Origin: a virus
Taxonomy: Duplodnaviria > Heunggongvirae > Uroviricota > Caudoviricetes
Strand: one strand, 5' to 3'
Length of the DNA: 40,772 bases
IMG/VR virus record: IMGVR_UViG_3300028456_000002
Location: 1-40,772 of that record
In this document: positions 1 through 40,772 of the stretch, one piece after another
How the letters are laid out: each line of letters starts with the position of its first letter
Position numbering within the stretch: the stretch's first letter is position 1
The notes under the pieces: model-generated
Database searches by the model: none
What the model was told of the DNA's origin: nothing
Seen by the model: the letters and a program-made list of their open reading frames with translations, nothing else
Program-made: the position numbers and the translations under genes

Positions 1-1095
1 TTCGTTTCGGATGTCTTCGCTGCGGATGCAGACCTCGCTGCTGCGCTGGCCTGTTCAGCGGCTTCGCCAGCCTTCGTTGTGGCTGTTGAAGCAGACGATG
101 CGGCACTTTCTGCCGATTTTCCGGCGGCAGTGGCTCTGGCTGAGGCCTGCCCGGCACTTGTTGACGCGGCACTGGCAGATGATGCAGCCGCTGTTTTTGA
201 GCCTGCCGCAGCTGAGGCACTCTGTCCCGCTGACGTTTCAGAAGGACCTGGCGTTCGTCTCGGACGTTTTTTGCCGCCTTCGCGGAATTTGCCTGCCGCC
301 GTTGCCGAGGAAGCGGAACTACTGGCGCTCGAGGATGCGTTCGTTTCTGATGATTTCGCTGCCTCTTTTGAGGCCGCCGCATCCCGGGCTGAGGTGGCAG
401 CTTCTGACGCTTTCGTAGTCGCGGTGGATGCAGAAGTGGCTGCTGATTGTTGTGACGCTGCGGCATTCGTTTTCTGACGTTTTCGCCGCACCGGCACTGG
501 TAGCCGCCGCGCTTTTTGAGGACTCTGCAGCGGCAGCACTTTTTTCCGCTTCAGTGGCCTTTGTTGATGCCGTTCCTGCGCTGGAGGACGCTGACTGAGC
601 CGACGAAGCGGCCTGTCCGGCTGACGTGCTGGCTGCGCGTGCTGAGCCTGCAGCATCAGTCGCATGGGTTGCCGCCTCACTGGCAGATGTGCCGGCATCG
701 CCGGCTGACTTCTTCGCGGCTGCCGTGTTCTGTGCCACCGCGGACGCGTTACGCGCCACCTCTTCCACCATCAGTTCAAAACGGCGCAGAGCCTCCGGAC
801 GGGCATCATCCTCCGTCATGGCACCGAGAAAATCATTCAGCGTACCGGGTCGGGAATCTTCATACACGGTGATAGTCCCGGCATGTGACGGCGGGAATCC
901 CTCCACCAACAGAATAACGCTGTACTGACCGTACTCAACGTCCATGCTGTAACGCCCGGCTTCATCCGGATTTTCTGAGGCCAGCGTGTTCACCACCACC
1001 GTGTTGCTGTTACGTTTTGCTTTCAGCTGGATTGTGCAGTTCTGTACCGGTTTTCCTGTGCCGTCTTTCAGTACACCTGAAATCTTTACTGCCAT
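1..1095 (-). pseudogene. stf: Side tail fiber protein Stf, 5' part; gene runs off the left edge and its frame is broken
   Basis: ORF 319..1101 translates to MAVKISGVLKDGTGKPVQNCTIQLKA... followed by Ala/Ser-rich repeats typical of lambda Stf. Frame is lost after ...AAKTSE where the minus strand reads GAAAACG and GAAACG would keep frame. Remainder continues in another frame to position 1. Confidence 0.8.
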
Positions 1096-1103
1096 ATTCA
1101 CCC

Positions 1104-1133
1104 CACAAAAAAGCCCGCCTGAACCGGCGGGCT
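1104..1133 (-). terminator. Rho-independent terminator between lom and stf
   Basis: Minus strand GCCCGCC-GGTTCA-GGCGGGC hairpin followed by TTTTTTG, directly after the lom stop. Confidence 0.55.
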
Positions 1134-1159
1134 GTCATAACACTGTGTTACCTGGCTAA

Positions 1160-1759
1160 TCAGAATTTATAACCAACACCAACGATGAACCCGTCAGTGC
1201 GCCAGTCGCCACTGCCGGAGCCTTCATAAGCGACATCAACGGCCACGGATTCGGTCGGGTTAAACTGCACGCCAGCTCCCCACGCCAGAGAGGTGTTACT
1301 GTGGCGAGCGTCATCACTTCCGGTCAGCACGTCGTGCGTTTTTCCCTTGTTGTCAGTTACGCGGAGATAATCCCCGGAAAAAGTCGACACACGGCTGTAA
1401 GCCACGCCTGCCATCGCATACGCGCTGAACCATTCATTCACGCGTACAGACGGCCCCGCCATCACGCTGAACCAGCGGTTACGCACGGAATCTTCATGCC
1501 AGCGGGTATCGCTGTAATGGGTCAGTTGGCGATTCTTGTCTCCTGCATAGCTGAACGACGTCACCATCCCCAGTGTGTCCGTAAACTCATAACGGTATTT
1601 CACGTTAATCCCGTTCAGATCATCACTGCCGGGAACGTTCGTCCGGGCATGAAGATACCCCGCGCTCAGCGTGGACTGATGTTCAGACGCCCATGCAGGC
1701 GCACCGGATACGGCCAGACAAATGGCTGCGGACAAAATGGCTGCATAAAGTTTACGCAT
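1160..1759 (-). CDS. lom: Outer membrane protein Lom (Ail/Lom family)
   Basis: 199 aa ORF with signal peptide and C-terminus ...YEGSGSGDWRTDGFIVGVGYKF matching lambda Lom from memory; sits between J and stf as in lambda. Confidence 0.9.
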   Translation of the reverse strand: MRKLYAAILSAAICLAVSGAPAWASEHQSTLSAGYLHARTNVPGSDDLNGINVKYRYEFTDTLGMVTSFSYAGDKNRQLTHYSDTRWHEDSVRNRWFSVMAGPSVRVNEWFSAYAMAGVAYSRVSTFSGDYLRVTDNKGKTHDVLTGSDDARHSNTSLAWGAGVQFNPTESVAVDVAYEGSGSGDWRTDGFIVGVGYKF

Positions 1760-1780
1760 AATTACCTCTCGCTTTTCTGC

Positions 1781-1807
1781 AATAAAAAAGGCGTCATTTC
1801 TGACGCC
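1781..1807 (-). terminator. Rho-independent terminator after J
   Basis: Minus strand GGCGTCA-GAAA-TGACGCC hairpin followed by a T-run, between the J stop (1826) and the lom start. Confidence 0.6.
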
Positions 1808-1825
1808 CGTTCTGGGTTATAAAAT

Positions 1826-5226
<3,401 letters not shown>

Positions 5227-5286
5227 TCGTCATGCTCCATAAACGACAAAACCGCCCGCAGGCGGTTTCACATAAAACATTTTGCA

Positions 5287-5934
5287 TCAGCGACCAATCA
5301 CCACAACCTGACCACCGTCCCCTTCGTCTGCCGTGCTGATCTCCTGAGAAACCACCCGCGACCCCACGCGCATTTCACCGTACAGAACAGGCAGGACATT
5401 GCCCTGGGCAACCATGTTATCCAGTGAGGAGAAATAGGTGTTCTGCTTACCGTTATCCGTTGTCTGTGTGCGGGGAGTTCTGGCTTTTGGTGCCAGCATC
5501 TGAGCCACACCGCCCAGGATCATACTGGCCCCTGCCGCATACATGCCCGATACAGCCGCGGCACCCAGCCAGCCCACAGGGTTCCACCATGCCACCGCAA
5601 TCAGCGCCGCACCCAGCACTGTCTGAAAAACACCGCCACTTTTGGCACCCGCCAGACGCGGTACGATGTGGATCACGGCACCATTTGCCAGCGGCTCATT
5701 AAGACGGGCAGATAATTCGGTTTCGCCTGCATCACGCCCGGCAATGCGCACCTGATACCAGCCCTCATTCAGTTTCTGGCGAAACGACGGTAGCTGCGTG
5801 GCCAGCGCCCGGATGGCTTCGGCCCCCGTTTTCACACGAAGGTCGATGCGGCGGCCAAATCGTTGTAAATCCCCGTAAAGGCAGATGCGTGCCATGCCCG
5901 GTGACGCCAGAGGGAGTGTGTGCGTCGCTGCCAT
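5287..5934 (-). CDS. I: Tail assembly protein I
   Basis: 215 aa, MAATHTLPLASPGMARICLYGDLQRFGRR... C-terminus ...EISTADEGDGGQVVVIGR; lambda I family. Overlaps the 3' end of K. Confidence 0.85.
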   Translation of the reverse strand: MAATHTLPLASPGMARICLYGDLQRFGRRIDLRVKTGAEAIRALATQLPSFRQKLNEGWYQVRIAGRDAGETELSARLNEPLANGAVIHIVPRLAGAKSGGVFQTVLGAALIAVAWWNPVGWLGAAAVSGMYAAGASMILGGVAQMLAPKARTPRTQTTDNGKQNTYFSSLDNMVAQGNVLPVLYGEMRVGSRVVSQEISTADEGDGGQVVVIGR

Positions 5935-6575
5935 TTGTCGGTATACCTCTCTCGTTTGCTCAGTTGTTCAGGAATATGGTGCAGCAGCTCGCCGTCACCA
6001 CAGTAAATGGCGGCATGATTCGGCACCGATGAACCAAAACAGCACAGCAGCACATCGCCCGGCTGCGCCGCTGACAACGGCACCTGATACAGCCCTGTGG
6101 CCTCCAGATTATCCAGATAGAGATTCTGACCGTTACGCCACCAGTCATCCTCACGATGAAAATCCGGCATCTCAATCCCCGCCAGATGATAAGCATCCCG
6201 GAACAGCGTGTAACAGTCCGTCACCCCGTGCTCAAAGCGCCGCCCGGTAAGATGTGGCACACAGCGGAACTTGTGAATCGCCTCCCGGCAGACCAGCCAC
6301 CACGGCAAATTACTCTGCACCTGCAGCCGCCTGTCGGCCTCACTCAGCCAGGGCAGACCACCGGGGTGACTGTGGACCAGCACCACAATCTCACCCTGCA
6401 TTTCTGCCTGCAGCCAGTCCTCCGGCGACATCCGGAAATAATCCTCCGGCTCACCGGAGATATTCACGCAGGGAAAATATCTTTCCCCCTCCGGCGTTCT
6501 CACCACGAAGCCGCACGACTCCGCTGGCGCACATCGCCGGGCGTGCGCCAGAATCGCTGATTCTGTCTCTGTCAT
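5832..6575 (-). CDS. K: Tail assembly protein K (NlpC/P60-like)
   Basis: 247 aa ORF with ...HARRCAPAESCGFVV...HSHPGG... motifs of lambda K family. Confidence 0.85.
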   Translation of the reverse strand: MTETESAILAHARRCAPAESCGFVVRTPEGERYFPCVNISGEPEDYFRMSPEDWLQAEMQGEIVVLVHSHPGGLPWLSEADRRLQVQSNLPWWLVCREAIHKFRCVPHLTGRRFEHGVTDCYTLFRDAYHLAGIEMPDFHREDDWWRNGQNLYLDNLEATGLYQVPLSAAQPGDVLLCCFGSSVPNHAAIYCGDGELLHHIPEQLSKRERYTDKWQRRTHSLWRHRAWHASAFTGIYNDLAAASTFV

Positions 6576-6580
6576 GGGAT

Positions 6581-7279
6581 TTACTGCGAAAGTTTGTTAA
6601 TGGAAAGGAAGCCGCCAAAGTTGCCGACGTTATTGCGAAACTTACAGCCGCTCAGGCATTTGCTGCATTTATCCTTCGTGATATCGGAGGTCGGCTGGTC
6701 ATATTCATCCGCGACCGCCGGACCGTGATAACCGCACTCATCACCGCGATAGGTCCAGGTGCAGGTATTAGCCAGCATGATGCGCCCCGGAAAAACGGCA
6801 CCATCCGTTTCCGTCGGTGTGGACAACACAAAGGAGGCACTGACCGCACTCAGTTCGCTGCACTGCTCGATGCGCCAGCGGCTGATCACCTCCTGCTCCG
6901 GATCGGCGTCGCTGTTTCCGTTGACGAAGTTCACCGCATCCAGAAAACGGGCGTAAACCTTACGCCTGACCACCGTTCCGCCGACCAGACTCTGCAGGTC
7001 TTCCGCCATCCCCGTGACCATGCCGTGCAGGTTAGAAACCGTCAGTGTCGGACGGGCAGCACTGCCCTTACCGTTCAGTTCAAATCCCGTCCCCTGAATG
7101 GGGTATGCCTGATACTGCCGCCCCTGCCAGGTAACCGGCTCACCTTTTTCGTTCTGCTCATTACAGAAAAAATAACGTTCACCACCGACCTCTGTCAGAT
7201 CGATTTCCCAGAGCACCACCTGGGCTGACTGAGTGAGGCGTGTCGTCTCATGATGTGTTTCCTGTGGAATATCCTGCAT
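6581..7279 (-). CDS. L: Minor tail protein L
   Basis: 232 aa ORF, lambda L-like, cysteine cluster near C-terminus (CSKCLSGCKFRNN). Confidence 0.85.
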   Translation of the reverse strand: MQDIPQETHHETTRLTQSAQVVLWEIDLTEVGGERYFFCNEQNEKGEPVTWQGRQYQAYPIQGTGFELNGKGSAARPTLTVSNLHGMVTGMAEDLQSLVGGTVVRRKVYARFLDAVNFVNGNSDADPEQEVISRWRIEQCSELSAVSASFVLSTPTETDGAVFPGRIMLANTCTWTYRGDECGYHGPAVADEYDQPTSDITKDKCSKCLSGCKFRNNVGNFGGFLSINKLSQ

Positions 7280-7288
7280 CAGAGCCTC

Positions 7289-7618
7289 CTATGCCACGAC
7301 CTGTTCAAAATCTGCCGTTATGGTTACCCACAGCGCCCCCACGCTTGCCGACCATTTACGACAAACCACCCTGATCGGTTTCCAGTCATAAGGTGGCGTC
7401 CACTGAAATGCGCGGACGCCACCGTGCCGTTCCAGAAAGGCTTTTAAAGATGGGTGTTCACATTTACGAACACGTATCGTCACGCTGTAAGTCGACAACT
7501 GGTTATTCAGTCCCGCCGCACGACGCTGTTCATAACCATCGCCCAGCTTCACTGTCACCACTTTCGGCTCTGATACCACATTCATATCCGGGCGTACTTT
7601 CCAGTGAAACGTCTCCAT
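7289..7618 (-). CDS. M: Minor tail protein M
   Basis: 109 aa ORF METFHWKVRPDMNVVSEPKVVTVKLGDGYEQRR..., position between H and L. Confidence 0.85.
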   Translation of the reverse strand: METFHWKVRPDMNVVSEPKVVTVKLGDGYEQRRAAGLNNQLSTYSVTIRVRKCEHPSLKAFLERHGGVRAFQWTPPYDWKPIRVVCRKWSASVGALWVTITADFEQVVA

Positions 7619-10600
7619 TACCGATATGCTCCACTTAACCGACCACCATCACGGGACTGCTGTTGCATAAAGTCCGCTGCTGCTTTTTTCCCGAGGTCAT
7701 AAACCACCTTCAGGGCAGCCGGACCTATCTGCCCGTTCGTGCCATCGTTATTGATCTCGATGTTGTACTGCGGGGCAAACATCGCCATACCTGAACCACC
7801 AATATCCGCCACAACCCCCAGCTTACCGTCAGCACCACGACACAGAGGCAGAATGGCTTCAGGCCCAGCTTCCCCCATCACACCTGCACCTTTTGCAAAA
7901 GCAAAAAACGTCGGACGGTTAACCACCGTGCCACTGTAGCGACTCAAATCAGCAGACTGATAAACACCACCATCAGCATTGGGCGTCACACTGGCAGTTG
8001 CTGCACTCCCCCAGCCAAACGCCGAACCAATCCCCTTAACTGCCTGCATCATGGACATCTGAGCCATGATTTTTGCCAGATCAGAAAGGAGCGAGGCGGT
8101 AAAAGATTTGAAGTTCAGTTTTCCGGTAGTACAGAACGTTGCCAGTGCATTACCTGCACTGTTAAATGCCGCTGTAAGCATCTGCTCAGCAGTGCCTGCC
8201 GCATTATCCGCATCTGCCGTGAAATTCTGAAACGCCCGCATAGCACCGTTTTTCCAGTTACCCTGCACAACTTCAAGCTGTTGCCAGTAACGGCGATTCT
8301 CATTCAGTTGTCGGTTCAGGCTCTCCGTCAGCGCCTGCTCGGCCTTTCTGTAGTCATCCGTGTTATATGTCCCTTTCTGCTCACTATCCCGCCTCAACTG
8401 CTCCAGCTGTTGCTGGTATTTCTGGCGAAGACTCAGTTGTACCTGATATCGCTGCCGCTGCTGATCACCCATACCCACCGTGGCGATATCCAGGTCATGT
8501 TGCTGACGCTGAGCGCGCTCTTCTTCAGCCAGTTGACTGGTCAGCTGAATTGTTTTTTTCTTCAGATCGTTGAGTGCCGTCTGTTTCTGAAGCTCCTGCT
8601 GTTTTACATCCAGCAGCGTCAGTGCCTGAATCAGTTCATCTTTACGGGCCAGCACACTCTTTTCATCTGCCGTCAGTTTTTTCCCGTCCAGATCGCTGAT
8701 GCGCTGCTGCAGAGCCAGAAGCTGTTTATGCGCTTCTGTCATCCTGTCAGTGGCAATGCCTGCTGACTGTCTGGCAGCAGCAATCTGCCCTTCCACCTGT
8801 GCCTGTTGCTGACTGTACTGCAGCAATAACCGGGTGGCCTCATCATTACGGGTTTCGCGTGTTTTTTTCTTACCGGATGCCAGGGCTTTCTCGTAACGTT
8901 CATTTTCACGTTGTATCGCCGCATCCCTGACAGCCTGGTCGGCGTACTGCATGGCATTAATACGCGCAATTTCACGCTGATGTCGTGCTGCTTCCGTTTC
9001 ATTCATCCGGTTCAGTGCAGCATTTTCAGCATTACGGCGTTTCTGTTGCTCCTGATAATTCCGCTCTGCCTGCTCTTTTGCATCCTGCAAATCCTTCTGG
9101 CGTTTTTTCTCCTGAAGATCGTTAAGACGCTGCTGATCGTATTCAACCTGAGAAGATGATGCCGTCCAGGGGAGTCTTTTCGCCCGCGACACTTTCTCCT
9201 GTAAAGCGGAAATCTGTTCATCCAGCGAGTCTTCACGACCAATATTCATGGCCGCATCCCAGAAACGACTCCATAAATCAGACAGATACTTCAGCGTACT
9301 ACCAAGCGCATTGAGGTTATTATCAATATCCGCAGTACGCCGACCGGTTTCCTCTGCCAGTGCAGACATGGCTATCCGTGCAGCATCACTGGACCGCCCC
9401 TGCTCCCCAAGGACGCGTATCTGCTCAAGCTGAGTGGCAGTAAGAAAATGCAGCTCATTGTCCAGAGCCTTCGCGGCATTTACAGGATCATCCTTCAGCC
9501 GCTTAAACTGATTTATGGTATCGCTGACCGACTGGCCAACCGATCGCTCCATCTGTGCGGCAGCTCTCGCCACCATACCGATATCGTTTCCACGAAATGC
9601 ACCACTCCCCACCACCTGAGCCAGCGCACCGGCTGCAGCATGTTGCGTGATACCATTCCCGGAAATAGCACGACTGAGCGTCCACAGCTGCCCGGCAGTG
9701 ACTCCGGCATAATGCCCCGTCAGCGACAACTGGCGGTTAAATTCTTCCCCCTCCTTCTGACCGTCATACCAGGCTTTACCCAGACCATAGACGGCCGCGG
9801 CAATACCGCCAATAACCCCGCCAAGCATCATGCCTTTCGGTGACATCAGTGTGTCTATCCATCCGGCACGGTTAGCCAGCGTTATCCCGGATCCCCTCAG
9901 CGCACCTAAATTGCCGCGGGCCAGTTCACCTATCAGAACGCCTATCTCCTGGCGGGCCGCTGCACTTTTCAGACCCAGCGAATGCGTGGCTTTTCCTGCC
10001 TGCTCCATTTTGCGGATATACACTTCTGCAGCACTGCTTACCCCCAGTTGGGCAGCCTTAGCACGAAGCAACTCAGAAGAAGAAAGATTCTGGCGGGTTG
10101 CCTGCTCTTTAAGCTGACGGATAAACGCCACTTTCTGTCGGGTAGCCTCTTCCTCAGCCTGCGTAAGAACACGGGTTTTCGCCGTAACCTCAGAAATCAG
10201 CGCCAGATAATCCTGCTGACCAATCCCGCCACTGTTTCTGGCCTGTCGGATCTGCTGCTGAATACGCTGTAATTCCTGCAGCCCCGCACTGGCCTGTTTC
10301 ACACTGTCAATCTGACGATAAAACGCAGCAGCCGCTTTATCCTGAGCCTCCGCCAGAGCCATTGCCTGCGCCTGTTCCTCGCGCATTTTCTGGCTCAGTG
10401 CCTCCATGCGCTGGCGGGTTTTCTCCACCTCGCGGGCCATGCGTTCATGAGCCTGTGCGCTCTTCTCCACCGTCTGCGCATGGACGGATGCGGCTGTTGC
10501 AGCCGAAGACGCCGCCTGCGTTGTCTGCCGGGCGGCCTGAGTCTGACGCTCCATAAAACGCTGCATACGGGCAGAAGACCGTTCTGCATCGCTGGCTGCA

Positions 10601-10722
10601 CCATTCAGAAGGTTTTTGATACGGGGAATTTCATTTTTAAACTCTGCCGCATCAATCCCCAAATCAATGACCAGGTTGGCTATCTGGTCCATAACGCACA
10701 CCTCCGGAAATACCTTCCCCAA
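7618..10722 (-). CDS. H: Tail tape measure protein (H family)
   Basis: 1034 aa ORF, coiled-coil-rich, C-terminus ...NNDGTNGQIGPAALKVVYDLGKK... as in lambda H. True start may be the internal Met at about 10692. Confidence 0.85.
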   Translation of the reverse strand: MGKVFPEVCVMDQIANLVIDLGIDAAEFKNEIPRIKNLLNGAASDAERSSARMQRFMERQTQAARQTTQAASSAATAASVHAQTVEKSAQAHERMAREVEKTRQRMEALSQKMREEQAQAMALAEAQDKAAAAFYRQIDSVKQASAGLQELQRIQQQIRQARNSGGIGQQDYLALISEVTAKTRVLTQAEEEATRQKVAFIRQLKEQATRQNLSSSELLRAKAAQLGVSSAAEVYIRKMEQAGKATHSLGLKSAAARQEIGVLIGELARGNLGALRGSGITLANRAGWIDTLMSPKGMMLGGVIGGIAAAVYGLGKAWYDGQKEGEEFNRQLSLTGHYAGVTAGQLWTLSRAISGNGITQHAAAGALAQVVGSGAFRGNDIGMVARAAAQMERSVGQSVSDTINQFKRLKDDPVNAAKALDNELHFLTATQLEQIRVLGEQGRSSDAARIAMSALAEETGRRTADIDNNLNALGSTLKYLSDLWSRFWDAAMNIGREDSLDEQISALQEKVSRAKRLPWTASSSQVEYDQQRLNDLQEKKRQKDLQDAKEQAERNYQEQQKRRNAENAALNRMNETEAARHQREIARINAMQYADQAVRDAAIQRENERYEKALASGKKKTRETRNDEATRLLLQYSQQQAQVEGQIAAARQSAGIATDRMTEAHKQLLALQQRISDLDGKKLTADEKSVLARKDELIQALTLLDVKQQELQKQTALNDLKKKTIQLTSQLAEEERAQRQQHDLDIATVGMGDQQRQRYQVQLSLRQKYQQQLEQLRRDSEQKGTYNTDDYRKAEQALTESLNRQLNENRRYWQQLEVVQGNWKNGAMRAFQNFTADADNAAGTAEQMLTAAFNSAGNALATFCTTGKLNFKSFTASLLSDLAKIMAQMSMMQAVKGIGSAFGWGSAATASVTPNADGGVYQSADLSRYSGTVVNRPTFFAFAKGAGVMGEAGPEAILPLCRGADGKLGVVADIGGSGMAMFAPQYNIEINNDGTNGQIGPAALKVVYDLGKKAAADFMQQQSRDGGRLSGAYR

Positions 10723-10993
10723 GATGCATCAGTTCTTCGTCCGTTCGCTCCGGTATCCCGTTCTCTTCCGGTAAAAGGCTGAAATCAGCCACCGCAGCAT
10801 CACTGCTGCCGGACACCATTCTCACGATCAATGCCTTCAGCGAGGCAAACTGCGCATCCATCCACACATCACTGAAGCTCTGCATCCGGAAATAATCACC
10901 CCACTCACCAAGCTCAGTGGCCGACATTTCCGACAGCATCCGCCGCCAGTCTGCCCGCCGGAATTCCCGGGCAAGCCGCATGACAAACTGCAT
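10664..10993 (-). CDS. T: Tail assembly protein T region (expected to be made as a G-T fusion by -1 frameshift)
   Basis: 109 aa ORF in the -1 frame relative to G, open across the G stop; same arrangement as lambda G/GT. Confidence 0.7.
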   Translation of the reverse strand: MQFVMRLAREFRRADWRRMLSEMSATELGEWGDYFRMQSFSDVWMDAQFASLKALIVRMVSGSSDAAVADFSLLPEENGIPERTDEELMHLGEGISGGVRYGPDSQPGH

Positions 10994-11001
10994 TTCCCGC
11001 G

Positions 11002-11430
11002 TCAGGACTTTTCCGGCGTCAGCGCCTCATGCTCAAAATCCCCGGCATTCTCAATGGCTCCCATACCGCTCAGCGACAGAACCATCTCCGCCCCCGCTCC
11101 CAGGGCATCATACGACCATGTTGTAATAACGGATGCGTAAAGCGTCTCAACATCCTGAGACTGTTCCGCATTCCACAGTGAGCGGGAAACCAGCCAGGCA
11201 TTGATATCCATCCCCATCCGCAGAAAAGCAATCCGTCGTTCAGCCTCCGGCAGTTCTCCCTCTTCGGCATCAAACTTTGCCGTTCGCTGCCGAAGAAACG
11301 CCAGATATTCAATTCTCTGCAGCCCGGACAGCTCACTGAGCACCACGGACTGTTTTTCATAATTAAACGTGTCCTGTTTCAGAAACATCATGTTCTCCAC
11401 CTGCAAAAAAGCCCCGGATAACCGGGGCAA
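11002..11430 (-). CDS. G: Tail assembly chaperone G
   Basis: 142 aa, ...VVLSELSGLQRIEYLAFLRQ... similar to lambda G; lies between V and T. Confidence 0.8.
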   Translation of the reverse strand: MPRLSGAFLQVENMMFLKQDTFNYEKQSVVLSELSGLQRIEYLAFLRQRTAKFDAEEGELPEAERRIAFLRMGMDINAWLVSRSLWNAEQSQDVETLYASVITTWSYDALGAGAEMVLSLSGMGAIENAGDFEHEALTPEKS

Positions 11431-11448
11431 ATGATGAGTATCGTCCTG

Positions 11449-12192
11449 TTAACCTGCGGCGCTGACAGTCACCGCAGCCACAGCCACAAAATTCCCGTCA
11501 GCGGTCATGCCCACAATGCTGACACTGCCCTGCTTCACGCCTTTCACCGTGACCACAAGTCCGTTCAGGGTCACCGTGGCAGTCTGTGGATCTGTCGAAT
11601 GCACACTGATCGCTTTGTCACTGGCTCCGTCAGGTTTTACTGTAAAGGTCAGCGTGGTGGTTGCTCCCACATTGACACTGGCGGATGCCGGTGCCACCGT
11701 CAGCCCGGTAACGCCCACGGTTTCAGTGCCTTCTTCTGCCAGATACGGACGCCCCACACCGCTGATTTTCACTGTGCGGGTCATCACGTCTTTTGAGGCA
11801 ATGGTTTTACCCAGTGAACTCAGCCAGCCACGGAAAACATCAACAGTACCGTTGGGATATTTGATACGAAACGCGCAGACTTCACCGGAGTCGAACAACT
11901 GAACCAGTTTTTTCTGCCCGCTGTCACCCGGACGCCAGGCCAGCGTCGCCGAAGTATCACCGACGGATTTCTGCCCCTGGGTTGTCGTTTTCCAGTCTGC
12001 ATCTTCATCATCGAGATAAGTGTCATCTTCTGCATCAGCGGTCATTTCGCCAGGCTGCAGATCCTTCACCATCGCAAGACGCAGCCAGTCAGTGTCCGAC
12101 AAAGGGTTCGCAAATGCGTCGCCGTTGCCGGTATACATCCAGAACGTCGTCCCCGCACCTTTCGTCTTTGCCAGTGGATTTGGTGTGGTCAT
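11449..12192 (-). CDS. V: Major tail protein V
   Basis: Start taken at MTTPNPLAKTKGAGTTFWMYTGNGDAFANPLSDTDW (lambda V-like N-terminus); C-terminal Ig-like region. The track ORF extends upstream to 12267. Confidence 0.85.
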   Translation of the reverse strand: MTTPNPLAKTKGAGTTFWMYTGNGDAFANPLSDTDWLRLAMVKDLQPGEMTADAEDDTYLDDEDADWKTTTQGQKSVGDTSATLAWRPGDSGQKKLVQLFDSGEVCAFRIKYPNGTVDVFRGWLSSLGKTIASKDVMTRTVKISGVGRPYLAEEGTETVGVTGLTVAPASASVNVGATTTLTFTVKPDGASDKAISVHSTDPQTATVTLNGLVVTVKGVKQGSVSIVGMTADGNFVAVAAVTVSAAG

Positions 12193-12202
12193 TACCACCT
12201 CC

Positions 12203-12616
12203 TTAATTCGTGTACGTGATCTGGTACGTGATTTCCGCCATCGCCCAGGTGGCCATCTCATTATCACGTTGATAGTTAAAACCGAGTGGGTTCAGGGTAT
12301 CGATGAGTCCGGAAAGTGCCGGTACATCATTCAGGGCCGGGAAAATGGTGCTCTCCATCCACATATCCAGCTCTGAATCCGGTGCCTGTGCCCGGATGAA
12401 GACGGCAATATGCAGAACAGCCTGCCAGTCATCTTCATCCGTCATTTTTCCGGTGTACTGAGCATCACTCAGCCACACCGCCACGGCAGGCAGTTCCTGC
12501 GCATCAATAAATGCAGGAAGCCCGTCAAAAAACGTGGCGCTGTCTCCACACTGTTCCCGAAGGCGTGCCAGTACGACCTGGCGGATTTGTGTATGTCGGT
12601 TCATCGGGTCAGCCAT
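12203..12616 (-). CDS. U: Tail terminator protein U
   Basis: 137 aa with ...ATFFDGLPAFIDAQELPAVAVWL... matching lambda U pattern. Confidence 0.85.
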   Translation of the reverse strand: MADPMNRHTQIRQVVLARLREQCGDSATFFDGLPAFIDAQELPAVAVWLSDAQYTGKMTDEDDWQAVLHIAVFIRAQAPDSELDMWMESTIFPALNDVPALSGLIDTLNPLGFNYQRDNEMATWAMAEITYQITYTN

Positions 12617-13191
12617 AACCTCAGTTGTTGTTTCAGTGCATACCCCAGCTGTTTCGGCATTTCCGCAGCGATGATGCGGTCGCGGGCATCTTCAAATGCC
12701 TGTGTCAGCGGTCCGGATAGTGGGATTTTCACTACCTCCACAGGAAGACGATTTTTTCTTGGCCTGCCCTGATGGTCATGCCCTGTTGCAAAACGCGCTT
12801 CAGGAAGACGCCTCAGAACATGCCAGCGGCCATTCGCCAGTTGCTGAACAAATGCCCCCCGGAAAAAGTATTTTCCCACTCTCAGTCCTTCACCAGCACG
12901 TCGCCGTGTTGTGTTCAGTTTGATGGCGGGCAGATTTCCCCGGTTAACGCGGATCCTGGCCGTCATTTTTCCTGACGGACTGGCTTTAAACACCCGGACA
13001 CGCTGACGTACCAGTTTCAGGGGGATCCCTTTCACCTGGTTATCTCCCGCAACGGTATTCCCGGCAACCTGCCGGGTGGCAACCGAGACCGCTTTCTGTG
13101 CCACACGGTTTATCGCCCATGCGCTGGCCTGTGGCACCATACGGGTATCAAGGCTGTTCAGATTGCGGATGGCATTCTCAAGCCCCTTCAT
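12601..13191 (-). CDS. Z: Tail completion protein Z
   Basis: 196 aa MKGLENAIRNLNSL..., C-terminus ...LGYALKQQLRLWLTR like lambda Z. Confidence 0.8.
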   Translation of the reverse strand: MKGLENAIRNLNSLDTRMVPQASAWAINRVAQKAVSVATRQVAGNTVAGDNQVKGIPLKLVRQRVRVFKASPSGKMTARIRVNRGNLPAIKLNTTRRRAGEGLRVGKYFFRGAFVQQLANGRWHVLRRLPEARFATGHDHQGRPRKNRLPVEVVKIPLSGPLTQAFEDARDRIIAAEMPKQLGYALKQQLRLWLTR

Positions 13192-13202
13192 CCCACACCT
13201 CT

Positions 13203-13478
13203 TTACTCAATAAAGATCATTGGCTTACCGTTAAAGCGTTCATGCCGTGTGACCGTCCAATGTTGTCCGTCATAAACAACGCGATCCCCGCGCCGTGGGC
13301 GGTATCCCGAAGAAAACACCACCAGAGAGACCGCAGGTCCGGACAGAGCATTCAGCTCTGCCAGTGTTTCTCCCGGGATCACAGTCATATCTACATCATT
13401 AATCGAGGCTGTCTTTCCCATCTTTCTGACCGTGATCGCATCCATACGCGCTGCCAGCCGGGAAAAGGGATCAGACAT
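13203..13478 (-). CDS. Head-tail joining protein (FII-like)
   Basis: 91 aa; ...RRGDRVVYDGQHWTVTRH... resembles the lambda FII C-terminal motif; position between head and tail modules. Confidence 0.55.
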   Translation of the reverse strand: MSDPFSRLAARMDAITVRKMGKTASINDVDMTVIPGETLAELNALSGPAVSLVVFSSGYRPRRGDRVVYDGQHWTVTRHERFNGKPMIFIE

Positions 13479-13794
13479 TGAGTTTTACCGGCACTTCTTC
13501 TGCACTGGTTCCGGCATCTGCCCAGACAACCCCGACCAGCGGATCAGAGCCGCTGTTAGTCAGCTGAACTTTTCCGGACTTCAGATAAACCTTCTTACCC
13601 GTTTTCATGTCATCCGTTTTCAGCTTAGGCAGCATAAACACACCTTCGGTCAGGCCGTCGCCTGTTTCACCCTGTGGAATATCGGTCAGCGCCACCGCAA
13701 AAACATCACCCACCTGCACCAGATCTCCGCTGCTGATGGCTGCACTGGCAACAATCGCCACCGTTTTTCCTTCTTCTACAAAATTCTTTGCCAT
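13471..13794 (-). CDS. Small head-associated protein, function unknown
   Basis: ORF 13471..13839; likely start at MAKNFVEEGKTVAIVA...; directly downstream of the capsid gene. Confidence 0.5.
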   Translation of the reverse strand: MAKNFVEEGKTVAIVASAAISSGDLVQVGDVFAVALTDIPQGETGDGLTEGVFMLPKLKTDDMKTGKKVYLKSGKVQLTNSGSDPLVGVVWADAGTSAEEVPVKLNV

Positions 13795-13880
13795 AACTGT
13801 CTCCGCACAGCCCCGTTCAGGGGCTGATTTCAGGTACAAAAAAAGCCCTTACGGGCCATCAGAGTTGTTGTCTGCGACGT

Positions 13881-15839
13881 TTACGCCGTACATTTCACCA
13901 GACCGCGGTGATCAACTGGCGCGACACCGGCGTCAATACGCACTTTCGTTGTCACGCCATCCACACTGAAGCCCTCCATCTGATCAATATATGGCGTATC
14001 CACACCGTTGAGATAAGCCACTTCAATCGTATCGGAGCCTTTTGACGCAGCCAGGTAGAAGGTGGTCTGGCTGTTATCATCAAGACGAGGCTCTGCAATA
14101 ACGGTCGCAAAATCTTTCACCGGGTTAATAATACCGGCGTTAATGTCAGCCCCCTTGACACTTGAGGAGCGAATGACCTGGTTAGCAACAGACTCCATCG
14201 CCGTCGGTACCAGTACGAACGCAGGACGAATATTCAGATGACGCTCCCCCTCTTTCTGAACGCGCATCAACTGGCGGGCTTTATCCAGCGATGCCACGTC
14301 CATTGCAGCGCTCTCCAGTACGTTTGCATGTTTCGCTTTATCGAACAGACTTACATTATCTGTGGAGATTTTCGGGTTAGACGTCAGAATGGCATAAACC
14401 AGATCGGCAATAGTGGATTTCGCCGCACGGCCCAGTTTCATCGGGACATCGGTCAGCATATTCAGATCATCATTGATAATGGCCTGACGGGTGATACTGA
14501 ACAGCTCGCCATAGGTCGCCAGTGCAATAGTGGCCTGTTTATCTCCGGTGGTGACGTATTTATATTCCGCCCCTTCACGCACCTGACGCAGAGCACTGAA
14601 GCCCCCCATACCCACACGATGGGCAATTTTAAAATCAGACAACTGACCTTTCCGCGTCCACTGTTCATAGGTTTCAGGGGCATCTTCCCAGCCCTGCAGA
14701 ATGGCTTTGTTCGCAACATCCAGCAGAATATTACCGAAGTCAGACGTACTGTGTGTGAACGCCGCACCGACCATCTGCATCGGGTTATAACCGGAAACCC
14801 CAATACCCCGTTCAGTCAGTGACATACGGGCATATTCACGCAGGGTCATCCCGTTGTAGACATTATCACGTTCGGTTTTTTCAAATCCGGCACGCGCCAT
14901 CAGCGCCTGGCGGATCCCGTCCCCCACAAAATTACCGTTACCGGCATAAATATGAGCCGGGGTATTTTTATTGGATGGCGTGGACTCGCGCCCCATCTCG
15001 TTCAACAGCTTTTCGCGGGCCTGCTCCAGCGAACATTCAGGATCGGCAAGACACTGAGCCTGCAGCGTCTGATAACGCCCGCCAAACATGGCAAACAGAT
15101 CATTAATACCGTTTACACGCGCTTTTTGCTCTGCCAGTACCTGCGCACGGATACTGTTTTCATCCACCACGGGTGCTGCTGCCTGCACTGGCGTCCGGGA
15201 AGCTGCAGGTTCATTATCCTGTACGCGTGGAGCACTGTTGCGTGGCGGAGTAATCATGTTTCGAATGGATTCCGGCATCTTTTTAAATTCCTCTGTACGT
15301 TTTGACTGAATACATGCCATTGCCTTAACGGCTGGCGTCACCTGATCAGCAAATCCATGTGCCAGACATTCGGCACCGGACATCCAGGTCTCATCCGCCA
15401 GCATGGCAGCAATTTCATCGGTGGTTTTCCCGGTTTTCTGTGCATAAGCGGGTAACAGAACCGCCTCAACTTTATCGAGCAGGTCGGCATAGGTGCGCAT
15501 GTCCTCCGCATCACCGCCCGTAAAGCCAAATGGTTTATGAATCATCATGAAGGTGTTTTCCGGCATAATGACCGGGTTTCCCACCATCGCAATGACCGAC
15601 GCCATTGATGCCGCCACACCGTCGACATAAACGGTAATGGACGCACCATGTGTTTTCAGTGCATTAAAAATGGCGATGCCTTCAAAGACATCGCCACCCG
15701 GTGAATTGATATGGAGATTAATGTGGGTGATATCGCCCAGTGCATTCAGATCACTGATAAACTGCTTCGCTGTAACCCCCCAGAAACCAATCTCGTCATA
15801 AATATAAATATCCGCGTCACTCTGGTGACCAGCCTGCAT
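13881..15839 (-). CDS. Prohead protease (ClpP-like) fused to major capsid protein
   Basis: ORF 13881..16100; start taken at MQAGHQSDADIYIYDEIGFWG just after the portal stop. N-terminal part has ClpP-like features (...HINSPGGDVFEG...), C-terminal part is capsid-like. Confidence 0.75.
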   Translation of the reverse strand: MQAGHQSDADIYIYDEIGFWGVTAKQFISDLNALGDITHINLHINSPGGDVFEGIAIFNALKTHGASITVYVDGVAASMASVIAMVGNPVIMPENTFMMIHKPFGFTGGDAEDMRTYADLLDKVEAVLLPAYAQKTGKTTDEIAAMLADETWMSGAECLAHGFADQVTPAVKAMACIQSKRTEEFKKMPESIRNMITPPRNSAPRVQDNEPAASRTPVQAAAPVVDENSIRAQVLAEQKARVNGINDLFAMFGGRYQTLQAQCLADPECSLEQAREKLLNEMGRESTPSNKNTPAHIYAGNGNFVGDGIRQALMARAGFEKTERDNVYNGMTLREYARMSLTERGIGVSGYNPMQMVGAAFTHSTSDFGNILLDVANKAILQGWEDAPETYEQWTRKGQLSDFKIAHRVGMGGFSALRQVREGAEYKYVTTGDKQATIALATYGELFSITRQAIINDDLNMLTDVPMKLGRAAKSTIADLVYAILTSNPKISTDNVSLFDKAKHANVLESAAMDVASLDKARQLMRVQKEGERHLNIRPAFVLVPTAMESVANQVIRSSSVKGADINAGIINPVKDFATVIAEPRLDDNSQTTFYLAASKGSDTIEVAYLNGVDTPYIDQMEGFSVDGVTTKVRIDAGVAPVDHRGLVKCTA

Positions 15840-15852
15840 CCTGAACCAGGAA

Positions 15853-17361
15853 TTATTCTTCGGACTGGTCGTCGTTGTGCTGCGGCTCCTGTCGTTTCGT
15901 TGCGGCACTGCTGCCTCCTTTATCACTGGCCGGATCGGTATCAAATACCAGATCCAGCTTGCGGTTTTCATCAATTTCGGCCTTGCGCCGACGTTTGACA
16001 TCATCCGGATTACGACCACCTGCACGTACCCAGTCTGATTCTGTCGCCGCTCCACCACGAATCTGGATTTTCCAGGCCTCAGCCTCCTTAACAGGGTCAA
16101 TCCACGGCATCACCGGTCCGGAATACACCGCGGTATACAGTGAAGAACGGTCAAGATCGCGGGGTAGCCTGATAACACCGGATGCAACAGCCTGTTTCAG
16201 CCAGGCACGGTACATCGGGCGGGTGACGGCACCAATAAACCAGTCCTGCAGGATCAGGTAGCCATCCGTGGATTCAACCAGCTCCTGACGCTGGGCGCTG
16301 TAAGTGCCGTTATAGTTGCGCGCTGTACTGGAAAAACTCAGACGACTGCCCGCCGCCACTGCACGCAACTGACCATTACGAAAAGTTTCAAGATTAGGAT
16401 TGGGGCGATCCGACTTCACCATTCCGATTTCTTCGCCGGGTTTCAGATCGTCGTAAATAATGCCTGGCTGAATGGTAAGCTCGCGTTCATTCTCCTTGCT
16501 GCCATTACCATCCGGTTCATAGCTCTGTCCGTCGCCTTTCCGGATGTACATCCCCAGAGCAGCGGCGATCCTTGCTGCAGTCAGCTCAGAATCTTCATAC
16601 TCTTTCAGGGCACTGAGGCGGATCAGTACACCGGACAATAAAGACGTCCCGCGCATCTGGTGCAGACGGCGAACAAATTTAAGATGCAGCATTCGCTCTG
16701 CATCCACTTCTTTGGTTTCCATCTGCCGTCCGGATACAGGACGGCTTTTATACACCAGATATTTTTCGGGACGCCCCCAGTCATCAACAAACACGCCCTG
16801 ATTCAGCCTGTTGCTCTCATCACTGGTCATGGGAATAAAGTCCGGCTCAAGCGCCTCCAGCCAGAAATGAACACCGGCAGAAGGCGTCAGGCTGTTTATG
16901 CGCCCGGAAACCATCTGGGCAAACACCTCACCATCGCGCAGCCAGGTACGCAGCATCAGACGTTCCAGCATCGGGCGGGTAAACTGCCCGGTGACTTCCG
17001 GACTGACAGACCATTCACTCCATCGGGTGCGTATCTCCGCTGCCAGGTCACGGGCAATGGCCCCATTGCGTAATACCGGATGTGGCTCGACAATAATCCC
17101 GTTTTTCCCCACCACCCGTTCTTCCAGCTTGTCAAATACACCAATAACCAGATCGTGGTTGTTATCAAGGTAACGGGCCTGCTCACGTAACGACACGGCC
17201 CCGTACTGGCTTAACTGGTCGGCAGTTCGGTTTTCCCGCCGGGCTTTGTGTGTCCGCGTCGTTTTTACGGCCTCATAAGCCTGGATCACCGCACGGGAAC
17301 GCAGCCTTGCCGCTTTCCATCCTGGTGAAAAAACGCCAATCACATCATCAAGAATTGCCAT
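15853..17361 (-). CDS. Portal protein
   Basis: ORF 15853..17433, about 500 aa, position between W-like gene and protease/capsid; start probably MAILDDVIGVF... Confidence 0.8.
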   Translation of the reverse strand: MAILDDVIGVFSPGWKAARLRSRAVIQAYEAVKTTRTHKARRENRTADQLSQYGAVSLREQARYLDNNHDLVIGVFDKLEERVVGKNGIIVEPHPVLRNGAIARDLAAEIRTRWSEWSVSPEVTGQFTRPMLERLMLRTWLRDGEVFAQMVSGRINSLTPSAGVHFWLEALEPDFIPMTSDESNRLNQGVFVDDWGRPEKYLVYKSRPVSGRQMETKEVDAERMLHLKFVRRLHQMRGTSLLSGVLIRLSALKEYEDSELTAARIAAALGMYIRKGDGQSYEPDGNGSKENERELTIQPGIIYDDLKPGEEIGMVKSDRPNPNLETFRNGQLRAVAAGSRLSFSSTARNYNGTYSAQRQELVESTDGYLILQDWFIGAVTRPMYRAWLKQAVASGVIRLPRDLDRSSLYTAVYSGPVMPWIDPVKEAEAWKIQIRGGAATESDWVRAGGRNPDDVKRRRKAEIDENRKLDLVFDTDPASDKGGSSAATKRQEPQHNDDQSEE

Positions 17362-17579
17362 CAGAACCTCGCCAGCCGGTACCCGGGATGCCCCCGTCGT
17401 CGTGTAATCAGAGCCGCAAGGCGGCGCTCCCACTCCTGCCGCCCCTGCCGGATCTCAGATAAGTTTTCCATGGTCATCTGCTGACCATTAAAGGTGACGG
17501 ATTTTCCGTCCAGCACCGCCATTTCAGCTTCCGTATAACGCTGAATCATGGCTTCAATATCATTCTGGTTCATAACCAT
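17361..17579 (-). CDS. W: Head-tail connector protein W-like
   Basis: 72 aa, C-terminus ...RRRGHPGYRLARF resembles lambda W end; stop overlaps portal start. Confidence 0.6.
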   Translation of the reverse strand: MVMNQNDIEAMIQRYTEAEMAVLDGKSVTFNGQQMTMENLSEIRQGRQEWERRLAALITRRRGHPGYRLARF

Positions 17580-19674
17580 CCTCCGGAAGTCATCCAGGGG
17601 TTAACATCGTCAGTTACTGTTTTCTTCCGTTTTTGTTTTTTAACAGGCGTGGATACCGATTCCGGTGAGGGTGACGGTTCGATACTGTCCGGGACACACT
17701 CCAGCCATGTTTCCCGGCTCGCCCATTCCGGTGCATCCGGCCAGCGGATCTTTTCGTATCCATGCAGAATGACCAGAGCCTCGGCATACACCATCAGGTC
17801 AAAGGCTTCGTTGGCACCGCGACCCGGCTTACTCCATTTCCCGTCACTGCTCCGCTCTTCATACGTCAGTTCGTCGTAAAACCAGCTCCCCAGCCAGTCA
17901 GGGAAATGCACATAGCCTGGACCTGGCGAATCACGCCATAACGCGTTATTCACCCGGTCTTTCAGGGCATCCGTCTGAAGAAGCCAGAGCGGCACATCAC
18001 CTGCGGCCTGCGCCCGTCGGCCCGTTCGTCCGATGTTATCAGGGAATGTACGGGTGATCAGTTTTGCGCGCCGGATGCTGTCGCCCTTAAACAGGTAAAT
18101 ACGTTTACCAAGGCCATCACGACGGCAACGACGCCAGAATTTATAGGCATTATCAGTGACCCCGTCTTCACCGCCGGAGTCCACCGCCATTGCCATCAGT
18201 CGCATTTGTTGAGAAGGATCGGAGGCCAGCGGCCAGCTTTTATCAAAAAAACATCTGTCAGCAGGACATCCCAGTCTTCCGGATAGCTGGCCGGATCAAT
18301 TCGCTGGCTCTCCCCGTCGCTGTCACCGCGCAATGACTGCGTGATGTTGTAACGATCAATAATCCAGCGTTCGCCACGGCTGCCATAGCCCGTTACCTGA
18401 ACCACAAAACGGCGATGACGTCCCGCCTGCACATCAACTGTCGCCACTAGGAAATTAACGCCATCCGGCACACTGCGGGGAGGAACTGGCTCTGCTCGCT
18501 GCTCAAGCAGCTCACTTTTTCGTTGCTCCATGCTGGCGCGGGGAAGATAAGGTAATCCCCAGTCGGTATTGATAACCGTCTTGAGTGTTTCTTCACTTCC
18601 GGTTGTCTCGTATTCCTGTTCTGCAGTAAGCAGTTTGTAAACGAGTTGCGAGAGTGTCTGGTAAGCAGCTGCCGGACCCTCCATCCAGAATGACGCAATA
18701 CGTGAACGCCTGGGATCACCATAACGACTGCCATCCGCACTGATGGATTCACCATCCCGCAACCAGACCCCACGTCCGTTCAGCTCACGTTTTTGTTCAG
18801 GCATAATCCGTCCTGAACAGAAAGGACACTGAATATAAGCCGCCTCACTTGCCAGCACGGGATCGGCAATATCACGGAAACCAGCAACCACATCGCCGCA
18901 GGGCTGAAAATACTCACCACAGTGTGGACATGGCCAGTACCAGCGACGGCGATCACCACGGTTATAGAGCGACAGGATCCCCGTGGTTGGTGGAGCCTCA
19001 TGCGGTGAAGTCCGTCGCCATTTCACATCCTTCACATCCCTGCCGGGGGAACTCTCCACCAGCGTCATACCGCTGGACATAAATGTGGTGGTACGTTTTG
19101 AGGCAAGAGAGAAGGCATCCCCCTCGCCATCAATATCTTCCGGAAAACGGTCATAATCCGTCAGCGCGACGCATTTATAATCTGATGAGGACATGATATT
19201 GACTGACGGCCAGCCGATTTTCAGGTAGTTGCCAGCAAGGAATGTTCTGTCATAAACGTTGTTGTCATTTTTGTTCGGACTCAGGCGACTGACCACTTCC
19301 GGGCTGACGCGAAACGTTCTGGCGAGTCGTTTTTTGGAGTGTTCGCGGGCTTTTTCCTCTGTCATCTGAATGATCAGCATATCCGCAGGATCGCAAATCA
19401 CGTTGTAAATCACCCAGCCGTCAATCAGGCCGATAGTCTTGCCGGTTCGTGCCGGACCAACAAATATCACTGCGTCGTATTCACGCGAGGCCAGGCAGTT
19501 CATCGGCTCAATAACATACGGTGCCACCAGCGGATCCCACGGGACTGAGTTCCCGGCCCCCATGGGCACCCGCATATACTGAGCAACGGCATCAGCAACC
19601 CGCATTCGTCTCGGTGCGCGAAGGATATAACCTGAATCGGTTCGTGCTGCCTTTGCGGTTTCCTGATTCAGCAT
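17570..19674 (-). pseudogene. Terminase large subunit, split into two ORFs by a frameshift in a T7 run
   Basis: ORF 18196..19674 carries the N-terminal ATPase region (...WPCPHCGEYFQ... like lambda A); ORF 17570..18205 carries the C-terminal nuclease part. On the minus strand GATGTTTTTTTGATAAAAGC has 7 T; 8 T would give one continuous frame. Confidence 0.85.
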
Positions 19675-20168
19675 TACTCCTCCTGCTGTAATTCCTCCTC
19701 ATCATCCGCACCTGCTTCGGTCACCCGCAGGGCTATCTGATCGCGCAGATCATCAATAATGGACTGAACACGGCTCACAGCGGCAGGCTGCAGACCGCAG
19801 TCACGTTCCAGAATATCCGGTAATGTCTCCAGCACCTGCACGACCGCTTTTGCCCAGATGGCAAACTCCCGTCTGACATCACTGGCCGGAATGAGTTGTG
19901 CCGTTTCCTGTTCGAACTTAAGACGCTCACGTTCAGACTGATACCAGGCTTTGCGCTCATGCGCGTCCATTTCGCCTTCTGCAACCGGCGGTGGTAATGC
20001 CAGAAATGCCGACACAATATCAACCACCCGATAAAGCTTGAGGTTGCTTTCATGCCCCCCTGCAACGGGTAGATTTTGCAGCCTTGCCGCAGCAGTCTGG
20101 CGATGTACACCTGACAGTGCCGCCAGTTGACTGATATTCAGCGTCAGATTTTTTAACTCTCGATCCAT
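19674..20168 (-). CDS. Terminase small subunit
   Basis: 164 aa with N-terminal HTH-like segment (LNISQLAALSGVHRQTAAARL), acidic C-terminus; immediately upstream of the large subunit and downstream of cos. Confidence 0.75.
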   Translation of the reverse strand: MDRELKNLTLNISQLAALSGVHRQTAAARLQNLPVAGGHESNLKLYRVVDIVSAFLALPPPVAEGEMDAHERKAWYQSERERLKFEQETAQLIPASDVRREFAIWAKAVVQVLETLPDILERDCGLQPAAVSRVQSIIDDLRDQIALRVTEAGADDEEELQQEE

Positions 20169-20337
20169 ACCCGCTCCAGAATGTTTTAAACATGCATCTT
20201 GCGAACAACTTTAGGCAAACGGTGTTAGTGATGAACAAAAAACAATCAAAATCGACACCATTAAAATAAAATAACTGTAATATCAATGCATTACAGTAGT
20301 GGTGATGACGAATGAAATTTCAAAAACTAGCCTTTTT

Positions 20338-20359
20338 CCGCGACGCTCCCGCCCCGTGG
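20338..20359 (-). other. cos site (cosN-like cohesive end region)
   Basis: Minus strand reads ...CCACGGGGCGGGAGCGTCGCGGAAAAAGG..., closely resembling the lambda cos core (GGGCGGCGACCTCGCGG, recalled from memory); about 180 bp upstream of the small terminase gene. Confidence 0.55.
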
Positions 20360-20468
20360 CAAGGGTACCCCACCGGGAGGACCCGCAAAATGAGAGCGAT
20401 TATCATTTGTACACACTCTAACACCTGCATTATCGCAGCCCCTCGCTGAAGGGCTGCTGTAATGCATG

Positions 20469-20765
20469 TTACTCAGTAACAACTGCGCCTTCCGGTAATT
20501 CCATACCGGCAAATACCGGACAACCAGGATGACGATCATCTTCTGTTGCTTCCAGCATTGACTCACCAAACCACTCCGTCGTGGCGCGACCATCAGCAGC
20601 TTTGTAGTGGAGTAAGTACTGGTTTTCGCCATCCGCATACTGCGCGCGGGCTTTAACCTCACCCCATTCATCACTGATGCGCATCTCCACCAGTTGAGAC
20701 AACTCAAACTTAAACGGGACAGTAGCGGCACCAATTACAATCGGTTTGTTTTTTGTTGTTTCCAT
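20469..20765 (-). CDS. Hypothetical protein between lysis genes and cos
   Basis: ORF 20469..20816; likely start METTKNKPIVIG...; no recognisable motif. Confidence 0.45.
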   Translation of the reverse strand: METTKNKPIVIGAATVPFKFELSQLVEMRISDEWGEVKARAQYADGENQYLLHYKAADGRATTEWFGESMLEATEDDRHPGCPVFAGMELPEGAVVTE

Positions 20766-20939
20766 CATCGTCTCCTGATATCGAAGCCCGTCGCCGCACC
20801 GGGCACTGATCAACATTTGAGTATTCGCGGCGACAGAAAGAATTTATTTTATTGAGTAGCCACAAAAACAGAATTTCATGCTTTCCGGACGCTGACGCAT
20901 CCTTCATTTTTCAGCAAAATATTCTGCTCTTATAGGCGA

Positions 20940-21122
20940 TCAGTTCTGCAGACACTGCCGAACACCGTCGACAATTTCACAGACCTGAGAAGCTGTATCG
21001 AAAAGCTGGCGCGCCTTATCCAGACTGACGCATCCCACCAGAAAAAAAGGCACCAGTATCGCTACCAGTGCCCATTTCGCCGCCGTTCGCGGCATTCTGT
21101 GCGTCCAGTGTTTTCTGCTCAT
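20940..21122 (-). CDS. Small lipoprotein, possible spanin-related
   Basis: Start taken at MSRKHWTHRMPRTAAKWALVAILVPFFLVGC, with an LVGC lipobox; immediately downstream of the endolysin. Confidence 0.5.
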   Translation of the reverse strand: MSRKHWTHRMPRTAAKWALVAILVPFFLVGCVSLDKARQLFDTASQVCEIVDGVRQCLQN

Positions 21123-21136
21123 AACACACCTGGTTA

Positions 21137-21520
21137 TCAGCGTTTCAACTGAAAGTGAGGCCCGTCTTTCAGTGTTTTCCAGTCCCCGCCCCATTCGATG
21201 GCAGTCCCCAGCTCTGCGGCAGCCTGTTTAAATGCCTGCGCGATTTTCTCGTACAGAGGCCAGTCCCATGACACCTGGCTGCCAATGTAGGCCACAACAT
21301 CCACCGCATCACCGGTCAGGTGGCGGCTGTTCATGGTCTGGCTTTTCCCTTCCGCGACCAGCTGTTTCTGGCGATACTTACTGCGCAGGCCTTCCGTAAT
21401 ACCGAAATCAACCTCCGTCAGCTCCAGCGCACGGCGAACGACAGCAACCAGCTGTGGTTTGACGCCCTCCAAATTTTTTTCACTGCGACGGCTGAATCTG
21501 AATTTACCCGGCATATTCAC
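21137..21520 (-). CDS. Endolysin, peptidase M15 (D-Ala-D-Ala carboxypeptidase-like)
   Basis: 127 aa with ...SRHLTGDAVDVV... zinc-peptidase motif. Confidence 0.8.
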   Translation of the reverse strand: MNMPGKFRFSRRSEKNLEGVKPQLVAVVRRALELTEVDFGITEGLRSKYRQKQLVAEGKSQTMNSRHLTGDAVDVVAYIGSQVSWDWPLYEKIAQAFKQAAAELGTAIEWGGDWKTLKDGPHFQLKR

Positions 21521-21792
21521 CTCAACAATGGAAAGATTTTTATGACGTTCCCGCGTGCGCGTATCACCAGCACGCAGAACAGCAGATTAAAAAACACTTC
21601 CAGCCAGCCCGTTGCTAACGGGCGACCACACAGATAGCTGAGTGGAGCAAAGCCATAAAGCAGCATCAGCAGCCAGGCCAGCCATGACATCAGCGGTTTG
21701 TGTCTGGAGTCACGGCGACGATAAAAAAAGAGCGTCAGCACGATAACCGTGCATAACGCCACATTCAGCAATCCGGGAAAGTTACTTAACAT
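21517..21792 (-). CDS. Small membrane protein in lysis cassette (second holin or antiholin candidate)
   Basis: Start taken at MLSNFPGLLNVALCTVIVLTLFFY...; three hydrophobic segments; between holin candidate and endolysin. Confidence 0.45.
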   Translation of the reverse strand: MLSNFPGLLNVALCTVIVLTLFFYRRRDSRHKPLMSWLAWLLMLLYGFAPLSYLCGRPLATGWLEVFFNLLFCVLVIRARGNVIKIFPLLR

Positions 21793-22174
21793 TGCCGCCT
21801 CCTCCGCCACGCAGACGGGAGAACAGGCCGGACACCAGTGATGCAATATCCTGCTGGTGGATGAATGACAGAATCTTCACCGACACCACTGACACCAGTA
21901 CTGCACACAATGCGTCAACAGGTGCACCGTCAAACCCTGTATGCTTTACCAGCCAGGATGCCAGAACCTCTGCGCCCAGCACGCCGATAATGAACGACAC
22001 CAGAAAATGCGCCGCCACACGCCAGGCTGAAAGCGCCTGCGGCATCGTTGCCACAAATAACGCCCCGGCGAACGCACCAAACACAATCCCGAAATCCGTT
22101 CCGGTAAACAGCCCGAATACCGTCGCCCCGCCGAGCGCCGCAGCCGTGCCGGAACCGGATAAGGGTTCAGACAT
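21782..22174 (-). CDS. Putative holin
   Basis: 130 aa with three hydrophobic helices, Gly-rich C-terminus; first gene of the lysis cassette with AGGAGA ribosome-binding site. Confidence 0.5.
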   Translation of the reverse strand: MSEPLSGSGTAAALGGATVFGLFTGTDFGIVFGAFAGALFVATMPQALSAWRVAAHFLVSFIIGVLGAEVLASWLVKHTGFDGAPVDALCAVLVSVVSVKILSFIHQQDIASLVSGLFSRLRGGGGGNVK

Positions 22175-22191
22175 ACTTTTTTCTCCTGTAA

Positions 22192-22215
22192 ATAAAAAAG
22201 GGCCACCAGCGGCCC
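22192..22215 (-). terminator. Rho-independent terminator immediately upstream of the holin gene
   Basis: Minus strand GGGCC-GCTGGT-GGCCC followed by TTTTTTATTT. Confidence 0.6.
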
Positions 22216-22348
22216 GTAATAAAACACCCCGTCAAAGGCACCCGCCGATGTCTTTTATGTGATGTATTCAGATTCAATACACGTTGAGTAAAGCGCAGAT
22301 ATGAAAAAGGCCCGCCGCAGCGAACAATAAAGAAACGAAATTCTGAAT

Positions 22349-22372
22349 AAAAAAAACCGCCAGATACGGCGG
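22349..22372 (-). terminator. Rho-independent terminator downstream of the tRNA pair
   Basis: Minus strand CCGCC-GTATCT-GGCGG followed by T8. Confidence 0.65.
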
Positions 22373-22734
22373 TTGGTCAATGCAAGAGATACATTCTTAA
22401 TTGTAATAAAACCGAGGTGTCGGGTGCCTCCCGAAGTATTCCGTCCTGTATGAATACTGTGGTTTCCCGCTAAACCGACTCTTTTAACCACCCTCGCCCT
22501 GAGGAGCGCCCCGATGGTGTTATTTACAACACCAGAATGATACATCACCGACCCTGCCAGGAAATACAAAATCTCCACCAGCAATGCACCATTCTGCTGC
22601 CGTAAAAAAATCAGCACTGAAGCTAACCTGGCCTCAAATCATAGCCAGAGAACAGAATGCTTTTTCAAAACAACCTGCTCCCACGTAATAAAAATACGCC
22701 AGTGCTGCAATACAATAAGGCTTATTTCAAATGC

Positions 22735-22809
<75 letters not shown>

Positions 22810-22812
22810 ATA

Positions 22813-22888
<76 letters not shown>

Positions 22889-22940
22889 ATTGGTTCCTCA
22901 GGAAAAATAAAAATGACCGCGCTTTACATCCCCCTTGGAA

Positions 22941-22968
22941 CCGAAAAAGAATATTAATGAGGACAGAC
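22941..22968 (-). promoter_or_regulatory. Candidate sigma70 promoter for the tRNA pair
   Basis: Minus strand TTGAAA, 16-17 nt spacer, TAATAT, about 45 nt upstream of the tRNA-Thr 5' end, AT-rich upstream region. Confidence 0.4.
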
Positions 22969-23057
22969 ACTTTTTCAATTAAAAACCGTGTCAATATTCG
23001 TAAATATATGTATAGATTTCCATTATTTATGAAATTCAGAAATAATGACACGCACAT

Positions 23058-23984
23058 TTAACGATTATTTTTTATTTCAATTACAGTCTGATTAAATCTC
23101 TCTTCTTCCAGCTCCACACCTATTGCACGCCTTCCCAGCGATAATGCTGCCTTTATTGTTGACCCCGACCCCATAAAAAAATCAGCAACCAAATCTCCCG
23201 GATGGCTGCTGGTAGTAATTATCTGACGCAACATATCCGCCGGTTTCTCACAGGGATGTTTGCCGGGGTAATACTGCACAGGTTTGTGCGTCCAGACATC
23301 TGTATACGGAACGGCAGCCGATACGGAAAAATAACGCCGCAGAGATTTGTACTCATCCAGCAGACTGGCATATTGCCGGTTCAGTTCACTGTATGTGCTG
23401 ACCAGCTGGTGGTGTGGCTTTTCCAGTTCACCGCGCTGATGTTTTTCTGCTGCAACACGCGCAAACAACGCCTGTAATTTCAGATAATCGCCTTCGTTCG
23501 GCAACTGCCACTGACTGATACCAAACCAGTGCGAAGCCATGTTTTTCTTTCCGGTGGCTTCCGCTATCTGTTTTGACGTTATTCCCAGTGATTCACGCGC
23601 ATCACGAAAGTAAGAAATCAGCGGAGCCATCACGTGCTGCTTAAGCTCGCGCCCCTTTGCCGCATAGCCGTCATTTTTGGGCTGGTATGGCCCCTGATAA
23701 TGTTCTGCAAACAGAATGCGTTCTGTTGCCGGAAAATACGCTCGCAGACTTTCCTTGTTGCACCCGTTCCAGCGCCCGGACGGCTTCGCCCAGATAATGT
23801 GGTTCAGCACATTAAAGCGTTCACGCATCATGATTTCGGTGTCAGATGCCAGGCGATGACCACAGAACAGGTAAAGACTTCCGGCAGGCTTCAGTACCCG
23901 CCAGAATTGCGCCAGACACTGGTCCAGCCATTTCAGGTAATCATCGTCGCCCTTCCACTGGTTATCCCAGCCCTCGGGCTTCAC
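23058..23984 (-). CDS. DNA methyltransferase (N6-adenine/N4-cytosine type); annotated ORF lacks the catalytic N-terminus because of a frameshift
   Basis: 308 aa ORF from a GTG. The same frame is open upstream to 24089 and encodes KYPVVELINADCLEFIQTLPENSVDLIVTDPPYF (DPPY motif). An ATG at 24105 (MINTVK) is in another frame; the A5 run GTAAAAATAT would join them if it were A4. Confidence 0.8.
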   Translation of the reverse strand: MKPEGWDNQWKGDDDYLKWLDQCLAQFWRVLKPAGSLYLFCGHRLASDTEIMMRERFNVLNHIIWAKPSGRWNGCNKESLRAYFPATERILFAEHYQGPYQPKNDGYAAKGRELKQHVMAPLISYFRDARESLGITSKQIAEATGKKNMASHWFGISQWQLPNEGDYLKLQALFARVAAEKHQRGELEKPHHQLVSTYSELNRQYASLLDEYKSLRRYFSVSAAVPYTDVWTHKPVQYYPGKHPCEKPADMLRQIITTSSHPGDLVADFFMGSGSTIKAALSLGRRAIGVELEEERFNQTVIEIKNNR

Positions 23985-24255
23985 TTTAAAGTATGGCGGG
24001 TCTGTGACTATCAGATCGACAGAGTTTTCCGGTAAGGTCTGGATAAATTCCAGGCAATCAGCGTTGATTAACTCAACGACTGGATATTTTTACAGTATTA
24101 ATCATAGATCAATAAGCACTTCTCTGATAGGCTCATTCCGCTTTTGCGCAAAGCAGATGGGCCTGAGGTTTGCTTGTGACCCCAACGCATGAGCAGATGG
24201 CTGGCAGGTGCCGCTAACACCCACCAGCCGCCCATTACCACAAATAAAAAAGCCT

Positions 24256-24456
24256 TCACTGCGGAAGGCGTCTGTAACAACCGAACTGATAATCTGCCAG
24301 ACCCGCCATAACAAGCTGGGTCAGTATTAACTGGCAGCGTTCGCGTGAAAGGTAAGTATTCTGTGCAATCTCCCCGACGGTCGCCGGTTCGGTGACGCTT
24401 AACTCATTAAACACCACTCTGGCGGTTTCGGTCATATCCTGCTGTTTTAGCATGTC
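24256..24456 (-). CDS. Small hypothetical protein, first ORF after the late terminator
   Basis: Start taken at MLKQQDMTETARVVFNELSV... preceded by AAGGA; about 66 aa. Confidence 0.4.
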   Translation of the reverse strand, partial: DMLKQQDMTETARVVFNELSVTEPATVGEIAQNTYLSRERCQLILTQLVMAGLADYQFGCYRRLPQ

Positions 24457-24576
24457 TTTTTTCCTTTTCTGGTTAACGTGACATACCAATAACTCTTGTC
24501 CAAAAAGCCAGCAAGCTGAAAGACCGGCATTCGCAACCACCAGCGCATTTAACGTCCTGTACCGCTTTTCGGGCAC

Positions 24577-24600
24577 AAAAAAACCCGCTTGGCGGCGGGT
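24577..24600 (-). terminator. tR'-like terminator just downstream of Q
   Basis: Minus strand CCCGC-CGCCAA-GCGGG followed by T7. Confidence 0.6.
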
Positions 24601-24653
24601 TTTGCTTACTTTGCCATCGCGTACAAAATCGGCAAAATATCAGATTTGCATGA

Positions 24654-24682
24654 AATATATGCTTTTTAATCTACTTTTGCAA
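24654..24682 (-). promoter_or_regulatory. pR'-like late promoter overlapping the Q stop codon
   Basis: Minus strand TTGCAA, 17 nt spacer, TATATT; a short transcript would end at the terminator at 24577..24600, the lambda pR'-qut-tR' layout. Confidence 0.55.
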
Positions 24683-25361
24683 TACTTTGCTTTGAAAATG
24701 CCGCCTTTTGTTCCGAACGCGTTCTCATTACCAACAATAAAGCCTCACTATCCAGCTGATGGAAAATGTGTTTCATTGCAACCCAGTGACCAGTAAATGT
24801 TTTGGACCAGTTTTTAGTTGTCACTCCCGCCAGTAATGCCAGATCCTGGTATTCATAACCTTCCCCGCCAAAAAGTTCTGCTTTTACTGCCTGCGCCGCC
24901 AGCCAGATTAATTTTTTCAGGCGTTCCCGTGTTTTCTCTGCAATTTTCCTGTTGCCAGAATGAGCCTTAAACTCTTCCCATGCCCAGCGGGTTATGGTGA
25001 CCTGATACTCCCAGCAAATATTTCCGCTGTAACACCACAACAACCAGGTTTTATGAGGTTCTTCAAGAGACAGAACAGCCCGTCGCCATGAGGATGTCGA
25101 AAACTCAACCTGACTTACCAGAGGAATTGACGTCCCCTTCGCCAGCGATTGTTTCCCCGGGATTGGTGGATTATCCCGCGTGATAATTTTTCCAGTCGCT
25201 TCATCGCGGTACCGGATTTTTTTACGCCTGTAACGCCCTGTATCGAACATGGCATTCTCCTGCCAGGCTTCAAGCTGACCTTTTGTTGCCCCACTCAAAT
25301 CGGCGGTGGCGATAATGAGCTGCTCACGAACAAACTGTAAATACTGGTTATTCATGCGCAC
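24666..25361 (-). CDS. Late gene antiterminator Q-like protein
   Basis: 231 aa ORF directly upstream of the pR'/tR'-like elements and downstream of rusA; assignment is positional, family not verified. Confidence 0.6.
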   Translation of the reverse strand: MRMNNQYLQFVREQLIIATADLSGATKGQLEAWQENAMFDTGRYRRKKIRYRDEATGKIITRDNPPIPGKQSLAKGTSIPLVSQVEFSTSSWRRAVLSLEEPHKTWLLWCYSGNICWEYQVTITRWAWEEFKAHSGNRKIAEKTRERLKKLIWLAAQAVKAELFGGEGYEYQDLALLAGVTTKNWSKTFTGHWVAMKHIFHQLDSEALLLVMRTRSEQKAAFSKQSIAKVD

Positions 25362-25717
25362 TCCAGCTCTGTGATTTTTATCCCCAACCGACCACCAGGA
25401 ACGACCTGACCGCGCACAATATTAATTTCATCAAACTGCTCGTCGTCTATGAGCAGCCCCGCATGCGTCAGCGCATCCAGCGGTGCTTTCAGGATATTGT
25501 CCAGATCACGACGGCGCTTATCCGGTGGCTCTGCAATAATCTTTATCGCCAGCCTTCCGGACAGGTTTAATTTCAGCCGCTGCTCGCGAACAATTAGCGC
25601 CACATCACGGCGATAACGCTCACCGACTTTTGATACAAAATATGTGCTGCCACGACGTCGCCAGTAGGTGTTCACCGTTGGCGGGTAAGGCAAAACAAAT
25701 TCTATGCTTTCAGTCAT
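25352..25717 (-). CDS. rusA: Holliday junction resolvase RusA
   Basis: 121 aa, ...LPYPPTVNTYWRR... and ...PDKRRRDLDNILKAPLDALTHAG... match RusA family motifs. Confidence 0.9.
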   Translation of the reverse strand: MTESIEFVLPYPPTVNTYWRRRGSTYFVSKVGERYRRDVALIVREQRLKLNLSGRLAIKIIAEPPDKRRRDLDNILKAPLDALTHAGLLIDDEQFDEINIVRGQVVPGGRLGIKITELECA

Positions 25718-26776
25718 TTATGCTTTCCACTTCAGGACACCTGAATTTCTCGCGTGCATTAAAAAACGAATCAGCAACAACAGCTGGCTGCCGTGTTTTT
25801 CTTCAAAATCTTTTACCCCGGCGTGCAGTTCGTTATGACATTTACGGCACAGCGGAATAACAAACAAATCGTCAGTCTTTGTTCCCATCCCTCCCAGTCC
25901 ATAGCCAATGATGTGATGCGGATCATCTGCCTGATTGCCACAAGTCATGCATTTCTGCGTTTTTACCCAGCGCGTGTATACGGGCATCTCTTCCCGCTGT
26001 GGTTTCTGACGCTGGAGATACTGAGTCGGAGACTCCGGATCAACGGCAATGCTGACCACCGTCTTTTCCTGTGGTGGGTTCTGTTGCTGGTGGACGTGAG
26101 GCGGTAACGCAATATTTTTTGTGCGCTGCTTCAGTATGCTGGTGGCGGTCGGTTCTCCCGGTATGATGTCGCTTTCGCGGTACACTGAGCGGATTTTTTC
26201 CGCACGTAACCCCAGAGAACGACGTAATACTACCTCCGGTAGTGCGTCCGCCACCTGATTGCAGACAGCCCACCAGGATAATTCAGCCAGCGATAATTCC
26301 CGCTCCTGCGCACCGCTTATTGCGTGACGGATGACGTCAATCATCCATGCTGTCAGGTTTTGTTGAGCAAGTTGCTCAAGTGATTCTGAGGTCTGGTCAC
26401 GCAGCTGGTTGTCGCAGTGCCAGCACAACACCATCGCGCCGGTGCCGTAACGATGTATGACGGTTTCGCTGTGGTGATAGTCACCATGAGGCCACTGGCA
26501 GGATTTAACATGACGCAGGAGCCAGTCAGACAGTGCACCAGCGCCGCCGGCAGCACGAATCACCCGTTCGTCGCTGAAAAATGGCAGTAATGATTTATCT
26601 TCCGCCAGCGGCTGGCGAACGGCAGGAACAACTCCGGACGGCAGACCACGCATGCTTTTCGGTTCCGGCTCCACCAGCACTCGAGGGTTATGAAATACCT
26701 GCATGGATTCACGGCCCGGCTTTAGCACCACCAGCCCAAGTTCCGGTACCGGAACAGGTCGAAGCAATACCCGCAC
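25718..26776 (-). CDS. ydfU: YdfU-like protein (DUF968) with C-terminal HNH-like Cys/His cluster
   Basis: 352 aa; C-terminus ...CMTCGNQADDPHHIIGYGLGG...CRKCHNELH; resembles Qin prophage YdfU from memory. Confidence 0.7.
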   Translation of the reverse strand: MRVLLRPVPVPELGLVVLKPGRESMQVFHNPRVLVEPEPKSMRGLPSGVVPAVRQPLAEDKSLLPFFSDERVIRAAGGAGALSDWLLRHVKSCQWPHGDYHHSETVIHRYGTGAMVLCWHCDNQLRDQTSESLEQLAQQNLTAWMIDVIRHAISGAQERELSLAELSWWAVCNQVADALPEVVLRRSLGLRAEKIRSVYRESDIIPGEPTATSILKQRTKNIALPPHVHQQQNPPQEKTVVSIAVDPESPTQYLQRQKPQREEMPVYTRWVKTQKCMTCGNQADDPHHIIGYGLGGMGTKTDDLFVIPLCRKCHNELHAGVKDFEEKHGSQLLLLIRFLMHARNSGVLKWKA

Positions 26777-26777
26777 G

Positions 26778-27056
26778 TTACCTCCAGATGCGTTGCTGGA
26801 ATGTGCGGGACGGACGCGGTGGGCGTTCGGAATAAGGGAGTCTGACGTAGATTATCCAGTGACGATAATCGAGGCTGAGGGCTTTCTTAATCTCGTATCC
26901 GCGTCTGCGGTAGCACTGAATTAACCATTCAGCCTGTTCTTCAGTGCATGGAGGATGCTGGTGCCAGTCGGTTTTAAATGCGCGTGAACCCCGCCCGTGC
27001 CTGCTGGCAAGGTCGGTTGAATCATCAGAATTGTGATGTTGGGTATAGCGTGCCAT
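26778..27056 (-). CDS. Hypothetical protein (Rem-position ORF)
   Basis: 92 aa ORF whose stop abuts the ydfU-like start; no recognised motif. Confidence 0.4.
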   Translation of the reverse strand: MARYTQHHNSDDSTDLASRHGRGSRAFKTDWHQHPPCTEEQAEWLIQCYRRRGYEIKKALSLDYRHWIIYVRLPYSERPPRPSRTFQQRIWR

Positions 27057-27122
27057 CGGTTTTCTCCGGTGGCACGGTGTTACTCAGCAGGAGTTCAATC
27101 CTGTTCTGGATTGTAGATGAGT

Positions 27123-27383
27123 TTATTCTTCTGCAAAAGCAGAAAATCCAGCCTTAAGACCAATCTCTTTCAGAACCTGTAATGATGTTACAAATTCATC
27201 TTCACGCAAAATAAAACCGTCCGTCATAAGCTCATCAACAAAATAAATTAACACAGCTCCGCTCTTCCTTTGTTGAGATTGCAAACATTTAATTCGGCAG
27301 TGACTGGCTATAACTCCATTCTCAACGCGTACAGCATAGAGGCCATTTTCACTAAAAATTTCACAAAATTCTTCTATTTTCAT
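27123..27383 (-). CDS. Hypothetical acidic 86-aa protein in an AT-rich island (cargo candidate)
   Basis: MKIEEFCEIFSENGLYAVRVENGVIASHCRIK...; visibly AT-rich relative to flanks; AAGGA ribosome-binding site; own candidate promoter at 27466..27493. Confidence 0.55.
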   Translation of the reverse strand: MKIEEFCEIFSENGLYAVRVENGVIASHCRIKCLQSQQRKSGAVLIYFVDELMTDGFILREDEFVTSLQVLKEIGLKAGFSAFAEE

Positions 27384-27465
27384 CTTCAGAATCCTTCCAG
27401 ATAAATAGCTCTCCCCTTCTCAGGGTCCATCCCTCTTGTCCCTGCGCGCTACTCAAAACAGGAGG

Positions 27466-27493
27466 ATTCTAATTAATCTTTATTTCTAAGCAA
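27466..27493 (-). promoter_or_regulatory. Candidate sigma70 promoter of the AT-rich 86-aa ORF
   Basis: Minus strand TTGCTT, 16 nt spacer, TAGAAT; T-tracts and the 9-bp repeat array lie immediately upstream. Confidence 0.4.
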
Positions 27494-27530
27494 CGCAAAA
27501 AACAAACCAAAAAAAAGACAAAACCACAAA

Positions 27531-27590
27531 CAATACAAACAATACAAACAATACAAACAATACAAACAATACAAACAATACAAACAATAC
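27531..27590. repeat. Tandem repeat, 9-bp unit CAATACAAA, 6 perfect copies plus a partial seventh
   Basis: Read directly: caatacaaa repeated head-to-tail from 27531 to 27584, then caatacagg; intergenic. Confidence 0.9.
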
Positions 27591-27667
27591 AGGCGCATCG
27601 ATAATTAATTAACTTATCGGGCTACAAGGTAATATAACTTCAGTTAAAATTATTAATCTCTTATTCG

Positions 27668-27693
27668 TGAAAAACAAAACCCGCCGAAGCGGG
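27668..27693 (-). terminator. Rho-independent terminator of the hok transcript
   Basis: Minus strand CCCGC-TTCG-GCGGG followed by TTTTGTTTTT. Confidence 0.6.
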
Positions 27694-27763
27694 TTAAGTG
27701 CGGGTGCTTTGAGGATGCCTGACACATCAGAGGTGGCGAGGGATTTCTCCCTCGCCTGGTCTC

Positions 27764-27919
27764 TTACTCCTCAGATTCGTAAGCTGTGAAGACAGCGACC
27801 TCCGTCTGGCCGGTTCGGATTCGTACCTCGCAGAGGTCTTTCCTCGTTACCAGTGCCGTCACTATGACGGTTAAACAGATGACGATCAGGGCGATTAACA
27901 TCGCCTTTTGCTGCTTCAT
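27764..27919 (-). CDS. hok: Hok/Gef family type I toxin (HokD-like), inside an N-terminally extended mok frame 27764..27976
   Basis: MKQQKAMLIALIVICLTVIVTALVTRKDLCEVRIRTGQTEVAVFTAYESEE, 51 aa, single TM helix, near-identical to chromosomal Hok proteins; the 70-aa in-frame upstream extension corresponds to mok. Confidence 0.85.
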   Translation of the reverse strand: MKQQKAMLIALIVICLTVIVTALVTRKDLCEVRIRTGQTEVAVFTAYESEE

Positions 27920-28199
27920 AGCCTGCTTCTCCTTGCCTTTCGGCATGTAAGAGGCTAACCTACATGTGCAAAGCATGAAATTGGCCTCAGATTAATGTTA
28001 AGCGTCTTGCCGGACGCGTAATGTTAACTGGGGCTTTTCTCTATCTGCCGTTGGTGTTCATGCCTGAGACAGATAGCCTCAAGCACCCGCAGCAATTCTA
28101 CTTAACTATCCTTTTCCCGCAAATCGTTTTTATCCCCAGCGGCAAATCGAATACACCACCAGCGCCACTGCCATCGCGATTCCTACTGTTGTGAATGCC

Positions 28200-28757
28200 T
28201 CAGGCCAGGTCATCGCCTATCAACCCGTTCCGCTCCAGATAGCCCATCGCCTTATCCGGCAATTTACAGTCCGGCTTCACTTTCTTCAGTTGACTGACCA
28301 ATTGCTTAACCAGCATGGTTAATTCGTCAGTCTGTTTGCCTGGTACTGGTGGATTGTCGGTTGTACCATGACTGGCAGTACAGTTGGCACTTCCTCCCTT
28401 CTCCTCCCGCAGCGGTTCAGGCAACGCATCCAGTGAAGCTTTCACAAACCACGCTGCCTGTACTATAACGCCATGAATCCAGCGCAAATCAGCATCGCGA
28501 TCGTTCTTTTTCATCTTTTCACCACTTAAAGCCTGGCTTATGTGGCTGCGAACCAGGTCTTCATGTAACTCCTTCGCATCCTCAATGGTGAAACCACCAG
28601 GCAGGCGAGCCGGAGTTACCGGAGAGTTGCCAGCCTTACGCATGGCCATTTCCACGATTTCAACCATATCTCCTGGTGGAATTTTACAAAGTTGCCCAAT
28701 ACATTTCTGCTGCCTTGCATATTCGAGAATGTGTTCCAGTTTGGTTCGATTAATCAT
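28200..28757 (-). CDS. Hypothetical protein, 185 aa
   Basis: ORF translationally coupled to the upstream gene (shared boundary at 28757); no recognised motif. Confidence 0.5.
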   Translation of the reverse strand: MINRTKLEHILEYARQQKCIGQLCKIPPGDMVEIVEMAMRKAGNSPVTPARLPGGFTIEDAKELHEDLVRSHISQALSGEKMKKNDRDADLRWIHGVIVQAAWFVKASLDALPEPLREEKGGSANCTASHGTTDNPPVPGKQTDELTMLVKQLVSQLKKVKPDCKLPDKAMGYLERNGLIGDDLA

Positions 28758-29122
28758 TATTTATCTCCCTTAAGCATGGCGGCGCGGCAGGCGTTCCAGC
28801 CATCAGCATATGTTTCAGTTACACCGTCGAGATGGCAGGTAAGCAAATCCATTTCATCAGGCACTACCAGCGCTGGCGGGACAGCATAAAGCTCATGCAT
28901 TCCATCAGGCAGCGAGTGACCTACATACTCACCGAACCCGTCAACACACATGCACCCATCCTCAATAATGCATGACGCCACTGGCTCTGCTTCCAGCGAT
29001 GCCAGTGCAATCCGTGCCAGTTCTTCCGCTTCTTCTGCTGGCAGTACAACGTTGCTACCCGGTCCGTATGTTTCGCGCCACTGCTTGATTGTCAGCAGTC
29101 GCTCTTTGGTAATAGTGGTCAT
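28757..29122 (-). CDS. Hypothetical protein, 121 aa
   Basis: ORF with start overlapping the HNH gene stop; Cys-rich central segment (CIIEDGCMCVDGFGEY). Confidence 0.5.
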   Translation of the reverse strand: MTTITKERLLTIKQWRETYGPGSNVVLPAEEAEELARIALASLEAEPVASCIIEDGCMCVDGFGEYVGHSLPDGMHELYAVPPALVVPDEMDLLTCHLDGVTETYADGWNACRAAMLKGDK

Positions 29123-29484
29123 GCCGTAGCCCCTTCTTGATATTTTTCAAACCAGAACACAACCGGGTCAGATTTCATTTCAACCAACCCCATACGAACC
29201 AGCGCTTTGCCTTTCCCGGACGCAAGGAATTCACGACGACCATCACTGATAATTCGCCGATAATCTTCCAGGCTACTGCAATGCTTGTGCAGATTGCATG
29301 GGTGGCATGCCGGAACCATGTTGGATATATCGTCACGTTCCTGGTGAAGCATATTTCCAGCAAAACGAATGACCGGTTTTACATGGTCTACATGCCACTT
29401 TTCGCCAAGTTCGCAACCACAATAAGCACAGCGACCGCCGAACTTCATGCGCAGCTCTGCACGTTGTTTTTTCGTCAGTGCCAT
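29119..29484 (-). CDS. HNH endonuclease
   Basis: Start taken at MALTKKQRAELRMKFGGRCAYCGCEL...WHVDHVKPV...VPACHPCNLHK; classic HNH Cys/His motifs. Track ORF extends to 29574. Confidence 0.8.
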   Translation of the reverse strand: MALTKKQRAELRMKFGGRCAYCGCELGEKWHVDHVKPVIRFAGNMLHQERDDISNMVPACHPCNLHKHCSSLEDYRRIISDGRREFLASGKGKALVRMGLVEMKSDPVVFWFEKYQEGATA

Positions 29485-29485
29485 T

Positions 29486-29725
29486 TCAGTTTTCCTTATA
29501 TGGATTAATTTTATTGTGCAGTGTATTGAACGACGCCCATACCACGTCGTTATACAATTCAATAACTGGCTCAATTATTTTCCCGATTGCCCAGACAAAA
29601 ATTAGCGGGGATATCGGTGTCATCAACACGATAAACAGAATGAGAAACAAAAATTCTGTCGCTCTACTTTTTCGCGGATATTCTTTTCTGAATAATGTAG
29701 GCACATCACTCTCCTTTGTTGCCAA
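29486..29725 (-). CDS. Small membrane protein, 79 aa
   Basis: Hydrophobic segments FLFLILFIVLMTPISPLIFVWAIGKII. Confidence 0.45.
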   Translation of the reverse strand: MATKESDVPTLFRKEYPRKSRATEFLFLILFIVLMTPISPLIFVWAIGKIIEPVIELYNDVVWASFNTLHNKINPYKEN

Positions 29726-30065
29726 TGTTTACAGCCTGGCAAGCCTCTTTGAGCACCCAGTCAACAGCGTCTTTCCATGCTCCGGTTTCAGCTGGCGGAT
29801 TCTCACACTTTACCTGTTCATAGAAGCGCACTGCTTTAATCAATCCTTCTGGTGTCAGTGGCACAGGCGGGGCAGTGAATAACGCCTGAATTTCATAGCT
29901 CGGCCTGTCGTTGCAATCCTCTTTTGTCGGTACATATTTCCAGTCACCAACCCACGGCTCCCCCTGAGAGTCCGTAACGCCTTTTTTCACGTAGCGATAT
30001 CGCCATGCAACTGGTTTTGCCTGCCCTGCCGTTTCATGTCCTTCCTGATAATTAATCTCGCTCAT
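29706..30065 (-). CDS. Hypothetical protein, 119 aa
   Basis: ORF MSEINYQEGHETAGQAKPVAWRYRYVKK...; start overlaps the stop of a small upstream ORF. Confidence 0.5.
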   Translation of the reverse strand: MSEINYQEGHETAGQAKPVAWRYRYVKKGVTDSQGEPWVGDWKYVPTKEDCNDRPSYEIQALFTAPPVPLTPEGLIKAVRFYEQVKCENPPAETGAWKDAVDWVLKEACQAVNIGNKGE

Positions 30066-30238
30066 TCATCGCCCCACTCATCACAATATGCTTCGACCGG
30101 AGTTTTTCCTGCTTCGTAGTCATCACGCCATGCTTCAGCATCAGCGGCACTTCCACCGCGTAACTCTGCATAGTCCATTAACAGTTCATGCCATTCTTCA
30201 AAACTGACGTTGTATTTAGTTGAACCAAAATCAGCCAT
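30062..30238 (-). CDS. Small acidic protein, 58 aa (below the ORF-track length cutoff)
   Basis: My own translation of the minus strand: MADFGSTKYNVSFEEWHELLMDYAELRGGSAADAEAWRDDYEAGKTPVEAYCDEWGDE; stop overlaps the next start (ATGA). Confidence 0.4.
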   Translation of the reverse strand: MADFGSTKYNVSFEEWHELLMDYAELRGGSAADAEAWRDDYEAGKTPVEAYCDEWGDE

Positions 30239-30413
30239 TTTGTTCTTCCTCTTCGTCTTTTATTTCGTGATATGAGTAATTGCAGCGGTTAAAGAAAATT
30301 TCTTTTGCTTCGTCATGAATTTCATCAGGTGTTGCGTCATCGTCCACTTCGAATACATCCTCAAAATCTCCACCAGCTATTCCAGTTTCAATAATTATTT
30401 TGAACTTTCGCAT
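30231..30413 (-). CDS. Small acidic protein, 60 aa
   Basis: ORF MRKFKIIIETGIAGGDFEDVFEVDDD... Confidence 0.4.
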   Translation of the reverse strand: MRKFKIIIETGIAGGDFEDVFEVDDDATPDEIHDEAKEIFFNRCNYSYHEIKDEEEEQNG

Positions 30414-30508
30414 TTCACTACCGCCCTTTCGGGCGGCCTCCTGATGTTCTGAGGGTGCAGGAATCCCTCCGGTTAAGGATTAAATTGTATTTACAGCGCT
30501 AAATTTAT

Positions 30509-30907
30509 TTATTCCGTTCTGGATTTTGTCGCCCTGCGTATCCGCGCTTTCGCGTTACGCTCAATCTGAATTAACTTTTCTATATTTTTCCGCCTTTCCT
30601 GTTCCTCCTGGCGCAATAGCCTTACATCATCTGCCAGTCTGGTTTCTCTTTTCGCCACTGAGAGCATCCAGTCAAACGGCTCCACAACTGCACCGCAGAT
30701 TTTACAGCGGACCTGACGCTCTTTTTCGTCAACCCGGACAGAAGCGTGATGACAGTATGGTCTTTCCGATGGCTCATAAAGAAAATTAACCTGATTACGT
30801 GGGTCATCCTCTTTTACCGGAAATAAAACAATATTACTTAACTCATCTTCTGGATTTATTTCCACGTCACTCTCCTTTGATGCGAATGCCAGCGACGCGT
30901 GGCACAT
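30509..30907 (-). CDS. Hypothetical Cys-rich (zinc-ribbon-like) protein
   Basis: ORF 30509..30946; contains CHH and CKICG motifs and a basic coiled C-terminus; start uncertain because the 5' end overlaps the upstream gene. Confidence 0.45.
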   Translation of the reverse strand: MCHASLAFASKESDVEINPEDELSNIVLFPVKEDDPRNQVNFLYEPSERPYCHHASVRVDEKERQVRCKICGAVVEPFDWMLSVAKRETRLADDVRLLRQEEQERRKNIEKLIQIERNAKARIRRATKSRTE

Positions 30908-31322
30908 TAACTTCCACAATGCGCACAGTTGGTTTGTACATCTCAATTGCTGTCAGCCAGTCAGCGCCAGTCATGCGCTTTTCTGCATCACCATTAGTCC
31001 ACTTAACCGGCACACCAATAGCCTTCATCGCGATTTCTATTTCCCCGGCAATGGCGCTTTTTCCGCAACCAGTAAAACCAGATACAACGACAAGAACTTC
31101 GCCTTTGGCTGGTTTTATTTCCCGTGCTTCCAGCTCTGCAATGCGCTTTTTGGCTGCTTCCCGTTCATCCAGTAGTGCCAGCACAACCTGCGGTGTGACC
31201 TTCATACGAAACGCAAGCAATTTTTGCGGTGTTGCCACGACTTTTATTGCTTCTGCTGCCTCACGCAGTGCCTGATAGTCAATCTTGCTCACTGGTTGCC
31301 TCCTGGCAAAGCTGGGCGACAA
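30867..31322 (-). CDS. Small P-loop protein, 151 aa
   Basis: Contains GFTGCGKS, a Walker A-like motif. Confidence 0.5.
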
Positions 31323-32031
31323 TATCGCGATATTTATTCAGCTCCCGCAGCGCGGCACAGACTCGCTCCCATTTCCGGATATCACTTTTCGCCCGACGCA
31401 GTTCGCGGTTTGCCTGTCGCAGCGATGGCAGAACCAGATTATCCACTCGCTTCTCAAGCGGCTGCACAATGGCCGCCACAGTTTCTGTTTTAATATCTTC
31501 CTGTGTTGCAGCCTCCTGTACTGGTAACGCAACACCTGCGGGCTGAGGAAAGGCCTTACCAGCCGTTTTCGTTACCGGTGCAGCATTCGGCTCAGCTGGT
31601 AAATTATCGCCCGGCATGCAGTAACGAAATTTACCGTTCTTATTAACGCGTGCCAGCCGCCCCGTTGCGGTTACTACCGCCAGCGTGGAGGCAACCTTAC
31701 GAGTGCTAACACCGAACTTACCCGCCAGTTCCTCACACGTTTTAGCCCCCTCCTGACCGATACACTCAATCATCATGTCAGCGGTAACTTTTTGTTCGGC
31801 CTCCCCGGCCGGCACATCCGGTGCTTCAGATTGTGCTGGCTGCTCTTCGGTTACCCCGGATTTACCTTCGCCAGCCAGAAACCAGGTGTGACCAGTTTTA
31901 TCAACGACGCCATTTCTTTTGAGTTCCCACAGCTCGTTCAGCACTTCTTCACGACTGATATCAAGTCGCGCAGCCAGCTCTACCGACGTGGCTTTTCCCA
32001 TCGCTTTCAGTGCGTCAAAAACAGTCTCCAT
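31279..32031 (-). CDS. Hypothetical protein with N-terminal winged-helix-like segment and Ala/Pro-rich linker
   Basis: 250 aa [47 protein letters not shown]...; common lambdoid early-region protein. Confidence 0.55.
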
Positions 32032-32064
32032 AAATTTCCTCTCGGTAAAAAATCACTTCTCAAC

Positions 32065-32730
32065 TCAAACAAAACCAGCCGCTTTCCGGCGTTCATATTC
32101 CTGTTTCAGCAACTCAATTGGCGTTGGCCCCGACGGGCGTTTGGGGGCCGCCAGTTGTCGCCGGACTGGCGGAACGCTCAGGCCGTTACTAACATGCTTT
32201 GCCCATTTCGTCAGTTGCCGTTCTGCAAGCCGTTTTAATTCCCCTTCGGTCATCTGGCGCTCAATCCCCTTTGAACGCATCTCGAGGCAAATGTGATACA
32301 GCACAGGCTGAGACCACGGGTACCTATCACTTCCGTCGTATCGCCAGGACTCATTGCGCCAGCGGCGGTACTCCTCCATCACAGCATCCACCGTCAGACC
32401 GAATGGATTGGCTCCGCTTTCCGAAATCAGTGCCACAAACTCAGCCAGGTCCGGAGGCCATGTTTCACCCGCCCGGCAGCGGTCCATGCACTGGCGGCAG
32501 ACCTGCCGGATTTGCTGCTCAGTCATCGCGCCAATCTGTGCAATCCAGAGCTTCGAAGGTGCGGCCCCGTTCTTCTGGGTCCAGCGGTTCGAATAAACCT
32601 CCCCCATGAGTTCCCACAGCTTCCAGGCCGTTTCCGTCGCTGATAAATCCGTTTTCACGTTCCCACTGCTCACGTGCTGCCCGAATTTCCTGAACTGCCC
32701 GTGATGCGGTGCCACCTGGTGCTGCTGCAT
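32065..32730 (-). CDS. Replication protein P-like (helicase loader)
   Basis: 221 aa; ...GAMTEQQIRQVCRQCMDRCR... and ...YPWSQPVLYHICLEMR...ELKRLAERQL... align with lambda P from memory. The 5' end overlaps the O-like gene by about 210 nt, so the start is uncertain. Confidence 0.7.
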   Translation of the reverse strand: MQQHQVAPHHGQFRKFGQHVSSGNVKTDLSATETAWKLWELMGEVYSNRWTQKNGAAPSKLWIAQIGAMTEQQIRQVCRQCMDRCRAGETWPPDLAEFVALISESGANPFGLTVDAVMEEYRRWRNESWRYDGSDRYPWSQPVLYHICLEMRSKGIERQMTEGELKRLAERQLTKWAKHVSNGLSVPPVRRQLAAPKRPSGPTPIELLKQEYERRKAAGFV

Positions 32731-33559
32731 GGTTTACCCCTTTGCTGACTGGTTTAACCTGCGCCCTGACGTGATTTACGTGACGGGCGAATTTCTGCTC
32801 CCACTGAATCTGCGTAAACACTTTCCCCTCCGCTGCCCAGTAGTCCCGGAAGGCGGCAAGTTCAGCAGGTGTAAATTCTGTCTCCGGCAAAGCCATCCCC
32901 CACAACGCAGCCCGTCGTCGAAAATCCCGTGACGGATACCAGCTATCGCTCATCGGGAATTTTCCGATGGGTTCGCTCAGGCCATCCAGGAATACAGGGG
33001 GGGCTGCCTGTAACGACAAAACCTCCTGCTCACTGGTCGGAGCACTCTCGCGTGCGTTATGTGTGGGGTTTAGATCTTTGGGTTCCTTTGGGTTCCGTGA
33101 TCCGTTTTTGGGTGTCTTTGATGGAAAATTTGGGTGTCTTTGGTTATTTTCCATGCAGCTAAGAGTTCCGTTTTTGGGTCTGTTTTGTGCTGAAACATAA
33201 CCATTTTCGGTACTGTTTTTATTAACAGCACCAATTTTACCCACCTTTAAAGACTCCCGTTTTTGGGTGTATTCAGGCTCGGCAACACTTTCTTCTACAC
33301 CGATAAGTCGGTACACCACAATTTGCTTTGTTTTGCCTTTTCTCTCACCGGTATCAACAATTAACCCAATCTCCATCAGGTGTCGTAAGCTGTCCTGCAC
33401 AGTCTTTTTGTTCAGTTCCGTTACTTCTGCCAGTGCAGATACAGACGGGTATGCACACAAATCGGCACCGCACATATCAGCAAGCCAGGTCAATACAGAC
33501 TTACTGGATGAACTGCCGGTTTTCACCTTTTTAGCCCATCGTAGTGCATCGATACTCAT
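32519..33559 (-). CDS. Replication initiator (O-position) with N-terminal HTH and C-terminal DnaT-like region
   Basis: ORF 32519..33634; likely start MSIDALRWAKK...; central low-complexity PKNG-rich linker encoded by the iteron repeats. Confidence 0.7.
   Translation of the reverse strand: MSIDALRWAKKVKTGSSSSKSVLTWLADMCGADLCAYPSVSALAEVTELNKKTVQDSLRHLMEIGLIVDTGERKGKTKQIVVYRLIGVEESVAEPEYTQKRESLKVGKIGAVNKNSTENGYVSAQNRPKNGTLSCMENNQRHPNFPSKTPKNGSRNPKEPKDLNPTHNARESAPTSEQEVLSLQAAPPVFLDGLSEPIGKFPMSDSWYPSRDFRRRAALWGMALPETEFTPAELAAFRDYWAAEGKVFTQIQWEQKFARHVNHVRAQVKPVSKGVNHAAAPGGTASRAVQEIRAAREQWERENGFISDGNGLEAVGTHGGGLFEPLDPEERGRTFEALDCTDWRDD
33072..33272. promoter_or_regulatory. Candidate origin of replication: iteron-like repeats inside the O-like gene
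   Basis: At least five copies of (C)CGTTTTTGGGTGTCTTT-like units (33099, 33125, 33166, 33255, plus TTTGGGTTCC doublet at 33072) followed by an AT-rich stretch; lambda ori has the same in-gene layout. Confidence 0.55.
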
Positions 33560-34082
33560 ACGAACCCCTGGCAGACATTTGTTTATCTGCAAAGTAATAT
33601 TGATATTGCTGACGATACGCATGCTTGAAAGCAATAGCTTTTTCTATAAGCTCGTCAGTCTCACGTTCCACAACAGATGGATCCGCAAAAAGCAGCCCAG
33701 ACTCCACCACATCGCCATATTCTTTGTTTAATCCGGCGATCATGTACGTAATGCTTTTTCCATCACTGATCTCACGATACAACCTGAAATCACTAATTCG
33801 GATAGCCTCCATAATTGCCGGAATCAGCGCCGTGAATTTTTTCCGCTTATCCCTGGTGTCGATAGCTTTCCAGCGTTCGAATATCTTCACCCGGTTAACG
33901 CCCAGCGCCCGTTGATCAACCTCGCCATCATTAAACGTGACGCGTTGAACATCGATGTTCGGGCGTTCTTTCAGAGCCCAGAATGCTTCCGTGATTAATA
34001 TCGTCGCCTGCTCCTGTGTCATTCCTGGTCGGCACACCCAGGCATCCAGAGCCTCACAAACCTGTTCAGGGGTGATTTTCAT
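33531..34082 (-). CDS. YdaT-like protein (cII-position gene)
   Basis: 183 aa immediately downstream of the Cro-like gene; resemblance to Rac YdaT is from memory only. Confidence 0.5.
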   Translation of the reverse strand: MKITPEQVCEALDAWVCRPGMTQEQATILITEAFWALKERPNIDVQRVTFNDGEVDQRALGVNRVKIFERWKAIDTRDKRKKFTALIPAIMEAIRISDFRLYREISDGKSITYMIAGLNKEYGDVVESGLLFADPSVVERETDELIEKAIAFKHAYRQQYQYYFADKQMSARGSYEYRCTTMG

Positions 34083-34293
34083 TGTTCAACCGCCCCGCCC
34101 GCTTTGCCTTACGATATTCGTCATAAACTTTGGGGTCGTACTGAAGTTCCCCGCCGGATGCCTCTTGCAGGCGCATCGCGCGACCTTCAGGAACCAATTC
34201 CCCCCATTGAGAAACAGCAGATGGATCAACACCAGCAGCTTTCGCTACTTTGGCTTTCGTCCCATAAAAATTAATTACGTCTGATTTAAACAT
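34066..34293 (-). CDS. dicC: DicC-like Cro-type regulator
   Basis: ORF 34066..34320; ...LVPEGRAMRLQEASGGELQYDPKVYDEYRK.KRAGRLNNENH matches DicC from memory; divergent from dicA. Confidence 0.8.
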   Translation of the reverse strand: MFKSDVINFYGTKAKVAKAAGVDPSAVSQWGELVPEGRAMRLQEASGGELQYDPKVYDEYRKAKRAGRLNNENHP

Positions 34294-34370
34294 CACCCCT
34301 CCAAAGTTGAGTTTTCTCAATAGTAATCACTCAAGGAATCTCAAGTCAAGGGTTATTAAGATATCTAAAT

Positions 34371-34778
34371 ATGAACGAGAAAACTTTAGGTCAACGAATT
34401 AGAGAAAGACGCAAACAGGTTGGTTTAAGTCAAAACGATTTAAGCAAAGCTGCTGGCGTATCTGGCTCATCAATTTCACTATGGGAAAGCGACCATACAG
34501 CCCCGCGCGGGCAAAATTTGCATCGCCTGGCTGAGGTATTGCAATGTTCACCAACTTGGATACTGTTTGGTGACGAGGATAAAACACCAGATCCACCAGT
34601 TGCACTCAACAGCGCCTTAGACTTATCGGAAGATGAGTTGGAGATGTTGCGATTGTATCGCGCACTTCCAAAATCAGAGCAGCAAGCACAAATCAGCGAA
34701 CTCCGTGCCCGCGTTGAGAATTTTAATCGCCTATTCACCGAGCTACTAGAAGCTCGCAAACGTAACAAACATCAATAA
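34371..34778 (+). CDS. dicA: DicA-like repressor (HTH, XRE family)
   Basis: 135 aa; ...NLHRLAEVLQCSPTWILFGDEDK... and ...ELRARVENFNRLFTELLEARKRNK closely match DicA from memory. Confidence 0.9.
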   Translation: MNEKTLGQRIRERRKQVGLSQNDLSKAAGVSGSSISLWESDHTAPRGQNLHRLAEVLQCSPTWILFGDEDKTPDPPVALNSALDLSEDELEMLRLYRALPKSEQQAQISELRARVENFNRLFTELLEARKRNKHQ

Positions 34779-34840
34779 CCCCCCTTCACAAATTTTAAAG
34801 CCTTACATTTCAATGTATTGGCTTTATTTTGCATTAAATA

Positions 34841-34897
34841 TTGAGTTTTCTCATTAAAAACACTTGACCAATTTTAATGAGAAAACTAAATTATCAT
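34841..34897 (+). promoter_or_regulatory. Promoter of the dicB operon with a perfect 16-bp inverted-repeat operator
   Basis: GAGTTTTCTCATTAAAA, 13-bp spacer containing TTGACC, TTTTAATGAGAAAACT; candidate -10 TAAATT 17 nt after TTGACC. Confidence 0.55.
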
Positions 34898-34969
34898 ACA
34901 TCAAGACACCGCACGGTGTTCTCAGCAAACAGTTCCGCTACCCCGGCGTTAAGGGGAAATGAGGTCAGC

Positions 34970-35125
34970 ATGGATACTATCGCTCTTGGCAACAGCGAAT
35001 CTCTGGTATGTGGCGTGTTCCCCAACCAGGACGGCACGTTCACCGCGATGACGTATACCAAAAGCAAAACGTTTAAAACCGAAAATGGTGCCCGTCGCTG
35101 GCTGGAAAGAAACTCAGGTGAGTGA
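34970..35125 (+). CDS. ydfA: YdfA-like small protein
   Basis: MDTIALGNSESLVCGVFPNQDGTFTAMTYTKSKTFKTENGARRWLERNSGE, 51 aa, inside ORF 34877..35125. Confidence 0.7.
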   Translation: MDTIALGNSESLVCGVFPNQDGTFTAMTYTKSKTFKTENGARRWLERNSGE

Positions 35126-35126
35126 T

Positions 35127-35702
35127 ATGGATTTCGACACAATCATGGAAAAGGCTTACGAAGAATACTTCGAAGGCCTTGCCGAAGGCGAAGAAGCTCT
35201 CAGCTTCAGTGAGTTTAAACAGGCACTCAGAATAAGAATGTGCTCTCACAATGACGCAGAGCACAAATATGAGAAGCAAAATCAGACCGCAGAAAATTTT
35301 GTTCTGGAACCCGGAGAAACGCTTTTCAAAATTCCCGTTACGTGCCCCATTTGCGGTTTTACATCAGAAGAACTTGACGACTCCTGTAACAATCAGGAAA
35401 CAACCAAGTATGTCGAAGATGATACCGAGTGCGCACGAAGAACGATTATATCCACGAGTCCAAACTCCAGGACCAATAAATCTCACTTTGAGAGGGTGAT
35501 TAATCCACTCCCCCAAACCAATAAAAAAGATGCCGGAGGACAAAAAACCCAATGGAACAACGGGATATCTGTCAAAAAAAGACGTTCCATTAAAGACAAA
35601 CAACGCAGCGCCAACAACTGTAAGCGCTTTATACCAGTAATCAATTTTCATGTTCTTAAGCGGATTTATTGGTGGTTGCGACATTGCTTAATGAATCCTT
35701 AA
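35127..35702 (+). CDS. Hypothetical protein with zinc-ribbon motif (YdfB/YdfC-position ORF)
   Basis: Start taken at MDFDTIMEKAYEEYFEGLAEGEE...; contains CPICGF; track ORF 35085..35702. Confidence 0.5.
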   Translation: MDFDTIMEKAYEEYFEGLAEGEEALSFSEFKQALRIRMCSHNDAEHKYEKQNQTAENFVLEPGETLFKIPVTCPICGFTSEELDDSCNNQETTKYVEDDTECARRTIISTSPNSRTNKSHFERVINPLPQTNKKDAGGQKTQWNNGISVKKRRSIKDKQRSANNCKRFIPVINFHVLKRIYWWLRHCLMNP

Positions 35703-35941
35703 AACTGTGGTGATTTTAAGGATACCACCTCGCCTGACGTGGTTAAAAGCAGGCACACAACACGAAAGCGCACGGCGAAGTTCGTCTCACTGTACTGTGT
35801 CGTTAAATTTAATTCGACCGTGCGCTTCCGGTTGTGGCAACCCGCGAAATGGCGCGGCGGTAAGTATGGCGGGGTTATTCCTTCCCCGTTGAGGACACCG
35901 AGTTGTCAGGTTGACCATACGCTTAAGTGACAACCCCGCTG

Positions 35942-36002
35942 CAACAACCCATGTTGATTACCTTTTGGCGGGTATCCGTTTTTTGTTTTCCCTTGTGATC
36001 CC
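35942..36002 (+). ncRNA. dicF: DicF-like small RNA (divergent) ending in an intrinsic terminator
   Basis: TTTGGCGGGTATCC...GATCCCCGCCCTTTTT resembles K-12 DicF (UUUGGCGGUAUCAG...CUGCCGCCCUUUUU, from memory) in position and 3' hairpin; lies just upstream of dicB. Boundaries approximate. Confidence 0.45.
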
Positions 36003-36195
36003 CGCCCTTTTTAAAGTGAATTTTGTGATGCGGTGAATGCGGCTCAGCGCACGCGGAACAGTTAAAAAGGCCAGTTGACTTCCGTATTGGTTCTTATGGG
36101 TGGGTTCTCTGTATCCGGCGTTAATTGTTAACTGGTTAACGTCACCTGGAGGCACCAGGCACCGTATCACAAAATTCATTGTTGAGGACGCGATA

Positions 36196-36384
36196 ATGGA
36201 AACGTTATTACCAAACGTTAATACGTCTGAAGGTTGTTTTGAAATTGGTGTCAAAATCAGTAACCCTGCATTTACTGAAGATGCCATTAATAAGAGAAAA
36301 CACGAACGGGAGCTATTAAATCAAATATGCATTGTTTCAATGCTGGCCCGTTTACGTCTGATGCAAAAAGGATGCTGGCAATGA
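36196..36384 (+). CDS. dicB: Cell division inhibitor DicB
   Basis: METLLPNVNTSEGCFEIGVKISNPAFTEDAINKRKHERELLNQICIVSMLARLRLMQKGCWQ, 62 aa, near-identical to K-12 DicB from memory. Confidence 0.9.
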   Translation: METLLPNVNTSEGCFEIGVKISNPAFTEDAINKRKHERELLNQICIVSMLARLRLMQKGCWQ

Positions 36385-36584
36385 ATACAGCATTTGCACT
36401 CGTTCTGACAGTTTTTCTTAATACTGGCGAGCCTGTTGATCTGGTTATTGACATTTACGGTTCAATGAAAGAATGCACGGCTGCCGCAGCGGAACAGAAA
36501 ATTCCCGGCAACTGTTATCCGGTTGATAAAGTTATTCACATGGACAATAACGAAATCCCGGCGGGACTTAAAACAGCACCGTAA
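36381..36584 (+). CDS. ydfD: YdfD-like small protein (reported host-lysis function)
   Basis: MNTAFALVLTVFLNTGEPVDLVIDIYGSMKECTAAAAEQKIPGNCYPVDKVIHMDNNEIPAGLKTAP; start overlaps dicB stop (ATGA). Confidence 0.75.
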   Translation: MNTAFALVLTVFLNTGEPVDLVIDIYGSMKECTAAAAEQKIPGNCYPVDKVIHMDNNEIPAGLKTAP

Positions 36585-36664
36585 TTAATATCCGGTTTCA
36601 TTTTTATATGCCAGCAATGGCAGGGATTTGTTCACCCTTAAATCTGTAATGAGGTTTAAACAAA

Positions 36665-39136
36665 ATGAGTAAAGTCTTTATTTGCGCCGCCATTCCGGAC
36701 GAACAGGCAATTAAGGAAGAAGGTGCAGTTGCTGTAGCCACTGCCATCGAAGCCGGTGACGAACGCCGCGCCCGTGCCAAATTTATCTGGCAATTCCTGG
36801 AGCAATATCCGGCTGCTCAGGACTGCGCTTATAAATTTCTTGTCTGCGAGGATAAACCCGGCATGCCCCGCCCTGCCATCGACACCTGGGATACCGAATA
36901 TATGCAGGAAAACCGCTGGGATGAGGAATCCGCTTCCTTTGTTCCGGTCGAACCAGAATCCGCTCCGATGAACGTCAATTTTGACAAGCTGTCCCTTGAA
37001 GTACAGAACGCGGTCCTGGTTAAGTTCGGTACATGTGAAAACATCACCGTTGATATGGCGATTGACGCGCAGGAATTACTGCAGGAAGACGTTGCTACCT
37101 TTGACGGGCATATCGTTGAAGCACTGATAAAAACGCCTGAAATTAACGCTATGTATCCGGAACGCAAACTGTTCGCTATCGGTTGGGTTAAACACAAATG
37201 TAATCCGGGTGCCAAATGGCCCGAAATTCAGGCTGAATTACGTAACTGGAAAAAACGGCAGGACGCAGAGCGCAAAGAGACTGGAAAATATACTTCTGTT
37301 GTTGATCTCGCCCGCGCCAGAGTCAACCGACAGCACACTGAAAACTCAGCAGCAAAAATCAACCCTGTCACTGCTGCCATTCGTCGCGAATACAAGCAGA
37401 CATGGAAAACACTGGATGAAGAACTGGCCTACGCTCTCTGGCCTGGTGATATTGATGCCGGAAACATTGACGGCAGCATCCATCGCTGGGCAAAAAATGA
37501 AGTTATCGACAAAGATCGCGAAGACTGGAAGCGTATTTCCGCATCAATGCGCAAACAACCTGATGCCGTTCGCTACGACCGTCAGACTATTTTTGGCCTT
37601 GTCCGTGAACGTCCCATCGACATTCATAAAGATCCTGTGGCGCTGAACAAATACATCACCGAATACCTGACTACAAAGGGCGTGTTTGAAGATGAAGGAA
37701 CAAATCAGAGCACAACTAATACTCTCCCGTCGCCAGTACCAGAAGCTGATGCAGTGGAAACGGCAATTCCGGACAACGAAAAAACCGAATGCAAAGTGGA
37801 AGACGAACCATCTGTAGAGCGTGAGGGGCCGTTCTACTTCCTTTTCACCGATAAGGATGGCGAAAAATATGGTCGTGCAAACAAACTTTCTGGTCTGAAT
37901 AAGGCGCTGGCTGCAGGGGCTACTGAAATCACGAAAGAAGAATATTTTGCCCGCAAAAACGGCACATACTCAGGTTCACAACAAAATACTGGTGCATCTG
38001 ACACGATCGCACAACCAGAGCCGGTAAAAGTTACCGCTGACGAAGTAAACAGAATTATGCAGGCAGCCAATATCAGCCAGCCTGACGCCGATGAACTTCT
38101 TGCAGTATCACGTGGTGAATTTGTTGCAGGGATTAGCGATCCGAATGATCCGAAATGGGTGAAGGGGATTGAAACCCGCGATTCTGTGAACCAGAACCAG
38201 CAAGAAACGGAACAGAACGACCAGAAAGCGGAACAAAACAGCCCAAATACGCAACAAAACGAGCCAGAAACGAAACAACCTGAACCAGTAGTGCAACAGG
38301 AACCGGAAAAGACCTGCACCGCCTGCGGTCAGAGCGGTGGCGGCAACTGCCCTGATTGTGGTGCGGTGATGGGTGACGCAACATACCAGGAAATATTCGA
38401 TGGAGAGAATCAGCCTGAAGTTCAGGAAAATGATCCGGAGGAAATGGAAGGCACTGCGCATCAGCACAAGGAGAACACTGGCGGCAATCAGCATCATGCC
38501 AGCGATAGTGAAACTGGCGAGGCGTCAGATCCCTTAATTAAGGCGAACGGTCATTATAATCTCACATCCACCAGCAGAGCGGGAATTCATCTGATGATCG
38601 ACCTTGAAACCATGGGAAAAAATCCCGATGCCCCGATTATCTCAATAGGCGCAATATTTTTCGATCCACAAACCGGAGATATGGGACCGGAATTTAGCAA
38701 GACCATCGATCTGGATACTGCTGGCGGAGTCATTGATCGTGACGTCATTAAATGGTGGCTGAAGCAATCACGTGAAGCGCAGTCTGCCATTATGACCGAT
38801 GAAATCCCGTTAGATGATGCACTACTGCAATTGCGGGAATTTATCGCCGAAAACTCCGGTGAGTTTTTTGTTCAGGTCTGGGGAAATGGAGCCAACTTCG
38901 ACAACACGATTTTGCGCCGTTCATACGAACGGCAGGGGATCCCCTGCCCGTGGCGTTACTACAACGATCGCGATGTACGCACAATCGTTGAGCTGGGGAA
39001 AGCCATAGACTTCGATGCCAGAACTGCTATCCCATTCGAAGGTGAGCGCCATAATGCACTTGATGACGCTCGTTACCAGGCAAAATACGTTTCAGCTATC
39101 TGGCAAAAACTGATCCCGAGTCAGGCTGATTTTTAA
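36665..39136 (+). CDS. Large exonuclease: YdfE/RecE-like N-terminal and linker regions fused to a C-terminal DnaQ-like 3'-5' exonuclease domain
   Basis: 823 aa. C-terminus has DEDDh motifs (HLMIDLETMG; WGNGANFDNTIL; HNALDDARY). Central Gln/Glu/Asn-rich linker and zinc-ribbon CTACGQSGGGNCPDCG. Confidence 0.75.
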   Translation: MSKVFICAAIPDEQAIKEEGAVAVATAIEAGDERRARAKFIWQFLEQYPAAQDCAYKFLVCEDKPGMPRPAIDTWDTEYMQENRWDEESASFVPVEPESAPMNVNFDKLSLEVQNAVLVKFGTCENITVDMAIDAQELLQEDVATFDGHIVEALIKTPEINAMYPERKLFAIGWVKHKCNPGAKWPEIQAELRNWKKRQDAERKETGKYTSVVDLARARVNRQHTENSAAKINPVTAAIRREYKQTWKTLDEELAYALWPGDIDAGNIDGSIHRWAKNEVIDKDREDWKRISASMRKQPDAVRYDRQTIFGLVRERPIDIHKDPVALNKYITEYLTTKGVFEDEGTNQSTTNTLPSPVPEADAVETAIPDNEKTECKVEDEPSVEREGPFYFLFTDKDGEKYGRANKLSGLNKALAAGATEITKEEYFARKNGTYSGSQQNTGASDTIAQPEPVKVTADEVNRIMQAANISQPDADELLAVSRGEFVAGISDPNDPKWVKGIETRDSVNQNQQETEQNDQKAEQNSPNTQQNEPETKQPEPVVQQEPEKTCTACGQSGGGNCPDCGAVMGDATYQEIFDGENQPEVQENDPEEMEGTAHQHKENTGGNQHHASDSETGEASDPLIKANGHYNLTSTSRAGIHLMIDLETMGKNPDAPIISIGAIFFDPQTGDMGPEFSKTIDLDTAGGVIDRDVIKWWLKQSREAQSAIMTDEIPLDDALLQLREFIAENSGEFFVQVWGNGANFDNTILRRSYERQGIPCPWRYYNDRDVRTIVELGKAIDFDARTAIPFEGERHNALDDARYQAKYVSAIWQKLIPSQADF

Positions 39137-39205
39137 TGTTCAACCATCGCCGGTTGTGACTGGTATTCTGCAACCGGCGCTCATCTGAAGTAAGAGATAA
39201 AAGCG

Positions 39206-39457
39206 ATGAGCGAAGTAATCATGATTGTCTCTCCCGGTAAATGGGTATCCGAAGAACAGCTAATTGCACTGAAAGGAATAAAAAAAGGTACGTTAAAAAA
39301 GGCTCGAGAAAAATCGTTTATGGAAGGAAGGGAATATAAGCATGTCGCCCATGACGGTATGCCATGGGATAACAGCCCATGCTTTTACAACCTGGAAGAA
39401 ATAGATCGCTGGATTGAACGCCAGGCATCAGCAAGACCAAGGCGTCATCTTACTTGA
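39206..39457 (+). CDS. xis: Putative excisionase
   Basis: 83 aa ORF immediately upstream of and co-directional with the integrase; assignment is positional. Confidence 0.5.
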   Translation: MSEVIMIVSPGKWVSEEQLIALKGIKKGTLKKAREKSFMEGREYKHVAHDGMPWDNSPCFYNLEEIDRWIERQASARPRRHLT

Positions 39458-39476
39458 CTAAAAACAATACTAAACA

Positions 39477-40772
39477 ATGAGAGAAGCTGAAATGAAATAT
39501 CCGACAGGCGTGGAAAACCATGGCGGGAAATTACGTATCTGGTTTGTTTATAAAGGTGTAAGAGTCAGGGAAAATCTGGGGGTTCCTGACACGGCAAAAA
39601 ACAGGCGCATTGCAGGTGAGCTGCGCGCCTCTGTTTGTTATGCAATAAAAACCGGCGTTTTCGACTATGCGAAACAGTTTCCCTCCTCACACAATCTGGA
39701 AAAATTTGGTGAGGCCCGACAAGATTTAACCATAAAGGAACTGGCTGAAAAATTTCTGGCACTGAAAGAAACGGAAGTCGCAAAAACGTCACTCAACACG
39801 TACCGTGCCGTCATCAAAAATATTCTGAGCATAATCGGTGAAAAAAATCTTGCCTCGTCGATTAATAAAGAAAAATTGCTGGCGGTACGTAAAGAATTAC
39901 TTACTGGATACCAGATCCCCAAAAGTAATTATATTGTTACGCAACCGGGGAGATCAGCTGTCACCGTAAATAATTACATGACAAATCTTTACGCCGTGTT
40001 CCAGTTTGGTGTTGATAACGGTTACCTGGCAGAGAATCCGTTTAAGGGGATCTCGCCATTAAAGGAATCAAGAACCATTCCTGATCCTCTTTCACGGGAG
40101 GAATTTATCCGTCTTATCGACGCCTGCAGAAATCAGCAGGCCAAAAATTTATGGTGTGTTTCTGTTTATACAGGCATTCGCCCTGGTGAACTGTGTGCGC
40201 TTGGGTGGGAGGACATAGATCTGAAAAATGGAACAATGATGATCAGGAGAAATTTAGCAAAAGATCGTTTTACGGTACCGAAAACACAGGCTGGTACCAA
40301 TCGGGTAATTCACCTTATCAAGCCTGCAATCGACGCTCTCAGGAGTCAGATGACACTAACGAGGCTCAGCAAAGAACATATTATTGACGTTCACCTCAGA
40401 GAGTTCGGCAGAACAGAAAAACAAAAATGCACCTTTGTTTTTCAACCTGAAGTGTCAGCGAGAGTAAAAAATTATGGTGACCATTTTACCGTTGACTCAA
40501 TAAGGCAGATGTGGGACGCAGCGATAAAGCGCGCAGGCCTCCGCCACCGCAAATCATATCAGTCGAGACATACTTATGCCTGCTGGTCGTTGACAGCCGG
40601 TGCCAACCCGGCATTCATAGCAAACCAGATGGGACATGCAGATGCGCAAATGGTGTTTCAGGTATACGGGAAATGGATGTCTGAAAACAATAATGCACAG
40701 GTAGCCCTGTTAAATACACAGCTAAGCGAGTTTGCCCCAACCATGCCCCAAAACGAGGTGGTGCAAAATTAA
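39477..40772 (+). CDS. int: Tyrosine-type phage integrase
   Basis: 431 aa; C-terminal catalytic region with ...SRHTYACW... and ...QMGHADAQMVFQVYGKW... (His-x-x-Arg and Tyr nucleophile context). Stop codon is the last triplet of the window. Confidence 0.85.
   Translation: MREAEMKYPTGVENHGGKLRIWFVYKGVRVRENLGVPDTAKNRRIAGELRASVCYAIKTGVFDYAKQFPSSHNLEKFGEARQDLTIKELAEKFLALKETEVAKTSLNTYRAVIKNILSIIGEKNLASSINKEKLLAVRKELLTGYQIPKSNYIVTQPGRSAVTVNNYMTNLYAVFQFGVDNGYLAENPFKGISPLKESRTIPDPLSREEFIRLIDACRNQQAKNLWCVSVYTGIRPGELCALGWEDIDLKNGTMMIRRNLAKDRFTVPKTQAGTNRVIHLIKPAIDALRSQMTLTRLSKEHIIDVHLREFGRTEKQKCTFVFQPEVSARVKNYGDHFTVDSIRQMWDAAIKRAGLRHRKSYQSRHTYACWSLTAGANPAFIANQMGHADAQMVFQVYGKWMSENNNAQVALLNTQLSEFAPTMPQNEVVQN

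What the first reader, a model, noticed from the sequence alone, without database searches (positions are those of the whole stretch)
10990..11050. G-T frameshift region lacks the canonical GGGAAAG slip site
T is open in the -1 frame across the 3' end of G as expected, but the overlap contains CCGGAAAAGTCC rather than the lambda heptamer. Either a variant slippery sequence (GGAAAAG or the A-run) is used or the G-T fusion is made differently.
Basis: partly seen in the sequence, partly recalled or inferred. Interest (0 to 1): 0.35.

Follow-up and report, generated by a model that had tools for sequence, protein, structure and literature searches.

The report
Variant slip site for tail-chaperone frameshift
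This prophage most likely makes its G-T tail-assembly fusion protein by a -1 ribosomal frameshift on GGAAAAG instead of lambda's GGGAAAG, and this one-base variant is the commonest slip site in the gene family and is already annotated in phage phi80, so the finding is ordinary.

Summary
On the minus strand, G (11388..11002) ends ...ACG CCG GAA AAG TCC TGA. The T frame is -1 relative to G and is open for only the last 8 codons of G. Neither gene contains GGGAAAG.

The only re-pairing site in that overlap is G_GAA_AAG (11014..11008). It lies at exactly the position of lambda's G_GGA_AAG. I sorted G-T homologues into 24 clusters at 80% identity. GGAAAAG is present in 18 of them, GGGAAAG in 3, GGCAAAA in 2 and GGGAAAA in 1. 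CP-1639, analysed separately, has AAAAAAG.

- Heptamer base 1 is G in all 24 clusters, although it is the third base of seven different codons.
- T-frame residues upstream of any start codon are conserved with synonymous variation.
- The window's "T" ATG occurs in only 2 of 24 clusters and has no usable Shine-Dalgarno sequence.
- No conserved downstream RNA structure was found.

The phi80 GenBank record already annotates GGAAAAG as the -1 slippery sequence. Gifsy-1, which has the identical local sequence, is annotated as frameshifted.

The module is in 1845 of 5426 complete E. coli genomes, where T is annotated as a separate gene. This is a known mechanism with an annotation gap. Interest is low.

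The parts
11002..11388 (-). Gene G, tail assembly chaperone (128 aa; an alternative ATG lies 3 nt upstream at 11391). It is the zero frame of the frameshift.
   Evidence: PF06894 Phage_TAC_2, E=7.4e-41. The exact protein is deposited as 'phage tail assembly chaperone G', WP_137518048.1. SD GGTGGAG precedes the start.
11008..11014 (-). Slippery heptamer G_GAA_AAG. The P-site codon is GAA (Glu) and the A-site codon is AAG (Lys). It reads GGA AAA in the -1 frame.
   Evidence: Coordinates checked. It is the only re-pairing site in the overlap. It lies at the position of lambda's G_GGA_AAG. GGAAAAG is present in 18 of 24 clusters. Bases 1, 2, 4, 5 and 6 are invariant. phi80 annotates the same heptamer as its slippery sequence.
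11027..11029 (-). TGA in the -1 (T) frame. It closes that frame upstream, so any shift must occur within the last 8 codons of G.
11002..11004 (-). G stop codon (TGA), one codon after the heptamer.
   Evidence: The stop lies one codon downstream of the heptamer in 9 of the 24 clusters, including this one.
10664..11008 (-). T portion of the predicted G-T fusion, from the re-read G of AAG to the TGA at 10666..10664. The predicted fusion is 241 aa with the junction ...EALTPEK|VLTREMQF...
   Evidence: PF06223 Phage_tail_T, E=5e-15. Fusion translated. The T frame aligns without gaps from the slip site in 24 clusters. Conserved E (22/24) and F (24/24) with synonymous codon variation lie upstream of any start codon.
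10991..10993 (-). ATG used by public annotation as the start of a stand-alone 109-aa 'T'. It is probably an internal Met codon of the fusion.
   Evidence: ATG at this codon in only 2 of 24 clusters; most others have CTG or CGN. The upstream sequence CGCGGGAA has no spaced SD, unlike G and H. PGAP and phage records start T here.
11025..11028 (-). SD-like GAGG, 10 nt upstream of the heptamer. It is a possible but unproven stimulator.
   Evidence: It is probably a by-product of a conserved Glu codon, GAG in 11 clusters and GAA in 11.
11449..12192 (-). Major tail protein V with a C-terminal Big_2 domain. It is the upstream neighbour that defines the V-G-T-H gene order.
   Evidence: PF16461, E=1e-66, and PF02368. 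Annotated as the major tail protein in relatives.
7618..10692 (-). Tape measure protein H. Its start overlaps the 3' end of T and is preceded by the SD GGAGGTG.
   Evidence: ORF. Start region. Annotated as the tape measure protein in relatives.
11411..11428 (-). Terminator-like GC hairpin plus T6 between V and G.
   Evidence: Annotated as a rho-independent terminator in mEp460 and Ayreon.

Best explanation
A small fraction of ribosomes translating G slip back one nucleotide on G_GAA_AAG (11014..11008). They then continue in the T frame and make a 241-aa G-T fusion with the junction ...TPEK-VLTRE... The remaining ribosomes terminate one codon later and make G. As in lambda, G and G-T would act together as tape-measure chaperones.

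The likely tRNA-level event is tandem slippage:
- A-site tRNA-Lys(UUU) moves from AAG to the better-paired AAA.
- P-site tRNA-Glu(UUC) moves from GAA to GGA. It keeps G:C at codon position 1 and A:U at position 3, and takes a G.U at the middle position.

Shown here:
- the gene identities;
- the 8-codon constraint on where a shift can occur;
- the positional homology of the heptamer with lambda's site;
- its conservation across relatives;
- the lack of a conserved start for T.

Inferred:
- that a fusion is actually made;
- its efficiency;
- whether the P-site tRNA re-pairs or only tRNA-Lys slips.

I put about 0.85 on a -1 frameshift at this heptamer. Given that, I put about 0.65 on the tandem version.
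For: 1. G is PF06894 and T is PF06223, in the order V-G-T-H.
2. The T frame is closed by TGA 4 codons before the heptamer's -1-frame GGA codon. The shift window is 8 codons, and the only re-pairing site in it is G_GAA_AAG.
3. The fusion proteins of the window, Gifsy-1, phi80 and lambda align with the slip-site Lys as an invariant column. The DNA of 24 cluster representatives aligns without gaps from the heptamer into T.
4. Heptamer counts over the 24 clusters are GGAAAAG 18, GGGAAAG 3, GGCAAAA 2 and GGGAAAA 1. CP-1639 has AAAAAAG at the same place.
5. Base 1 is G in 24 of 24 clusters, although it is the third base of CCG, GCG, CTG, TTG, GTG, ACG or ATG. Third bases of the neighbouring codons are G in only 3-11 of 24. 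Base 1 also tracks the first base of the P-site codon (G|GGA, G|GAA, A|AAA). Tandem re-pairing requires exactly this.
6. T-frame codon 5 is Glu in 22 of 24 clusters (GAA 7, GAG 15). Codon 8 is Phe in 24 of 24 (TTT 19, TTC 5). Both lie upstream of any possible start. Nine of 24 clusters have no ATG, GTG or TTG in the first 13 T-frame codons.
7. phi80 record FN582354 annotates GGAAAAG as the 'slippery sequence for -1 translational frameshift' with a joined gpG-T CDS. Gifsy-1 has the identical CCGGAAAAGTCCTGA, and its T is annotated as made 'by translational frameshifting'.
8. A_AA.G is by far the most shift-prone tetramer in E. coli (PMC4066793). NNA_AAG sites such as IS1222 G_CGA_AAG are used naturally, and G_GA is a recognised non-canonical X_XX (PMC5009743).
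Against: - No protein data exist for this family.
- In a reconstituted E. coli system G GAA AAG was used as the 'less slippery / unfavourable' sequence, and it gave mainly zero-frame product (PMC6924986).
- Without a stimulator, tetramer motifs are barely above background in vivo (PMC4066793). I found no conserved downstream structure: the window fold has z = -0.33, and the alignment fold gives -1.3 kcal/mol with no covariation.
- The same heptamer in the slip phase sits in 4 other long ORFs of the window, so the sequence alone is not diagnostic.
- The window's cluster does have an ATG 8 nt after the G stop, so some independent T cannot be excluded.
Confidence: 0.85

Rival explanations
1. Same site and same product, but only tRNA-Lys slips, on the A_AAG tetramer. 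This could happen in the A site, or in the P site while the next codon waits. tRNA-Glu does not re-pair. This is a sub-variant of the best explanation, not an alternative to frameshifting. The confidence given is conditional on a frameshift at this site.
For: - A_AA.G is the most efficient tetramer.
- Two clusters have G_GCA_AAA, where the P-site tRNA cannot re-pair.
- In 5 of 24 clusters the heptamer is followed directly by TAG, which suits P-site slippage at a slow A site.
Against: - Base 1 is G in 24 of 24 clusters, across seven different preceding codons. It switches to A exactly when the P-site codon is AAA. A Lys-only slip has no need for base 1.
- The middle-position G.U is a purine-pyrimidine mismatch, the less costly type in the dnaX free-energy model (PMC6787027).
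Confidence: 0.3
2. T is made mainly on its own. Ribosomes either initiate at the ATG at 10993 or re-initiate there after terminating at the G stop 8 nt upstream. No G-T fusion is needed in this family.
For: - An in-frame ATG lies 8 nt after the G stop in all 57 equal-length members of the window's cluster.
- All public annotations call T from this ATG.
Against: - ATG at that codon occurs in only 2 of 24 clusters. Gifsy-1, phi80 and lambda have CTG there.
- There is no spaced SD (CGCGGGAA-ATG), whereas G has GGTGGAG and H has GGAGGTG.
- T-frame residues upstream of the ATG are conserved, and the frame is open back exactly to the slip region.
- In lambda the T domain works only as part of G-T, tethered to the tape measure through the G part (review PMC5009743).
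Confidence: 0.07
3. The frame change is made at the RNA level, by RNA-polymerase slippage on the A-run, or at a different site in the overlap.
For: None beyond the presence of AAAA.
Against: - The run is only 4 A. Efficient bacterial RNA-polymerase slippage is reported for runs of about 9, and T5C5 gives none without special context (PMC5009743).
- The other 6 codons of the overlap (GAG GCG CTG ACG CCG ... TCC) offer no -1 re-pairing.
Confidence: 0.02

Closest known systems
Phage lambda G / G-T programmed -1 frameshift (Levin, Hendrix & Casjens 1993; Xu, Hendrix & Duda 2004, 2013, 2014; as summarised in PMC5009743 and PMC3296357)
   Same: - Same Pfam families, PF06894 and PF06223.
- Same V-G-T-H gene order.
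- T is in the -1 frame and overlaps the 3' end of G.
- The slip site is at the same aligned position, and the A-site codon is AAG in both.
- No conserved downstream structure.
   Different: - The heptamer is G_GAA_AAG, not G_GGA_AAG. The P-site tRNA is therefore tRNA-Glu with a middle-position G.U after the shift, instead of tRNA-Gly with full re-pairing.
- The overlap is 25 nt rather than 64 nt, and the G stop is 1 codon rather than 5 codons after the site.
- G is about 34% identical to lambda G.
Phage phi80 gpG-T (GenBank FN582354: joined CDS plus a misc_feature 'slippery sequence for -1 translational frameshift')
   Same: Identical heptamer GGAAAAG in the same phase and at the same aligned position.
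   Different: - About 34-37% protein identity.
- The preceding codon is GCG, not CCG.
- The G stop is 5 codons downstream.
- There is no ATG at the start of T.
- The phi80 annotation is a prediction; I found no experimental test.
Gifsy-1 STM2596/STM2595 (NC_010392), and the mEp460 / cdtI / Ayreon / Tritos phages
   Same: - Gifsy-1 has the identical local sequence ACGCCGGAAAAGTCCTGA, 55-60% protein identity, and T annotated as part of the chaperone 'by translational frameshifting'.
- mEp460, cdtI, Ayreon and Tritos are 97-98% identical in DNA to the window.
   Different: - Gifsy-1 has CTG where the window has ATG.
- The mEp460-type records annotate G and T as separate genes.
NNA_AAG 'hexanucleotide' and A_AAG tetramer sites (IS1222 G_CGA_AAG; Bacillus cdd A_CGA_AAG; Licznar 2003 and Sharma 2014, as summarised in PMC5009743 and PMC4066793)
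   Same: A shift-prone tRNA-Lys on A_AAG, combined with a P-site codon that cannot fully re-pair.
   Different: - Here the P-site tRNA can still form 2 Watson-Crick pairs plus a G.U.
- The IS sites use strong downstream stimulators, and none is seen here.
G_GAN_NNN slippery sites of RNA viruses (insect-specific flaviviruses, dianthoviruses, umbraviruses, mesoniviruses; PMC5009743)
   Same: The same non-canonical X_XX = G_GA, with a GAN to GGA P-site shift.
   Different: - Eukaryotic ribosomes.
- A U-rich A-site codon.
- Strong 3' RNA stimulators.
E. coli dnaX A_AAA_AAG
   Same: - A-site AAG read by the single tRNA-Lys(UUU).
- The window has an SD-like GAGG 10 nt upstream, the same spacing as I recall for the dnaX SD (the dnaX spacing is from my own knowledge).
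- CP-1639-type G-T genes use the dnaX heptamer itself.
   Different: - There is no downstream hairpin.
- The SD-like element is not conserved across the family.
- The expected efficiency is a few per cent, not about 50-80%.

Membership tests
Lambda-type G/G-T tail assembly chaperone frameshift (Xu et al. 2004 class) | Two small ORFs between the major tail gene and the tape measure gene | tested here: met
   V (PF16461) 11449-12192, G, T, and H 7618-10692, all on the minus strand.
Lambda-type G/G-T tail assembly chaperone frameshift (Xu et al. 2004 class) | Sequence homology of both parts to lambda G and T | tested here: met
   PF06894 at E=7e-41 and PF06223 at E=5e-15. Alignment with the lambda, phi80 and Gifsy-1 fusions.
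Lambda-type G/G-T tail assembly chaperone frameshift (Xu et al. 2004 class) | The downstream ORF is in the -1 frame, overlaps the 3' end of the upstream ORF, and lacks its own conserved start and RBS | tested here: met
   A 25-nt overlap. ATG in only 2 of 24 clusters, with no spaced SD.
Lambda-type G/G-T tail assembly chaperone frameshift (Xu et al. 2004 class) | A slippery sequence inside the overlap, conserved among relatives | tested here: met
   G_GAA_AAG at 11014..11008. GGAAAAG is in 18 of 24 clusters, and all 24 have a G-G-N-A-A-A-R site at the same position.
Lambda-type G/G-T tail assembly chaperone frameshift (Xu et al. 2004 class) | A fusion protein is made at a low, fixed ratio to G and is required for tail assembly | not testable with these tools
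   This needs immunoblot or mass spectrometry plus phage genetics. The predicted fusion is not in the protein collection.
Canonical X_XXY_YYZ heptamer | Positions 1-3 identical and positions 4-6 identical, in the phase X_XXY_YYZ | tested here: not met
   Positions 1-3 are G, G, A. Positions 4-6 are AAA, and the phase is correct.
Z_ZZN tetramer / NNA_AAG hexamer class of bacterial -1 sites | A_AAG with AAG as the zero-frame codon | tested here: met
   GA[A_AAG] with AAG in the G frame. The class is defined in PMC4066793 and PMC5009743.
dnaX/IS-type stimulated frameshift signal | An SD-like sequence 6-17 nt upstream of the motif | tested here: inconclusive
   GAGG lies 10 nt upstream in the window. 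An SD-like element at 10-12 nt is found in 8 of 24 clusters against a background of 4.9%. However, the conserved element is a Glu codon, split GAG 11 and GAA 11, and the clusters are not independent.
dnaX/IS-type stimulated frameshift signal | A downstream hairpin or pseudoknot 5-9 nt after the motif | tested here: not met
   The 88 nt downstream fold no better than shuffles (z = -0.33). RNAalifold on 24 sequences gives -1.3 kcal/mol and no compensatory pairs.
Transcriptional (RNA polymerase) slippage | A long homopolymer run, about 9 in the cases reviewed | tested here: not met
   The run is A4 only. The criterion comes from PMC5009743.

The most novel reading that the evidence does not exclude
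G_GAA_AAG may be a separately tuned signal rather than a degraded lambda site. Both slipping tRNAs, Glu(UUC) and Lys(UUU), carry mnm5s2U34. The G:G-T ratio would then depend even more strongly on host tRNA thiolation (the TusA/MnmA versus IscU pathway) than it does in lambda. Local context could supply the efficiency that the heptamer alone lacks in vitro. That context is the SD-like GAGG 10 nt upstream, the G stop one codon downstream, and the conserved E-x-x-[ST]-[PA]-E-K nascent peptide.

The zero frame reads Glu-Lys and the -1 frame reads Gly-Lys. This site, unlike lambda's, would therefore also reveal on which codon the shift happens.
Probability: 0.12. Interest if true: 0.4.

Novelty: already known. 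Interest (0 to 1): 0.15.

Why it matters
The main consequence is for annotation.

- This G-T module is in 1845 of 5426 complete E. coli genomes.
- Its T is deposited on at least 1000 contigs as a stand-alone 109-aa protein.
- The likely real product, a 241-aa G-T fusion, is absent from the databases.

A smaller point concerns the recoding field. Biophysical work has used G GAA AAG as the "unfavourable" comparison sequence (PMC6924986). Yet it is the commonest natural slip site in this sample of the lambda G-T family, in 18 of 24 clusters. This fits a system that needs only a few per cent of frameshifting.

The site would also allow the shifted codon to be located by mass spectrometry. That is not possible at lambda's GGGAAAG, because both frames there read Gly-Lys.

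Tried and rejected
1. **Downstream stimulatory RNA.** The 88 nt after the heptamer fold no better than shuffles (z = -0.33). A 24-sequence RNAalifold gave 4 invariant pairs, -1.3 kcal/mol and no covariation. Rejected.

2. **Internal SD stimulator.** GAGG lies 10 nt upstream. SD-like motifs at 10-12 nt occur in 8 of 24 clusters against 4.9% in the G gene bodies (nominal P about 1e-5).
   - The conserved element is a Glu codon at -14..-12, split GAG 11 and GAA 11.
   - A second peak at spacing 25 has the same in-frame GAG-G origin.
   - The spacing window was chosen after seeing the data, and the clusters share ancestry.
   - Left as unproven.

3. **The -1-frame Gly-Lys (GGN AAA) is itself decoded, perhaps by the prophage's own tRNA-Gly(UCC)**. 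This was attractive because GGN-AAA is invariant in the 24 clusters. However, CP-1639 has A_AAA_AAG (-1 frame Lys-Lys) at the same place, and no upstream codon can slip. Considered unlikely.

4. **Independent T start or re-initiation.** See the rivals.

5. **Transcriptional slippage.** A4 is too short.

6. **A deposited fusion protein.** I looked up the predicted fusions of the window and of phi80 by exact sequence, and neither is in the collection.

7. **Literature.**
   - Xu et al. 2004 (Mol Cell) and Licznar et al. 2003 (EMBO J) are not held. I could not check whether they list or measured G_GAA_AAG.
   - Text searches for GGAAAAG with 'tail' and 'frameshift' returned only unrelated primer hits.
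   - A search for phi80 with 'frameshift' returned nothing I followed up.

8. **Within-cluster polymorphism.** Across 57 sequences, 86 of 728 sites vary and none is in the heptamer. This is consistent with the explanation, but about 0.8 variable sites would be expected in 7 nt, so the test is too weak to count.

Full report
**What is in the sequence**

All relevant genes are on the minus strand. The ORF at 11388..11002 (128 aa; a second ATG lies at 11391) matches Pfam PF06894, the lambda tail assembly chaperone G, at E=7e-41. The reading frame that ends at 10666..10664 matches PF06223, minor tail protein T, at E=5e-15. Upstream lies a lambda-type tail tube protein with a Big_2 domain. Downstream lies a roughly 1024-aa tape measure gene.

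G ends ...GAG GCG CTG ACG CCG GAA AAG TCC TGA. The T frame is -1 relative to G. A TGA at 11029..11027 closes it upstream, so it overlaps G by only 25 nt, or 8 codons.

**Is it more than chance?**

GGAAAAG is not rare. The window holds 11 copies against about 7 expected. In the X_XXY_YYZ phase it also occurs in four other long ORFs. The heptamer alone therefore proves little, with roughly a 0.4% chance for a given 8-codon span. The weight lies in the comparative data.

**Positional homology with lambda**

Within the 8-codon overlap, G_GAA_AAG (11014..11008) is the only place where tRNAs could re-pair after a -1 shift. I built the predicted fusions for the window, Gifsy-1, phi80 and lambda. When aligned, the slip-site Lys is an invariant column:
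- window and Gifsy-1: TPEK|VL
- phi80: TAEK|AL
- lambda: SAGK|VF

The conserved T motif ..F..L.LAREF.RPDWR.ML follows at a fixed distance. The site differs from lambda's G_GGA_AAG by one base, at position 3.

**Survey of relatives**

I collected 143 loci from one genome per species, from IMG/VR and from phage records. They gave 102 distinct G..T DNA sequences and 24 clusters at 80% protein identity.

| Heptamer at the homologous position | Clusters | Examples |
|---|---|---|
| GGAAAAG | 18 | Escherichia, Salmonella, Citrobacter, Kluyvera, Kosakonia, Enterobacter, Providencia, Sodalis and others |
| GGGAAAG | 3 | lambda/21, Edwardsiella, E. albertii / Stx2a phages |
| GGCAAAA | 2 | L016, L018 |
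| GGGAAAA | 1 | L046 |

Eight more phage loci added A_AAA_AAG in CP-1639. In this sample lambda's heptamer is the minority form. The sample is biased by the two peptide patterns used to find the loci.

Bases 1, 2, 4, 5 and 6 of the heptamer are invariant, while the 30 nt upstream are mostly variable.
- Base 1 is G in 24 of 24 clusters, although it is the third base of seven different codons (CCG, GCG, CTG, TTG, GTG, ACG, ATG).
- Third bases of the nine preceding codons are G in only 3-11 of 24 clusters.
- Base 1 is never translated in the T frame if the shift occurs on the heptamer. Its conservation therefore points to selection on the nucleotide.
- It also tracks the first base of the P-site codon (G|GGA, G|GAA, A|AAA). 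Re-pairing of the P-site tRNA requires exactly this.

**T is not a separate gene**

From the heptamer onwards, the 24 representatives align without a single gap, and none has a stop in the T frame. All have a stop in the G frame within 9 codons.
- T-frame codon 5 is Glu in 22 of 24 clusters (GAA 7, GAG 15).
- T-frame codon 8 is Phe in 24 of 24 (TTT 19, TTC 5).

This is purifying selection with synonymous change, and it lies upstream of any possible start.

The window's ATG (10993) is shared by only 2 of 24 clusters. Gifsy-1, phi80 and lambda have CTG there. Nine clusters have no ATG, GTG or TTG in the first 13 codons.

G and H have good Shine-Dalgarno sequences (GGTGGAG and GGAGGTG). The 'T' ATG is preceded by CGCGGGAA, which has no usable spacing.

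**Stimulators**

The 88 nt after the site fold no better than shuffled sequence (z = -0.33). The 24-sequence consensus fold is -1.3 kcal/mol with no compensatory change.

An SD-like GAGG lies 10 nt upstream, and such motifs at 10-12 nt are nominally enriched (8 of 24 clusters against 4.9%). What is actually conserved, however, is a Glu codon four codons before the site, split evenly between GAG and GAA. It belongs to a peptide motif E-x-x-[ST]-[PA]-[EG]-K. I regard the SD idea as unproven.

The G stop lies one codon after the heptamer in this cluster. In five clusters a TAG follows the heptamer directly.

**Mechanism**

The best-supported reading is a low-level -1 ribosomal frameshift.
- tRNA-Lys(UUU) moves from AAG to AAA. 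This is the classic shift-prone event in E. coli, and A_AA.G is by far the best tetramer (PMC4066793).
- tRNA-Glu moves from GAA to GGA, with G:C, G.U and A:U pairs.
- The product is a 241-aa fusion...EALTPEK-VLTREMQF....

In lambda the G:G-T ratio is about 30:1, and the frameshift frequency is about 4% (PMC5009743; PMC3296357). A weak site is therefore sufficient.

Against a strong claim, G GAA AAG gave mainly zero-frame product in a reconstituted system and was described there as unfavourable (PMC6924986). Tetramers without stimulators are near background in vivo. No protein data exist for this family. Whether tRNA-Glu really re-pairs (tandem slippage) or only tRNA-Lys slips is inferred from the base-1 pattern. 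It has not been shown.

**Comparison with what is known**

- The phi80 record FN582354 carries a joined gpG-T CDS and a feature 'slippery sequence for -1 translational frameshift' that is exactly GGAAAAG.
- Gifsy-1 has the identical CCGGAAAAGTCCTGA, and its T is annotated as made by translational frameshifting.
- Non-canonical G_GA P-site contexts and NNA_AAG sites are recognised classes (PMC5009743).
- PRFect lists a 'twofour' motif and discusses GAA to GGA re-pairing through G:U (PMC10274946).

The window is 97-98% identical to phages mEp460, cdtI, Ayreon and Tritos. The module is in 1845 of 5426 complete E. coli genomes. In all of these, G and T are annotated as separate genes, and the fusion is absent from the protein collection.

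**Verdict**

The feature is a known mechanism in its commonest sequence form. It is not novel, apart from a widespread annotation gap. A minor point is that the natural majority site is the one biophysicists use as a poorly slippery control.

Noticed in passing
window 22735-22888 (minus strand): Two adjacent prophage-borne tRNA genes: tRNA-Thr(UGU) at 22813-22888 and tRNA-Gly(UCC) at 22735-22809. The same pair occurs in other E. coli lambdoid phages. One of them, PhiR47_1, shares this G-T module and also carries a tRNA-Lys. tRNA-Gly(UCC) reads GGA, the -1-frame codon of the heptamer, but I found no evidence of a link to the frameshift.
   Followed up: partly
window 27914-28088 (minus strand): Rfam match to the sok antitoxin RNA (RF01794, 112 bits, full length). 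This indicates a hok/sok-type toxin-antitoxin locus in the prophage.
   Followed up: no
window 11411-11428 (minus strand): A 7-bp all-GC hairpin followed by T6, between the major tail gene V and G. It is annotated as a rho-independent terminator in mEp460 and Ayreon. It would lower transcription of G, T and H relative to V.
   Followed up: partly
window 11015-11029 (minus strand) and the 24 cluster representatives: The otherwise variable C-terminal tail of G carries a conserved peptide, E-x-x-[ST]-[PA]-[EG]-K, that ends at the slip site. A GAR codon sits at -14..-12 in 22-23 of 24 clusters. In the window this gives an SD-like GAGG 10 nt before the heptamer. Whether the conservation acts on the protein, the nascent peptide or the mRNA is unknown.
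   Followed up: partly
L016, L018, L031, L046, L062 (G 3' ends): In 5 of 24 clusters the slip heptamer is followed directly by the G stop codon, and the stop is TAG in all five. This includes the two clusters with G_GCA_AAA, where the P-site tRNA cannot re-pair. A stop codon in the A site may substitute for P-site re-pairing.
   Followed up: no
L161 (phage CP-1639, AJ304858): This locus has the dnaX-type heptamer A_AAA_AAG at the homologous G-T position. Stx1a and Stx2a phage records with the same 32.6% tblastn identity to G may share it, but I did not read their sequences.
   Followed up: partly
L049-L054, L057-L060 (genome contigs): Identical lambda G-T DNA appears in short, low-coverage contigs of unrelated genera, including Kitasatospora, Neobacillus, Oceanobacillus, Chromatium, Shewanella and Leeuwenhoekiella. 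This is almost certainly lambda DNA contamination of those assemblies.
   Followed up: no
window 23424, 26069 (minus strand); 35147, 38305 (plus strand): G_GAA_AAG in the slip phase occurs in four other long ORFs of the window. In-phase G_GGA_AAG and A_AAA_AAG occur in none. I did not check whether those ORFs are real genes or whether a -1 ORF follows.
   Followed up: no
window 13881-16100 (minus strand): A single 739-aa ORF lies downstream of the portal-sized ORF (15853-17433). From the translation alone it looks like a head protease fused to a major capsid protein. I ran no domain search on either ORF.
   Followed up: no

Follow-up and report, generated by a model that had tools for sequence, protein, structure and literature searches.

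A probable lambda-type cohesive-end site, with a separate hairpin nearby, upstream of the terminase genes of a lambdoid prophage

The window (the whole stretch of viral DNA analysed here, 40,772 nt) carries the packaging genes of a lambdoid prophage on its minus strand. All genes around the site described below lie on that strand, and a non-coding gap of 300 nt between a 115-aa ORF and the small terminase gene holds both a lambda-like cos region and a hairpin. In transcriptional order the features are as follows, with cos positions counted from window coordinate 20354, where the predicted overhang starts (bp 1).

21137-21520, minus strand: gene for an M15 endolysin
between the M15 endolysin gene and the 115-aa ORF, minus strand: small lipoprotein-like ORF
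20469-20816, minus strand: 115-aa ORF (phrog_1935), equivalent to L33 of phage phiP27, with the hairpin at its 3' end
20426-20466, minus strand: stem-loop beginning two bases past the stop codon of the 115-aa ORF; not a cos subsite
20387-20405, minus strand: conserved segment 5' of cosQ, TGATAATC ... CATTTT, where the cos-associated homology with lambda, cdtI and phi458 has its left edge
20378-20384, minus strand: cosQ, GGGTCCT, the packaging-termination subsite; same heptamer as in lambda at the same 23-nt distance from the overhang
20355-20377, minus strand: 23-nt spacer between cosQ and cosN, whose final two bases, CG, flank the predicted nick 20355/20354 in the gene-sense strand
20343-20354, minus strand: cosN cohesive end, GGGCGGGAGCGT, predicted 12-nt 5' overhang
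between 20343 and 20342, in the window's plus strand: predicted second cosN nick
20322-20342, minus strand: I2-like segment, bp 13-33, CGCGGAAAAAGGCTAGTTTTT, invariant in the three cosB classes
20300-20308, minus strand: candidate R3 (small-terminase binding), TCATCACCA, bp 47-55, direct
20281-20293, plus strand: candidate I1 site for IHF, TATCAATGCATTA, bp 62-74
20252-20260, plus strand: candidate R2, TCGACACCA, about bp 95-103, inverted relative to R3 and R1
20226-20234, minus strand: candidate R1, TCATCACTA, bp 121-129, direct
19674-20168, minus strand: small terminase (TerS), 164 aa, DUF1441 / phrog_141, with an N-terminal helix-turn-helix-like segment
17570-19674, minus strand: large terminase, gpA family, with ATPase and nuclease domains; two ORFs through a 2-nt insertion at 18244-18245
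15853-17433, minus strand: lambda-family portal (Pfam), downstream of the large terminase

Two further features of the window lie away from this region. An Rfam match to the sok antitoxin RNA (27914-28088, minus strand; 112 bits, E = 7e-25) suggests a hok/sok-type toxin-antitoxin locus in the prophage. In the region given by 22735-22888 (minus strand) and 23058-23984, two phage-borne tRNA genes, tRNA-Gly(TCC) and tRNA-Thr(TGT), have an ORF resembling a DNA methyltransferase on one side and the lysis genes on the other; a related E. coli prophage has tRNA-Ile and tRNA-Arg at the equivalent place.

Reading along the minus strand, GGGTCCT (20384-20378) is followed by the 23-nt spacer, by GGGCGGGAGCGT (20354-20343) and by CGCGG. 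A preliminary description of this DNA had drawn attention to a minus-strand motif resembling lambda cosN, about 180 bp upstream of the small terminase gene. The motif is real (GGGGCGGGAGCGTCGCGG, 20355-20338), the distance fits (position 20354 is 186 nt upstream of the ATG at 20168), and the likeness to the lambda cohesive-end core reflects true homology that reaches well past the 18 nt first noticed. The pattern GGGTCCT-N23-GGGCGG-N6-CGCGG has a single match in the 40.8-kb window (20338-20384, minus strand), even when two mismatches are allowed, and occurs in none of 100 dinucleotide-preserving shuffles. CG dinucleotides flank both predicted nicks (caCG/GGGC...GCGT/CGcgg, with slashes at the nicks). 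The 16-bp cosN, CGGGGCGGGAGCGTCG, has partial two-fold rotational symmetry: four symmetric pairs, or 8 of 16 bp, by a hand count that gives the published 10 of 16 when applied to lambda. On the side of cosQ away from cosN, similarity to phi458 and mEp460 begins at about 20405 by sequence comparison. A TGATAATC ... CAT(T)TT motif, 3-27 nt upstream of cosQ, is common to the window, cdtI, phi458 and lambda (in the last as GATGATAATCATTATCACTTTAC).

The core recurs widely. The exact 17-mer GGGCGGGAGCGTCGCGG is present in at least 120 viral contigs, and about 120 loci have virtually the same sequence over bp -31 to +33. Among lambda-like phages, cosQ and the nick-flanking CG pairs are conserved and natural variation of the overhang is common at bp 7-12 (PMC4669245). 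Our scan of viral contigs found lambda's own overhang at 114 of 126 places with the shared architecture, the other overhangs varying at bp 7-12 only. Most relatives with the window's overhang have a cosQ-cosN spacer of 22 nt (58 of the 62 loci of the window's cosB class, class A below), and a few have one of 21 nt; since spacers of 21, 22 and 23 nt all occur among the relatives (about 120 loci), the spacing tolerates a change of 1 nt. Such 1-nt indels are incompatible with coding, and for this reason the small ORFs that run across cos (20299-20421 and 20312-20449 on the plus strand; a 135-aa ORF, 20327-20734, on the minus strand) were rejected as genes. The hypothetical-protein CDSs annotated over the cos core in the records of mEp460, 569R4, PhiR40_1 and others are probably spurious, given the same indels. 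A full-text literature search for the exact overhang 12-mer and its complement returned no relevant paper, and the region of cos and hairpin gave no Rfam match at gathering score, the only match with E up to 1 being a meaningless one to a snoRNA.

A different cos-like family was seen just downstream of the 115-aa ORF and hairpin in the viral contigs L253, L277, L280, L282, L316, L323 and L324. It consists of GGGTCCT, TTCCAGAACCTGAAACACCG, 12 hypervariable nucleotides (GGGGTCATGGGA, GGGGGATGCGGA, AGGGTACGCGTA and others) and CGCGCAAAAACGCGCTATTTATGAAAATTTTC, and its overhang-like segment is far more variable than that of the GGGCGG family.

Past bp +33 the roughly 120 loci split into three cosB classes, distinguished by the sequence that follows:

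cosB class A, including the window: ...LNISQLAALSGVHRQTAAARL
cosB class B, the cdtI/Tritos type: ...FKIAEAFGLHRDTVKKRL
cosB class C: ...LNINQLAALSGLHRQTVVARL

Behind each class stands a different small-terminase N-terminus. cosB and TerS set packaging specificity in lambda and phage 21 (PMC4669245), I2 acts in packaging termination (PMC4669245), and the reading of cosB by the small terminase is established for lambda, 21 and N15 (PMC4669245, PMC9026076). Such a class-wise pairing of cosB with the TerS N-terminus is what one would expect from a large terminase served by cosQ, cosN and I2 and a TerS that reads cosB. The comparison illustrates a known rule, namely that cosQ, cosN and I2 travel with the large terminase and cosB with the N-terminus of TerS.

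Within the window's cosB, the IHF consensus WATCAANNNNTTR has its one match in the whole 40.8 kb, lying between candidate R3 and the inverted R2, and across 52 distinct class A sequences the variable columns within this site fall in the NNNN of the consensus. The motif TCRWCACYA stands at bp 47 (direct), bp 95 (inverted) and bp 121 (direct); it was defined after these three copies had been seen, which biases any statistic for its enrichment. The position of candidate R3, bp 47-55, matches those of R3 in lambda (bp 50-65) and in N15 (bp 48-60) (PMC9026076). A reasonable reading, with the R sites assigned post hoc, is that the window's cosB carries the lambda plan R3-I1-inverted R2-R1, and it supplies candidate R sites for small terminases of the DUF1441 type.

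The small terminase is 100% identical to TerS of phi458, Ayreon and 569R4 and has no detectable sequence similarity to lambda Nu1 (BLASTP E = 20). The large terminase contains the Pfam domains GpA_ATPase (E = 1.6e-71) and GpA_nuclease and is only 25% identical to lambda gpA. Any packaging mechanism proposed for the window is thus transferred across distant proteins. Despite this divergence of the terminase from that of lambda the cos core is conserved, in agreement with the cosN survey of Vahanian et al. (2017) in the form in which later papers cite it.

All steps of the mechanism that we envision are taken over from lambda. The DUF1441 small terminase would bind the three R repeats of cosB, and a bend introduced at I1 by IHF would bring R3 and the inverted R2 face to face. 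This arrangement would place the gpA-family large terminase, in two copies, on cosN, to nick the minus strand at 20355/20354 and the plus strand at 20343/20342. Separation of the strands would leave the 12-nt 5' overhang GGGCGGGAGCGT as the left end of virion DNA, running toward the terminase and head genes. Further along the concatemer, the terminating cut at the following cos would be directed by cosQ (GGGTCCT), cosN and I2. By analogy with lambda, the nick positions and the binding of TerS and IHF are predictions, as is the activity of the window's own copy.

That activity is called into question by the large terminase gene. Set against an intact homologue of 700 aa (98.3% DNA identity), the window's gene has an insertion of 2 nt at 18244-18245, in a T-run, that splits the GpA_nuclease domain over two ORFs. 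The insertion occurs in none of the 1,922 E. coli records carrying that gene segment (best match 97%), and it may be either a sequencing error at a homopolymer or a mutation that inactivated the gene recently. Because the frameshift falls in the nuclease domain, the window's large terminase may not cut its own cos, and packaging may be disabled in this genome. The insertion also creates T_TTT_TTG in the zero frame, from which a -1 slip restores a 701-aa protein whose sole change is FH to FLD. Judged from the reading frames, such a slip might rescue the frameshifted large terminase; we mention it as a curiosity and do not claim that it happens.

The hairpin noted earlier beside cos is also present: a perfect 7-bp stem, GCAGCCC/GGGCTGC, encloses a 9-nt loop at 20435-20457, and no T-run follows. 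RNA folding gives a fuller structure at 20426-20466, a GC-rich stem-loop of 17 bp in two helices (an outer one of 7 bp, a 2x2 internal loop, an inner one of 10 bp and an AGC loop), and a repeat search returns arms of 22 nt that are 82% complementary. The 66 nt of 20415-20480 have an RNA folding energy of -30.6 kcal/mol (z = -5.1), a value that none of 200 shuffles equalled. No U-tract comes directly after the stem, which is followed by GGUGUUAGAGUG, and a terminator/promoter scan made no call at the hairpin. The only terminator-like site of that scan, 21073-21048, falls inside the lipoprotein-like ORF and is probably due to chance.

The structure accompanies the ends of accessory genes. Relatives of the 115-aa ORF were taken from 80 viral contigs, the end of the ORF could be located in 69, and in all 69 the stem-loop stands directly behind the stop codon. 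In many lambdoid phages, several unrelated accessory ORFs of the late region have the same 40-nt structure behind their stop codons; in a sample of 151 places with the 3' arm, about half lie behind the 115-aa ORF and the others behind other ORF ends. The stem is kept, its pairs being mostly invariant or altered by one-sided, GU-compatible changes, and the loop varies in both length and sequence. Covariation is uninformative: a single double change was seen in one of 15 pairs, the others being invariant or GU-compatible. Phage phiP27 has the same 115-aa ORF and hairpin closing its late accessory region, as in the window, together with other neighbour genes, another terminase and an annotated 10-bp cos-site without homology to the window's cos.

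Several explanations of the hairpin have to be weighed against this distribution. It lies about 40 nt upstream of cosQ, where it could be an extra cos subsite, for example an upstream site for terminase or a host factor that aids termination together with cosQ, and a 14-nt inverted repeat (20286-20299 / 20454-20467, 93% complementary) ties one hairpin arm to the I1 region of cosB. The proximity is nevertheless peculiar to few loci: the hairpin is within 140 nt of cos in only 2 of the 62 class A loci and absent from that range in the 60 others with the same cosB, 102 of the 151 places with the 3' arm have no cosQ within 700 nt, and in phi458 and cdtI the hairpin lies about 180 nt further from cosQ than in the window. 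The long-range complementarity fares no better, since the bases that lengthen it are uncommon (relatives mostly have CAGG where the window's arm has CATG, and only three of the tallied class A cosB sequences have GC at the matching position), and the inverted repeat bracketing cosQ and cosN is probably a coincidence. As the hairpin recurs after ORF ends, mostly without a lambda-type cos nearby, it is not a cos subsite, and we regard the subsite explanation as very improbable. A DNA-level boundary or recombination hotspot between phage modules, with no RNA structure involved, would account for the stem-loop standing behind several unrelated ORF ends and for the fact that similarity between differing contexts stops just past the 3' arm. 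Against this, the wobble-compatible one-sided changes in the stem and the free variation of the loop form a pattern that fits selection on the fold, and breakpoints at a short conserved sequence are expected anyway through homology-driven exchange; a hotspot is accordingly an unlikely explanation. We instead view the hairpin as a separate element behind the stop codon of the final accessory ORF of the late region ahead of cos, with no part in packaging. Most likely its role is at the transcript level, as a weak terminator or as a 3'-end protecting structure or exonuclease block of a portable accessory gene. That it is more generally a portable RNA processing or stability signal, or a type of terminator without a U-tract, marking the 3' edge of mobile 'moron' cassettes, is a conjecture to which we give little credence, and the same holds for a rescue of the large terminase by the -1 slip.

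For cos itself, a chance likeness to lambda in a phage that packages by the headful (pac) mechanism is scarcely credible: the chance expectation for the 47-nt composite pattern in the window is zero, more than 120 contigs have a homologous region, and the large terminase and portal belong to the gpA and lambda families. A more serious possibility is that cos is a fossil, an intact site that the broken large terminase cannot cut and that works only when a co-resident phage with the same cosB specificity supplies terminase in trans. The division of the GpA_nuclease domain between two ORFs and the private nature of the insertion, seen in 0 of 1,922 E. coli records, speak for it. A T-run is a typical site of sequencing error, however; cos, small terminase and portal all appear undamaged, the large terminase is elsewhere 98% identical to the intact homologue of 700 aa, and a -1 slip at T_TTT_TTG might still yield some full-length 701-aa protein. 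On balance we hold the fossil explanation to be possible and somewhat less probable than its negation. Read on the minus strand, the region is very probably a cohesive-end site of the lambda type in a lambdoid prophage, with the hairpin a separate element that takes no part in packaging. This identification draws on sequence homology, the geometry of the subsites, the families to which the genes belong and the way in which each cosB class is paired with its own TerS N-terminus.

The site is a typical lambda-like cos, a known widespread variant already present in sequenced phages, and its significance goes little beyond annotation. For this prophage family it gives the ends of the genome and the mode of packaging, cos with a predicted 12-nt 5' overhang GGGCGGGAGCGT, a site that most public records leave unannotated and that several cover with a hypothetical CDS.

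Among the public relatives, the records of cdtI (AB285204) and Tritos (OV696610) begin exactly at GGGCGGGAGCGT, a start that was either measured or set by analogy, and end with ...GGGTCCT and 22 nt ending ...GCCACG; from these starts and ends, the records were opened at the lambda-equivalent nick. Both phages share with the window the cosQ heptamer and an identical bp 1-33 (overhang and I2), and their large terminase is about 79% identical over the N-terminal region. They differ from it in their cosB, which is of the other class noted above, in their small terminase (about 42% identity, another N-terminus) and in their 22-nt spacer. The phages mEp460, phi458, Ayreon and vB_EcoS-569R4 have the window's cosB class, a small terminase 99-100% identical and cos DNA about 94-96% identical to the window's, and differ from it in their 22-nt spacer, the NNNN of I1 and the upstream gene context. 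None of these four records carries a cos annotation. phi458 is a spontaneously induced prophage, and Ayreon was isolated on E. coli K-12, its authors inferring cos packaging from terminase phylogeny only. In the Ayreon record (MF807953.1, about 44480-44570, locus L330), a fragment of the small-terminase CDS is fused to cos at about bp 13-17, without cosQ and cosN, and a 'putative late gene regulator' CDS is annotated across the fusion. It looks like an assembly join at a physical DNA end; as evidence for such an end it is too ambiguous and was set aside.

Gifsy-1, a Salmonella phage counted among the lambda-like phages by Feiss and co-workers (PMC4669245), has the same cosQ and 23-nt spacing, and its overhang, GGGCGGCAGCGT, is one base (bp 7) off the window's. 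It is unlike the window in its Nu1-like small terminase and lambda/21-like R sites, and its overhang is followed by CGCAGG, that of the window by CGCGG. Gifsy-2, like the window, has a DUF1441 small terminase (47.5% identical), and its cosB contains three R repeats: GTCAGCACTGAA at bp 52, TTCAGTGTCGAA (inverted) at bp 99 and TTCGACACTGAA at bp 123. These have a TC(G/A)NCAC core and nearly the same distances, and are clearer than the window's candidate repeats, which in this comparison stand at bp 47, 97 (inverted) and 121. By contrast, its cosQ and cosN have diverged from those of the window (GGTACTC..., overhang region GGTGGCTTCGGGCT).

Lambda is a further close parallel; its junction was reconstructed for the alignment by joining its two real genome ends. 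The comparison with lambda cos bears out the likeness first suggested from the cosN motif, as cosQ, the spacing, bp 1-6, the CG flanks, CGCGG and the I2-like segment all match. The lambda junction reads acGGGTCCT, 23 nt ending ttaCG, GGGCGGCGACCT and then CGCGGgttttcgctatttatgaaaatttt; that of the window reads gcGGGTCCT, 23 nt ending ccaCG, GGGCGGGAGCGT and then CGCGGaaaaaggctagtttttgaaattt. The two overhangs are identical at 8 of 12 positions, with bp 1-6 the same and differences at bp 7, 8, 9 and 11, and rotational symmetry of cosN involves 8 of 16 bp in the window against 10 of 16 in lambda. The R sites of the window are unrelated in sequence to those of lambda, and its small terminase is of the DUF1441 type where lambda has Nu1. 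The two sites share the cosQ heptamer at 23 nt, CG pairs beside both nicks, CGCGG and an AT-rich I2-like segment, and the two phages share a gpA-family large terminase and a lambda-family portal. The window's candidate R and IHF sites would follow lambda's plan R3-I1-R2(inverted)-R1, and the small terminase starts at almost the same distance from the nick, with its ATG at bp 187 in the window and the Nu1 ATG at bp 191 in lambda.

Follow-up and report, generated by a model that had tools for sequence, protein, structure and literature searches.

The 60-aa lipoprotein encoded by the last gene of a four-gene phage lysis cassette may act, at a probability that we put at about one in two, as a third-step lysis protein directed against the outer membrane, without needing an inner-membrane partner. 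Judged by sequence and comparative genomics, a stand-alone outer-membrane disruptor is its most likely role. The gene lies in a 40.8-kb stretch of DNA (the window), which is a phiP27-like E. coli prophage. The lipoprotein itself is already known, as it has been catalogued as the 'o-spanin' of phiP27 (Kongari 2018, PMC6139136). The cassette and its surroundings contained the following features:

22735..22888, minus strand: tRNA-Thr and tRNA-Gly genes, between a DNA methylase and the lysis cassette
22200..22374, minus strand: three terminator-like hairpins, upstream of the first holin gene
21782..22174, minus strand: holin-like membrane protein A, 130 aa, first gene of the cassette (PF16931 Phage_holin_8, E=1.2e-22; phrog_198 'holin', E=8e-43)
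21517..21792, minus strand: holin-like membrane protein B, 91 aa from MLSNF (PF05449 'putative 3TM holin', Phage_holin_3_7, E=4.9e-22; phrog_217, E=6e-38)
21137..21514, minus strand: M15 L-alanyl-D-glutamate endopeptidase, 125-aa endolysin (PF13539 Peptidase_M15_4, E=1.6e-12; phrog_465, E=2e-75)
21127..21131, minus strand: Shine-Dalgarno-like AGGTG, 4 nt before the lipoprotein ATG
20940..21122, minus strand: 60-aa prolipoprotein, stop codon 20942..20940 (phrog_7528, E=1.9e-37)
21122..21033, minus strand: signal peptide of the lipoprotein, aa 1-30, lipobox LVGC
21032..21030, minus strand: lipobox Cys31 (L-V-G-C31-V)

Four closely packed genes were found on the minus strand of 20940-22174, at the coordinates given by the initial annotation, in the order Phage_holin_8 protein (130 aa), Phage_holin_3_7 protein (91 aa), M15 endopeptidase (125 aa) and lipoprotein (60 aa), with terminase genes downstream. 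As in holin-endolysin cassettes, the genes are co-oriented and adjoining, and the PF16931, PF05449 and PF13539 matches all scored above the curated cut-offs; open reading frames and Pfam/PHROGs matches therefore confirmed the four-gene lysis cassette. Protein A showed three strongly hydrophobic segments by hydropathy (residues 27-45, 51-76 and 83-106) in addition to a Gly/Ala-rich N-terminal stretch, and protein B, whose gene shares its first 11 nt with the end of gene A, likewise showed three hydrophobic segments or TMDs, in agreement with the earlier description of two small three-helix membrane proteins ahead of an M15 endolysin. The endolysin is soluble, with no TM or SAR segment by hydropathy. 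Its nearest PDB relatives were the M15C-domain protein 23ri (1.4e-43) and the L-Ala-D-Glu endopeptidase 8q2g (5e-43), followed by Serratia ChiX (5opz, 9e-43) and the T5 endolysin (2mxz, 2e-23).

The cassette was 95% identical at the DNA level to the lysis region of phiP27, which comprises L28-L30 plus an unannotated lipoprotein ORF, that is, the same four genes. Unlike the window, phiP27 has an insert of ~470 bp between endolysin and lipoprotein and carries stx2e upstream of the holin: the equivalent tRNA stretch of phiP27 has two tRNAs and then stx2e, whereas the tRNAs of the window stand without stx, and no stx genes were found in the window. The lipoprotein gene is present in Stx2e-converting phages of the phiP27 type. 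A 130-aa 'putative holin' required for antibiotic-induced Stx2e release (PMC12571312) has the same first residues (MSEPLSG) and C-terminal end (GGNVK) as protein A, according to the cloning primers of that paper, and deletion of this orthologue abolished antibiotic-induced extracellular Stx2e. The cassette is thus also relevant to toxin release.

Late expression of the lipoprotein gene is favoured by the layout of the region. No sigma-70-like promoter was detected in 20200..22700, and so none internal to the cassette. The three hairpins before the first holin gene would fit a late-operon leader in which antitermination permits read-through, and the AGGTG motif is located in the 14-nt spacer behind the endolysin stop codon (21139..21137).

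The 60-aa protein is predicted to be an outer-membrane lipoprotein. Its lipobox, LVGC as the initial annotation had read it, was upheld, with the Cys invariant in the family, and the residue at +2 after Cys31 is Val, which means that the protein carries no inner-membrane retention signal. The only hydrophobic segment (residues 13-36) corresponds to the signal peptide, leaving 29 residues after Cys31. The mature part of 30 aa is predicted to form an amphipathic helix with two further conserved Cys residues (C48 and C57), contains three K+R and four D+E (net charge -1) and has no Pro. Its helical hydrophobic moment was 1.37, compared to 0.57+-0.29 in shuffled sequences, and AF2 modelled a single helix over residues 12-59 with moderate confidence (pLDDT 71). 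Searches of the lipoprotein and of its family profile against Pfam, NCBIfam and PDB sequences gave nothing meaningful, and no Pfam or NCBIfam model exists. The phrog_7528 match, which aligns residues 25-84 of the long ORF with positions 1-60 of the 60-position profile, carries the PHROGs label 'unknown function'.

The lipoprotein gene is genuine and not a chance ORF, as shown by this full-length match, 140 homologues, conserved Cys residues and a pN/pS of 0.21. In an aligned subset of 24 homologues, the lipobox Cys and C48 were invariant and C57 nearly so, and the C-x8-C spacing was kept in most of the distant family members. The gene is under purifying selection, with a pN/pS of 0.22 in the mature part and values of about 0.2 throughout. 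Among 96 copies, 85 were intact at 60 codons and nine differed by length or small indels only; the two broken copies were a GER2 pseudogene (L093) and a rearranged copy (L037). A match to the gene was obtained in 352 of 5426 complete genomes, although ~35 of these records had solely a diverged, unannotated copy, and all three of those checked were pseudogenes. When 1.84 billion representatives were searched exhaustively with the HMMER profile, only 24 clusters at 50% identity were obtained. The clusters inspected all held small lipoproteins of one kind, and no ordinary o-spanin came up among them as a remote relative.

The genomic position of the lipoprotein gene is an argument for a function in lysis. 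In ~100 related loci, the cassette ends with this gene, downstream of the endolysin, and in about half of them the two are joined by an ATGA overlap or lie 14-18 nt apart. Three holin sets and two endolysin families accompany it (holin_8 + holin_3_7 with M15, holin_8 + holin_3_7 with GH108, lambda-S-type holin with GH108 and lambda-S-type holin with M15), in lambdoid, P27-like and Mu-like phages. In HK639 and mEp390, the same holin pair is followed by an overlapped i-/o-spanin pair in the position of the lipoprotein. Furthermore, a small 37-aa membrane ORF (MKGIEVETPASLDLTRAAAFAIR...RWW) stands before Rz in Stx2 phages and before the lipoprotein in ~38 of the ~100 P27-like loci surveyed (our own count), with an identical junction in both cases (TGGTGGTGAyATGAAyCG). 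By this comparison of loci, the lipoprotein gene occupies the Rz/Rz1 slot of related cassettes. Comparative genomics thus backs the earlier reading of a lysis cassette whose last gene would stand in the place of a spanin. One observation runs the other way: LT-II prophages that combine this holin pair with an endolysin of the GH108 type lack the lipoprotein as well as a spanin.

The initial annotation had recognised no inner-membrane spanin partner in any frame and had named a missed, embedded i-spanin ORF as the finding that would overturn it. Six-frame scans of the whole 40.8-kb window bore out this reading: no i-spanin was found in any frame, whether embedded, overlapping, adjacent or elsewhere, and the 60-aa lipoprotein was the sole ORF with a lipobox. 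The window contained no credible type-II protein (N-terminal TMD with a periplasmic tail), the sole real hit being the signal peptide of a Lom-like outer-membrane protein. When the same heuristic was applied to 102 loci, Rz was detected only in the three control loci, and no i-spanin was found beside intact copies of the lipoprotein gene.

Could the lipoprotein nonetheless be the o-spanin half of a two-component spanin, with a partner that has gone unrecognised, perhaps a host protein or a phage membrane protein of minute size or unusual orientation? We consider this distinctly unlikely. The published catalogue does list phiP27 as having a 'separated' two-component spanin, in which the lipoprotein is paired as o-spanin with a 64-aa i-spanin (Kongari 2018, PMC6139136), and the two conserved periplasmic Cys residues resemble the disulfide-forming Cys of spanins. 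However, the 64-aa ORF begins with TTG, has no family match, lies within the ~470-bp insert that is missing from the window and from most relatives, and runs antisense to a 90-aa ORF that matches phrog_36812 over its full length (E=5e-20). It was therefore rejected as a general partner, and the published i-/o-spanin pairing is probably spurious. In many related loci, single-TMD ORFs of 37-60 aa are found directly 5' of the lipoprotein gene, which would suit a very small partner. The window and about half of the loci lack these ORFs, and in Stx2 phages the same ORFs precede Rz itself, which argues that they are neither required partners nor substitutes for Rz. In addition, tiny TM proteins and a 30-aa lipopeptide would be too short to bridge the periplasm. 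The initial annotation had also suggested that one of the upstream membrane proteins supplies the spanin function. This option is disfavoured, since the lipoprotein follows a lambda-S-type holin in loci devoid of proteins A and B (L009 and L100) and the holin_8 + holin_3_7 pair coexists with an ordinary two-component spanin in HK639 and mEp390; proteins A and B were thus rejected as the inner-membrane partner. Its other suggestion, an unusual single component, is the reading that we favour.

A late outer-membrane lipoprotein could also serve a purpose other than lysis, such as masking of the receptor, exclusion of superinfecting phages or some further moron function. Among small phage lipoproteins that contain a disulfide, T5 Llp and Cor are known receptor blockers, and such masking keeps progeny from being lost on debris. 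The location of the gene would suit this role: the interval between endolysin and lipoprotein frequently harbours unrelated genes that vary (Ant, KilA-N and others), indicating that morons accumulate there as well. Other accessory genes observed in the post-endolysin stretch were an LPS-core heptose(II)-phosphate phosphatase gene and the LT-II toxin genes. On the other hand, the lipoprotein gene stays behind the endolysin while the packaging modules downstream are exchanged (Terminase_4/TerL, Terminase_2, GpA or Mu-type). As packaging modules change, virion modules, and so probably receptors, would be expected to change too, and a gene for receptor masking should instead travel with those of the tail. 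The apparent translational coupling to the endolysin, through the ATGA overlap or the 14-nt spacer, and the lack of a promoter for expression in the lysogen also speak against a non-lysis role. So does the decay of the gene in phages having Rz/Rz1: the lipoprotein copy of Stx2 prophages whose cassette is S-R-Rz (O104:H4 among them) has four in-frame stops, a pseudogene that represents one inherited event, not several. On balance, a role outside lysis appears unlikely. We regard as very unlikely that the lipoprotein is an accessory or regulatory factor, affecting timing or the activity of the endolysin or holin, in phages that have no dedicated outer-membrane step, even though small extra lysis factors with unexpected roles exist (for instance Lcc6 of Shewanella LambdaSo) and some phages seem to manage without spanins (Kongari 2018, PMC6139136). 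A lipopeptide sorted to the outer membrane would be ill placed to act on holins or on a soluble endolysin, and its positional exchange with Rz/Rz1 points to the outer-membrane step. For lambda in E. coli, spanins are needed when divalent cations stabilise the outer membrane, the Rz/Rz1 phenotype, which also argues against phages of this host doing without such a step. Disruption of the outer membrane is, moreover, the required last step for most phages (Kongari 2018, PMC6139136). Finally, the gene might be a decaying remnant of a former spanin pair with no present function, in line with the decayed copy in Stx2 phages and with the tiny size of the family. This is hardly credible in view of the low pN/pS in every part of the gene, the nearly complete set of intact copies, and a lipobox and two Cys residues conserved down to ~30-40% identity (by eye).

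For a lipoprotein that disrupts the outer membrane alone, we propose the following sequence of events. Late transcription would lead to the four cassette proteins being made together. The holin-type proteins would permeabilise the inner membrane, letting out the soluble M15 endopeptidase, which would degrade the murein. Meanwhile, the lipoprotein would have been exported and, after lipidation at Cys31, delivered to the outer membrane (inner leaflet), where its 30-residue amphipathic, disulfide-capable helix would wait. Once the wall is gone, turgor would push the inner against the outer membrane, and the helix would destabilise the outer membrane or fuse both. That the lipoprotein disrupts the outer membrane, and how, is what we infer from its sequence and position. 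It may act by direct membrane bridging or fusion, or, by analogy with colicin-release lipoproteins, it may activate the outer-membrane phospholipase PldA. The mechanism of spanins would not be simply transferable, because a 30-residue helix (~4.5 nm) cannot span the periplasm.

No spanin was found in ~13% of the genomes analysed in the published survey, and 31 genomes had a lipoprotein but no linked i-spanin (Kongari 2018, PMC6139136). For the question of how phages without a recognisable spanin pass the outer membrane, the present family, which is common in E. coli itself, offers a clean test case. If the 183-bp gene works alone, its product would be the smallest known outer-membrane-lysis lipoprotein and a candidate tool for the controlled release of periplasmic or cytoplasmic products.

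Among known systems, o-spanins (lambda Rz1, T4 PseT.2 and that of the HK639/mEp390 pair) are, like the 60-aa protein, outer-membrane lipoproteins with periplasmic Cys whose genes close the lysis cassette, but the window has no i-spanin gene anywhere. In lambda Rz1, 10 of 40 aa are Pro and secondary structure is not detectable, whereas the mature 60-aa lipoprotein is predicted to be all helix, and the lipoprotein gave no match to the spanin families in PHROGs, Pfam and NCBIfam. We found no experimental example in the literature of a characterised lone o-spanin or partnerless lysis lipoprotein. The unimolecular spanin T1 gp11 is similarly encoded by a single gene at the end of the lysis cassette and has an N-terminal outer-membrane lipoprotein signal, but a u-spanin of this kind needs a C-terminal TMD and a periplasm-spanning domain, and the 60-aa lipoprotein has neither. 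Disruptin is not known to have a lipoprotein signal, whereas the phage lipoprotein has a lipobox; the mature part of the latter is, furthermore, not cationic, which makes it unlike disruptin. Disruptin (phiKT gp28) is presented in its preprint as a lone small protein that takes the place of the spanin in a phage without one, disrupts the outer membrane and is cationic antimicrobial-peptide-like (bioRxiv 10.1101/515445).

Colicin release lipoproteins (BRPs) are close in size, with precursors of 44-49 aa and mature forms of 27-33 aa, compared to 60 and 30 aa for the phage protein. Both have an LV[GA]C-type lipobox and are encoded by the last gene of an induced operon for the release of cell content. 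Homology was nevertheless rejected, as the similarity is confined to the signal peptide: no match to Lysis_col (PF02402, mature motif QANYIRDVQGGT) at E<=10 was obtained with any of 24 family members, and hhalign against six colicin lysis proteins aligned just 15 signal-peptide columns, with a probability of 28%. Colicin lysis proteins also differ from the phage lipoprotein in lacking additional Cys residues and a predicted amphipathic helix. We tentatively suggest, at somewhat less than even odds, that a 30-residue, disulfide-capable, amphipathic outer-membrane lipopeptide alone breaches the outer membrane at the end of infection, constituting a third class beside spanins and disruptin that is interchangeable with Rz/Rz1 in its slot and whose mechanism is possibly nearer to that of colicin-release lipoproteins than to that of membrane-fusing spanins.

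The window holds a nearly complete phiP27-like prophage. Over the 1.9 kb around its lysis cassette, it shares 95% identity with phage phiP27 and with prophages of several hundred E. coli genomes. The cassette lies on the minus strand as four tightly packed genes, after tRNAs and three terminator-like hairpins:

22888..22735, minus strand: tRNA-Thr and tRNA-Gly, ahead of the cassette
22374..22200, minus strand: three terminator-like hairpins, between the tRNAs and gene 1
22174..21782, minus strand: gene 1, Phage_holin_8, 130 aa (PF16931, E=1.2e-22; phrog_198 'holin')
21792..21517, minus strand: gene 2, '3TM holin' family Phage_holin_3_7, 91 aa (PF05449, E=4.9e-22)
21514..21137, minus strand: gene 3, soluble M15 peptidase, 125 aa (PF13539; phrog_465, E=2e-75)
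21122..20940, minus strand: gene 4, lipoprotein, 60 aa (AGGTG ahead; lipobox LVGC)

Close solved relatives of the gene 3 endolysin are 23ri, the L-Ala-D-Glu endopeptidase 8q2g, the T5 endolysin 2mxz and Serratia ChiX (5opz, E=9e-43), a peptidoglycan L-Ala-D-Glu endopeptidase. ChiX is part of a protein secretion system that depends on a holin. In porcine STEC, deletion of the orthologue of the 130-aa holin-like gene (21782-22174) abolished fluoroquinolone-induced extracellular Stx2e (PMC12571312). This kinship and this deletion phenotype suggest that cassettes of the window type may help to release toxin in addition to phage. In phiP27, the methylase-to-holin stretch carries two tRNAs (Ile, Arg) and stx2eAB; the same stretch of the window (22200-23060) carries tRNA-Thr and tRNA-Gly and no toxin genes. 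The window prophage is of the P27 type without stx.

Gene 4 starts fourteen bases past the endolysin stop, and its product reads MSRKHWTHRMPRTAAKWALVAILVPFFLVG followed by CVSLDKARQLFDTASQVCEIVDGVRQCLQN. From the Val at +2, the lipoprotein is predicted to be sorted to the outer membrane. The 84-aa ORF found in a mechanical ORF list is gene 4 plus an upstream extension overlapping the endolysin. Relatives whose endolysin is of another kind start the lipoprotein gene at the same Met via an ATGA overlap, so the true product is the 60-aa form. The second Met is no conserved alternative start, since position 10 of the family alignment is M, V, I or T. Within the gene (21048-21073, minus strand), an 11-bp hairpin with seven T's behind it (GGGCACTGGTAGCGATACTGGTGCCTTTTTTT) and an intrinsic-terminator score sits in the codons for WALVAILVPFF, the invariant core of the signal peptide. 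This hairpin could cut short leaky transcription in the lysogen or impose a further, RNA-level constraint on the unusually conserved signal peptide.

The initial annotation had described two membrane proteins, an M15 endolysin and a lone lipoprotein with no recognisable i-spanin partner. The lone lipoprotein was correctly observed, and the lack of an i-spanin was borne out in the window: a six-frame scan of the 40.8 kb found no lipobox ORF other than gene 4, and when proteins with an N-terminal TMD and at least 45 residues of tail were sought, the one hit apart from off-frame noise was the signal peptide of a Lom-like outer-membrane protein. This TMD-plus-tail heuristic did recover Rz in three control loci.

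The gene is already in the literature as an o-spanin: in their supplementary tables, Kongari et al. 2018 (PMC6139136) assign PhiP27 a two-component spanin of the 'separated' type. Its i-spanin is a 64-aa ORF at 20348..20542; its o-spanin, at 20706..20861, has 51 aa with 30 mature residues and 83% helix, and is the lipoprotein of the gene 4 family called from its second Met. The 64-aa protein is doubtful as a partner, and the pairing is probably spurious, because this ORF has a TTG start and no match in PHROG or Pfam, runs antisense to an ATG ORF of 90 aa with an end-to-end match to phrog_36812 (E=5e-20), and is located in a ~470-bp insert present in only about five surveyed loci. In phiP27 (L001 3660-4044) the insert separates endolysin and lipoprotein and holds a 43-aa forward ORF and the 90-aa reverse ORF. 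It is missing from the window between 21137 and 21122, and the published pairing is irrelevant there.

About 100 loci of the lipoprotein family were surveyed in one-genome-per-species bacterial genomes, IMG/VR, GenBank phages and metagenome assemblies. The lipoprotein gene is the last of the lysis cassette, after the endolysin, which it abuts or overlaps in about half of the loci. It accompanies holin_8 and holin_3_7 with either an M15 enzyme or a GH108/PG_binding_3 muramidase, a lambda-S-type holin with GH108 in Lelliottia (L009), and a lambda-S-type holin with M15 behind a Q antiterminator (L100). The modules downstream also vary, being Terminase_4/TerL, Terminase_2, lambda GpA or a Mu-like phage (GemA, Mor, Mu portal). 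Since it stays with the endolysin while all else is exchanged, the gene behaves like a lysis gene, not like the partner of a particular holin or tail. Separately, two LT-II enterotoxin prophages, SerU-LTIIb (L005 3771-5197) and Rac-SA53 (L099 3826-5056), have toxin genes directly after the endolysin; their cassettes combine the same holin pair with a GH108-type endolysin, without the lipoprotein or any spanin.

At the lipoprotein's place, HK639 and mEp390, with the same holin_8 and holin_3_7 pair and a lysozyme, carry a spanin pair of the ordinary overlapped type (a 91-aa i-spanin and a lipoprotein o-spanin). After a 37-aa membrane ORF (MKGIEVETPASLDLTRAAAFAIR...RWW) comes Rz in Stx2 prophages and the lipoprotein in many P27-like loci, with an identical junction (TGGTGGTGAyATGAAyCG), and a 44-aa membrane ORF behaves in the same way. 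Because the same upstream ORF and the same junction precede either one, Rz/Rz1 and the lipoprotein are alternative fillings of one slot. These two families of tiny single-TMD proteins directly upstream of Rz or the lipoprotein, of 37 aa (MKGIEVET...RWW) and 43-44 aa (MSDSIIKLARIL...), are uncharacterised, recur in E. coli prophage lysis cassettes (surveyed loci L003 4067-4180, L023 3386-3499, L093 1669-1782, L036 3198-3496 and L107 1649-1780) and are absent from the window.

Stx2 prophages with S-R-Rz (GER2, E. coli O104:H4 and others) still contain a lipoprotein gene, lying ~750 bp downstream of Rz. This unannotated fossil, between the S-R-Rz cassette and terminase (3001-3168 in GER2, locus L093; 3001-3175 in L106 and L107), has the same four in-frame stop codons in all three loci checked, and about 35 complete E. 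coli genome records contain a copy in its 60-80% identity band. Such a fossil in Rz-bearing prophages fits redundancy, but it is one inherited event.

Elsewhere the gene is intact in nearly all copies. Among 48 distinct sequences, pN/pS was 0.21 overall (basic n-region 0.19, hydrophobic core 0.19, mature part 0.22). The Stx2-phage fossil aside, the only broken copy among 96 is a rearranged one from IMG/VR (L037 3501-3680), with the mature part after ...DKARQ swapped for unrelated sequence. Some complete E. coli genomes carry up to 7 copies, pointing to chromosomes that house several prophages of the P27 type or related to it. The family occurs in Enterobacteriaceae only and is small: 24 clusters came out of an exhaustive profile search through 1.84 billion cluster representatives. 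In most of the small clusters inspected, the lipobox and a C-x8-C pair persist despite divergence elsewhere (e.g. ...LVGCVSLEKARNWFGVAADVCDTVKKIKDRCNDRK). AlphaFold2 modelled the protein as a single unbroken helix, with moderate confidence (pLDDT 71). For the mature part, the helical hydrophobic moment is 1.37 versus 0.57+-0.29 for shuffles; this part shows a 3-4 hydrophobic spacing, carries a net charge of -1 and contains no proline. Its two Cys, nine residues apart, would fall on opposite faces of a straight helix, and we therefore infer that the helix is interrupted at the conserved Asp-Gly that separates them or that the Cys bond intermolecularly.

The function of the lipoprotein rests in all respects on comparative genomics, which indicates a stand-alone module rather than the o-spanin catalogued: a late-operon gene coupled to the endolysin, encoding a predicted outer-membrane lipoprotein, placed in the Rz/Rz1 slot, under selection and without an inner-membrane partner. 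Two interpretations had been offered at the outset, and an unusual single component is the better one; an upstream membrane protein supplying the spanin function is less good. Dependence on some unrecognised partner is improbable, the window offering no candidate. A little less improbable is a function unconnected with lysis, for instance masking of the receptor or exclusion as in T5 Llp or Cor. This is the most serious alternative, since accessory genes do accumulate behind the endolysin; against it stand linkage to the endolysin and not to tail or packaging modules, translational coupling, the absence of a promoter and the gene's decay next to Rz. The selection data (pN/pS 0.21 overall) contradict the idea of a dead remnant, which is very hard to credit.

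As a stand-alone module, the lipoprotein would most likely act after holin and endolysin have cleared the wall away, when this short, amphipathic lipopeptide would destabilise the outer membrane. It might engage the now-apposed inner membrane, in a one-sided version of spanin fusion, or perturb outer-membrane lipid packing in the style of colicin-release lipoproteins. Its likeness to the latter, which have a 27-33-aa mature lipopeptide and an LV[GA]C-type lipobox and are encoded by the last gene of an induced operon, is architectural only: no match to Lysis_col was obtained among 24 family members at E<=10, and in hhalign comparisons with six real colicin lysis proteins the alignment was confined to the signal peptide. 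Lacking a C-terminal TMD, the protein is no unimolecular spanin; nor, having a lipoprotein signal and no cationic character, is it a disruptin. If it does stand alone, the lipoprotein would be a new variant among outer-membrane lysis proteins.

Follow-up and report, generated by a model that had tools for sequence, protein, structure and literature searches.

Between the tRNA genes and the lysis genes of a tailed phage (Caudoviricetes; IMG/VR record IMGVR_UViG_3300028456_000002) lies a gap of 560 bp in which a reading of the letters alone had found hairpins and no gene. The question raised by this locus is whether such a gap is a spacer, a site left empty by lost cargo, or the seat of a product that annotation overlooks. 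We addressed it in the full stretch of 40,772 nucleotides, here called the window, and in related loci (numbered with L). On balance, we consider it probable that the gap is a moron/cargo slot of a Q-dependent late operon, composed of a non-coding RNA unit, a vacant cargo site and the leader of the holin gene, with the roles proposed below.

The gap and its genomic context

The minus strand of the window is the late region of a phiP27-like lambdoid prophage and forms a Q-dependent late operon (Table 1). The flanks named in the original prediction, tRNAs on one side and a holin on the other, were recovered as such; the tRNAs are tRNA-Thr and tRNA-Gly, and the holin belongs to the family Phage_holin_8 and is 97-100% identical to the holin of phiP27-type prophages. 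The pR'-like promoter and the tR'-like hairpin should together yield a short transcript, predicted to be of about 70 nt and of the 6S/StxS type. Lambda 6S RNA and StxS are short PR' transcripts ended at tR' (PMC7547250). They resemble the RNA unit described below in that all are terminator-ended late-operon RNAs that are read through with Q; however, 6S and StxS start at PR' just past Q, and their counterpart in the window is located 2 kb upstream of the gap.

Several further features of this and related prophages were recorded along the way. The hairpin CCCGCCGCCAAGCGGG of the tR'-like site is found, in other relatives, ahead of a tRNA-Met promoter. Between tR' and the methylase, a 65-aa ORF (24452..24246, minus strand) without a Pfam match resembles a 65-aa hypothetical protein annotated in relatives, and an intrinsic terminator (stem 24269..24252 plus T-run) overlaps its last codons. 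A full-length sok antisense RNA at 27914..28088 on the minus strand (Rfam RF01794, 112 bits) implies a hok/sok-type toxin-antitoxin locus in the early region of the prophage. In related prophages, isrK and C4 antisense RNA, immunity RNAs of the P1/P7 type, are encoded a few kb upstream of the late region (L012:665-863 and L138:1-162; Rfam 71-79 bits).

Table 1. Features of the late region on the minus strand of the window, in the order of transcription
Feature	Coordinates	Strand	Description
antiterminator Q	25361..24666	-	Pfam Phage_antiter_Q, 297 bits
pR'-like promoter	~24682..24654	-	TTGCAA-17-TATATT; overlaps end of Q gene
tR'-like hairpin	~24647..24575	-	CCCGCCGCCAAGCGGG + T7; ~45 nt past pR' -10 box
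DNA methylase	ends 23058	-	between Q region and tRNAs
sigma-70-like promoter	22978..22951	-	TTGAAA-16-TAATAT, upstream of tRNA-Thr; scan, 9/12 matches
tRNA-Thr(UGU)	22888..22813	-	ARAGORN; Rfam tRNA (two tRNAs: 63.6 and 65.6 bits)
tRNA-Gly(UCC)	22809..22735	-	ARAGORN; Rfam tRNA (two tRNAs: 63.6 and 65.6 bits)
560-bp gap	22734..22175	-	between tRNA-Gly and first holin
D0, three-armed domain	22707..22612	-	long-range closing helix CAGCACUG/CAGUGCUG, then U7 run
H1, long imperfect hairpin	22606..22523	-	84 nt, 33 pairs; fold, covariation
STnc100/PasD-like core	22513..22414	-	closing helix P1 round four hairpins, including invariant CGGGAGGCACCCG hairpin
A/U-rich single-stranded linker	22413..22375	-	conserved CUUGCAUUGACCAA adjoins T1; unpaired in consensus structure
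T1, intrinsic terminator	22374..22347	-	stem 22374..22355 AACCGCC/GGCGGTT; T8 ending 22349
vacant cargo site	22346..22275	-	holds only T2 and ~20 nt of unique sequence
T2, weak terminator-like hairpin	22325..22304	-	6 bp including two G-U pairs, then C + U5
holin leader, module C	22274..22175	-	hairpin 22252..22237, T3, Shine-Dalgarno AGGAG 22187..22183
T3, intrinsic terminator	22215..22192	-	stem 22215..22200 GGGCC/GGCCC, 5-6 bp; T6 to 22194
holin, first lysis gene	22174..21782	-	Pfam Phage_holin_8
second holin	21846..21517	-	Pfam Phage_holin_3_7
M15 endolysin	21520..21137	-	Pfam Peptidase_M15_4

A conserved RNA unit past the tRNAs

Several stem-loops had been noticed in the gap besides its terminators, and they exceed what chance would give: the 560 nt fold at -183.6 kcal/mol, compared to -157.5 ± 6.1 kcal/mol for shuffled sequences (z = -4.26). 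Judged by its sequence and that of its relatives, the segment 22707..22347 (minus strand) is a conserved non-coding RNA unit, in which D0, H1, the core, the linker and T1 follow one another. The suggestion that the gap may encode a structured RNA has thus held for this segment, with a conserved multi-domain structure that shows covariation and is related to STnc100 and PasD; calling the gap gene-free, on the other hand, remains correct for protein genes but overlooks this non-coding unit.

The hairpin H1 folds at -40.1 kcal/mol on the minus strand (z = -7.1) versus -13.1 kcal/mol on the plus strand, and its frequent G-U pairs are compatible with the minus strand alone. Across 26 distinct relatives, 98.4% of the cells at its paired positions retain pairing, versus 32-55% in slid controls, and 7 of the 33 pairs have changed on both sides in a compensatory manner. 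The core comprises 35 pairs, 96.8% of which are kept in 19 sequences (RNAalifold and pair counts). In 53 distinct sequences recovered from IMG/VR the core is 97.2% paired, with compensatory changes at 17 of the 35 pairs; that alignment was fitted to the model and its agreement is somewhat inflated.

D0 reaches a minimum free energy of -39.1 kcal/mol (z = -3.96). Its closing helix is present in 18 of 18 relatives, with one compensatory change from U-A to C-G, and its three-arm layout is common to two poorly alignable sequence classes. For the interior of D0 no consensus fold was obtained across both classes, in which the closing helix alone aligned. Since this helix is almost invariant, the case for D0 is one of conservation more than of covariation. 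A search of 22596..22736 against Rfam, tRNA included, gave no match at E <= 10. We also considered D0 as a decayed tRNA and rejected this idea: ARAGORN calls only the two true tRNAs, the arm sizes do not fit, and the Rfam search was blank.

The linker immediately precedes the terminator, as does the published seed of PasD, and by this analogy we infer that it is a putative seed region. A search for targets of this putative seed within the window returned its own locus only, with fewer matches than chance would lead one to expect.

For comparisons between loci we used two models, R1, a model of the core-plus-T1 family of the window, and R2, a model of H1; their E-values are rough, as calibration was short. 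In nearly all copies, H1 immediately precedes the core (R2: ~100-144 bits sense versus 34-45 bits antisense). Some relatives possess D0, H1 and T1 with the core replaced by about 50 unstructured bases, such that T1 is kept even without an STnc100-like core.

A G+C-rich hairpin followed by a U-run on the transcribed strand, the hallmark of an intrinsic terminator, is seen in T1 and T3, while T2 is weaker. T1 combines a 7-bp G+C-rich stem, a 6-nt loop and U8 (-11.7 kcal/mol). A 4-kb scan returned 14 terminator-like sites, against 5.2 ± 2.3 in shuffles. The two minus-strand terminators originally placed at 22349..22372 and 22192..22215 correspond, in scan and sequence alike, to T1 and T3. They are present in the slot, yet not all terminators there are orphans: the RNA unit has its 3' end at T1, according to the R1 model, whose match (22513..22343) finishes there, while T3 belongs to the holin cassette and T2 is an orphan.

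Relation to STnc100 and PasD

At its gathering thresholds, Rfam places no family in the slot. The STnc100 model (RF02076) nevertheless aligns over its full length (model positions 1-206) to 22540..22345, with 19.1 bits and E = 0.036 on 311 nt, a score that does not reach the curated gathering cut-off of 47 bits. This alignment recovers the same helices, and the CGGGAGGCACCCG hairpin is identical in both. The STnc100 architecture, a closing helix round hairpins including CCGGGAGGCACCCGG, followed by a linker and a terminator, is found in the window as well, with helices obtained independently by RNAalifold from 19 relatives.

Reciprocal searches and intermediates connect the two families. R1 recognizes a genuine STnc100 at L084:493-661 (129.8 bits by Rfam) with 36 bits (E ~6e-8), and the copy in L125 is picked up by both models (R1, 105 bits; Rfam STnc100, 36 bits, E = 3e-4). 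When 16 related loci, most with a window-type copy, were searched with Rfam at the cut-off, STnc100 in L084 alone reached it. Moreover, the location is that of STnc100 and PasD, in a lambdoid late region, between Q or toxin genes and the lysis genes and co-oriented with them. On these comparisons, the 3' ~170 nt of the unit, that is the core plus T1 (22513..22347), is a divergent, unannotated subfamily of STnc100 and, via STnc100, of PasD.

The second step of this relation is less direct. BLAST searches with PasA, PasC, PasD1 and PasD2 (E2348/69, published coordinates) revealed no similarity in the window or in 91 loci. At the exact coordinates of PasD2 and PasD1 in EPEC E2348/69 (PMC8550237 Table S6), R1 scores 17.2 and 14.1 bits, but two chance-level matches of 15-16 bits occur elsewhere in the window. 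We have discounted these matches as evidence, since noise scores equally, and the link to PasD thus rests on the literature and on STnc100 as the intermediate. PasD and STnc100 are structural homologues, with PasD beside the holin-lysozyme operon (Zhu, Shabalina and Storz preprint, 10.64898/2026.05.13.724894). PasD-type RNAs are discrete, Hfq-dependent small RNAs (PMC8550237), while STnc100 is expressed in EHEC, with one copy 75 nt downstream of stx2 (PMC5331693, PMC12370729); the published transcript evidence concerns other STnc100/PasD members than that of the window (PMC8550237, PMC5331693).

STnc100, a small RNA that Salmonella and E. coli prophages encode in multiple copies, and PasD1/PasD2 (EcOnc13) share with the window the niche from Q to the lysis genes, the late-operon orientation, a length of ~170-200 nt, and the sequence of closing helix, hairpins (including CGGGAGGCACCCG), A/U-rich linker and terminator. 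The window subfamily differs from them in the addition of the 84-nt H1 and the three-armed D0 at the 5' side, and in its usually fixed distance past tRNA-Gly(UCC). In place of H1, PasD loci have a promoter-like TTGACT box, and R2 found no match at PasD loci, in phiP27, in L035 or in L085. A stretch in the window, TGTTGTAAA, resembles the region upstream of STnc100 and PasD and also belongs to the stem of H1.

Linkage to tRNA-Gly(UCC) and distribution

Of 89 distinct contexts, 63 have the core motif 286-307 nt past a tRNA, which in 60 of them is tRNA-Gly(UCC). The RNA unit starts ~20 nt past tRNA-Gly(UCC), a position that is fixed in most copies. A scan for a promoter of its own ahead of H1 or the core found none, and only weak 3-of-6 hexamers were visible by eye. 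Ahead of the first tRNA, a promoter-like site occurs at the same position in many relatives, and arrays that start with tRNA-Met have a promoter-like TTGCAA-17-TATTAT.

In two loci (L012:2143-2437 and L125:7289-7580), the D0-H1-core-T1 unit is located upstream of the tRNA array, as a second or solitary copy. The unit is thus a discrete module, more than a tRNA trailer.

H1 is present in 388 of 5426 complete E. coli genomes (~7%), with up to 5 copies per genome, and is almost always unannotated; only 36 genomes have a match that covers at least 80% of the whole gap. The core motif is found in more than 100 IMG/VR viral contigs.

A mosaic cargo slot and the holin leader

To map the slot, we compared 92 versions of the stretch that separates the last tRNA from this holin; their lengths range from 351 to 4042 bp (positions are given as q, 22735 minus the window coordinate). 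By BLAST against these relatives, the gap of the window is a mosaic of modules. Module A (q1-390/396), which ends exactly past T1, is subdivided by a boundary at q116-126; T2 is held by a module of 31 bp (q412-442); and module C (q461-560) accompanies this holin almost everywhere, whatever lies upstream. Between q~390-442 and q~461-490, relatives carry 0.2-3.5 kb of inserted cargo or have exchanged the flanking sequence.

The position had been described as the one where Stx-type phages carry toxin cargo, and a comparison with other lambdoid phages had been proposed to see what occupies it. In phiP27 (NC_003356), whose holin belongs to the same family (98% identical) and is preceded by the same leader with T3, the cargo indeed sits between the last tRNA and the holin and consists of Stx2e A and B (Pfam RIP, SLT_beta). 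There, the slot holds stx2eAB and no R1- or R2-type RNA unit, whereas that of the window holds the RNA unit and no protein cargo. Directly past the RNA unit of L084 (2536-4446) are genes for a SubB-like protein of 137 aa, a Peptidase_S8 SubA-like protein of 343 aa and a second SubB-like protein of 136 aa, a cluster that looks like subtilase-cytotoxin-type AB5 cargo with two B genes. TerB and DUF3927 form the cargo of many loci (Pfam TerB), two hypothetical proteins that of strain A19, and an IS66-type element is found in L015. A moron in the strict sense, a protein gene inserted between conserved phage genes, is absent from the window, whose gap has no conserved ORF.

In L003, L051 and L085, T2 borders the TerB/DUF3927 cassette on its left, and the window becomes homologous again from the last 11 nt of the DUF3927 gene onwards. 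The segment ~22346..22275 is therefore a vacant, and probably emptied, cargo site. The second of the two original proposals, an empty cargo insertion site, thus applies to this short segment, at which relatives carry their 0.2-3.5 kb.

Within the holin leader, T3 is placed 6 nt ahead of the ribosome-binding site; like the Shine-Dalgarno sequence, it hardly varies among more than 40 distinct sequences upstream of the holin. The leader also contains a weak conserved hairpin (22252..22237, minus strand), GGCAUC/GGUGCC in most relatives, with one mismatch in the window and a compensatory variant GGCAUC/GAUGCC among relatives; it is followed, just upstream of T3, by UUUGACGGGGUGUUUU.

Two arrangements in relatives deserve mention. 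In the 747-759-bp class (L004:3390-3685 and others), ~295 bp replaces q390-490 of the window, and an opposite-strand terminator, CACGAGTATTCCTGGATGCTCGTG + T7, abuts T1; the insert has no Rfam match and, by analogy with the pairs of Tree et al. 2014, may be a convergent antisense small RNA. In L001 (KU052038.1, phage SerU-LTIIb; 1122-4127), the segment of tRNA, RNA unit and first holin is tandemly duplicated, and the LT-IIb toxin genes are found downstream of the endolysin, outside the tRNA-holin slot.

Other explanations of the structured region

It is conceivable, though we think it rather unlikely, that the region acts in cis on the late/tRNA transcript instead of in trans as a small RNA. 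In that case, H1 would serve for RNase III-type processing or for stability, D0 would offer a handle for processing, and the two would divide the tRNA part from the lysis mRNA or determine its half-life. With its 33 pairs, H1 forms a near-perfect duplex, and a long duplex of this quality is the kind of substrate that RNase III cuts. It always lies between the tRNAs and the downstream genes, some relatives keep D0, H1 and T1 without the STnc100-like core, and the unit has no promoter of its own that we could find, all of which would suit such a role. However, 0.2-3.5 kb of cargo and up to three terminators can intervene between the RNA unit and the holin, so that the unit is not a fixed leader element of the lysis mRNA, and it ends in a canonical hairpin-plus-U8 module with a core related to discrete Hfq-dependent small RNAs (PMC8550237). 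The cis-acting and the small-RNA readings are compatible with each other.

We regard it as improbable that the gap is a non-functional spacer made of decayed moron remnants, whose terminators and hairpins persist only through the recent kinship of the prophages. The strongly mosaic build of the slot would fit this reading, as would T2 and the left edge of module C, which resemble the borders of a TerB/DUF3927 cassette that the window lacks; many relatives, too, are 90-97% identical, a relatedness that inflates conservation. Yet the structure is kept down to ~70% sequence identity, with the compensatory changes in core and H1 given above; changes on one side keep the pairing (G-C to G-U), which drops to 32-55% in the slid controls; and the unit stays intact, at a fixed distance from tRNA-Gly, in different flanking contexts.

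That the inverted repeats act at the level of DNA, whether as targets of recombination or insertion behind the mosaic boundaries or as a small mobile repeat, seems highly improbable to us: the module boundaries at q116-126, q390-396 and q442-461 do adjoin hairpins, and a genome may hold several copies of H1, but these copies are confined to the prophage slot, their orientation relative to the late operon is always the same, no associated recombinase was found, and the many G-U pairs make H1 strand-specific, which sites in double-stranded DNA do not need.

We give least credence to a small protein gene in the mechanical 120-aa ORF with a GTG start (22617..22255, minus strand), which is open in the window and its four closest relatives and which NCBI PGAP annotates, in a version of 132 aa, as a 'hypothetical protein' of ETEC strains (WP_064226585.1 in ETEC1749), but which is broken into pieces of 15-55 aa in most other relatives, with 1-nt indels inside it, lacks an evident ribosome-binding site and a Pfam match, runs through T1 and T2, and has substitutions that keep the RNA pairing instead. 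We rejected it as a gene for its lack of conservation, its frame shifts and the empty Pfam search, and on the same three grounds a 15-codon ORF inside H1; the earlier judgement that the gap has no credible ORF stands.

Discussion

As the explanation that we prefer, a cargo slot with an RNA unit of its own, suggests, the locus would behave differently in the lysogen and after induction. In the lysogen, the presumably Q-independent promoter upstream of tRNA-Thr would transcribe tRNA-Thr, tRNA-Gly and the RNA unit together, with a stop at T1. The tRNAs would be cut out and the trailer trimmed, probably in an A/U-rich stretch or in H1, leaving as predicted product a stable RNA of ~170-265 nt with a hairpin-plus-U8 end. 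By analogy with its STnc100/PasD relatives, this RNA would bind Hfq and pair with targets through the linker next to T1. T1, T2 and T3 would stop transcripts from Q-independent promoters, be it of the tRNAs or of a moron, and in this way keep the holin silent in the lysogen. After induction, Q-modified polymerase from pR' would read through all three. In lytic growth such a polymerase should ignore T1, and the 3' end would then need processing. No convincing sigma-70 promoter lies directly upstream of H1 or the core, and biogenesis by processing is a proposal on our part.

A more far-reaching version of this proposal, which we put forward only tentatively, is that the ~365-nt D0-H1-core-T1 stretch is a previously undescribed composite RNA. 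It would be made in lysogens as the 3' trailer of the phage tRNA-Thr/tRNA-Gly operon and set free, by tRNA processing and a double-strand-specific nuclease acting on H1, as an Hfq small RNA of the STnc100 type. An E. coli RNA of comparable origin is 3'ETS-leuZ, reportedly a small RNA of ~50 nt from the 3' trailer of a chromosomal tRNA operon. The likeness is that of an RNA directly past the last tRNA, ending at the intrinsic terminator of the operon and released by tRNA processing; the two differ in that they show no sequence relation and in that co-transcription with the tRNAs is, for the window, a presumption.

EHEC prophages are known to encode small RNAs at the moron site downstream of PR' (Tree et al. 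2014, PMC4104026). Like the unit of the window, AsxR, AgvB and their sense partners are small, terminator-ended RNA genes in the same cargo slot, beside toxin or moron genes (PMC4104026). However, these EHEC anti-sRNAs measure 51-60 nt, compared to 170-365 nt for the unit of the window, which also lacks a convergent partner, and the Rfam models of AsxR, AgvB and Esr41 found no match in the window or in the related loci scanned.

Prophage small RNAs at the toxin/moron slot, such as AsxR, AgvB, PasA-D and STnc100, rewire host regulation in pathogenic E. coli, and a slot that is empty in annotation can still carry such a putative regulator; the curated STnc100 model misses a whole subfamily. The stacked terminators offer a simple explanation for silent lysis genes downstream of Q-independent promoters, and the mapped boundaries of the modules pinpoint the sites of exchange of the Stx2e, SubAB-like and TerB cassettes. 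The linkage to tRNA-Gly(UCC) and the conserved 84-nt H1 suggest a processing route. If the composite trailer is true, it would provide a tRNA-operon biogenesis route for the STnc100 family, and small-RNA output would be tied to the expression of phage tRNAs rather than to a dedicated promoter.

Follow-up and report, generated by a model that had tools for sequence, protein, structure and literature searches.

A 40,772-nt virus record (IMG/VR IMGVR_UViG_3300028456_000002), referred to here in its whole length as the window, carries a DNA methyltransferase gene on its minus strand whose longest canonical open reading frame (ORF) starts at a GTG codon located immediately downstream of the codons for the catalytic DPPY motif. 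This arrangement raises the question of what has cut the catalytic N-terminus off the protein and whether the gene can still yield an active enzyme. A preliminary description based on the sequence alone had traced the break to a 1-nt insertion in a run of five adenines (A5) and had offered three options: that the gene is inactivated, that it is phase-variable at the homopolymer, or that the break is a sequencing error. The features of the locus are collected in Table 1.

TABLE 1 Coordinates of the disrupted methyltransferase gene, its late-region neighbors and other frameshifted genes in the window
Feature	Position	Strand	Description
Whole disrupted methyltransferase gene	23058..24105	-	1,048 nt; minus one T, 1,047 nt, i.e., 348 codons plus stop
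Remnant 5' ORF	24073..24105	-	ATG ATT AAT ACT GTA AAA ATA TCC AGT CGT TGA = MINTVKISSR*; 10 codons, stop at 24075-24073
Residual canonical ORF	23058..23984	-	308 aa from GTG 23984; without residues 1-40, including DPPY
DPPY catalytic motif (motif IV)	23991..24002	-	Main frame, upstream of every canonical start codon
A5 run	24087..24091	-	GTA AAA ATA = V-K-I; wild-type sequence, not the lesion
Lesion	24075..24078	-	Codon 10 TGT to CGT (T to C at 24078) plus one extra T (TT 24076-24075)
Hairpin perfected by both changes	24059..24082	-	CAG-T-CGTTGA (GTTAA) TCAACG-CTG; 9 bp, one bulge
Antiterminator Q gene	24666..25361	-	PF06323 Phage_antiter_Q
Promoter-like TTGCAA-17-TATATT, candidate PR'	24654..24682	-	3' end of Q; consensus match only
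GC-rich hairpin followed by T run, candidate tR'-like terminator	24577..24603	-	AAAACCCGCCGCCAAGCGGGTTTTTTT; downstream of the promoter-like site
Second terminator-like hairpin	24245..24269	-	GCCTTCCGCAGTGAAGGC then TTTTTTATTT; between 65-aa ORF and methyltransferase
65-aa ORF	24256..24453	-	Conserved; always 150 nt before the methyltransferase
tRNA-Thr(TGT), tRNA-Gly(TCC)	22735..22888	-	22813-22888 and 22735-22809, respectively; downstream of the methyltransferase
gpJ (tail tip)	1829-5226	-	Four frame segments; intact in E. coli 2EC1, where the orthologue has 1,132 aa
Large terminase	17573-19674	-	Segments of 476 and 226 aa; A run at ~18245 enlarged by a 2-nt insertion; orthologue intact, 700 aa
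Tail-fibre N-terminal domain gene	1-1093	-	Two segments, frame change near 471

Reading frames of the methyltransferase gene

The GTG at the start of the residual ORF encodes the V in DPPYFK-V-KPEGW. Upstream of it, the main frame remains open to position 24089, where it encodes ...ELINADCLEFIQTLPENSVDLIVTDPPY and also reads ...ELINADCLEFIQTLPENSVDLIVTDPPYFK. This frame is displaced by +1 relative to that of the remnant ORF, whose ATG at 24105 is the same ATG that is used in PGAP-annotated intact orthologues. The uninterrupted ORF of ~348 to 361 aa that runs from this conserved ATG is absent from the window copy, in which translation stops after 10 codons, the remaining coding sequence being in the +1 frame. 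When one T was removed from the coding sequence (CDS), the repaired CDS contained a single, terminal stop codon and no other stop or indel. The joined protein matched Pfam PF01555 N6_N4_Mtase over residues 29 to 340 (E value of 3e-44), and the beta-class motif order was kept, with DPPY at residues 35 to 38 and FFMGSGS at residues 309 to 315.

The frames and the Pfam match bear out much of what the preliminary description had reported, namely, a DNA methyltransferase whose catalytic N-terminus is severed by a 1-nt insertion, a GTG start just after DPPY, and the missing N-terminus encoded upstream in the same frame. The ATG (MINTVK) that it had placed in the adjacent frame is likewise present; its 5' boundary for the gene, 24110, lies 5 nt too far upstream.

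The residual 308-aa ORF still contains the FxGxG motif (FFMGSGS, 23180-23160). However, a DPPY-bearing product is not makeable by normal translation of the window allele, because the only canonical restart, GTG 23984, comes after DPPY. The role of motif IV in enzymes of this kind is established and is the basis on which a DPPY-less product is judged to be inactive. A product starting from V41, which would lack DPPY and part of the Rossmann catalytic domain, should thus be inactive.

Position of the extra base

The lesion lies approximately 10 nt downstream of the A5 run and brings the TGA at 24075-24073 into frame. When 5' ends were aligned, the orthologues read CCAGT-TGT-GAG (or TGC or TAT at the same codon) and the window read CCAGT-CGTT-GAG, while GTAAAAATAT was identical in the window and in all of the aligned intact orthologues. 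These orthologues encode proteins of 348 to 352 aa, are annotated by their depositors or by PGAP, and come from E. coli MB06234, SE11, 52F4, E2348/69, and O26:H11 11368 and from phages phiP27 and Stx2a_1447. Relative to six orthologues, the insertion at codon 10 was the sole indel inside the CDS. Deleting the T yields MINTVKISSRELINADC; deleting an A also joins the two frames but yields MINTVKYPVVELINADC, an N-terminus found in none of the 112 orthologues that were read to their stop codon, all of which read ..TVKISSxELINAD...

We surveyed this region among relatives by searching for a pattern in which the adenine run could range from A3 to A6 and codon 10 could contain 2 to 5 bases; this found 120 IMG/VR loci and one locus in a metagenome-assembled genome (MAG); together with seven annotated loci, this made 128. 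All 128 combine A5 with a 3-nt codon 10 (TGT in 110, GCT in 9, TGC in 4, others in 5, and CGT in 0), and 10 further NCBI loci show the same combination, for a total of 138 loci read directly. The ORF from the conserved ATG was 341 to 403 aa long (mode, 349) in 109 of the 112 readable loci, and all 112 ORFs start with M-x-(N/D)-TVKISS-x-ELINAD. Explicit patterns for A4 and A6 alleles had no match in the whole of IMG/VR, and the commonest allele, when altered to A4 or A6, had no match at ≥99% identity in ~2,600 complete E. coli records, the best match always being one gap off.

These results do not fit the preliminary description's account of the break, in which an A4 tract had expanded to A5, removal of one A was the repair, and reads showing A4 would indicate an intact gene. 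Deleting one A does restore an open frame, as that account holds, and such a tract might act as a phase-variable ON/OFF switch. However, A5 is present in all 138 loci, including the PGAP-annotated intact genes of 348 to 352 aa, and in the gene for the characterized enzyme M.EcoGII, which reads TVKISS. Every intact orthologue therefore has the tract length that was taken to be mutant, the extra base is in the TT at 24076-24075, and the repair is to delete a T rather than an A. Given also that the A-deleted product matches no orthologue and that no A4 or A6 alleles came to light, we attach virtually no weight to A4-to-A5 expansion as the lesion. Judging from these alignments, the frame break is real, and the window copy is broken by one extra base outside the A5 run.

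Homopolymer slippage at A5 was rejected as a source of phase variation for the same reasons, namely, the universality of A5 and the lack of A4 or A6 alleles in the collections named above. Known phase-variable methyltransferases have tracts much longer than five bases, and the 5' coding region contains no long simple-sequence repeat, its only runs being A5 and the T2 at the lesion. The window gene resembles the Mod phasevarions (PMC4417156) in that its 5' coding region is out of frame, but it differs from them in having neither a long repeat nor tract-length polymorphism and in being of the orphan type II beta class rather than a type III mod gene. A truly length-variable tract, unlike the A5 run, is found elsewhere in the window at 27526-27591, where the perfect 9-nt tandem repeat ACAAACAAT is present in 7.3 copies, two to three more than in the related prophages L145 and L148.

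The window's own 86-nt 5' segment was compared with 3,761 places in 5,426 complete E. coli genomes, not one of which was identical to it (the best differed by one mismatch and one gap), and the exact allele was not found in IMG/VR or in JGI metagenomes. The GTDB species representatives yielded just one locus, which has the normal allele and comes from a MAG labeled Bacillus sp., in which a 2.5-kb contig (JBJEFM010000100.1, 2184-2221; locus L008) carries an E. coli-type methyltransferase 5' end; this contig is probably mis-binned or contaminating. A few other family copies are inactivated as well: L137 (CP123349.1, 6349-8400) diverges after approximately residue 148, whereas the ORFs of L066 and L071 end after 29 and 316 aa, respectively. 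Occasional decay of the methyltransferase gene is therefore not unusual.

Family membership and late-region context

The repaired protein is identical to M.EcoGII at 295 of 347 positions (85%), and the true identity is at least 85%, since the M.EcoGII sequence was taken from the supplement of PMC11551740, the text of which contains OCR noise. M.EcoGII is a 349-aa beta-class enzyme (DPPY, target recognition domain [TRD], FxGxG) encoded by a prophage of E. coli O104:H4 (PMC5778455), and its residues 1 to 134 and 260 to 349 form the Rossmann catalytic domain (PMC11551740). Like M.EcoGII and M.EcoGI (E. coli O104:H4 C227-11; EGT69837.1; Murray et al. 2018, PMC5778455), the repaired window protein has an N-terminal DPPY, a central four-helix TRD, and a C-terminal FxGxG. 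It is 348 aa long, shares the N-terminus M-x-NTVKISS-x-ELINADCLEF with M.EcoGII, and is likewise prophage-borne. M.EcoGII starts MLNTVKISSCELINADCLEF, with TVKISS read through A5 in the frame of the window's ATG, and its N-terminus, MLNTVKISSCELINADC..., indicates that the A5-encoded residues are normal in a characterized enzyme. In contrast to M.EcoGII, the window copy is frameshifted after codon 10 and encodes no DPPY-containing protein.

Closer relatives were also identified. The enzyme of phage 1720a-02, which has been named as very similar to M.EcoGII (PMC5778455), is 86% identical to the repaired protein, and the nearest intact orthologue, WP_447310680.1 of E. coli MB06234, is identical to it at 343 of 348 positions (99%). 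NCBIfam holds no equivalog-level model for the family (the best match, PRK11524, was below its cutoff), and a search of the PDB returned no close structure, the best match having an E value of 7e-24 to methyltransferases of 249 to 283 aa. Taken together, these comparisons lead us to conclude, with a probability of roughly 0.8, that the window gene is a pseudogene of the known M.EcoGI/M.EcoGII family of orphan beta-class N6-adenine DNA methyltransferases rather than a functional member of it. M.EcoGII methylates adenine in any sequence context and is harmful if expressed constitutively; like M.EcoGI, it is silent in the lysogen (PMC5778455). Sequence-independent specificity may be predicted for the window's family member from homology only.

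On the minus strand, the genes around the methyltransferase are ordered as follows: a DUF968 gene, RusA, Q, the 65-aa ORF, the methyltransferase, tRNA-Thr, tRNA-Gly, two holins, and an M15 endolysin. Relatives show the same late-region order. The genes annotated as "DNA methylase" between Q and tRNA/stx in lambdoid and Stx phages (phiP27 L24, Stx2a_1447_26, and 1720a-02) have 83 to 92% nucleotide identity over most of the query region and share the succession of 65-aa ORF, 150 nt, methyltransferase, and then tRNAs and lysis genes. Unlike in these phages, the tRNAs of the window are Thr and Gly rather than ileZ/argN/argO, no stx follows, and the methyltransferase gene is broken. The slot that holds stx in relatives (window positions 22175-22734) appears to be empty here; in the closest annotated relative, MB06234, no gene is annotated between the tRNAs and the holin. 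In E. coli, members of the M.EcoGI/M.EcoGII family are found in lambdoid prophages, in a slot that lies between the Q antiterminator and the tRNA and lysis genes.

The 65-aa ORF has no Pfam or NCBIfam match. Its exact protein occurs in ~32,000 blocks of a read-based collection, in which some records call it a TrmB family transcriptional regulator. The unit of 65-aa ORF, 150 nt, and methyltransferase recurs in loci L132 to L141 behind three unrelated antiterminator families (PF06323, PF03589, and PF06530/DUF1133). The promoter-like site overlapping the end of Q and the two terminator-like hairpins that follow look like a PR'/tR' late-control arrangement.

The preliminary description had placed the gene downstream of Q and before the tRNAs, as is observed, and had deduced from this position that it is expressed with the late genes. 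The deduction is reasonable and agrees with M.EcoGI and M.EcoGII being silent in lysogens: late, Q-dependent expression is a reasonable expectation from the consensus promoter and terminator matches and from the literature on relatives. Transcripts of an intact copy would come from no promoter other than the Q-dependent late one and would read through the two terminator-like hairpins.

Origin, authenticity, and consequences of the lesion

The lesion consists of a substitution and an insertion that lie next to each other and have a common effect. On the coding strand, CAG-T-TGTGA(GTTAA)TCAACG-CTG has become CAG-T-CGTTGA(GTTAA)TCAACG-CTG, which converts an imperfect inverted repeat into a 9-bp hairpin, each changed base making one arm complementary to the other. 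DNA folding gave -7.3 kcal/mol for the window allele (z score of -6.1, with 0 of 200 shuffled sequences being as stable) and -1.7 and -1.9 kcal/mol for the ancestral alleles. Of the 7,099 distinct variants that a single substitution combined with a single 1-nt insertion can generate from the ancestral 28-mer, no more than 4 are as stable.

Quasipalindrome-templated strand-switch mutation is documented in E. coli (PMC7202029). Since both changes together turn the imperfect inverted repeat into the 9-bp hairpin, we lean, with modest confidence, toward the view that they arose in one event, by a quasipalindrome-templated strand switch in replication. The lesion is like the E. coli cases studied by the Lovett laboratory (PMC7202029) in combining an adjacent substitution and +1 insertion that make one arm complementary to the other. 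It differs from them in its stem, which at 9 bp with one bulge is short relative to experimental quasipalindrome hot spots, and in being a natural allele whose origin was deduced afterward rather than seen, so that the hairpin argument is post hoc. The intermediate allele, CGT at codon 10, occurs in 0 of the 128 loci, which is consistent with a single event without proving it. No hairpin signature was seen at the other 13 private indels of the window.

Three other genes of the window are frameshifted in comparison with a 97% identical prophage of E. coli 2EC1, the genes of which are annotated as intact. In gpJ, indels lie near 3764, 4133, 4232, 4300, 4307, and 4889. The lesion at 4889 is shared with NCBI assembly GCA_000249415.2, in which gpJ is called as 147 plus 985 aa, and the other gpJ indels are private to the window; at 3764, a 99.6% identical relative (L142) has the intact allele. 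The tail-fibre gene has four single-base insertions (242, 267, 291, and 470) within 230 nt relative to 2EC1, and L142 lacks the one at ~473. The read-based gene collection contained neither fragment of the large terminase. Relative to the 2EC1 prophage, ten further structural genes are uninterrupted. For gpJ, the terminase, and the tail fibre, the frameshifts reflect either prophage decay or low-quality sequence. Since these three genes are frameshifted as well, loss of the methyltransferase is probably part of a general decay of the prophage.

The same indels bear on whether the methyltransferase gene of the strain is in fact intact, the extra T (and perhaps also the C) being an artifact of sequencing or assembly. 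Many private 1- to 2-nt indels disrupt gpJ, the large terminase, and the tail fibre. Some of them form clusters, with 175 nt of gpJ (4133-4307) and 230 nt of the tail fibre (242-470) containing four each, and such clustering can also be a sign of poor sequence quality. The absence of the 3764 and 473 indels from L142 and of the terminase fragments from the read-based collection points the same way, as does the failure of the methyltransferase allele to appear in any other genome, viral contig, or metagenome searched. However, a contig that Logan assembled directly from the reads of public run SRR23004523 is identical to window positions 22861-26420 at 3,560 of 3,560 nt, including CGTT, although the run may share its isolate with the window, so that the contig, while independent of the assembler, may not be so of the DNA sample. 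Gene calling on this contig, the only other carrier of the window's allele, gave the same 308-aa product. In addition, the lesion site is a dinucleotide rather than a homopolymer, and an artifact would not be expected to produce a substitution and an insertion that jointly perfect a hairpin. We therefore regard an error as unlikely. Of the three options originally offered, inactivation is thus favored, phase variation is dropped, and sequencing error is made unlikely by the 100% identical Logan contig.

The gene seems to have been lost late in its history. The repaired CDS differs from that of MB06234 at 41 of 1,047 nt, which fall in 32 synonymous and 5 nonsynonymous codons. Because the differences are mostly synonymous and there is no other stop or indel, the sequence indicates that purifying selection acted on the gene during almost the whole of its divergence and that the break is recent.

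A small amount of enzyme might still be made despite the frameshift, either by reinitiation at a near-cognate ATC (24068-24066) that lies 6 nt beyond the TGA or through +1 frameshifting at CGT-TGA. The enzyme, whose overexpression is toxic, would then be supplied at a reduced dose. Because no stop interrupts the main frame from 24089 onward, DPPY would be kept in a product begun a few codons past the stop, and the harm caused by constitutive M.EcoGII (PMC5778455) means that attenuation could in principle be tolerated or favored. Nevertheless, we consider such expression very improbable, since the site lacks a canonical start, a Shine-Dalgarno-like sequence, and a slippery codon, and the frameshift arrangement occurs in 0 of 138 relatives and so is not programmed. 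The tRNA-Arg that decodes CGU cannot re-pair on GUU, unlike at the CUU-UGA site of prfB. A programmed +1 frameshift of the prfB type was also sought; the site, AGT CGT TGA G, has no Shine-Dalgarno-like element, and the frameshift is common to no orthologue. The related idea that the new hairpin and the premature stop throttle a toxic methyltransferase to a trickle that prophage or host can tolerate is, in our estimation, similarly far-fetched.

Inactivation by the extra T thus remains the preferred reading, and the right label for the gene is a frameshifted pseudogene of the M.EcoGI/M.EcoGII family with its lesion at 24076-24075. It is an ordinary pseudogene of a well-characterized and very common family; both the family and the mutation mechanism are already known, and the main value of the finding is that the gene can be annotated correctly. 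As for the lesion, it resembles a naturally occurring case of quasipalindrome-templated mutagenesis. Naming the family is useful, because a widely used nonspecific m6A enzyme belongs to it and about half of the complete E. coli genomes carry it. An intact copy would methylate phage DNA during lytic growth, and the window copy would not.

Follow-up and report, generated by a model that had tools for sequence, protein, structure and literature searches.

A phage-82-type pR'/qut/tR' late-control unit very probably follows the Q gene of a lambdoid prophage

The DNA analysed here, a window of 40,772 nucleotides from IMG/VR virus record IMGVR_UViG_3300028456_000002, very probably carries a phage-82-type pR'/qut/tR' late-control unit of a lambdoid prophage, together with a Q antiterminator of the phage 82 family. 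We observed directly which elements make up the unit, how they are spaced and conserved, and to which family the Q protein belongs. The element itself is ordinary and well understood, being a sequence variant of the known pR'/qut/tR' unit, and we call it ordinary because a 156-bp region adjoining an annotated Q gene is present in 1989 of 5426 complete E. coli genomes (∼37%). Every gene in the late-control part of the window is encoded on the minus strand, and the preliminary description, which had placed the unit at 24577–24682, gave its position correctly as long as these coordinates are read on that strand.

The Q gene and the pR' promoter

The Q gene and the two promoter hexamers are arranged as follows.

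24666–25355, minus strand: Q antiterminator gene, phage 82 family, 229 aa from the ATG at 25355
24677–24682, minus strand: pR' −35 hexamer TTGCAA, within the Ile-Ala-Lys codons of Q and identical in the phage 82 record X92588
24654–24659, minus strand: pR' −10 hexamer TATATT, after a 17-nt spacer

The Q protein matches PF06323 over the full length of the profile (297 bits, Pfam search), and its amino acid sequence is 75% identical to phage 82 Q (X92588), 73% identical to the Q82-like protein of phage 434 and 64% identical to Gifsy-1 AntQ. A GTG at 25361, upstream of the ATG, is likewise open; database homologues are 229 aa long. Among three Q families, which show no obvious sequence similarity to one another, PF06323 corresponds to Q82 (PMC9388147).

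The final codons of Q (ATT GCA AAA GTA GAT TAA) include the hexamer TTGCAA, and the stop codon (TAA, 24668–24666, minus strand) lies inside the 17-nt spacer between −35 and −10, which bears out the earlier proposal of a promoter TTGCAA-17-TATATT overlapping the Q stop (24682–24654, minus strand). The hexamers match the consensus at nine of 12 positions, at optimal spacing. Taken alone they are not above chance, as 8 kb of the window held 13 promoter-like sites against 10.3 expected from shuffled sequence. This figure, and the location of the −35 within conserved codons, would suit a reading in which the hexamers are a chance match in the coding end of Q and the hairpin at 24603–24577 terminates the early, Q-containing operon. 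We give that reading almost no credence: the composite TTGCAA-N17-TATATT-N11-TGATAT-NN-TGCC has a single match in the window, whereas 100 shuffles that preserved dinucleotides gave none, even when three mismatches were permitted, and further evidence against it comes from the phage 82 promoter and from related loci, as described below.

Start site, pause element and a proposed mechanism

In the pR' of phage 82, the −10-like pause-inducing element is nearer to consensus than that of lambda and includes an extended −10, a discriminator-like GCC lies at +15 to +17, and a sigma70-dependent pause occurs at +25/+26, where the wild-type 3' base is U (PMC5001585). The stretch from −31 to +30 of this promoter suffices for Q82 loading (PMC4914094). 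When the GCC of the window is set at +15 to +17, as in 82 pR', the predicted +1 is the A at 24647, seven bases past the −10, which gives the following two features.

24645–24647, minus strand: predicted transcription start, the first A of AAA, +1 = 24647 (from the published 82 pR' positions)
24631–24642, minus strand: predicted sigma70 pause element, TGATATTTT at +6 to +14, followed by GCC at +15 to +17 (from conservation and PMC5001585)

With this numbering TG falls at +6/+7, TATTTT at +9 to +14 and a T at +25 (24623), and at the sequence level the window leader fits every listed feature of 82 pR' (TGATATTTTGCC at 24642–24631, T at 24623). Such exact agreement with a characterised promoter argues against chance hexamers. 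A pause is predicted at 24623/24622 (+25/+26).

We compared the window with 82 pR' by way of the end of X92588, an 82-identical E. coli locus and published descriptions. X92588, besides which the phage collection yielded no phage 82 record, ends at the Q stop codon, and its last 48 nt, including TTGCAA, are identical to the locus in E. coli N3 (L006). The leader of this locus, TATATT-TCATGT-AAATCTGATATTCTGCCAATGTTGTAC, differs from that of the window at few positions. From −35 to +30 the two loci are ∼89% identical, and they have in common the −10, the AAA start, TGATATT, GCC and the T at +25.

From the phage 82 literature we infer the start site, the pause, the binding and loading of Q and the read-through, which would combine as follows. 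Host sigma70 RNA polymerase would start constitutively at about 24647 on the minus strand, from the promoter overlapping the last Q codons. Region 2 of sigma70 would then re-bind the non-template pause element at +6 to +14 and hold the complex paused at about +25/+26. Without Q, polymerase would escape and stop at the hairpin and U7, releasing a leader RNA of ∼70 nt, even in the lysogen. Q, made from the early operon, would bind the promoter-region DNA and board the paused complex, and the Q-modified complex would resist tR' as well as the later terminator-like hairpins. Transcription would thereby proceed through a small ORF, a frameshifted methylase gene and two tRNA genes into the holin and endolysin genes.

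The unit shares with phage 82 a Q protein of PF06323, TTGCAA in the last Q codons, the 17-nt spacer, TATATT and a short terminated leader. It differs in the distal leader and terminator, which has CCCGC/GCGGG in the window and AAGCCCGAGG...CCTTGGGCTT in the 82-type locus, and in the distance to the lysis genes, which begin ∼320 nt after Q in 82-type loci whereas 2.4 kb of cargo is inserted in the window. In the phage 434 record, a terminator is annotated at the equivalent place after the Q82-like gene.

The region had earlier been likened to lambda pR'/tR'. The logic and the gene order do follow lambda, where a constitutive promoter after Q, a sigma70-dependent promoter-proximal pause and a terminator also precede the lysis genes; the version, however, is that of phage 82. 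Lambda Q belongs to PF03589 and has no detectable sequence similarity to the PF06323 Q of the window. The pause element of lambda lies at +1 to +6 with a pause at +16/17, compared with an element at +6 to +14 and a predicted pause at +25 in the window, and lambda makes a 6S RNA of 194 nt where the window leader has ∼70 nt. Judged by its sequence, the window unit is a functional analogue of the lambda-type pR'/tR' rather than a member of it.

Conservation across Q82-family loci

A pattern scan of one genome per species recovered 67 further loci with Q82-family genes, from Citrobacter, Enterobacter, Klebsiella, Kluyvera, Raoultella, Leclercia, Serratia, Rouxiella and others, whose Q identity ranged from 93% down to 44%. 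Anchored on TGATAT, 71 distinct Q82-family sequences (E. coli and ∼30 genera) align without gaps. Across these 71 loci at least 90% conservation is reached by TTGCAAAA, by the −10, which reads (C/T)ATATT, and by each of TGATAT, the T at +14 and the C at +17. The spacing of −35, −10 and TGATAT is constant in ∼70 distinct loci from many enterobacterial genera, which counts against a chance match, while most other leader positions are variable. The conserved leader positions therefore define the pause element as TGnTATnnT, the consensus of an extended −10, whose distance from the promoter is fixed.

The synonymous sites within the −35 are frozen, with the Ala codon being GCA in 63 of 63 loci and the Ile codon ATT in 39 of 39, whereas a comparison Ala codon eight positions upstream is GCG in 37 cases, GCA in six and GCT in five. 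Constraint therefore acts on the DNA too, which again speaks against hexamers that arose by chance in the Q coding end. Part of the −35 conservation is at the protein level, because the hexamer overlaps conserved Ile/Leu-Ala-Lys codons.

A terminator-like hairpin followed by a T-run is present in 67 of 70 distinct loci, with the 3' end of the stem at +48 to +114 (median +72). Its position is kept across loci and its sequence is not, many of the stems being unrelated. A second motif match, in L046, lacks a −10 and was set aside as a chance match.

The −35 is palindromic, and a match to the lambda CII consensus TTGCN6TTGC overlaps it, the plus strand reading TTGCAATACTTTGC at 24677–24690; in the record of phage 434, the corresponding position is labelled as a CII binding site and as the −35 of paQ. 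TTGCAA and the neighbouring TTGC might on this basis be a CII-type site for an antisense, paQ-like promoter that damps Q expression. We think this unlikely, since no lambda-type CII was found among the window ORFs tested, the immunity region being of the YdaS/YdaT (Rac-like) type, and since the second TTGC half-site is just ∼50% conserved across loci. Such a site would, moreover, add a function to pR' and not replace it.

One further sequence detail concerns TGCAAA, which occurs twice on the minus strand, 33 nt apart, at 24676–24681 (−34 to −29, within the −35) and at 24643–24648 (−2 to +4). The second copy is TGTAAA in most relatives and is absent from one leader class.

The leader hairpin and the tR' terminator

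Two hairpins are predicted in the leader.

24607–24639, minus strand: predicted leader hairpin 1, 24639–24630 pairing with 24616–24607
24577–24603, minus strand: tR' intrinsic terminator, core stem CCCGC/GCGGG (24599–24595 / 24588–24584), loop CGCCAA, U7

The tR' stem can be extended through A-U pairs to 24603–24580, after which come seven T ending at 24577, and its folding energy is −14.1 kcal/mol (z = −2.4). It begins 51 nt past the −10, equivalent to +45 from the predicted start at 24647, in keeping with the ∼55 nt estimated previously. The terminated leader is predicted to be about 68–71 nt long.

Hairpin 1 and the terminator together make up the predicted fold of the whole window leader (−22.6 kcal/mol, z = −2.3). 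The 5' arm of hairpin 1 overlaps the pause element and the GCC, and its loop contains the predicted pause site. Most related loci fold a hairpin at the same place, with arm sequences and registers that vary by class, while ∼10 loci have the terminator at ∼+30 and no hairpin 1. RNAalifold found no consensus structure across all leader classes, and within the class of the window covariation in hairpin 1 did not exceed that in shuffles (149/500), the core UGCC/GGCA being invariant and hence uninformative. In that class 75% of cells pair, against 31–50% when the partner is slid; swapping 5' and 3' halves between leader classes gave p = 0.04, and shuffling of the 3' half gave z-scores of −2 to −3.7 in seven of 10 classes. 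The 3' arm lies beyond +30, so hairpin 1 is not needed for Q82 loading in vitro (PMC4914094); candidate roles, if it has any, are stabilisation of the released RNA or insulation of the terminator.

In megablast comparisons with phage genomes the region splits exactly at the terminator. The upstream part, 25400–24572 (rusA, Q, pR' and terminator), matches vB_EcoM-606R7 and PPompW prophages at ∼92%, the downstream part, 24602–24200 (terminator and small ORF), matches phiP27 and several Stx2 phages at 88–95%, and the two sets of matches overlap in the tR' hairpin only (window 24572–24602). In phiP27, the same hairpin and the AATGCGCTGGTGG stretch that follows it come after an unrelated GIY-YIG gene and a different Q-like protein of 127 aa, and in 606R7 and the O157 strain Xuzhou21 this hairpin is followed by tRNA genes. 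The phiP27 arrangement is a point in favour of taking the hairpin for an early-operon terminator. Shared as they are by otherwise unrelated contexts, the hairpin and AATGCGCTGGTGG indicate that the terminator of this phage-82-type unit is a common linker at which modules are exchanged.

Cargo between tR' and the lysis genes

The genes and sites downstream of tR' are listed in the order in which transcription from pR' would reach them.

24256–24453, minus strand: 65-aa small ORF, the first gene past tR', with weak TrmB/winged-helix similarity
24246–24269, minus strand: terminator-like hairpin (24269–24252) and U6, overlapping the small-ORF stop; −9.5 kcal/mol, z −0.9, moderate
23058–24105, minus strand: N6/N4 DNA methyltransferase (PF01555), frameshifted near its start
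22951–22978, minus strand: promoter-like TTGAAA-16-TAATAT, ∼60 nt upstream of tRNA-Thr
22735–22888, minus strand: tRNA-Thr(UGU) (22813–22888) and tRNA-Gly(UCC) (22735–22809)
22194–22637, minus strand: non-coding stretch of ∼430 nt before the lysis genes, with several terminator-like sites
22637–22617 (weak), 22374–22355 (with U8), 22325–22310 and 22215–22200 (with U6), minus strand: terminator-like sites before the holin
22174–21782, minus strand: holin (PF16931)
21846–21517, minus strand: second holin-like ORF (PF05449)
21520–21137, minus strand: M15 peptidase endolysin, the lysis cassette as a whole spanning 21137–22174

The small ORF has annotated homologues in phiP27 and in two of the related loci (L001 and L004). 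The methyltransferase gene has a 1-bp insertion near 24076, where alignment shows CAGTCGTTGAG in the window and CAGTTGTGAG in three relatives, and the frame from the ATG at 24105 therefore stops after 10 codons. The frame that encodes the DPPY motif has no start codon before the GTG at 23984; the gene may be a pseudogene, or the extra base may be an error of sequencing.

Terminator-like sites are enriched in 8 kb of the window, where we counted 17, mostly on the minus strand, against 8.2 ± 3.0 expected. The preliminary description had allowed for two more terminators before the lysis genes, which is too few, as the route from tR' to the holin holds at least five terminator-like sites. A weak resemblance to STnc100 (19 bits) covers the full length of the family at 22345–22540 and ends at the strongest of the terminator-like hairpins there. 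True STnc100 (RF02076) matches occur in the late-operon cargo of three related prophages (L002, 4292–4464; L013, 2171–2368; L069, 5195–5402). A search of the region before the lysis genes for anti-sRNAs like AsxR and AgvB gave, at E up to 1, no Rfam match besides the weak STnc100-like one.

It is plausible that the cargo is under late control, as far as transcription arriving from pR' is concerned. The earlier proposal that this holds for all of the cargo goes further than the sequence supports, the methyltransferase being frameshifted besides. The cargo units end in terminators of their own and one has a promoter-like site, and own terminators together with a promoter are the usual make-up of autonomously expressed morons (PMC4104026). 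In 606R7 and Xuzhou21, a near-consensus TTGCAA-17-TATTAT lies directly before the tRNA genes; given such promoter-like sites in these two and in the window, the tRNAs may be transcribed independently of Q.

Relation of the leader to IsrJ

Short terminated pR' transcripts are known from lambda (6S RNA), 21, phi80, 82 and P22. The window leader aligned end to end with Rfam isrJ (RF01393) at 22.1 bits, below the gathering score of 37 (E = 0.018–0.034), and over its full length with isrK (RF01394) at 23.8 bits, below the gathering score of 50. Identity with IsrK was rejected, most of that score coming from the terminator.

IsrJ has been described as an island-encoded, HilA-dependent sRNA of ∼74 nt that efficient invasion requires (PMC2330248), and its invasion phenotype has also been reported in bioRxiv 10.1101/787010. 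At gathering score, IsrJ lies 19 nt past the Q stop in loci of Citrobacter sedlakii, Raoultella planticola, Enterobacter wuhouensis and Atlantibacter hermannii. The regions concerned, including the Gifsy-1 stretch, are as follows.

L016: 4706–4780
L052: 4706–4777
L030: 4691–4764
L025: 4706–4785
L079 (Gifsy-1 region): 2198–3121

In Gifsy-1 (NC_010392), the composite promoter and pause motif has a match at L079 3015–3060, directly after anrP, at a site where Rfam IsrJ scores 100 bits. Ahead of the motif stands ATTGCAAAACTGGATTAA, which is left over from the C-terminal codons of Q (IAKLD*). Between antQ and this promoter lie isrK, which overlaps a c4-a1b1 match and adjoins a match to Rfam C4 antisense RNA, and anrP; this stretch looks like a cassette inserted in the end of Q, because AntQ matches only residues 1–218 of 229. 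By its sequence, Rfam IsrJ thus seems to be the leader that Q82-type late promoters yield on termination; within the limited collection of literature that we searched, we found no statement of this link.

Like IsrJ, the window leader lies directly downstream of a Q82-family pR', starts at an 82-type promoter with (UG)(U/C)AAAUCUGAUAU and continues through a hairpin, an A-rich linker and a terminator. The lengths are similar (∼70–75 nt for IsrJ, ∼70 nt for the window), and the two agree in their first 15 nt, in the A-rich linker and in how the terminator is laid out. The stem sequences of hairpin 1 and of the terminator differ from those of IsrJ, and the window falls below the family cut-off. 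The Gifsy-1 unit, moreover, is split from antQ by the isrK/C4/anrP cassette, whereas the window unit abuts Q. StxS and IsrK resemble the window leader in being short lysogen RNAs with a promoter beside a Q gene and an intrinsic terminator (PMC7547250, PMC4825925); StxS comes from another pR' and is processed from a 258-nt transcript.

Could the leader, then, be more than a by-product? We hold it possible, though less likely than not, that it is a constitutive and putatively trans-acting prophage sRNA of the IsrJ type. A stronger version, in which the promoter–terminator pair is primarily a stand-alone IsrJ-type sRNA gene acting in trans in the lysogen and late control is secondary or absent, we likewise regard as a minority reading. 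The spread of gathering-score IsrJ matches over four genera and Gifsy-1 argues for it, as do the end-to-end alignment of the window leader, the detection of IsrJ as an RNA with a reported invasion phenotype (PMC2330248; bioRxiv 10.1101/787010) and the precedent of StxS, which shows that a pR'-tR' leader can act as a regulatory sRNA (PMC7547250). Conservation, however, is highest in the bases that serve Q loading, those of the promoter and of the pause element for sigma70, and not in the RNA body, which is freely replaced between loci; hairpin 1 is missing altogether from some of them, and the score of the window remains under the IsrJ cut-off. Nor does an sRNA gene exclude the phage-82-type explanation, which we continue to prefer.

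Other features of the window

A toxin-antitoxin locus of the hok/sok type lies in the nin region (27764–28088, minus strand). It comprises a sok RNA match of 112 bits (27914–28088) and a Hok-like ORF of 70 aa (27764–27976), followed by a terminator at 27695–27678. At 27526–27591, inside an A-rich low-complexity stretch, the 9-bp unit ACAAACAAT (plus strand) forms a perfect tandem repeat of 7.3 copies, which reads on the minus strand as a spurious CLYCLY... ORF.

Implications

Annotation gains from fixed coordinates for the promoter, the pause site and the terminator, and recognising a phage-82-type switch helps to predict the Q dependence of the lysis genes, and probably that of the cargo too. 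Given the link between IsrJ and Q82, an RNA reported as a virulence sRNA would come to be seen, like StxS, as arising from phage antitermination control. If the link is true, the loading site of AntQ in Gifsy-1 would be the isrJ promoter and not isrK, and every Q82-type prophage of the Enterobacteriaceae would produce IsrJ-like RNAs. For the Q82 family as a whole, a sequence definition of the qut site emerges from ∼70 loci whose fixed positions are confined to TTGCAAAA, the −10 and TGATAT-NN-T, and this comparative picture of qut could be of wider use.

Follow-up and report, generated by a model that had tools for sequence, protein, structure and literature searches.

The stretch of DNA analysed here (the window, 40,772 nt; virus record IMGVR_UViG_3300028456_000002) carries a lambda-like siphovirus prophage with tail, head, portal, terminase, Q antiterminator and integrase genes. 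In its nin-like region, upstream of Q (24666..25361) and between the DUF968 (ydfU) gene and hokD, lies an ATG-initiated open reading frame of 86 amino acids on the minus strand (27123..27383), which the initial annotation had described as acidic and AT-rich. Both attributes hold. The predicted product has a pI of 4.84 and is mildly acidic (14 D+E versus 9 K+R residues), and the GC content is 0.36 in the ORF and 0.34 in 27384..27670, compared to 0.515 in the whole window and 0.51–0.54 in the neighbouring genes; the low-GC stretch as such spans approximately 27000 to 27700. The upstream neighbour is a complete hok/sok type I toxin-antitoxin locus on the minus strand (27764..28088), comprising the hok coding sequence (27764..27919; Pfam HOK_GEF, 2.7e-23) and a match to the sok RNA (27914..28088; Rfam, 112 bits). 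A predicted intrinsic terminator of the hok transcript (27678..27695, minus strand) marks the upstream boundary of the unit under study. Besides sok, the Rfam scan of the window returned only two tRNAs; DicF was not detected at the Rfam gathering score.

By homology, the 86-aa ORF is Rem itself, because its product is 69% identical to Rem (b1561) of Escherichia coli K-12 over the full length (59/86 residues, E 8e-38) and 74% identical to the product of the 55989 gene annotated as “rem: protein Rem”, and because the gene order DUF968(ydfU)–small ORF–rem–hokD is common to the window and the K-12 Qin prophage. This overturns the earlier view that the protein belonged to no family, as well as the designation of the 92-aa neighbour (26778..27056) as the ORF in the Rem position; the latter is a separate gene matching phrog_1212. 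Family membership is also reflected in the PHROGs match of the window protein to phrog_340 (5e-17), a family of unknown function, and in the Pfam entry PF27490.1, which is precomputed on 86 of 86 homologue clusters in a collection of 5.8 billion proteins. No match was found in the Pfam, NCBIfam or PADLOC libraries, the scanned Pfam copy being one that lacks PF27490.1; with zero PADLOC families, the ORF corresponds to no known defence protein family. Judged from these similarities, the window rem is a new member of a known and experimentally characterised family.

The Rem family is narrow: at a threshold of E <= 1e-3, a collection of 1.84 billion proteins yielded 59 representatives, essentially confined to Escherichia and Shigella. 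The window protein, at 86 residues versus 83 in K-12 Rem, contains a 4-residue insertion, while short relatives of 56–79 aa have the C-terminal core GF.LR.DEFVTSL in common. The structure prediction and profile search proposed for the protein gave a divided outcome; sequence homology placed the family, but no fold could be assigned. The AlphaFold2 model, which shows five strands plus a helix at the C-terminus, is of mediocre quality (pLDDT 70.8), a Foldseek comparison of this model with the PDB returned nothing below E = 0.1, and a sequence profile search of the PDB returned nothing below E = 0.46.

In RefSeq, the rem allele is labelled “hypothetical protein, frameshifted” in all 12 of 12 close relatives. 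Alignment at the DNA level located a 1-bp deletion near the 3′ end of the 95-aa RefSeq reference protein's gene, while the window rem keeps the ancestral ...GFSAFAEE terminus as in K-12 Rem. Since the one-base loss sits in the reference and the ancestral terminus is retained in the window, the alignment indicates that the label is an artefact and that the gene is intact. Thus, the annotation of an intact rem allele, carried as a frameshifted pseudogene in RefSeq genomes, can be corrected.

The base composition had led to the proposal that the ORF is horizontally acquired cargo. Such a reading, according to which rem would be an unrelated accessory gene (e.g., an anti-phage or host-modifying moron), draws on the low GC content, the gene's own promoter and the lack of matches in the three family libraries. 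It is, however, opposed by the clear homology to an experimentally characterised Rem, by the conserved synteny with dicA, dicC and dicB, and by the fact that low GC is common to all rem alleles: values of 0.37–0.42 were obtained for 80 rem alleles and 0.405 for K-12 rem, as against 0.51–0.54 in the neighbouring genes. Low GC is, hence, an old trait of the whole rem family rather than a sign of recent acquisition, and matches covering rem recur in a large share of 5426 complete E. coli genomes. The comparison points to rem as a regulatory gene of Qin/mEp460-type lambdoid phages; the homology to K-12 Rem has already largely refuted the cargo reading, to which we assign hardly any probability.

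What Rem does has been studied in E. coli K-12, where ectopic Rem raised dicBp-lacZ transcription 165-fold and caused filamentation that depended on dicB and dicF; the authors' conclusion was that Rem acts as the antirepressor of DicA in the Qin prophage (Ragunathan et al. 2023, J Bacteriol, PMC10448788). In the same study, DicA is described as a CI-like repressor of short length that escapes cleavage during the SOS response, the model for Rem is drawn from the LexA-controlled Gifsy antirepressors, and the condition or signal that induces Rem is stated to be unknown (PMC10448788).

The window contains the corresponding partner genes. A DicA-like repressor of 135 aa (34371..34778, plus strand; 56% identical to K-12 DicA, E 2e-51) is the presumed target of Rem, and a DicC/Cro-like regulator (34066..34293, minus strand) is 71% identical to K-12 DicC. 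A DicB-like cell-division inhibitor, whose operon would be expected to be derepressed by Rem, is encoded at 36196..36384 on the plus strand (translation with METLLPNVNTSEGCFEIG...MLARLRL); its equivalent in the related prophage L017 carries a dicB annotation. In L017, a Rem that is 99% identical to that of the window co-occurs with a DicA sharing no more than 57% identity with that of the window. The pairing of the window Rem with the window's DicA-like protein is assumed, and it would be by homology to K-12 Rem that the former acts as an antirepressor of the latter. To our knowledge, Rem is the only antirepressor of DicA-type repressors known in E. coli.

The proposed expression signals of rem could be followed on the minus strand. 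The initial annotation had named an AAGGA ribosome-binding site and a promoter candidate TTGCTT-16-TAGAAT, and both are present: the Shine-Dalgarno sequence GGAAGGA (27392..27398, with AAGGA at 27396..27392) lies 8 nt before the ATG, the -10 hexamer TAGAAT at 27466..27471, and the -35 candidate TTGCTT at 27488..27493, separated from the -10 by a 16-nt spacer. A consensus promoter scanner did not list TTGCTT-16-TAGAAT, with TTGCTT agreeing with TTGACA at 3 of 6 positions. The hok-to-rem intergenic region was, in addition, compared between five variants, K-12 and 80 IMG/VR rem loci, the latter representing 34 distinct terminator-to-ATG sequences of several dissimilar upstream types. In 78 of these 80 loci, TAGAAT precedes the ATG by 86–89 nt; a -35-like hexamer occurs 16–18 nt upstream of it in each of the five inspected variants, and TTGCTT is invariant across all variants with a “long” promoter region. 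Because the -10 distance is fixed in 78/80 loci despite differing upstream DNA, the comparative evidence is good and supports the claim that rem has its own independent promoter. Between hok and rem, neither the window nor any of four other variants has a LexA box (CTG-N10-CAG), which fits the non-SOS behaviour reported for Qin.

With a transcription start near 27459 on the minus strand, approximately 7 nt after the -10, the rem transcript would have a putative 5′ leader of about 76 nt (27384..27459), with several GGA motifs and a hairpin of the form CCC(N)-loop-GGG(N). Its layout, GTAGCGCGCAGGGA...GGAUGGACCC-loop-GGGG...GGAAGGAUUCUGAAG-AUG, is more conserved than the rem coding sequence. GGAAGGA is invariant in nearly all of 25 distinct rem leaders, and the first ~45 nt are kept even where a different ORF replaces rem. 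As to the structure of the leader RNA, its predicted fold was no more stable than that of shuffled sequence (z = 0.41), a single compensatory pair was seen among six sequences, and the variation among the 25 distinct leaders is too low for a structure test; the Rfam scan gave no family for it.

Upstream of the core promoter, a T-rich tract on the minus strand (27494..27525; approximately -35 to -66) is followed by a 9-bp tandem array. The T-tracts mentioned in the initial annotation are borne out by this segment and by its 8-base homopolymer at 27509..27516 (approximately -50 to -57), located between the array and the -35, which comprises 7 or 9 bases in relatives. The array itself had been given as six perfect copies of CAATACAAA at 27531..27584; this count is correct in that register, but perfect periodicity runs 5 nt and 7 nt further at the two ends, so that the array occupies 27526..27591 with 7.3 perfect copies of ACAAACAAT on the plus strand or ATTGTTTGT on the minus strand (approximately -67 to -132). 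Tandem Repeats Finder reported a period of 9, 7.3 copies, 100% matches and a score of 132, which is far beyond chance. The array lies 33 nt upstream of the -35 and wholly outside rem.

Copy number, for which a comparison across related loci had been suggested, is not invariant. Among 14 homologous loci (the window, ten complete genomes, one IMG/VR prophage and two metagenome contigs, one of which ends within the array), 8 alleles were found, with 4.33, 5.33 (two loci), 6.33, 7.33 (three), 8.33, 10.33 (three), 11.33 and 13.33 (two) copies and without obvious restriction of allele size. Pairs of loci with 0 differences in 900 flanking nucleotides have 13 versus 5, 6 versus 10, or 5 versus 7 copies; three isolates of one strain series (STEC306-308) have identical span lengths. 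The array is, thus, a true hypervariable VNTR.

The array-bearing promoter variant is rare. In a megablast search of the 5426 complete E. coli genomes, the whole 27050..27700 segment was found in 12, with many more genomes matching the rem ORF and leader only (81–91% identity). When IMG/VR was searched for the array, 24 of 25 matches were unrelated AT-rich viruses; a one-genome-per-species set gave 0 matches, and none of the isolated phage records searched contained the array-bearing promoter variant. The repeat sequence was not found in the literature searched, in which neither a precedent for a repeat-controlled antirepressor nor relevant expression data for b1561 were encountered. The combination of a hypervariable 9-bp VNTR and a variable homopolymer in front of an antirepressor promoter seems not to have been described before.

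Related arrays occupy the same site in other lineages. In another two genomes the repeated unit is CAACACAAA (4 or 2 copies), and in a sister lineage, in which Rem is 86–87% identical and the core promoter is the same, the position is taken by TTGTTGTAT, as read on the rem strand (3, 5, 5 or 6 copies). Altogether, no fewer than four lineages have a 9-bp-period array at precisely this site, with ATTGTTTGT, GTGTTGTTT, TTGTTGTAT or imperfect ATTGTTTGT as the unit. Degenerate remnants occur at the site in other loci (L069, L128), and most rem loci, including that of K-12, are without any array. In five genomes, the array-type promoter module, including an imperfect or degenerate array, precedes a different ORF of 55 aa in the rem slot, the product of which resembles Rem no more than weakly, at the N-terminus.

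Between the hok terminator and the array, the “long” promoter variants, and only these, contain a conserved AT-rich block of about 80 nt (27592..27677; 16 long-variant loci aligned), with the inverted repeat CGATAA-N9-TTATCG (27599..27619) at the distal edge of the array. At this site, the sister variant has CGAATG-N10-CATTCG, i.e., CGAT/ATCG has changed to CGAA/TTCG, and the difference between the sister variants would be partly compensatory. Recurrence of the array at one exact site, flanked by this conserved inverted-repeat block, runs counter to near-neutrality of the array, as does the homopolymer as a second variable tract between array and -35; array recurrence and inverted repeat would also fit a regulator site with promoter-distance dependence.

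Given that the 9-bp unit is a multiple of 3, the array might encode a small hydrophobic peptide, M-R-(LYC)n-..., with in-frame length variation, and the respective ORF (27473..27598, minus strand) is open in 13 of 13 loci examined. This openness is uninformative, however, since all three frames of the T/G-rich repeat are free of stop codons. The ORF was rejected as coding: its ATG has no Shine-Dalgarno sequence, the frame of the C-terminus shifts with the length of the homopolymer, and the sister variant has no ATG at the matching position. We deem a coding array exceedingly improbable.

Alternatively, the units could be iteron-like binding sites for a phage or host protein, with copy number setting occupancy rather than spacing. 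Perfect head-to-tail units and an AT-rich composition, which is typical of nucleoid-protein targets, would suit this reading, but the unit sequence varies between lineages, a period of 9 bp does not match the helical turn of DNA, and no candidate binding protein was found. Moreover, the rem upstream region and the dicA/dicC operator/intergenic region have no words of 10 or more bases in common, sharing only AATTAATTA. Taken together, iteron-like sites are very improbable, if less so than a peptide.

The initial annotation had invoked slipped-strand phase variation. Copy number is indeed highly polymorphic in near-identical loci; the classical mechanism, however, fits the geometry poorly. Because the array is upstream of the -35, a change in copy number can alter neither the -35/-10 spacing nor the reading frame of rem, and classical ON/OFF switching by the array is, thus, unlikely. 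Copy changes could shift the distance and the rotation of the upstream block relative to the promoter (by approximately -51 degrees per 9-bp unit) or alter the length of the AT-rich tract, so that a quantitative tuning of Rem by the array, and hence of prophage derepression, is possible.

In its full form, this idea holds that slippage in the array and the homopolymer heritably and reversibly changes the output of the rem promoter. The upstream block with its inverted repeat could be shifted or turned with respect to RNA polymerase, or an AT-rich tract to which a nucleoid protein binds could become longer or shorter. Rem levels would then vary between the sub-lineages of one lysogen, and with them how often DicA is inactivated, dicB is expressed or the prophage is induced. 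High allelic diversity of the array with identical flanks, its maintenance at the site across lineages despite turnover of the unit, the adjoining conserved inverted repeat, and the variable homopolymer at approximately -50 to -57 all speak for it, as do a Rem-inducing signal stated to be unknown (PMC10448788) and a rem promoter without a LexA box. On the other hand, the core promoter does not include the array, the inverted repeat has its centre at approximately -150 in the window, too far away for simple class I activation, and no regulator was found; furthermore, the STEC306-308 isolates do not differ in span length, and both degenerate arrays and array-less rem promoters exist. Heritable tuning of this kind is conceivable but, on balance, rather doubtful. 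Precedents come from Neisseria meningitidis, where TAAA repeats precede the nadA promoter, and from Haemophilus influenzae, where 7-bp repeats precede hmw1A/hmw2A.

The explanation we favour, and consider probable though by no means assured, is that the locus is the Rem antirepressor unit of a Qin/mEp460-type lambdoid prophage, endowed with a slippage-prone, near-neutral spacer array. According to this explanation, rem would have a sigma-70 promoter of its own, TTGCTT-16-TAGAAT, situated shortly after the hok/sok terminator, and the transcript would run through the conserved ~76-nt leader. By homology to K-12 Rem, the product would inactivate the prophage's non-cleavable DicA-type repressor; the early operon with dicB would then be derepressed and, in the case of an intact phage, the lytic programme would follow. 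The array would be a hypermutable spacer in T/G-rich DNA between the conserved upstream block and the promoter, expanding and contracting much faster than point substitutions build up. Most likely, it is a near-neutral VNTR whose quantitative effect on rem transcription is modest at best, because it lies outside the -35/-10 spacer, is degenerate in some lineages, is absent at most rem loci, and shows no obvious restriction in size.

One rem lineage is now recognizable by a distinctive upstream region consisting of an AT-rich inverted-repeat block, a hypervariable array and a variable homopolymer. Through the natural allelic series of 4 to 13 copies, it becomes accessible to experiment how rem transcription is determined and whether the frequency of derepression can evolve by repeat slippage. 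That array and 7–9-base homopolymer constitute a contingency or rheostat element of the lysis-lysogeny switch, with slippage heritably retuning rem transcription, we regard as improbable; if it were true, descendants of one lysogen would differ in the frequency of DicA inactivation and hence in dicB expression or prophage induction, and this would amount to a repeat-driven, SOS-independent bet-hedging control of prophage derepression in E. coli.

Among known systems, the closest is the K-12 Qin prophage, which the window resembles in the homology of Rem (69%), the ydfU/DUF968-hokD slot, the TAGAAT -10 and the leader, and in carrying DicA, DicC and DicB. While the K-12 rem promoter directly follows the hok terminator without AT-rich block or array, approximately 200 nt, including the VNTR, are interposed in the window, and the DicA partner is only 56% identical to that of K-12. 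A likeness by description exists to antirepressors such as GfoA and FsoA of the Salmonella prophages Gifsy and Fels, small proteins that inactivate repressors of the DicA/GfoR type, which are CI-like, short and non-cleavable (Lemire et al. 2011, cited after PMC10448788), and it was by iterated searches started from GfoA and FsoA that Rem was originally found (PMC10448788). The Gifsy antirepressors are LexA-controlled (PMC10448788), whereas the rem promoter of the window is without a CTG-N10-CAG box.

Different points of comparison apply to the array. Simple sequence repeats in promoters underlie phase or rheostat variation of nadA (TAAA repeats), hmw1A/2A (7-bp repeats) and hif (TA repeats). 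With these, the window has in common a perfect short array near a promoter, the copy number of which is polymorphic in close relatives; it differs from them in the host (E. coli), in the 9-bp unit, and in an array at -67 to -132 instead of within the -35/-10 spacer. Furthermore, the regulated gene would be that of a prophage antirepressor and not that of a surface protein. We know of no repeat-variable promoter loci for which E. coli is noted. VNTR loci of E. coli are, however, used for MLVA typing, and the window's array is like these in being intergenic and prophage-borne with many alleles; unlike them, it is rare (12/5426 complete genomes), and it provides a highly discriminating VNTR marker for the prophage type of the window.

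This rem allele, encoding an 86-aa homologue of the K-12 antirepressor Rem, is labelled as a "frameshifted" pseudogene by RefSeq/PGAP in all 12 close relatives (L001–L004 and L009–L016; locus positions 1046..1334, corresponding to 27095..27383 (−) in the window). It is the reference protein of 95 aa (WP_000687440.1 type) that results from a 1-bp deletion; the ancestral rem frame is the 86-aa one, and the pseudogene label looks like an annotation artefact.

Comparison of two related prophages, namely that of the window and L017, revealed Rem alleles that are 99% identical and DicA alleles (34371..34778 in the window versus 27199..27606 in L017) sharing just 57% identity, with VLQCSPTWILFGDEDK kept in both of the latter. 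Two readings fit: Rem may bind to a portion of DicA that is conserved, or the Rem–DicA pair has been uncoupled through mosaicism.

In STEC306-308, DCE7 and CFIAFB20180540, the rem slot is occupied by a different, 55-aa ORF (MNDKELIAALSVPGNYEVIVLENGEF...; L127 1841..2008, L128 1799..1966 and L129 1850..2017), which is preceded by the same promoter, the same 9-bp tandem repeat array and the same first half of the leader as rem. At its N-terminus this ORF weakly resembles Rem (48% probability in hhalign), and it may be an alternative antirepressor under the same control module.

The rem leader (27384..27459 (−)) shows stronger conservation than the rem coding region. With its CCC(N)-loop-GGG(N) hairpin and its five GGA motifs, of which one falls inside the Shine-Dalgarno sequence, it is reminiscent of CsrA-bound leaders; no Rfam family matched the leader, and its fold stability was not significant. 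At the distal end of the array, an adjoining inverted repeat (CGATAA-N9-TTATCG, 27599..27619), whose equivalent in the sister lineage is CGAATG-N10-CATTCG, constitutes a candidate regulator site; it includes GTTAATTAA, which resembles an ArcA half-site. The array itself is spanned by a 41-aa ORF, M-R-(LYC)7-WFCLFFGLFFALLRNKD (27473..27598 (−)), which is open in the relatives too. Since its C-terminus changes with the length of the homopolymer between the array and the −35 element of the rem promoter and it is devoid of a ribosome-binding site, this ORF is probably not coding.

Regarding the state of the prophage, the large terminase subunit gpA (17570..19674 (−)) is split into two overlapping ORFs of 492 aa and 211 aa, with the nuclease domain shared out between both; this points to a frameshift, and the prophage may be defective. 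A second tandem repeat (38188..38278; period 21, 4.3 copies, 74% matches) falls within an 823-aa exonuclease-like gene (36665..39136) and codes for a low-complexity Q/E/N/P-rich stretch. The closest relative prophage, L017, which adjoins ompW in strain CFIAFB20180511, has subtilase-cytotoxin-like genes (14169..16079) inserted between its lysis genes and tRNAs, namely one for an S8 peptidase and two for AB5 binding subunits; this segment is absent from the window at 22259..22733. In the window, two tRNA genes (22738..22888 (−)) separate the Q/methylase region from the lysis genes, an arrangement common among lambdoid and Stx-type prophages. The hok locus comes with a complete regulatory region of the sok/mok type (Rfam sok match at 27914..28088 (−), 112 bits) and, in this, differs from K-12 hokD, which sits after relBE.

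Follow-up and report, generated by a model that had tools for sequence, protein, structure and literature searches.

Two questions are raised by the hok-like gene in the 40,772-nucleotide virus DNA analysed here (the whole stretch is called the window below): does it belong to a complete type I toxin-antitoxin cassette with its own antisense RNA, and what does it mean that the relE and relB genes that adjoin hokD in the Qin prophage of E. coli K-12 are not beside it? A first-pass annotation, made from the sequence alone, had read positions 27668..28100 as a hok/mok type I toxin locus with an antisense Sok RNA encoded in its leader, and this core reading is borne out by the matches to Rfam RF01794 and Pfam PF01848, by the predicted fold and by homology to sokW (all below). 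From sequence comparison, RNA modelling and analogy with studied relatives, we consider it likely that the locus represents a complete and probably functional member of the hokD/hokW subfamily of hok/mok/sok cassettes, self-contained from its own promoter to its own terminator (about 430–470 bp). The interval named above brackets the predicted transcript almost exactly (5′ end 28088, −10 box 28100..28095, terminator end 27670).

The hok and mok reading frames

The protein-coding part of the locus contains the following features:

27764..27976, minus strand: mok reading frame of 70 codons, in frame with hok and with a common stop codon
27764..27919, minus strand: hok toxin gene, 51 aa, nested as the last 51 codons of mok
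27929..27934, minus strand: hok Shine-Dalgarno sequence AAGGAG, nearly invariant in 45 loci; the homology to K-12 hokD starts here
27985..27988, minus strand: mok Shine-Dalgarno sequence GAGG, 8 nt 5′ of the mok ATG
27778..27781, minus strand: TACG motif (the Tyr47 codon TAC plus G), a candidate site of TadA A-to-I editing, Tyr to Cys

The 51-aa Hok within a 70-aa in-frame mok extension is present just as first described, and the 70-aa product matches the Pfam HOK_GEF profile (PF01848) over its whole length (positions 1–42 of 42) (E-value 2.7e-23; 81.7 bits, cut-off 22). A further match is with PHROG 251, "MokW-like host killing" (1.5e-32), a family that PHROGs places in the category "moron, auxiliary metabolic gene and host takeover". 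The hok frame is a small hydrophobic Hok/Gef toxin frame of about 50 aa, and its exact 51-aa product carries the name "type I toxin-antitoxin system toxin HokD" on at least 1000 contigs; it differs from K-12 HokD by one amino acid (P49S) and from HokW by three. The mok frame has an upstream start and its own Shine-Dalgarno sequence, overlaps hok and shares its stop codon, and its GAGG is the counterpart of the GAGG mok Shine-Dalgarno sequence of plasmid R1 (PMC9841398). Since in-frame mok genes are also found in mokW of phage 933W, mokC of K-12 and the R1-type locus, sequence comparison indicates that an in-frame mok is the family norm and no oddity of the window. Had R1 mok and hok been in different frames, the window's arrangement would have been unusual; this idea was dropped because mok is in frame in the R1-type plasmid locus. 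The exact Mok has no 100% match among the GTDB species representatives.

The TAC codon plus G at Tyr47 is nearly invariant across the 45 aligned loci, three of which carry a hard-coded TGC instead, and Cys30 is hard-coded in the window Hok. Tyr47 is thus specified by TAC within TACG at a position that pairs with a hard-coded Cys, which by sequence makes it a candidate edited site; TadA editing has been reported at the TACG site of K-12 hokC, hokD and hokE (Bar-Yaacov et al. 2017, PMC5630033).

The predicted hok transcript and its antisense RNA

The features of the predicted hok transcript, in 5′ to 3′ order after the promoter and the whole RNA, are as follows:

28117..28122, minus strand: predicted hok/mok promoter −35 box TTGCGG, found by sequence inspection, 16 nt 5′ of the −10 box
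28095..28100, minus strand: predicted hok/mok promoter −10 box TAGAAT, with 6 nt between it and the predicted 5′ end at 28088
27670..28088, minus strand: full-length mok-hok mRNA with predicted ends, about 419 nt
28077..28088, minus strand: tac element GGGUGCUUGAGG, which pairs with fbi in the minimum free energy (MFE) fold
28030..28036, minus strand: ucb, or anti-Shine-Dalgarno, AAGCCCC, partner of the mok Shine-Dalgarno sequence in the closed form but of tac in the open one
27735..27756, minus strand: 3′-UTR hairpin GGCGAGGGA-GAAA-UCCCUCGCC, its helix 97.1% paired, with 4 of 9 pairs changing on both sides
27702..27714, minus strand: fbi element CCUCAAAGCACCC, complementary to tac with one bulged A and retained even in K-12 hokD
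27670..27695, minus strand: intrinsic terminator AACCCGC-UUCG-GCGGGUU followed by UUGUUUUU, conserved in most hokD-type loci

The 5′ end was taken from position 1 of the Rfam model and from an alignment with 45 family members, and the 3′ end from the terminator. These 45 non-redundant loci include E. coli hokD/W and hokC types and loci from Kluyvera, Citrobacter, Pseudocitrobacter, Photorhabdus, Pantoea and Erwinia. The first-pass annotation had suggested a covariance search and had named truncation of the leader as evidence against its reading. RF01794 ("sok") matches the minus strand of the window at 28088..27914 with 112.1 bits (gathering score 59, E 7e-25) over positions 1–157 of the 157 in the model; the conserved hok leader is present and, being matched end to end, is therefore not truncated. 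Because this model is written in the hok-mRNA sense (from the tac 5′ end to the hok AUG), the match alone is silent on the direction of Sok. A 16-nt insertion in the RF01794 alignment was considered as an oddity of this copy and rejected, since it is common to about half of the 45 aligned loci and is thus a subfamily trait.

A second check that had been proposed, folding the mRNA to look for the fold-back element, was made in silico. The 417-nt RNA 28088..27672 has an MFE of −173.3 kcal/mol (z = −8.28 relative to 100 dinucleotide shuffles), and the fold is closed by a tac-fbi helix of 12 bp with one bulge. This fold-back helix is 90.5% paired over the 45 loci, and in 10 of these a compensatory change has turned U-A into C-G. 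In the same full-length fold ucb closes a long hairpin against the mok GAGG, so that the mok Shine-Dalgarno sequence is sequestered at the base of the hairpin. When the fold is projected on the 45 loci, 87.6% of the cells hold standard pairs as opposed to 36–44% when the partners are slid by 1–3 columns, although the paired fraction is inflated relative to these slid controls because the window's own sequence is the source of the projected structure; 53 pairs change on both sides, and none of 500 shuffles reached the observed values. By analogy with R1 (PMC9841398), the 3′-UTR hairpin is probably the protective 3′ stem-loop of the processed mRNA.

In the R1 model 3′ processing turns the mRNA from a closed into an open form (PMC9841398). 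Forcing tac to pair with ucb costs 12.4 kcal/mol in the full-length RNA and only 1.2 to 3.0 kcal/mol in RNAs cut at nt 350–372, which lack fbi, so in silico there is both a closed ucb/mok Shine-Dalgarno form and an alternative tac/ucb stem after 3′ truncation. The plain MFE of the 3′-truncated mRNA does not give the tac/ucb open form, a 5′ "metastable" hairpin being preferred by 1–3 kcal/mol; the constrained folds are thus compatible with the R1 model and are no proof of it. Predicted nascent 5′ fragments fold the hairpin GUGCUUGAGGC/GUCUCAGGCAU, which in these models is the counterpart of the "metastable" structure of R1.

An intrinsic terminator 3′ of hok had been noticed at the outset, and we find it at 27695..27670 on the minus strand and conserved in homologues. 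Scanning 27400..28400 returned one terminator-like site, 27695..27678 (minus strand) and then TTGTTTTT; this count is not above chance (1 found, 1.2 expected), and it is the position of the site that is conserved in homologues.

Two features on the opposite strand describe the predicted antisense RNA:

27933..27961, plus strand: predicted Sok promoter, −35 box TTGCCT at 27933..27938, 17-nt spacer, −10 box TAACCT at 27956..27961
27968..28042, plus strand: predicted Sok antisense RNA, about 71–75 nt, placed from the coordinates of annotated sokW (71 nt) and sokC

The 3′ end of Sok is 28038, or 28042 if the whole U-tract is counted. It had been claimed that the leader, 27977..28100, encodes Sok on the plus strand; the strand and the general location agree with our prediction, while the promoter falls outside that interval, within mok and adjoining the hok Shine-Dalgarno sequence. 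In its modelled fold (−32.7 kcal/mol, z = −5.5) the predicted RNA has an unpaired 5′ tail, then a long, terminator-like hairpin (27983..28035) and a UUUUCUCU tract; it is fully complementary to mRNA nt 51–121, which contain ucb, the mok Shine-Dalgarno sequence and the mok AUG. Its hairpin is about 20 nt longer than those of hokC and R1, a trait of the hokD/W subfamily that is seen in about half of the aligned loci. Homology and modelled structure together point to a cis-antisense Sok gene, for which the promoter scan was negative.

Neither promoter was picked up by a consensus sigma-70 scan; TTGCGG, the −35 box of hok, scores 3/6, and the Sok promoter was missed because its −10 box TAACCT scores 3/6. 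Both promoters are nonetheless kept as predictions from sequence, because hexamer by hexamer they align with sokW, which is annotated and has been mutated in experiments, and with the layout of the R1 type. The hexamers of the predicted Sok promoter are identical to those of annotated sokW (933W), with one difference in the spacer; mutation of the sokW −10 region abolished antitoxin activity (PMC8621323). Its layout is that of the R1-type TTGCGC-17-TATCCT, and the R1 Sok promoter has likewise a −35 box, a 17-nt spacer and a −10 box that overlaps ...GTAAGAGGCTA... (PMC9841398). For hok, the −10 box is TAGAAT or TAAAAT in most of the hokD/W-type loci seen, and the −35 box is poorly conserved because homology between loci often begins between the two boxes.

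Relatives, neighbours and the absence of relBE

Over the whole transcript the window is 92–96% identical in nucleotide sequence to annotated hokD/hokW loci. The best-studied close relative is hokW-mokW-sokW of the Stx2 phage 933W and Sakai prophage Sp5 (AF125520; Takada et al. 2021, PMC8621323), which is 92.5% identical along 507 nt that start 5′ of the promoter and reach as far as fbi. It too encodes a 51-aa Hok (three C-terminal differences) in a 70-aa in-frame Mok and resides in a lambdoid prophage; its sokW has identical promoter hexamers, is of the same length class (71 nt) and has a similarly extended hairpin. The two differ in that hokW is found at the far right end of 933W, some 3 kb away from attR, whereas the window cassette is in the nin region between P and Q, and in that the 933W sequence departs from that of the window directly 3′ of fbi and has no AACCCGC...GCGGGUU terminator. 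R1 hok/sok (parB) has tac, ucb, the mok Shine-Dalgarno sequence, in-frame mok, hok, the TACG Tyr codon, the 3′ hairpin and fbi in the same order as the window, although HokW, which is 3 aa from the window Hok, is only 44% identical to R1 Hok (PMC8621323). The K-12 hokC/mokC/sokC locus (gef) has an annotated in-frame mokC (69 aa), a sokC of 59 nt and the same tac sequence, GGGUGCUUGAGG; it differs from the window in its overall nucleotide identity of about 76%, its short Sok hairpin, its different −10 region and an IS186 that adjoins its 3′ end. The window leader is 169 nt long, as opposed to about 144–150 nt in short-leader members such as the hokC-type loci, and it is these 20–25 nt longer because the hairpin in the Sok region is extended.

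K-12 hokD does adjoin relE-relB, as the first-pass annotation had stated: the order in Qin is ydfT(Q)-ydfU-rem-hokD-relE-relB. From the hok Shine-Dalgarno sequence through fbi and the terminator, K-12 hokD (relF) and the window share 97.7% identity, and this homology ends 14 nt 5′ of the ATG, where relE begins. K-12 hokD has thus neither the hok promoter, tac, ucb and the mok start nor the Sok gene and its promoter, and relE-relB are found in their place; the window keeps all of these leader elements, with a canonical 169-nt leader where K-12 has relE. As had been reported, relBE neighbours are missing from the window: tblastn found no RelE or RelB and no relBE scar in it, the upstream genes being phage reading frames of unknown function. 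The K-12-type relB-relE-hokD operon, in which the relE stop lies about 70 nt 5′ of a leaderless hokD, is therefore not the arrangement here. The immunity region of the window is Qin-like too, 88.8% identical to K-12 ydfX/dicC over 401 nt.

Which of these two arrangements is the usual one can be judged from 5426 complete E. coli genomes, of which 4214 hold at least 80% of the window's 186-nt leader (leader matches of any length occur at a median of 2 places per genome), while the K-12 relE-hokD junction is present in 1165. The intact leader can be taken as ancestral because the window leader is homologous to the leaders of all other family members. A locus in E. ruysiae has rem and ydfU genes 96–99% identical to those of K-12 and yet has the full leader and no relBE. 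By these sequence comparisons, absence of relBE is the usual condition and the K-12 relE-hokD junction is a derived, truncated form, so the contrast with K-12 reflects a known peculiarity of K-12 and no novelty of the window.

On the other side of hok the first-pass annotation had seen an inserted AT-rich reading frame. There is no such insertion: the frame (27123..27383, 86 aa, 36% GC) encodes a Rem homologue, 69% identical in amino acid sequence to K-12 Rem over 86 aa and syntenic with it. Beyond it, the 92-aa frame at 26778..27056 has a 76% identical, unannotated counterpart between rem and ydfU in K-12, and the 352-aa DUF968 protein is 80% identical to YdfU, so that the downstream order hok, rem, 92-aa frame, DUF968/YdfU is common to the window and Qin. 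What does differ is the hok-rem spacer, 380 bp in the window versus 216 bp in K-12, the extra DNA being about 165–190 bp, AT-rich and non-coding. Within it lies a perfect 9-bp tandem repeat, ACAAACAAT x 7.3 (27526..27591), which among 147 sequences (146 fetched loci plus the window) is shared only by ETEC1738, with 11 copies. Two reading frames of 41 and 33 aa at 27473..27598 were rejected as reading-frame artefacts of this repeat.

The window as a whole is apparently a complete Qin-like lambdoid prophage. Besides hok and rem it carries genes for an integrase (39477..), an exonuclease, a DNA methylase, RusA, a holin, a DicA-like repressor and a YdaT-like protein, for the replication proteins P and O/DnaT-like, for Q (24666..25361) and for DUF968, together with nin-region reading frames and two tRNAs. 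Within the nin region, the cassette lies between P and the antiterminator gene Q and is co-oriented with the early-right operon; its hok locus is 95–98% identical to E. coli loci, which makes Escherichia or Shigella the probable host. In a comparison with 80 viral and 61 genomic loci, the stretch homologous to the window typically begins at 28137..28096 and ends at about 27670, and since these limits are at the promoter and the terminator, the mobile unit is therefore the promoter-to-terminator cassette, as expected of a moron. Just upstream of the cassette is a conserved 14-codon reading frame (28174..28130); it might encode a small membrane protein, as yet unannotated, that forms part of the module of genes upstream.

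Proposed mechanism, alternative readings and meaning

The mechanism we propose is carried over from plasmid R1 hok/sok and from hokW-sokW of 933W/Sp5, and the transcription starts, 3′ processing, Sok expression, toxicity and biological role that it assigns to the window copy are ones that we infer. The weak hok promoter would give a stable full-length mRNA in which tac is paired with fbi and ucb hides the mok Shine-Dalgarno sequence, and in this closed form the mRNA would be neither translated nor bound by Sok. Slow 3′ trimming would remove fbi, upon which tac would pair with ucb and the mok ribosome-binding site would open, translation of hok being coupled to that of mok. Sok, made from its own promoter on the opposite strand, would pair with nt 51–121 of the processed mRNA and so block mok and hence hok, and the Sok/mRNA duplex would be destroyed by RNase III. 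If Sok synthesis were to stop, through loss of the element or through prophage induction as shown for sokW, the stable mRNA pool would be translated and the 51-aa Hok would insert into the inner membrane and kill or lyse the cell; editing by TadA, which would turn the TAC of Tyr47 into a Cys codon, may adjust this toxicity.

A transcribed, unstable Sok, a stable and 3′-processed hok mRNA and RNase III cleavage of the duplex have been shown for R1 (PMC9841398) and in part for hokW-sokW (PMC8621323). HokW is toxic and localised to the inner membrane, sokW is protective and loses its protection upon promoter mutation, and the pair depends partly on RNase III and Hfq; moreover sokW disappears after RecA-dependent induction, and phage release is about two-fold lower when the locus is deleted (PMC8621323). 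[quoted passage not shown] As the cassette is, unlike that of R1, chromosomal and prophage-borne, post-segregational killing of plasmid-free cells is not its obvious role.

K-12 hok loci are inactive (PMC1635323), and native chromosomal hokA, hokB and hokC gave neither post-segregational killing nor activation by rifampicin, as summarised in bioRxiv 10.1101/2025.08.07.668861; an intact sequence is therefore no proof of activity. The window cassette could accordingly be a structurally intact yet physiologically silent "fossil" that is transcribed but never releases enough Hok, as was concluded for hokA, hokB and hokC, and the weakness of both promoters by consensus would fit this. We think this unlikely, since every regulatory element is intact and under covariation-type constraint, the reading frame is identical to a widely conserved HokD, and the close relative hokW-sokW is active from a single copy in its prophage (PMC8621323). 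The known inactivations in K-12 are, moreover, structural, such as the relBE truncation of hokD, and the window has no such lesion.

It is rather improbable that the main role of the cassette is abortive infection, in which a lytic phage that shuts off host transcription would deplete the unstable Sok and Hok would kill the cell before the invader matures. The PHROGs category that includes host takeover agrees with such a role, and R1 hok/sok on a high-copy plasmid lowered T4 plating by 42% and plaque size by about 85%, according to the passage of PMC8621323 that cites this work. However, hok is not enriched next to known defence systems (bioRxiv 10.1101/2025.08.07.668861), hokW-sokW, the one prophage copy to have been studied, was found to aid release of the resident phage itself, with no defence reported (PMC8621323), and nothing in the window bears on the matter either way, no defence genes having been identified among the neighbours scanned.

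A more speculative idea, to which we give a low probability, concerns what happens at induction: since the cassette points the same way as the early-right (PR) operon, sense transcripts from de-repressed PR might run head-on into the Sok promoter and shut Sok off by transcriptional interference, so that the cassette would act as an induction sensor and Hok as an early, holin-independent accessory to lysis. If true, this would answer which step of induction removes Sok, a question left open for hokW-sokW. That the reading-frame and RNA matches are coincidental or degenerate remnants with no hok/sok system behind them is hardly conceivable: the negative consensus promoter scans are the sole points that we found in its favour, and against it stand the full-length RF01794 match (E 7e-25), the PF01848 match (E 2.7e-23), the 92–96% nucleotide identity to annotated loci and the conserved long-range pairing.

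Our preferred reading, a complete and probably functional hok/mok/sok cassette, makes the window copy one of an already known and ordinary type, which was correctly identified at the outset. This exact subtype of cassette bears the annotation hokD in thousands of E. coli genomes and hokW/mokW/sokW in 933W, and a relative at 92.5% nucleotide identity has already been characterised experimentally. The useful outcome is a corrected perspective, namely that the textbook K-12 hokD (relF) is the truncated, derived form, and that loci like the window's show the Qin cassette as it was before relBE replaced its leader. For work on a nin-region hok/sok within a Qin-like prophage that is apparently complete, the window copy could provide a clean natural template.

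Coding content and model strand at the hok locus

28130..28174, minus strand: 14-codon ORF, product MAVALVVYSICRWG, with AGGA 6 nt upstream
27778..27781, minus strand: hok Tyr47 codon TAC in a TACG (UUACGAA) context that matches the TadA A-to-I editing motif

The 14-codon ORF is placed between a 185-aa ORF and the hok promoter, and its reading frame is uninterrupted in 15 related loci, where the differences are mostly synonymous (GCA/GCG, CTG/TTG, GTG/GTT, TGC/TGT and CGC/CGA); it is a candidate that may encode an unannotated small hydrophobic protein. Within hok itself, the Tyr47 position is a hard-coded TGC (Cys) in 3 of the 45 aligned relatives, and the TadA A-to-I editing motif (TACG) has been reported in hokC/D/E (PMC5630033).

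The Rfam model RF01794, which matches the window at 27914..28088, is named "sok antitoxin" despite running from tac, the 5' element of the hok mRNA, to the hok AUG. Since it is thus modelled in the hok-mRNA sense, its reported strand is opposite to that of the Sok gene, and this mismatch is a pitfall in automatic annotation.

E. coli-type hokD loci with 91–98% identity were also found under non-E. coli labels: the records of L004 (PP818812.1), L092, L094 and L121 carry the names Actinobacillus phage vB_Apl-pPE4, a Veillonella parvula MAG, Xanthomonas pisi and Acinetobacter idrijaensis. These labels likely reflect contamination, mis-binning or a mis-assigned host.

The hok–rem spacer and the 92-aa ORF

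27526..27591: ACAAACAAT x 7.3, a perfect tandem repeat with a 9-bp unit, in the AT-rich spacer at 27384..27669
26778..27056, minus strand: 92-aa ORF, PHROG 1212
L002 (K-12 Qin locus) 3310..3585, about 1644309..1644584 of NC_000913: K-12 counterpart of the 92-aa ORF

The spacer from the hok terminator to the rem homologue contains about 165–190 bp of additional AT-rich DNA, and the 9-bp repeat lies inside it. Among the 147 sequences compared, this repeat occurs outside the window in ETEC1738 only, with 11 copies there versus 7.3 here; its copy number is therefore variable. ORFs of 41 and 33 aa in this spacer were rejected as genes, being artefacts of the repeat. The K-12 Qin counterpart of the 92-aa ORF is full-length, 76% identical and unannotated, and it sits between rem and ydfU.

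Prophage context

22738..22888, minus strand: adjacent pair of tRNA genes, scoring 65.6 and 63.6 bits
33803..34203: immunity/cro-side region, which shares 88.8% identity with K-12 Qin ydfX/dicC across 401 nt
34371..34778, plus strand: DicA-like HTH repressor

The tRNA pair has Q and methylase genes upstream and the holin downstream. In Stx-like and lambdoid late regions, this is where tRNA genes usually lie. The prophage in the window seems to be related to the cryptic Qin element and to be complete for the most part.
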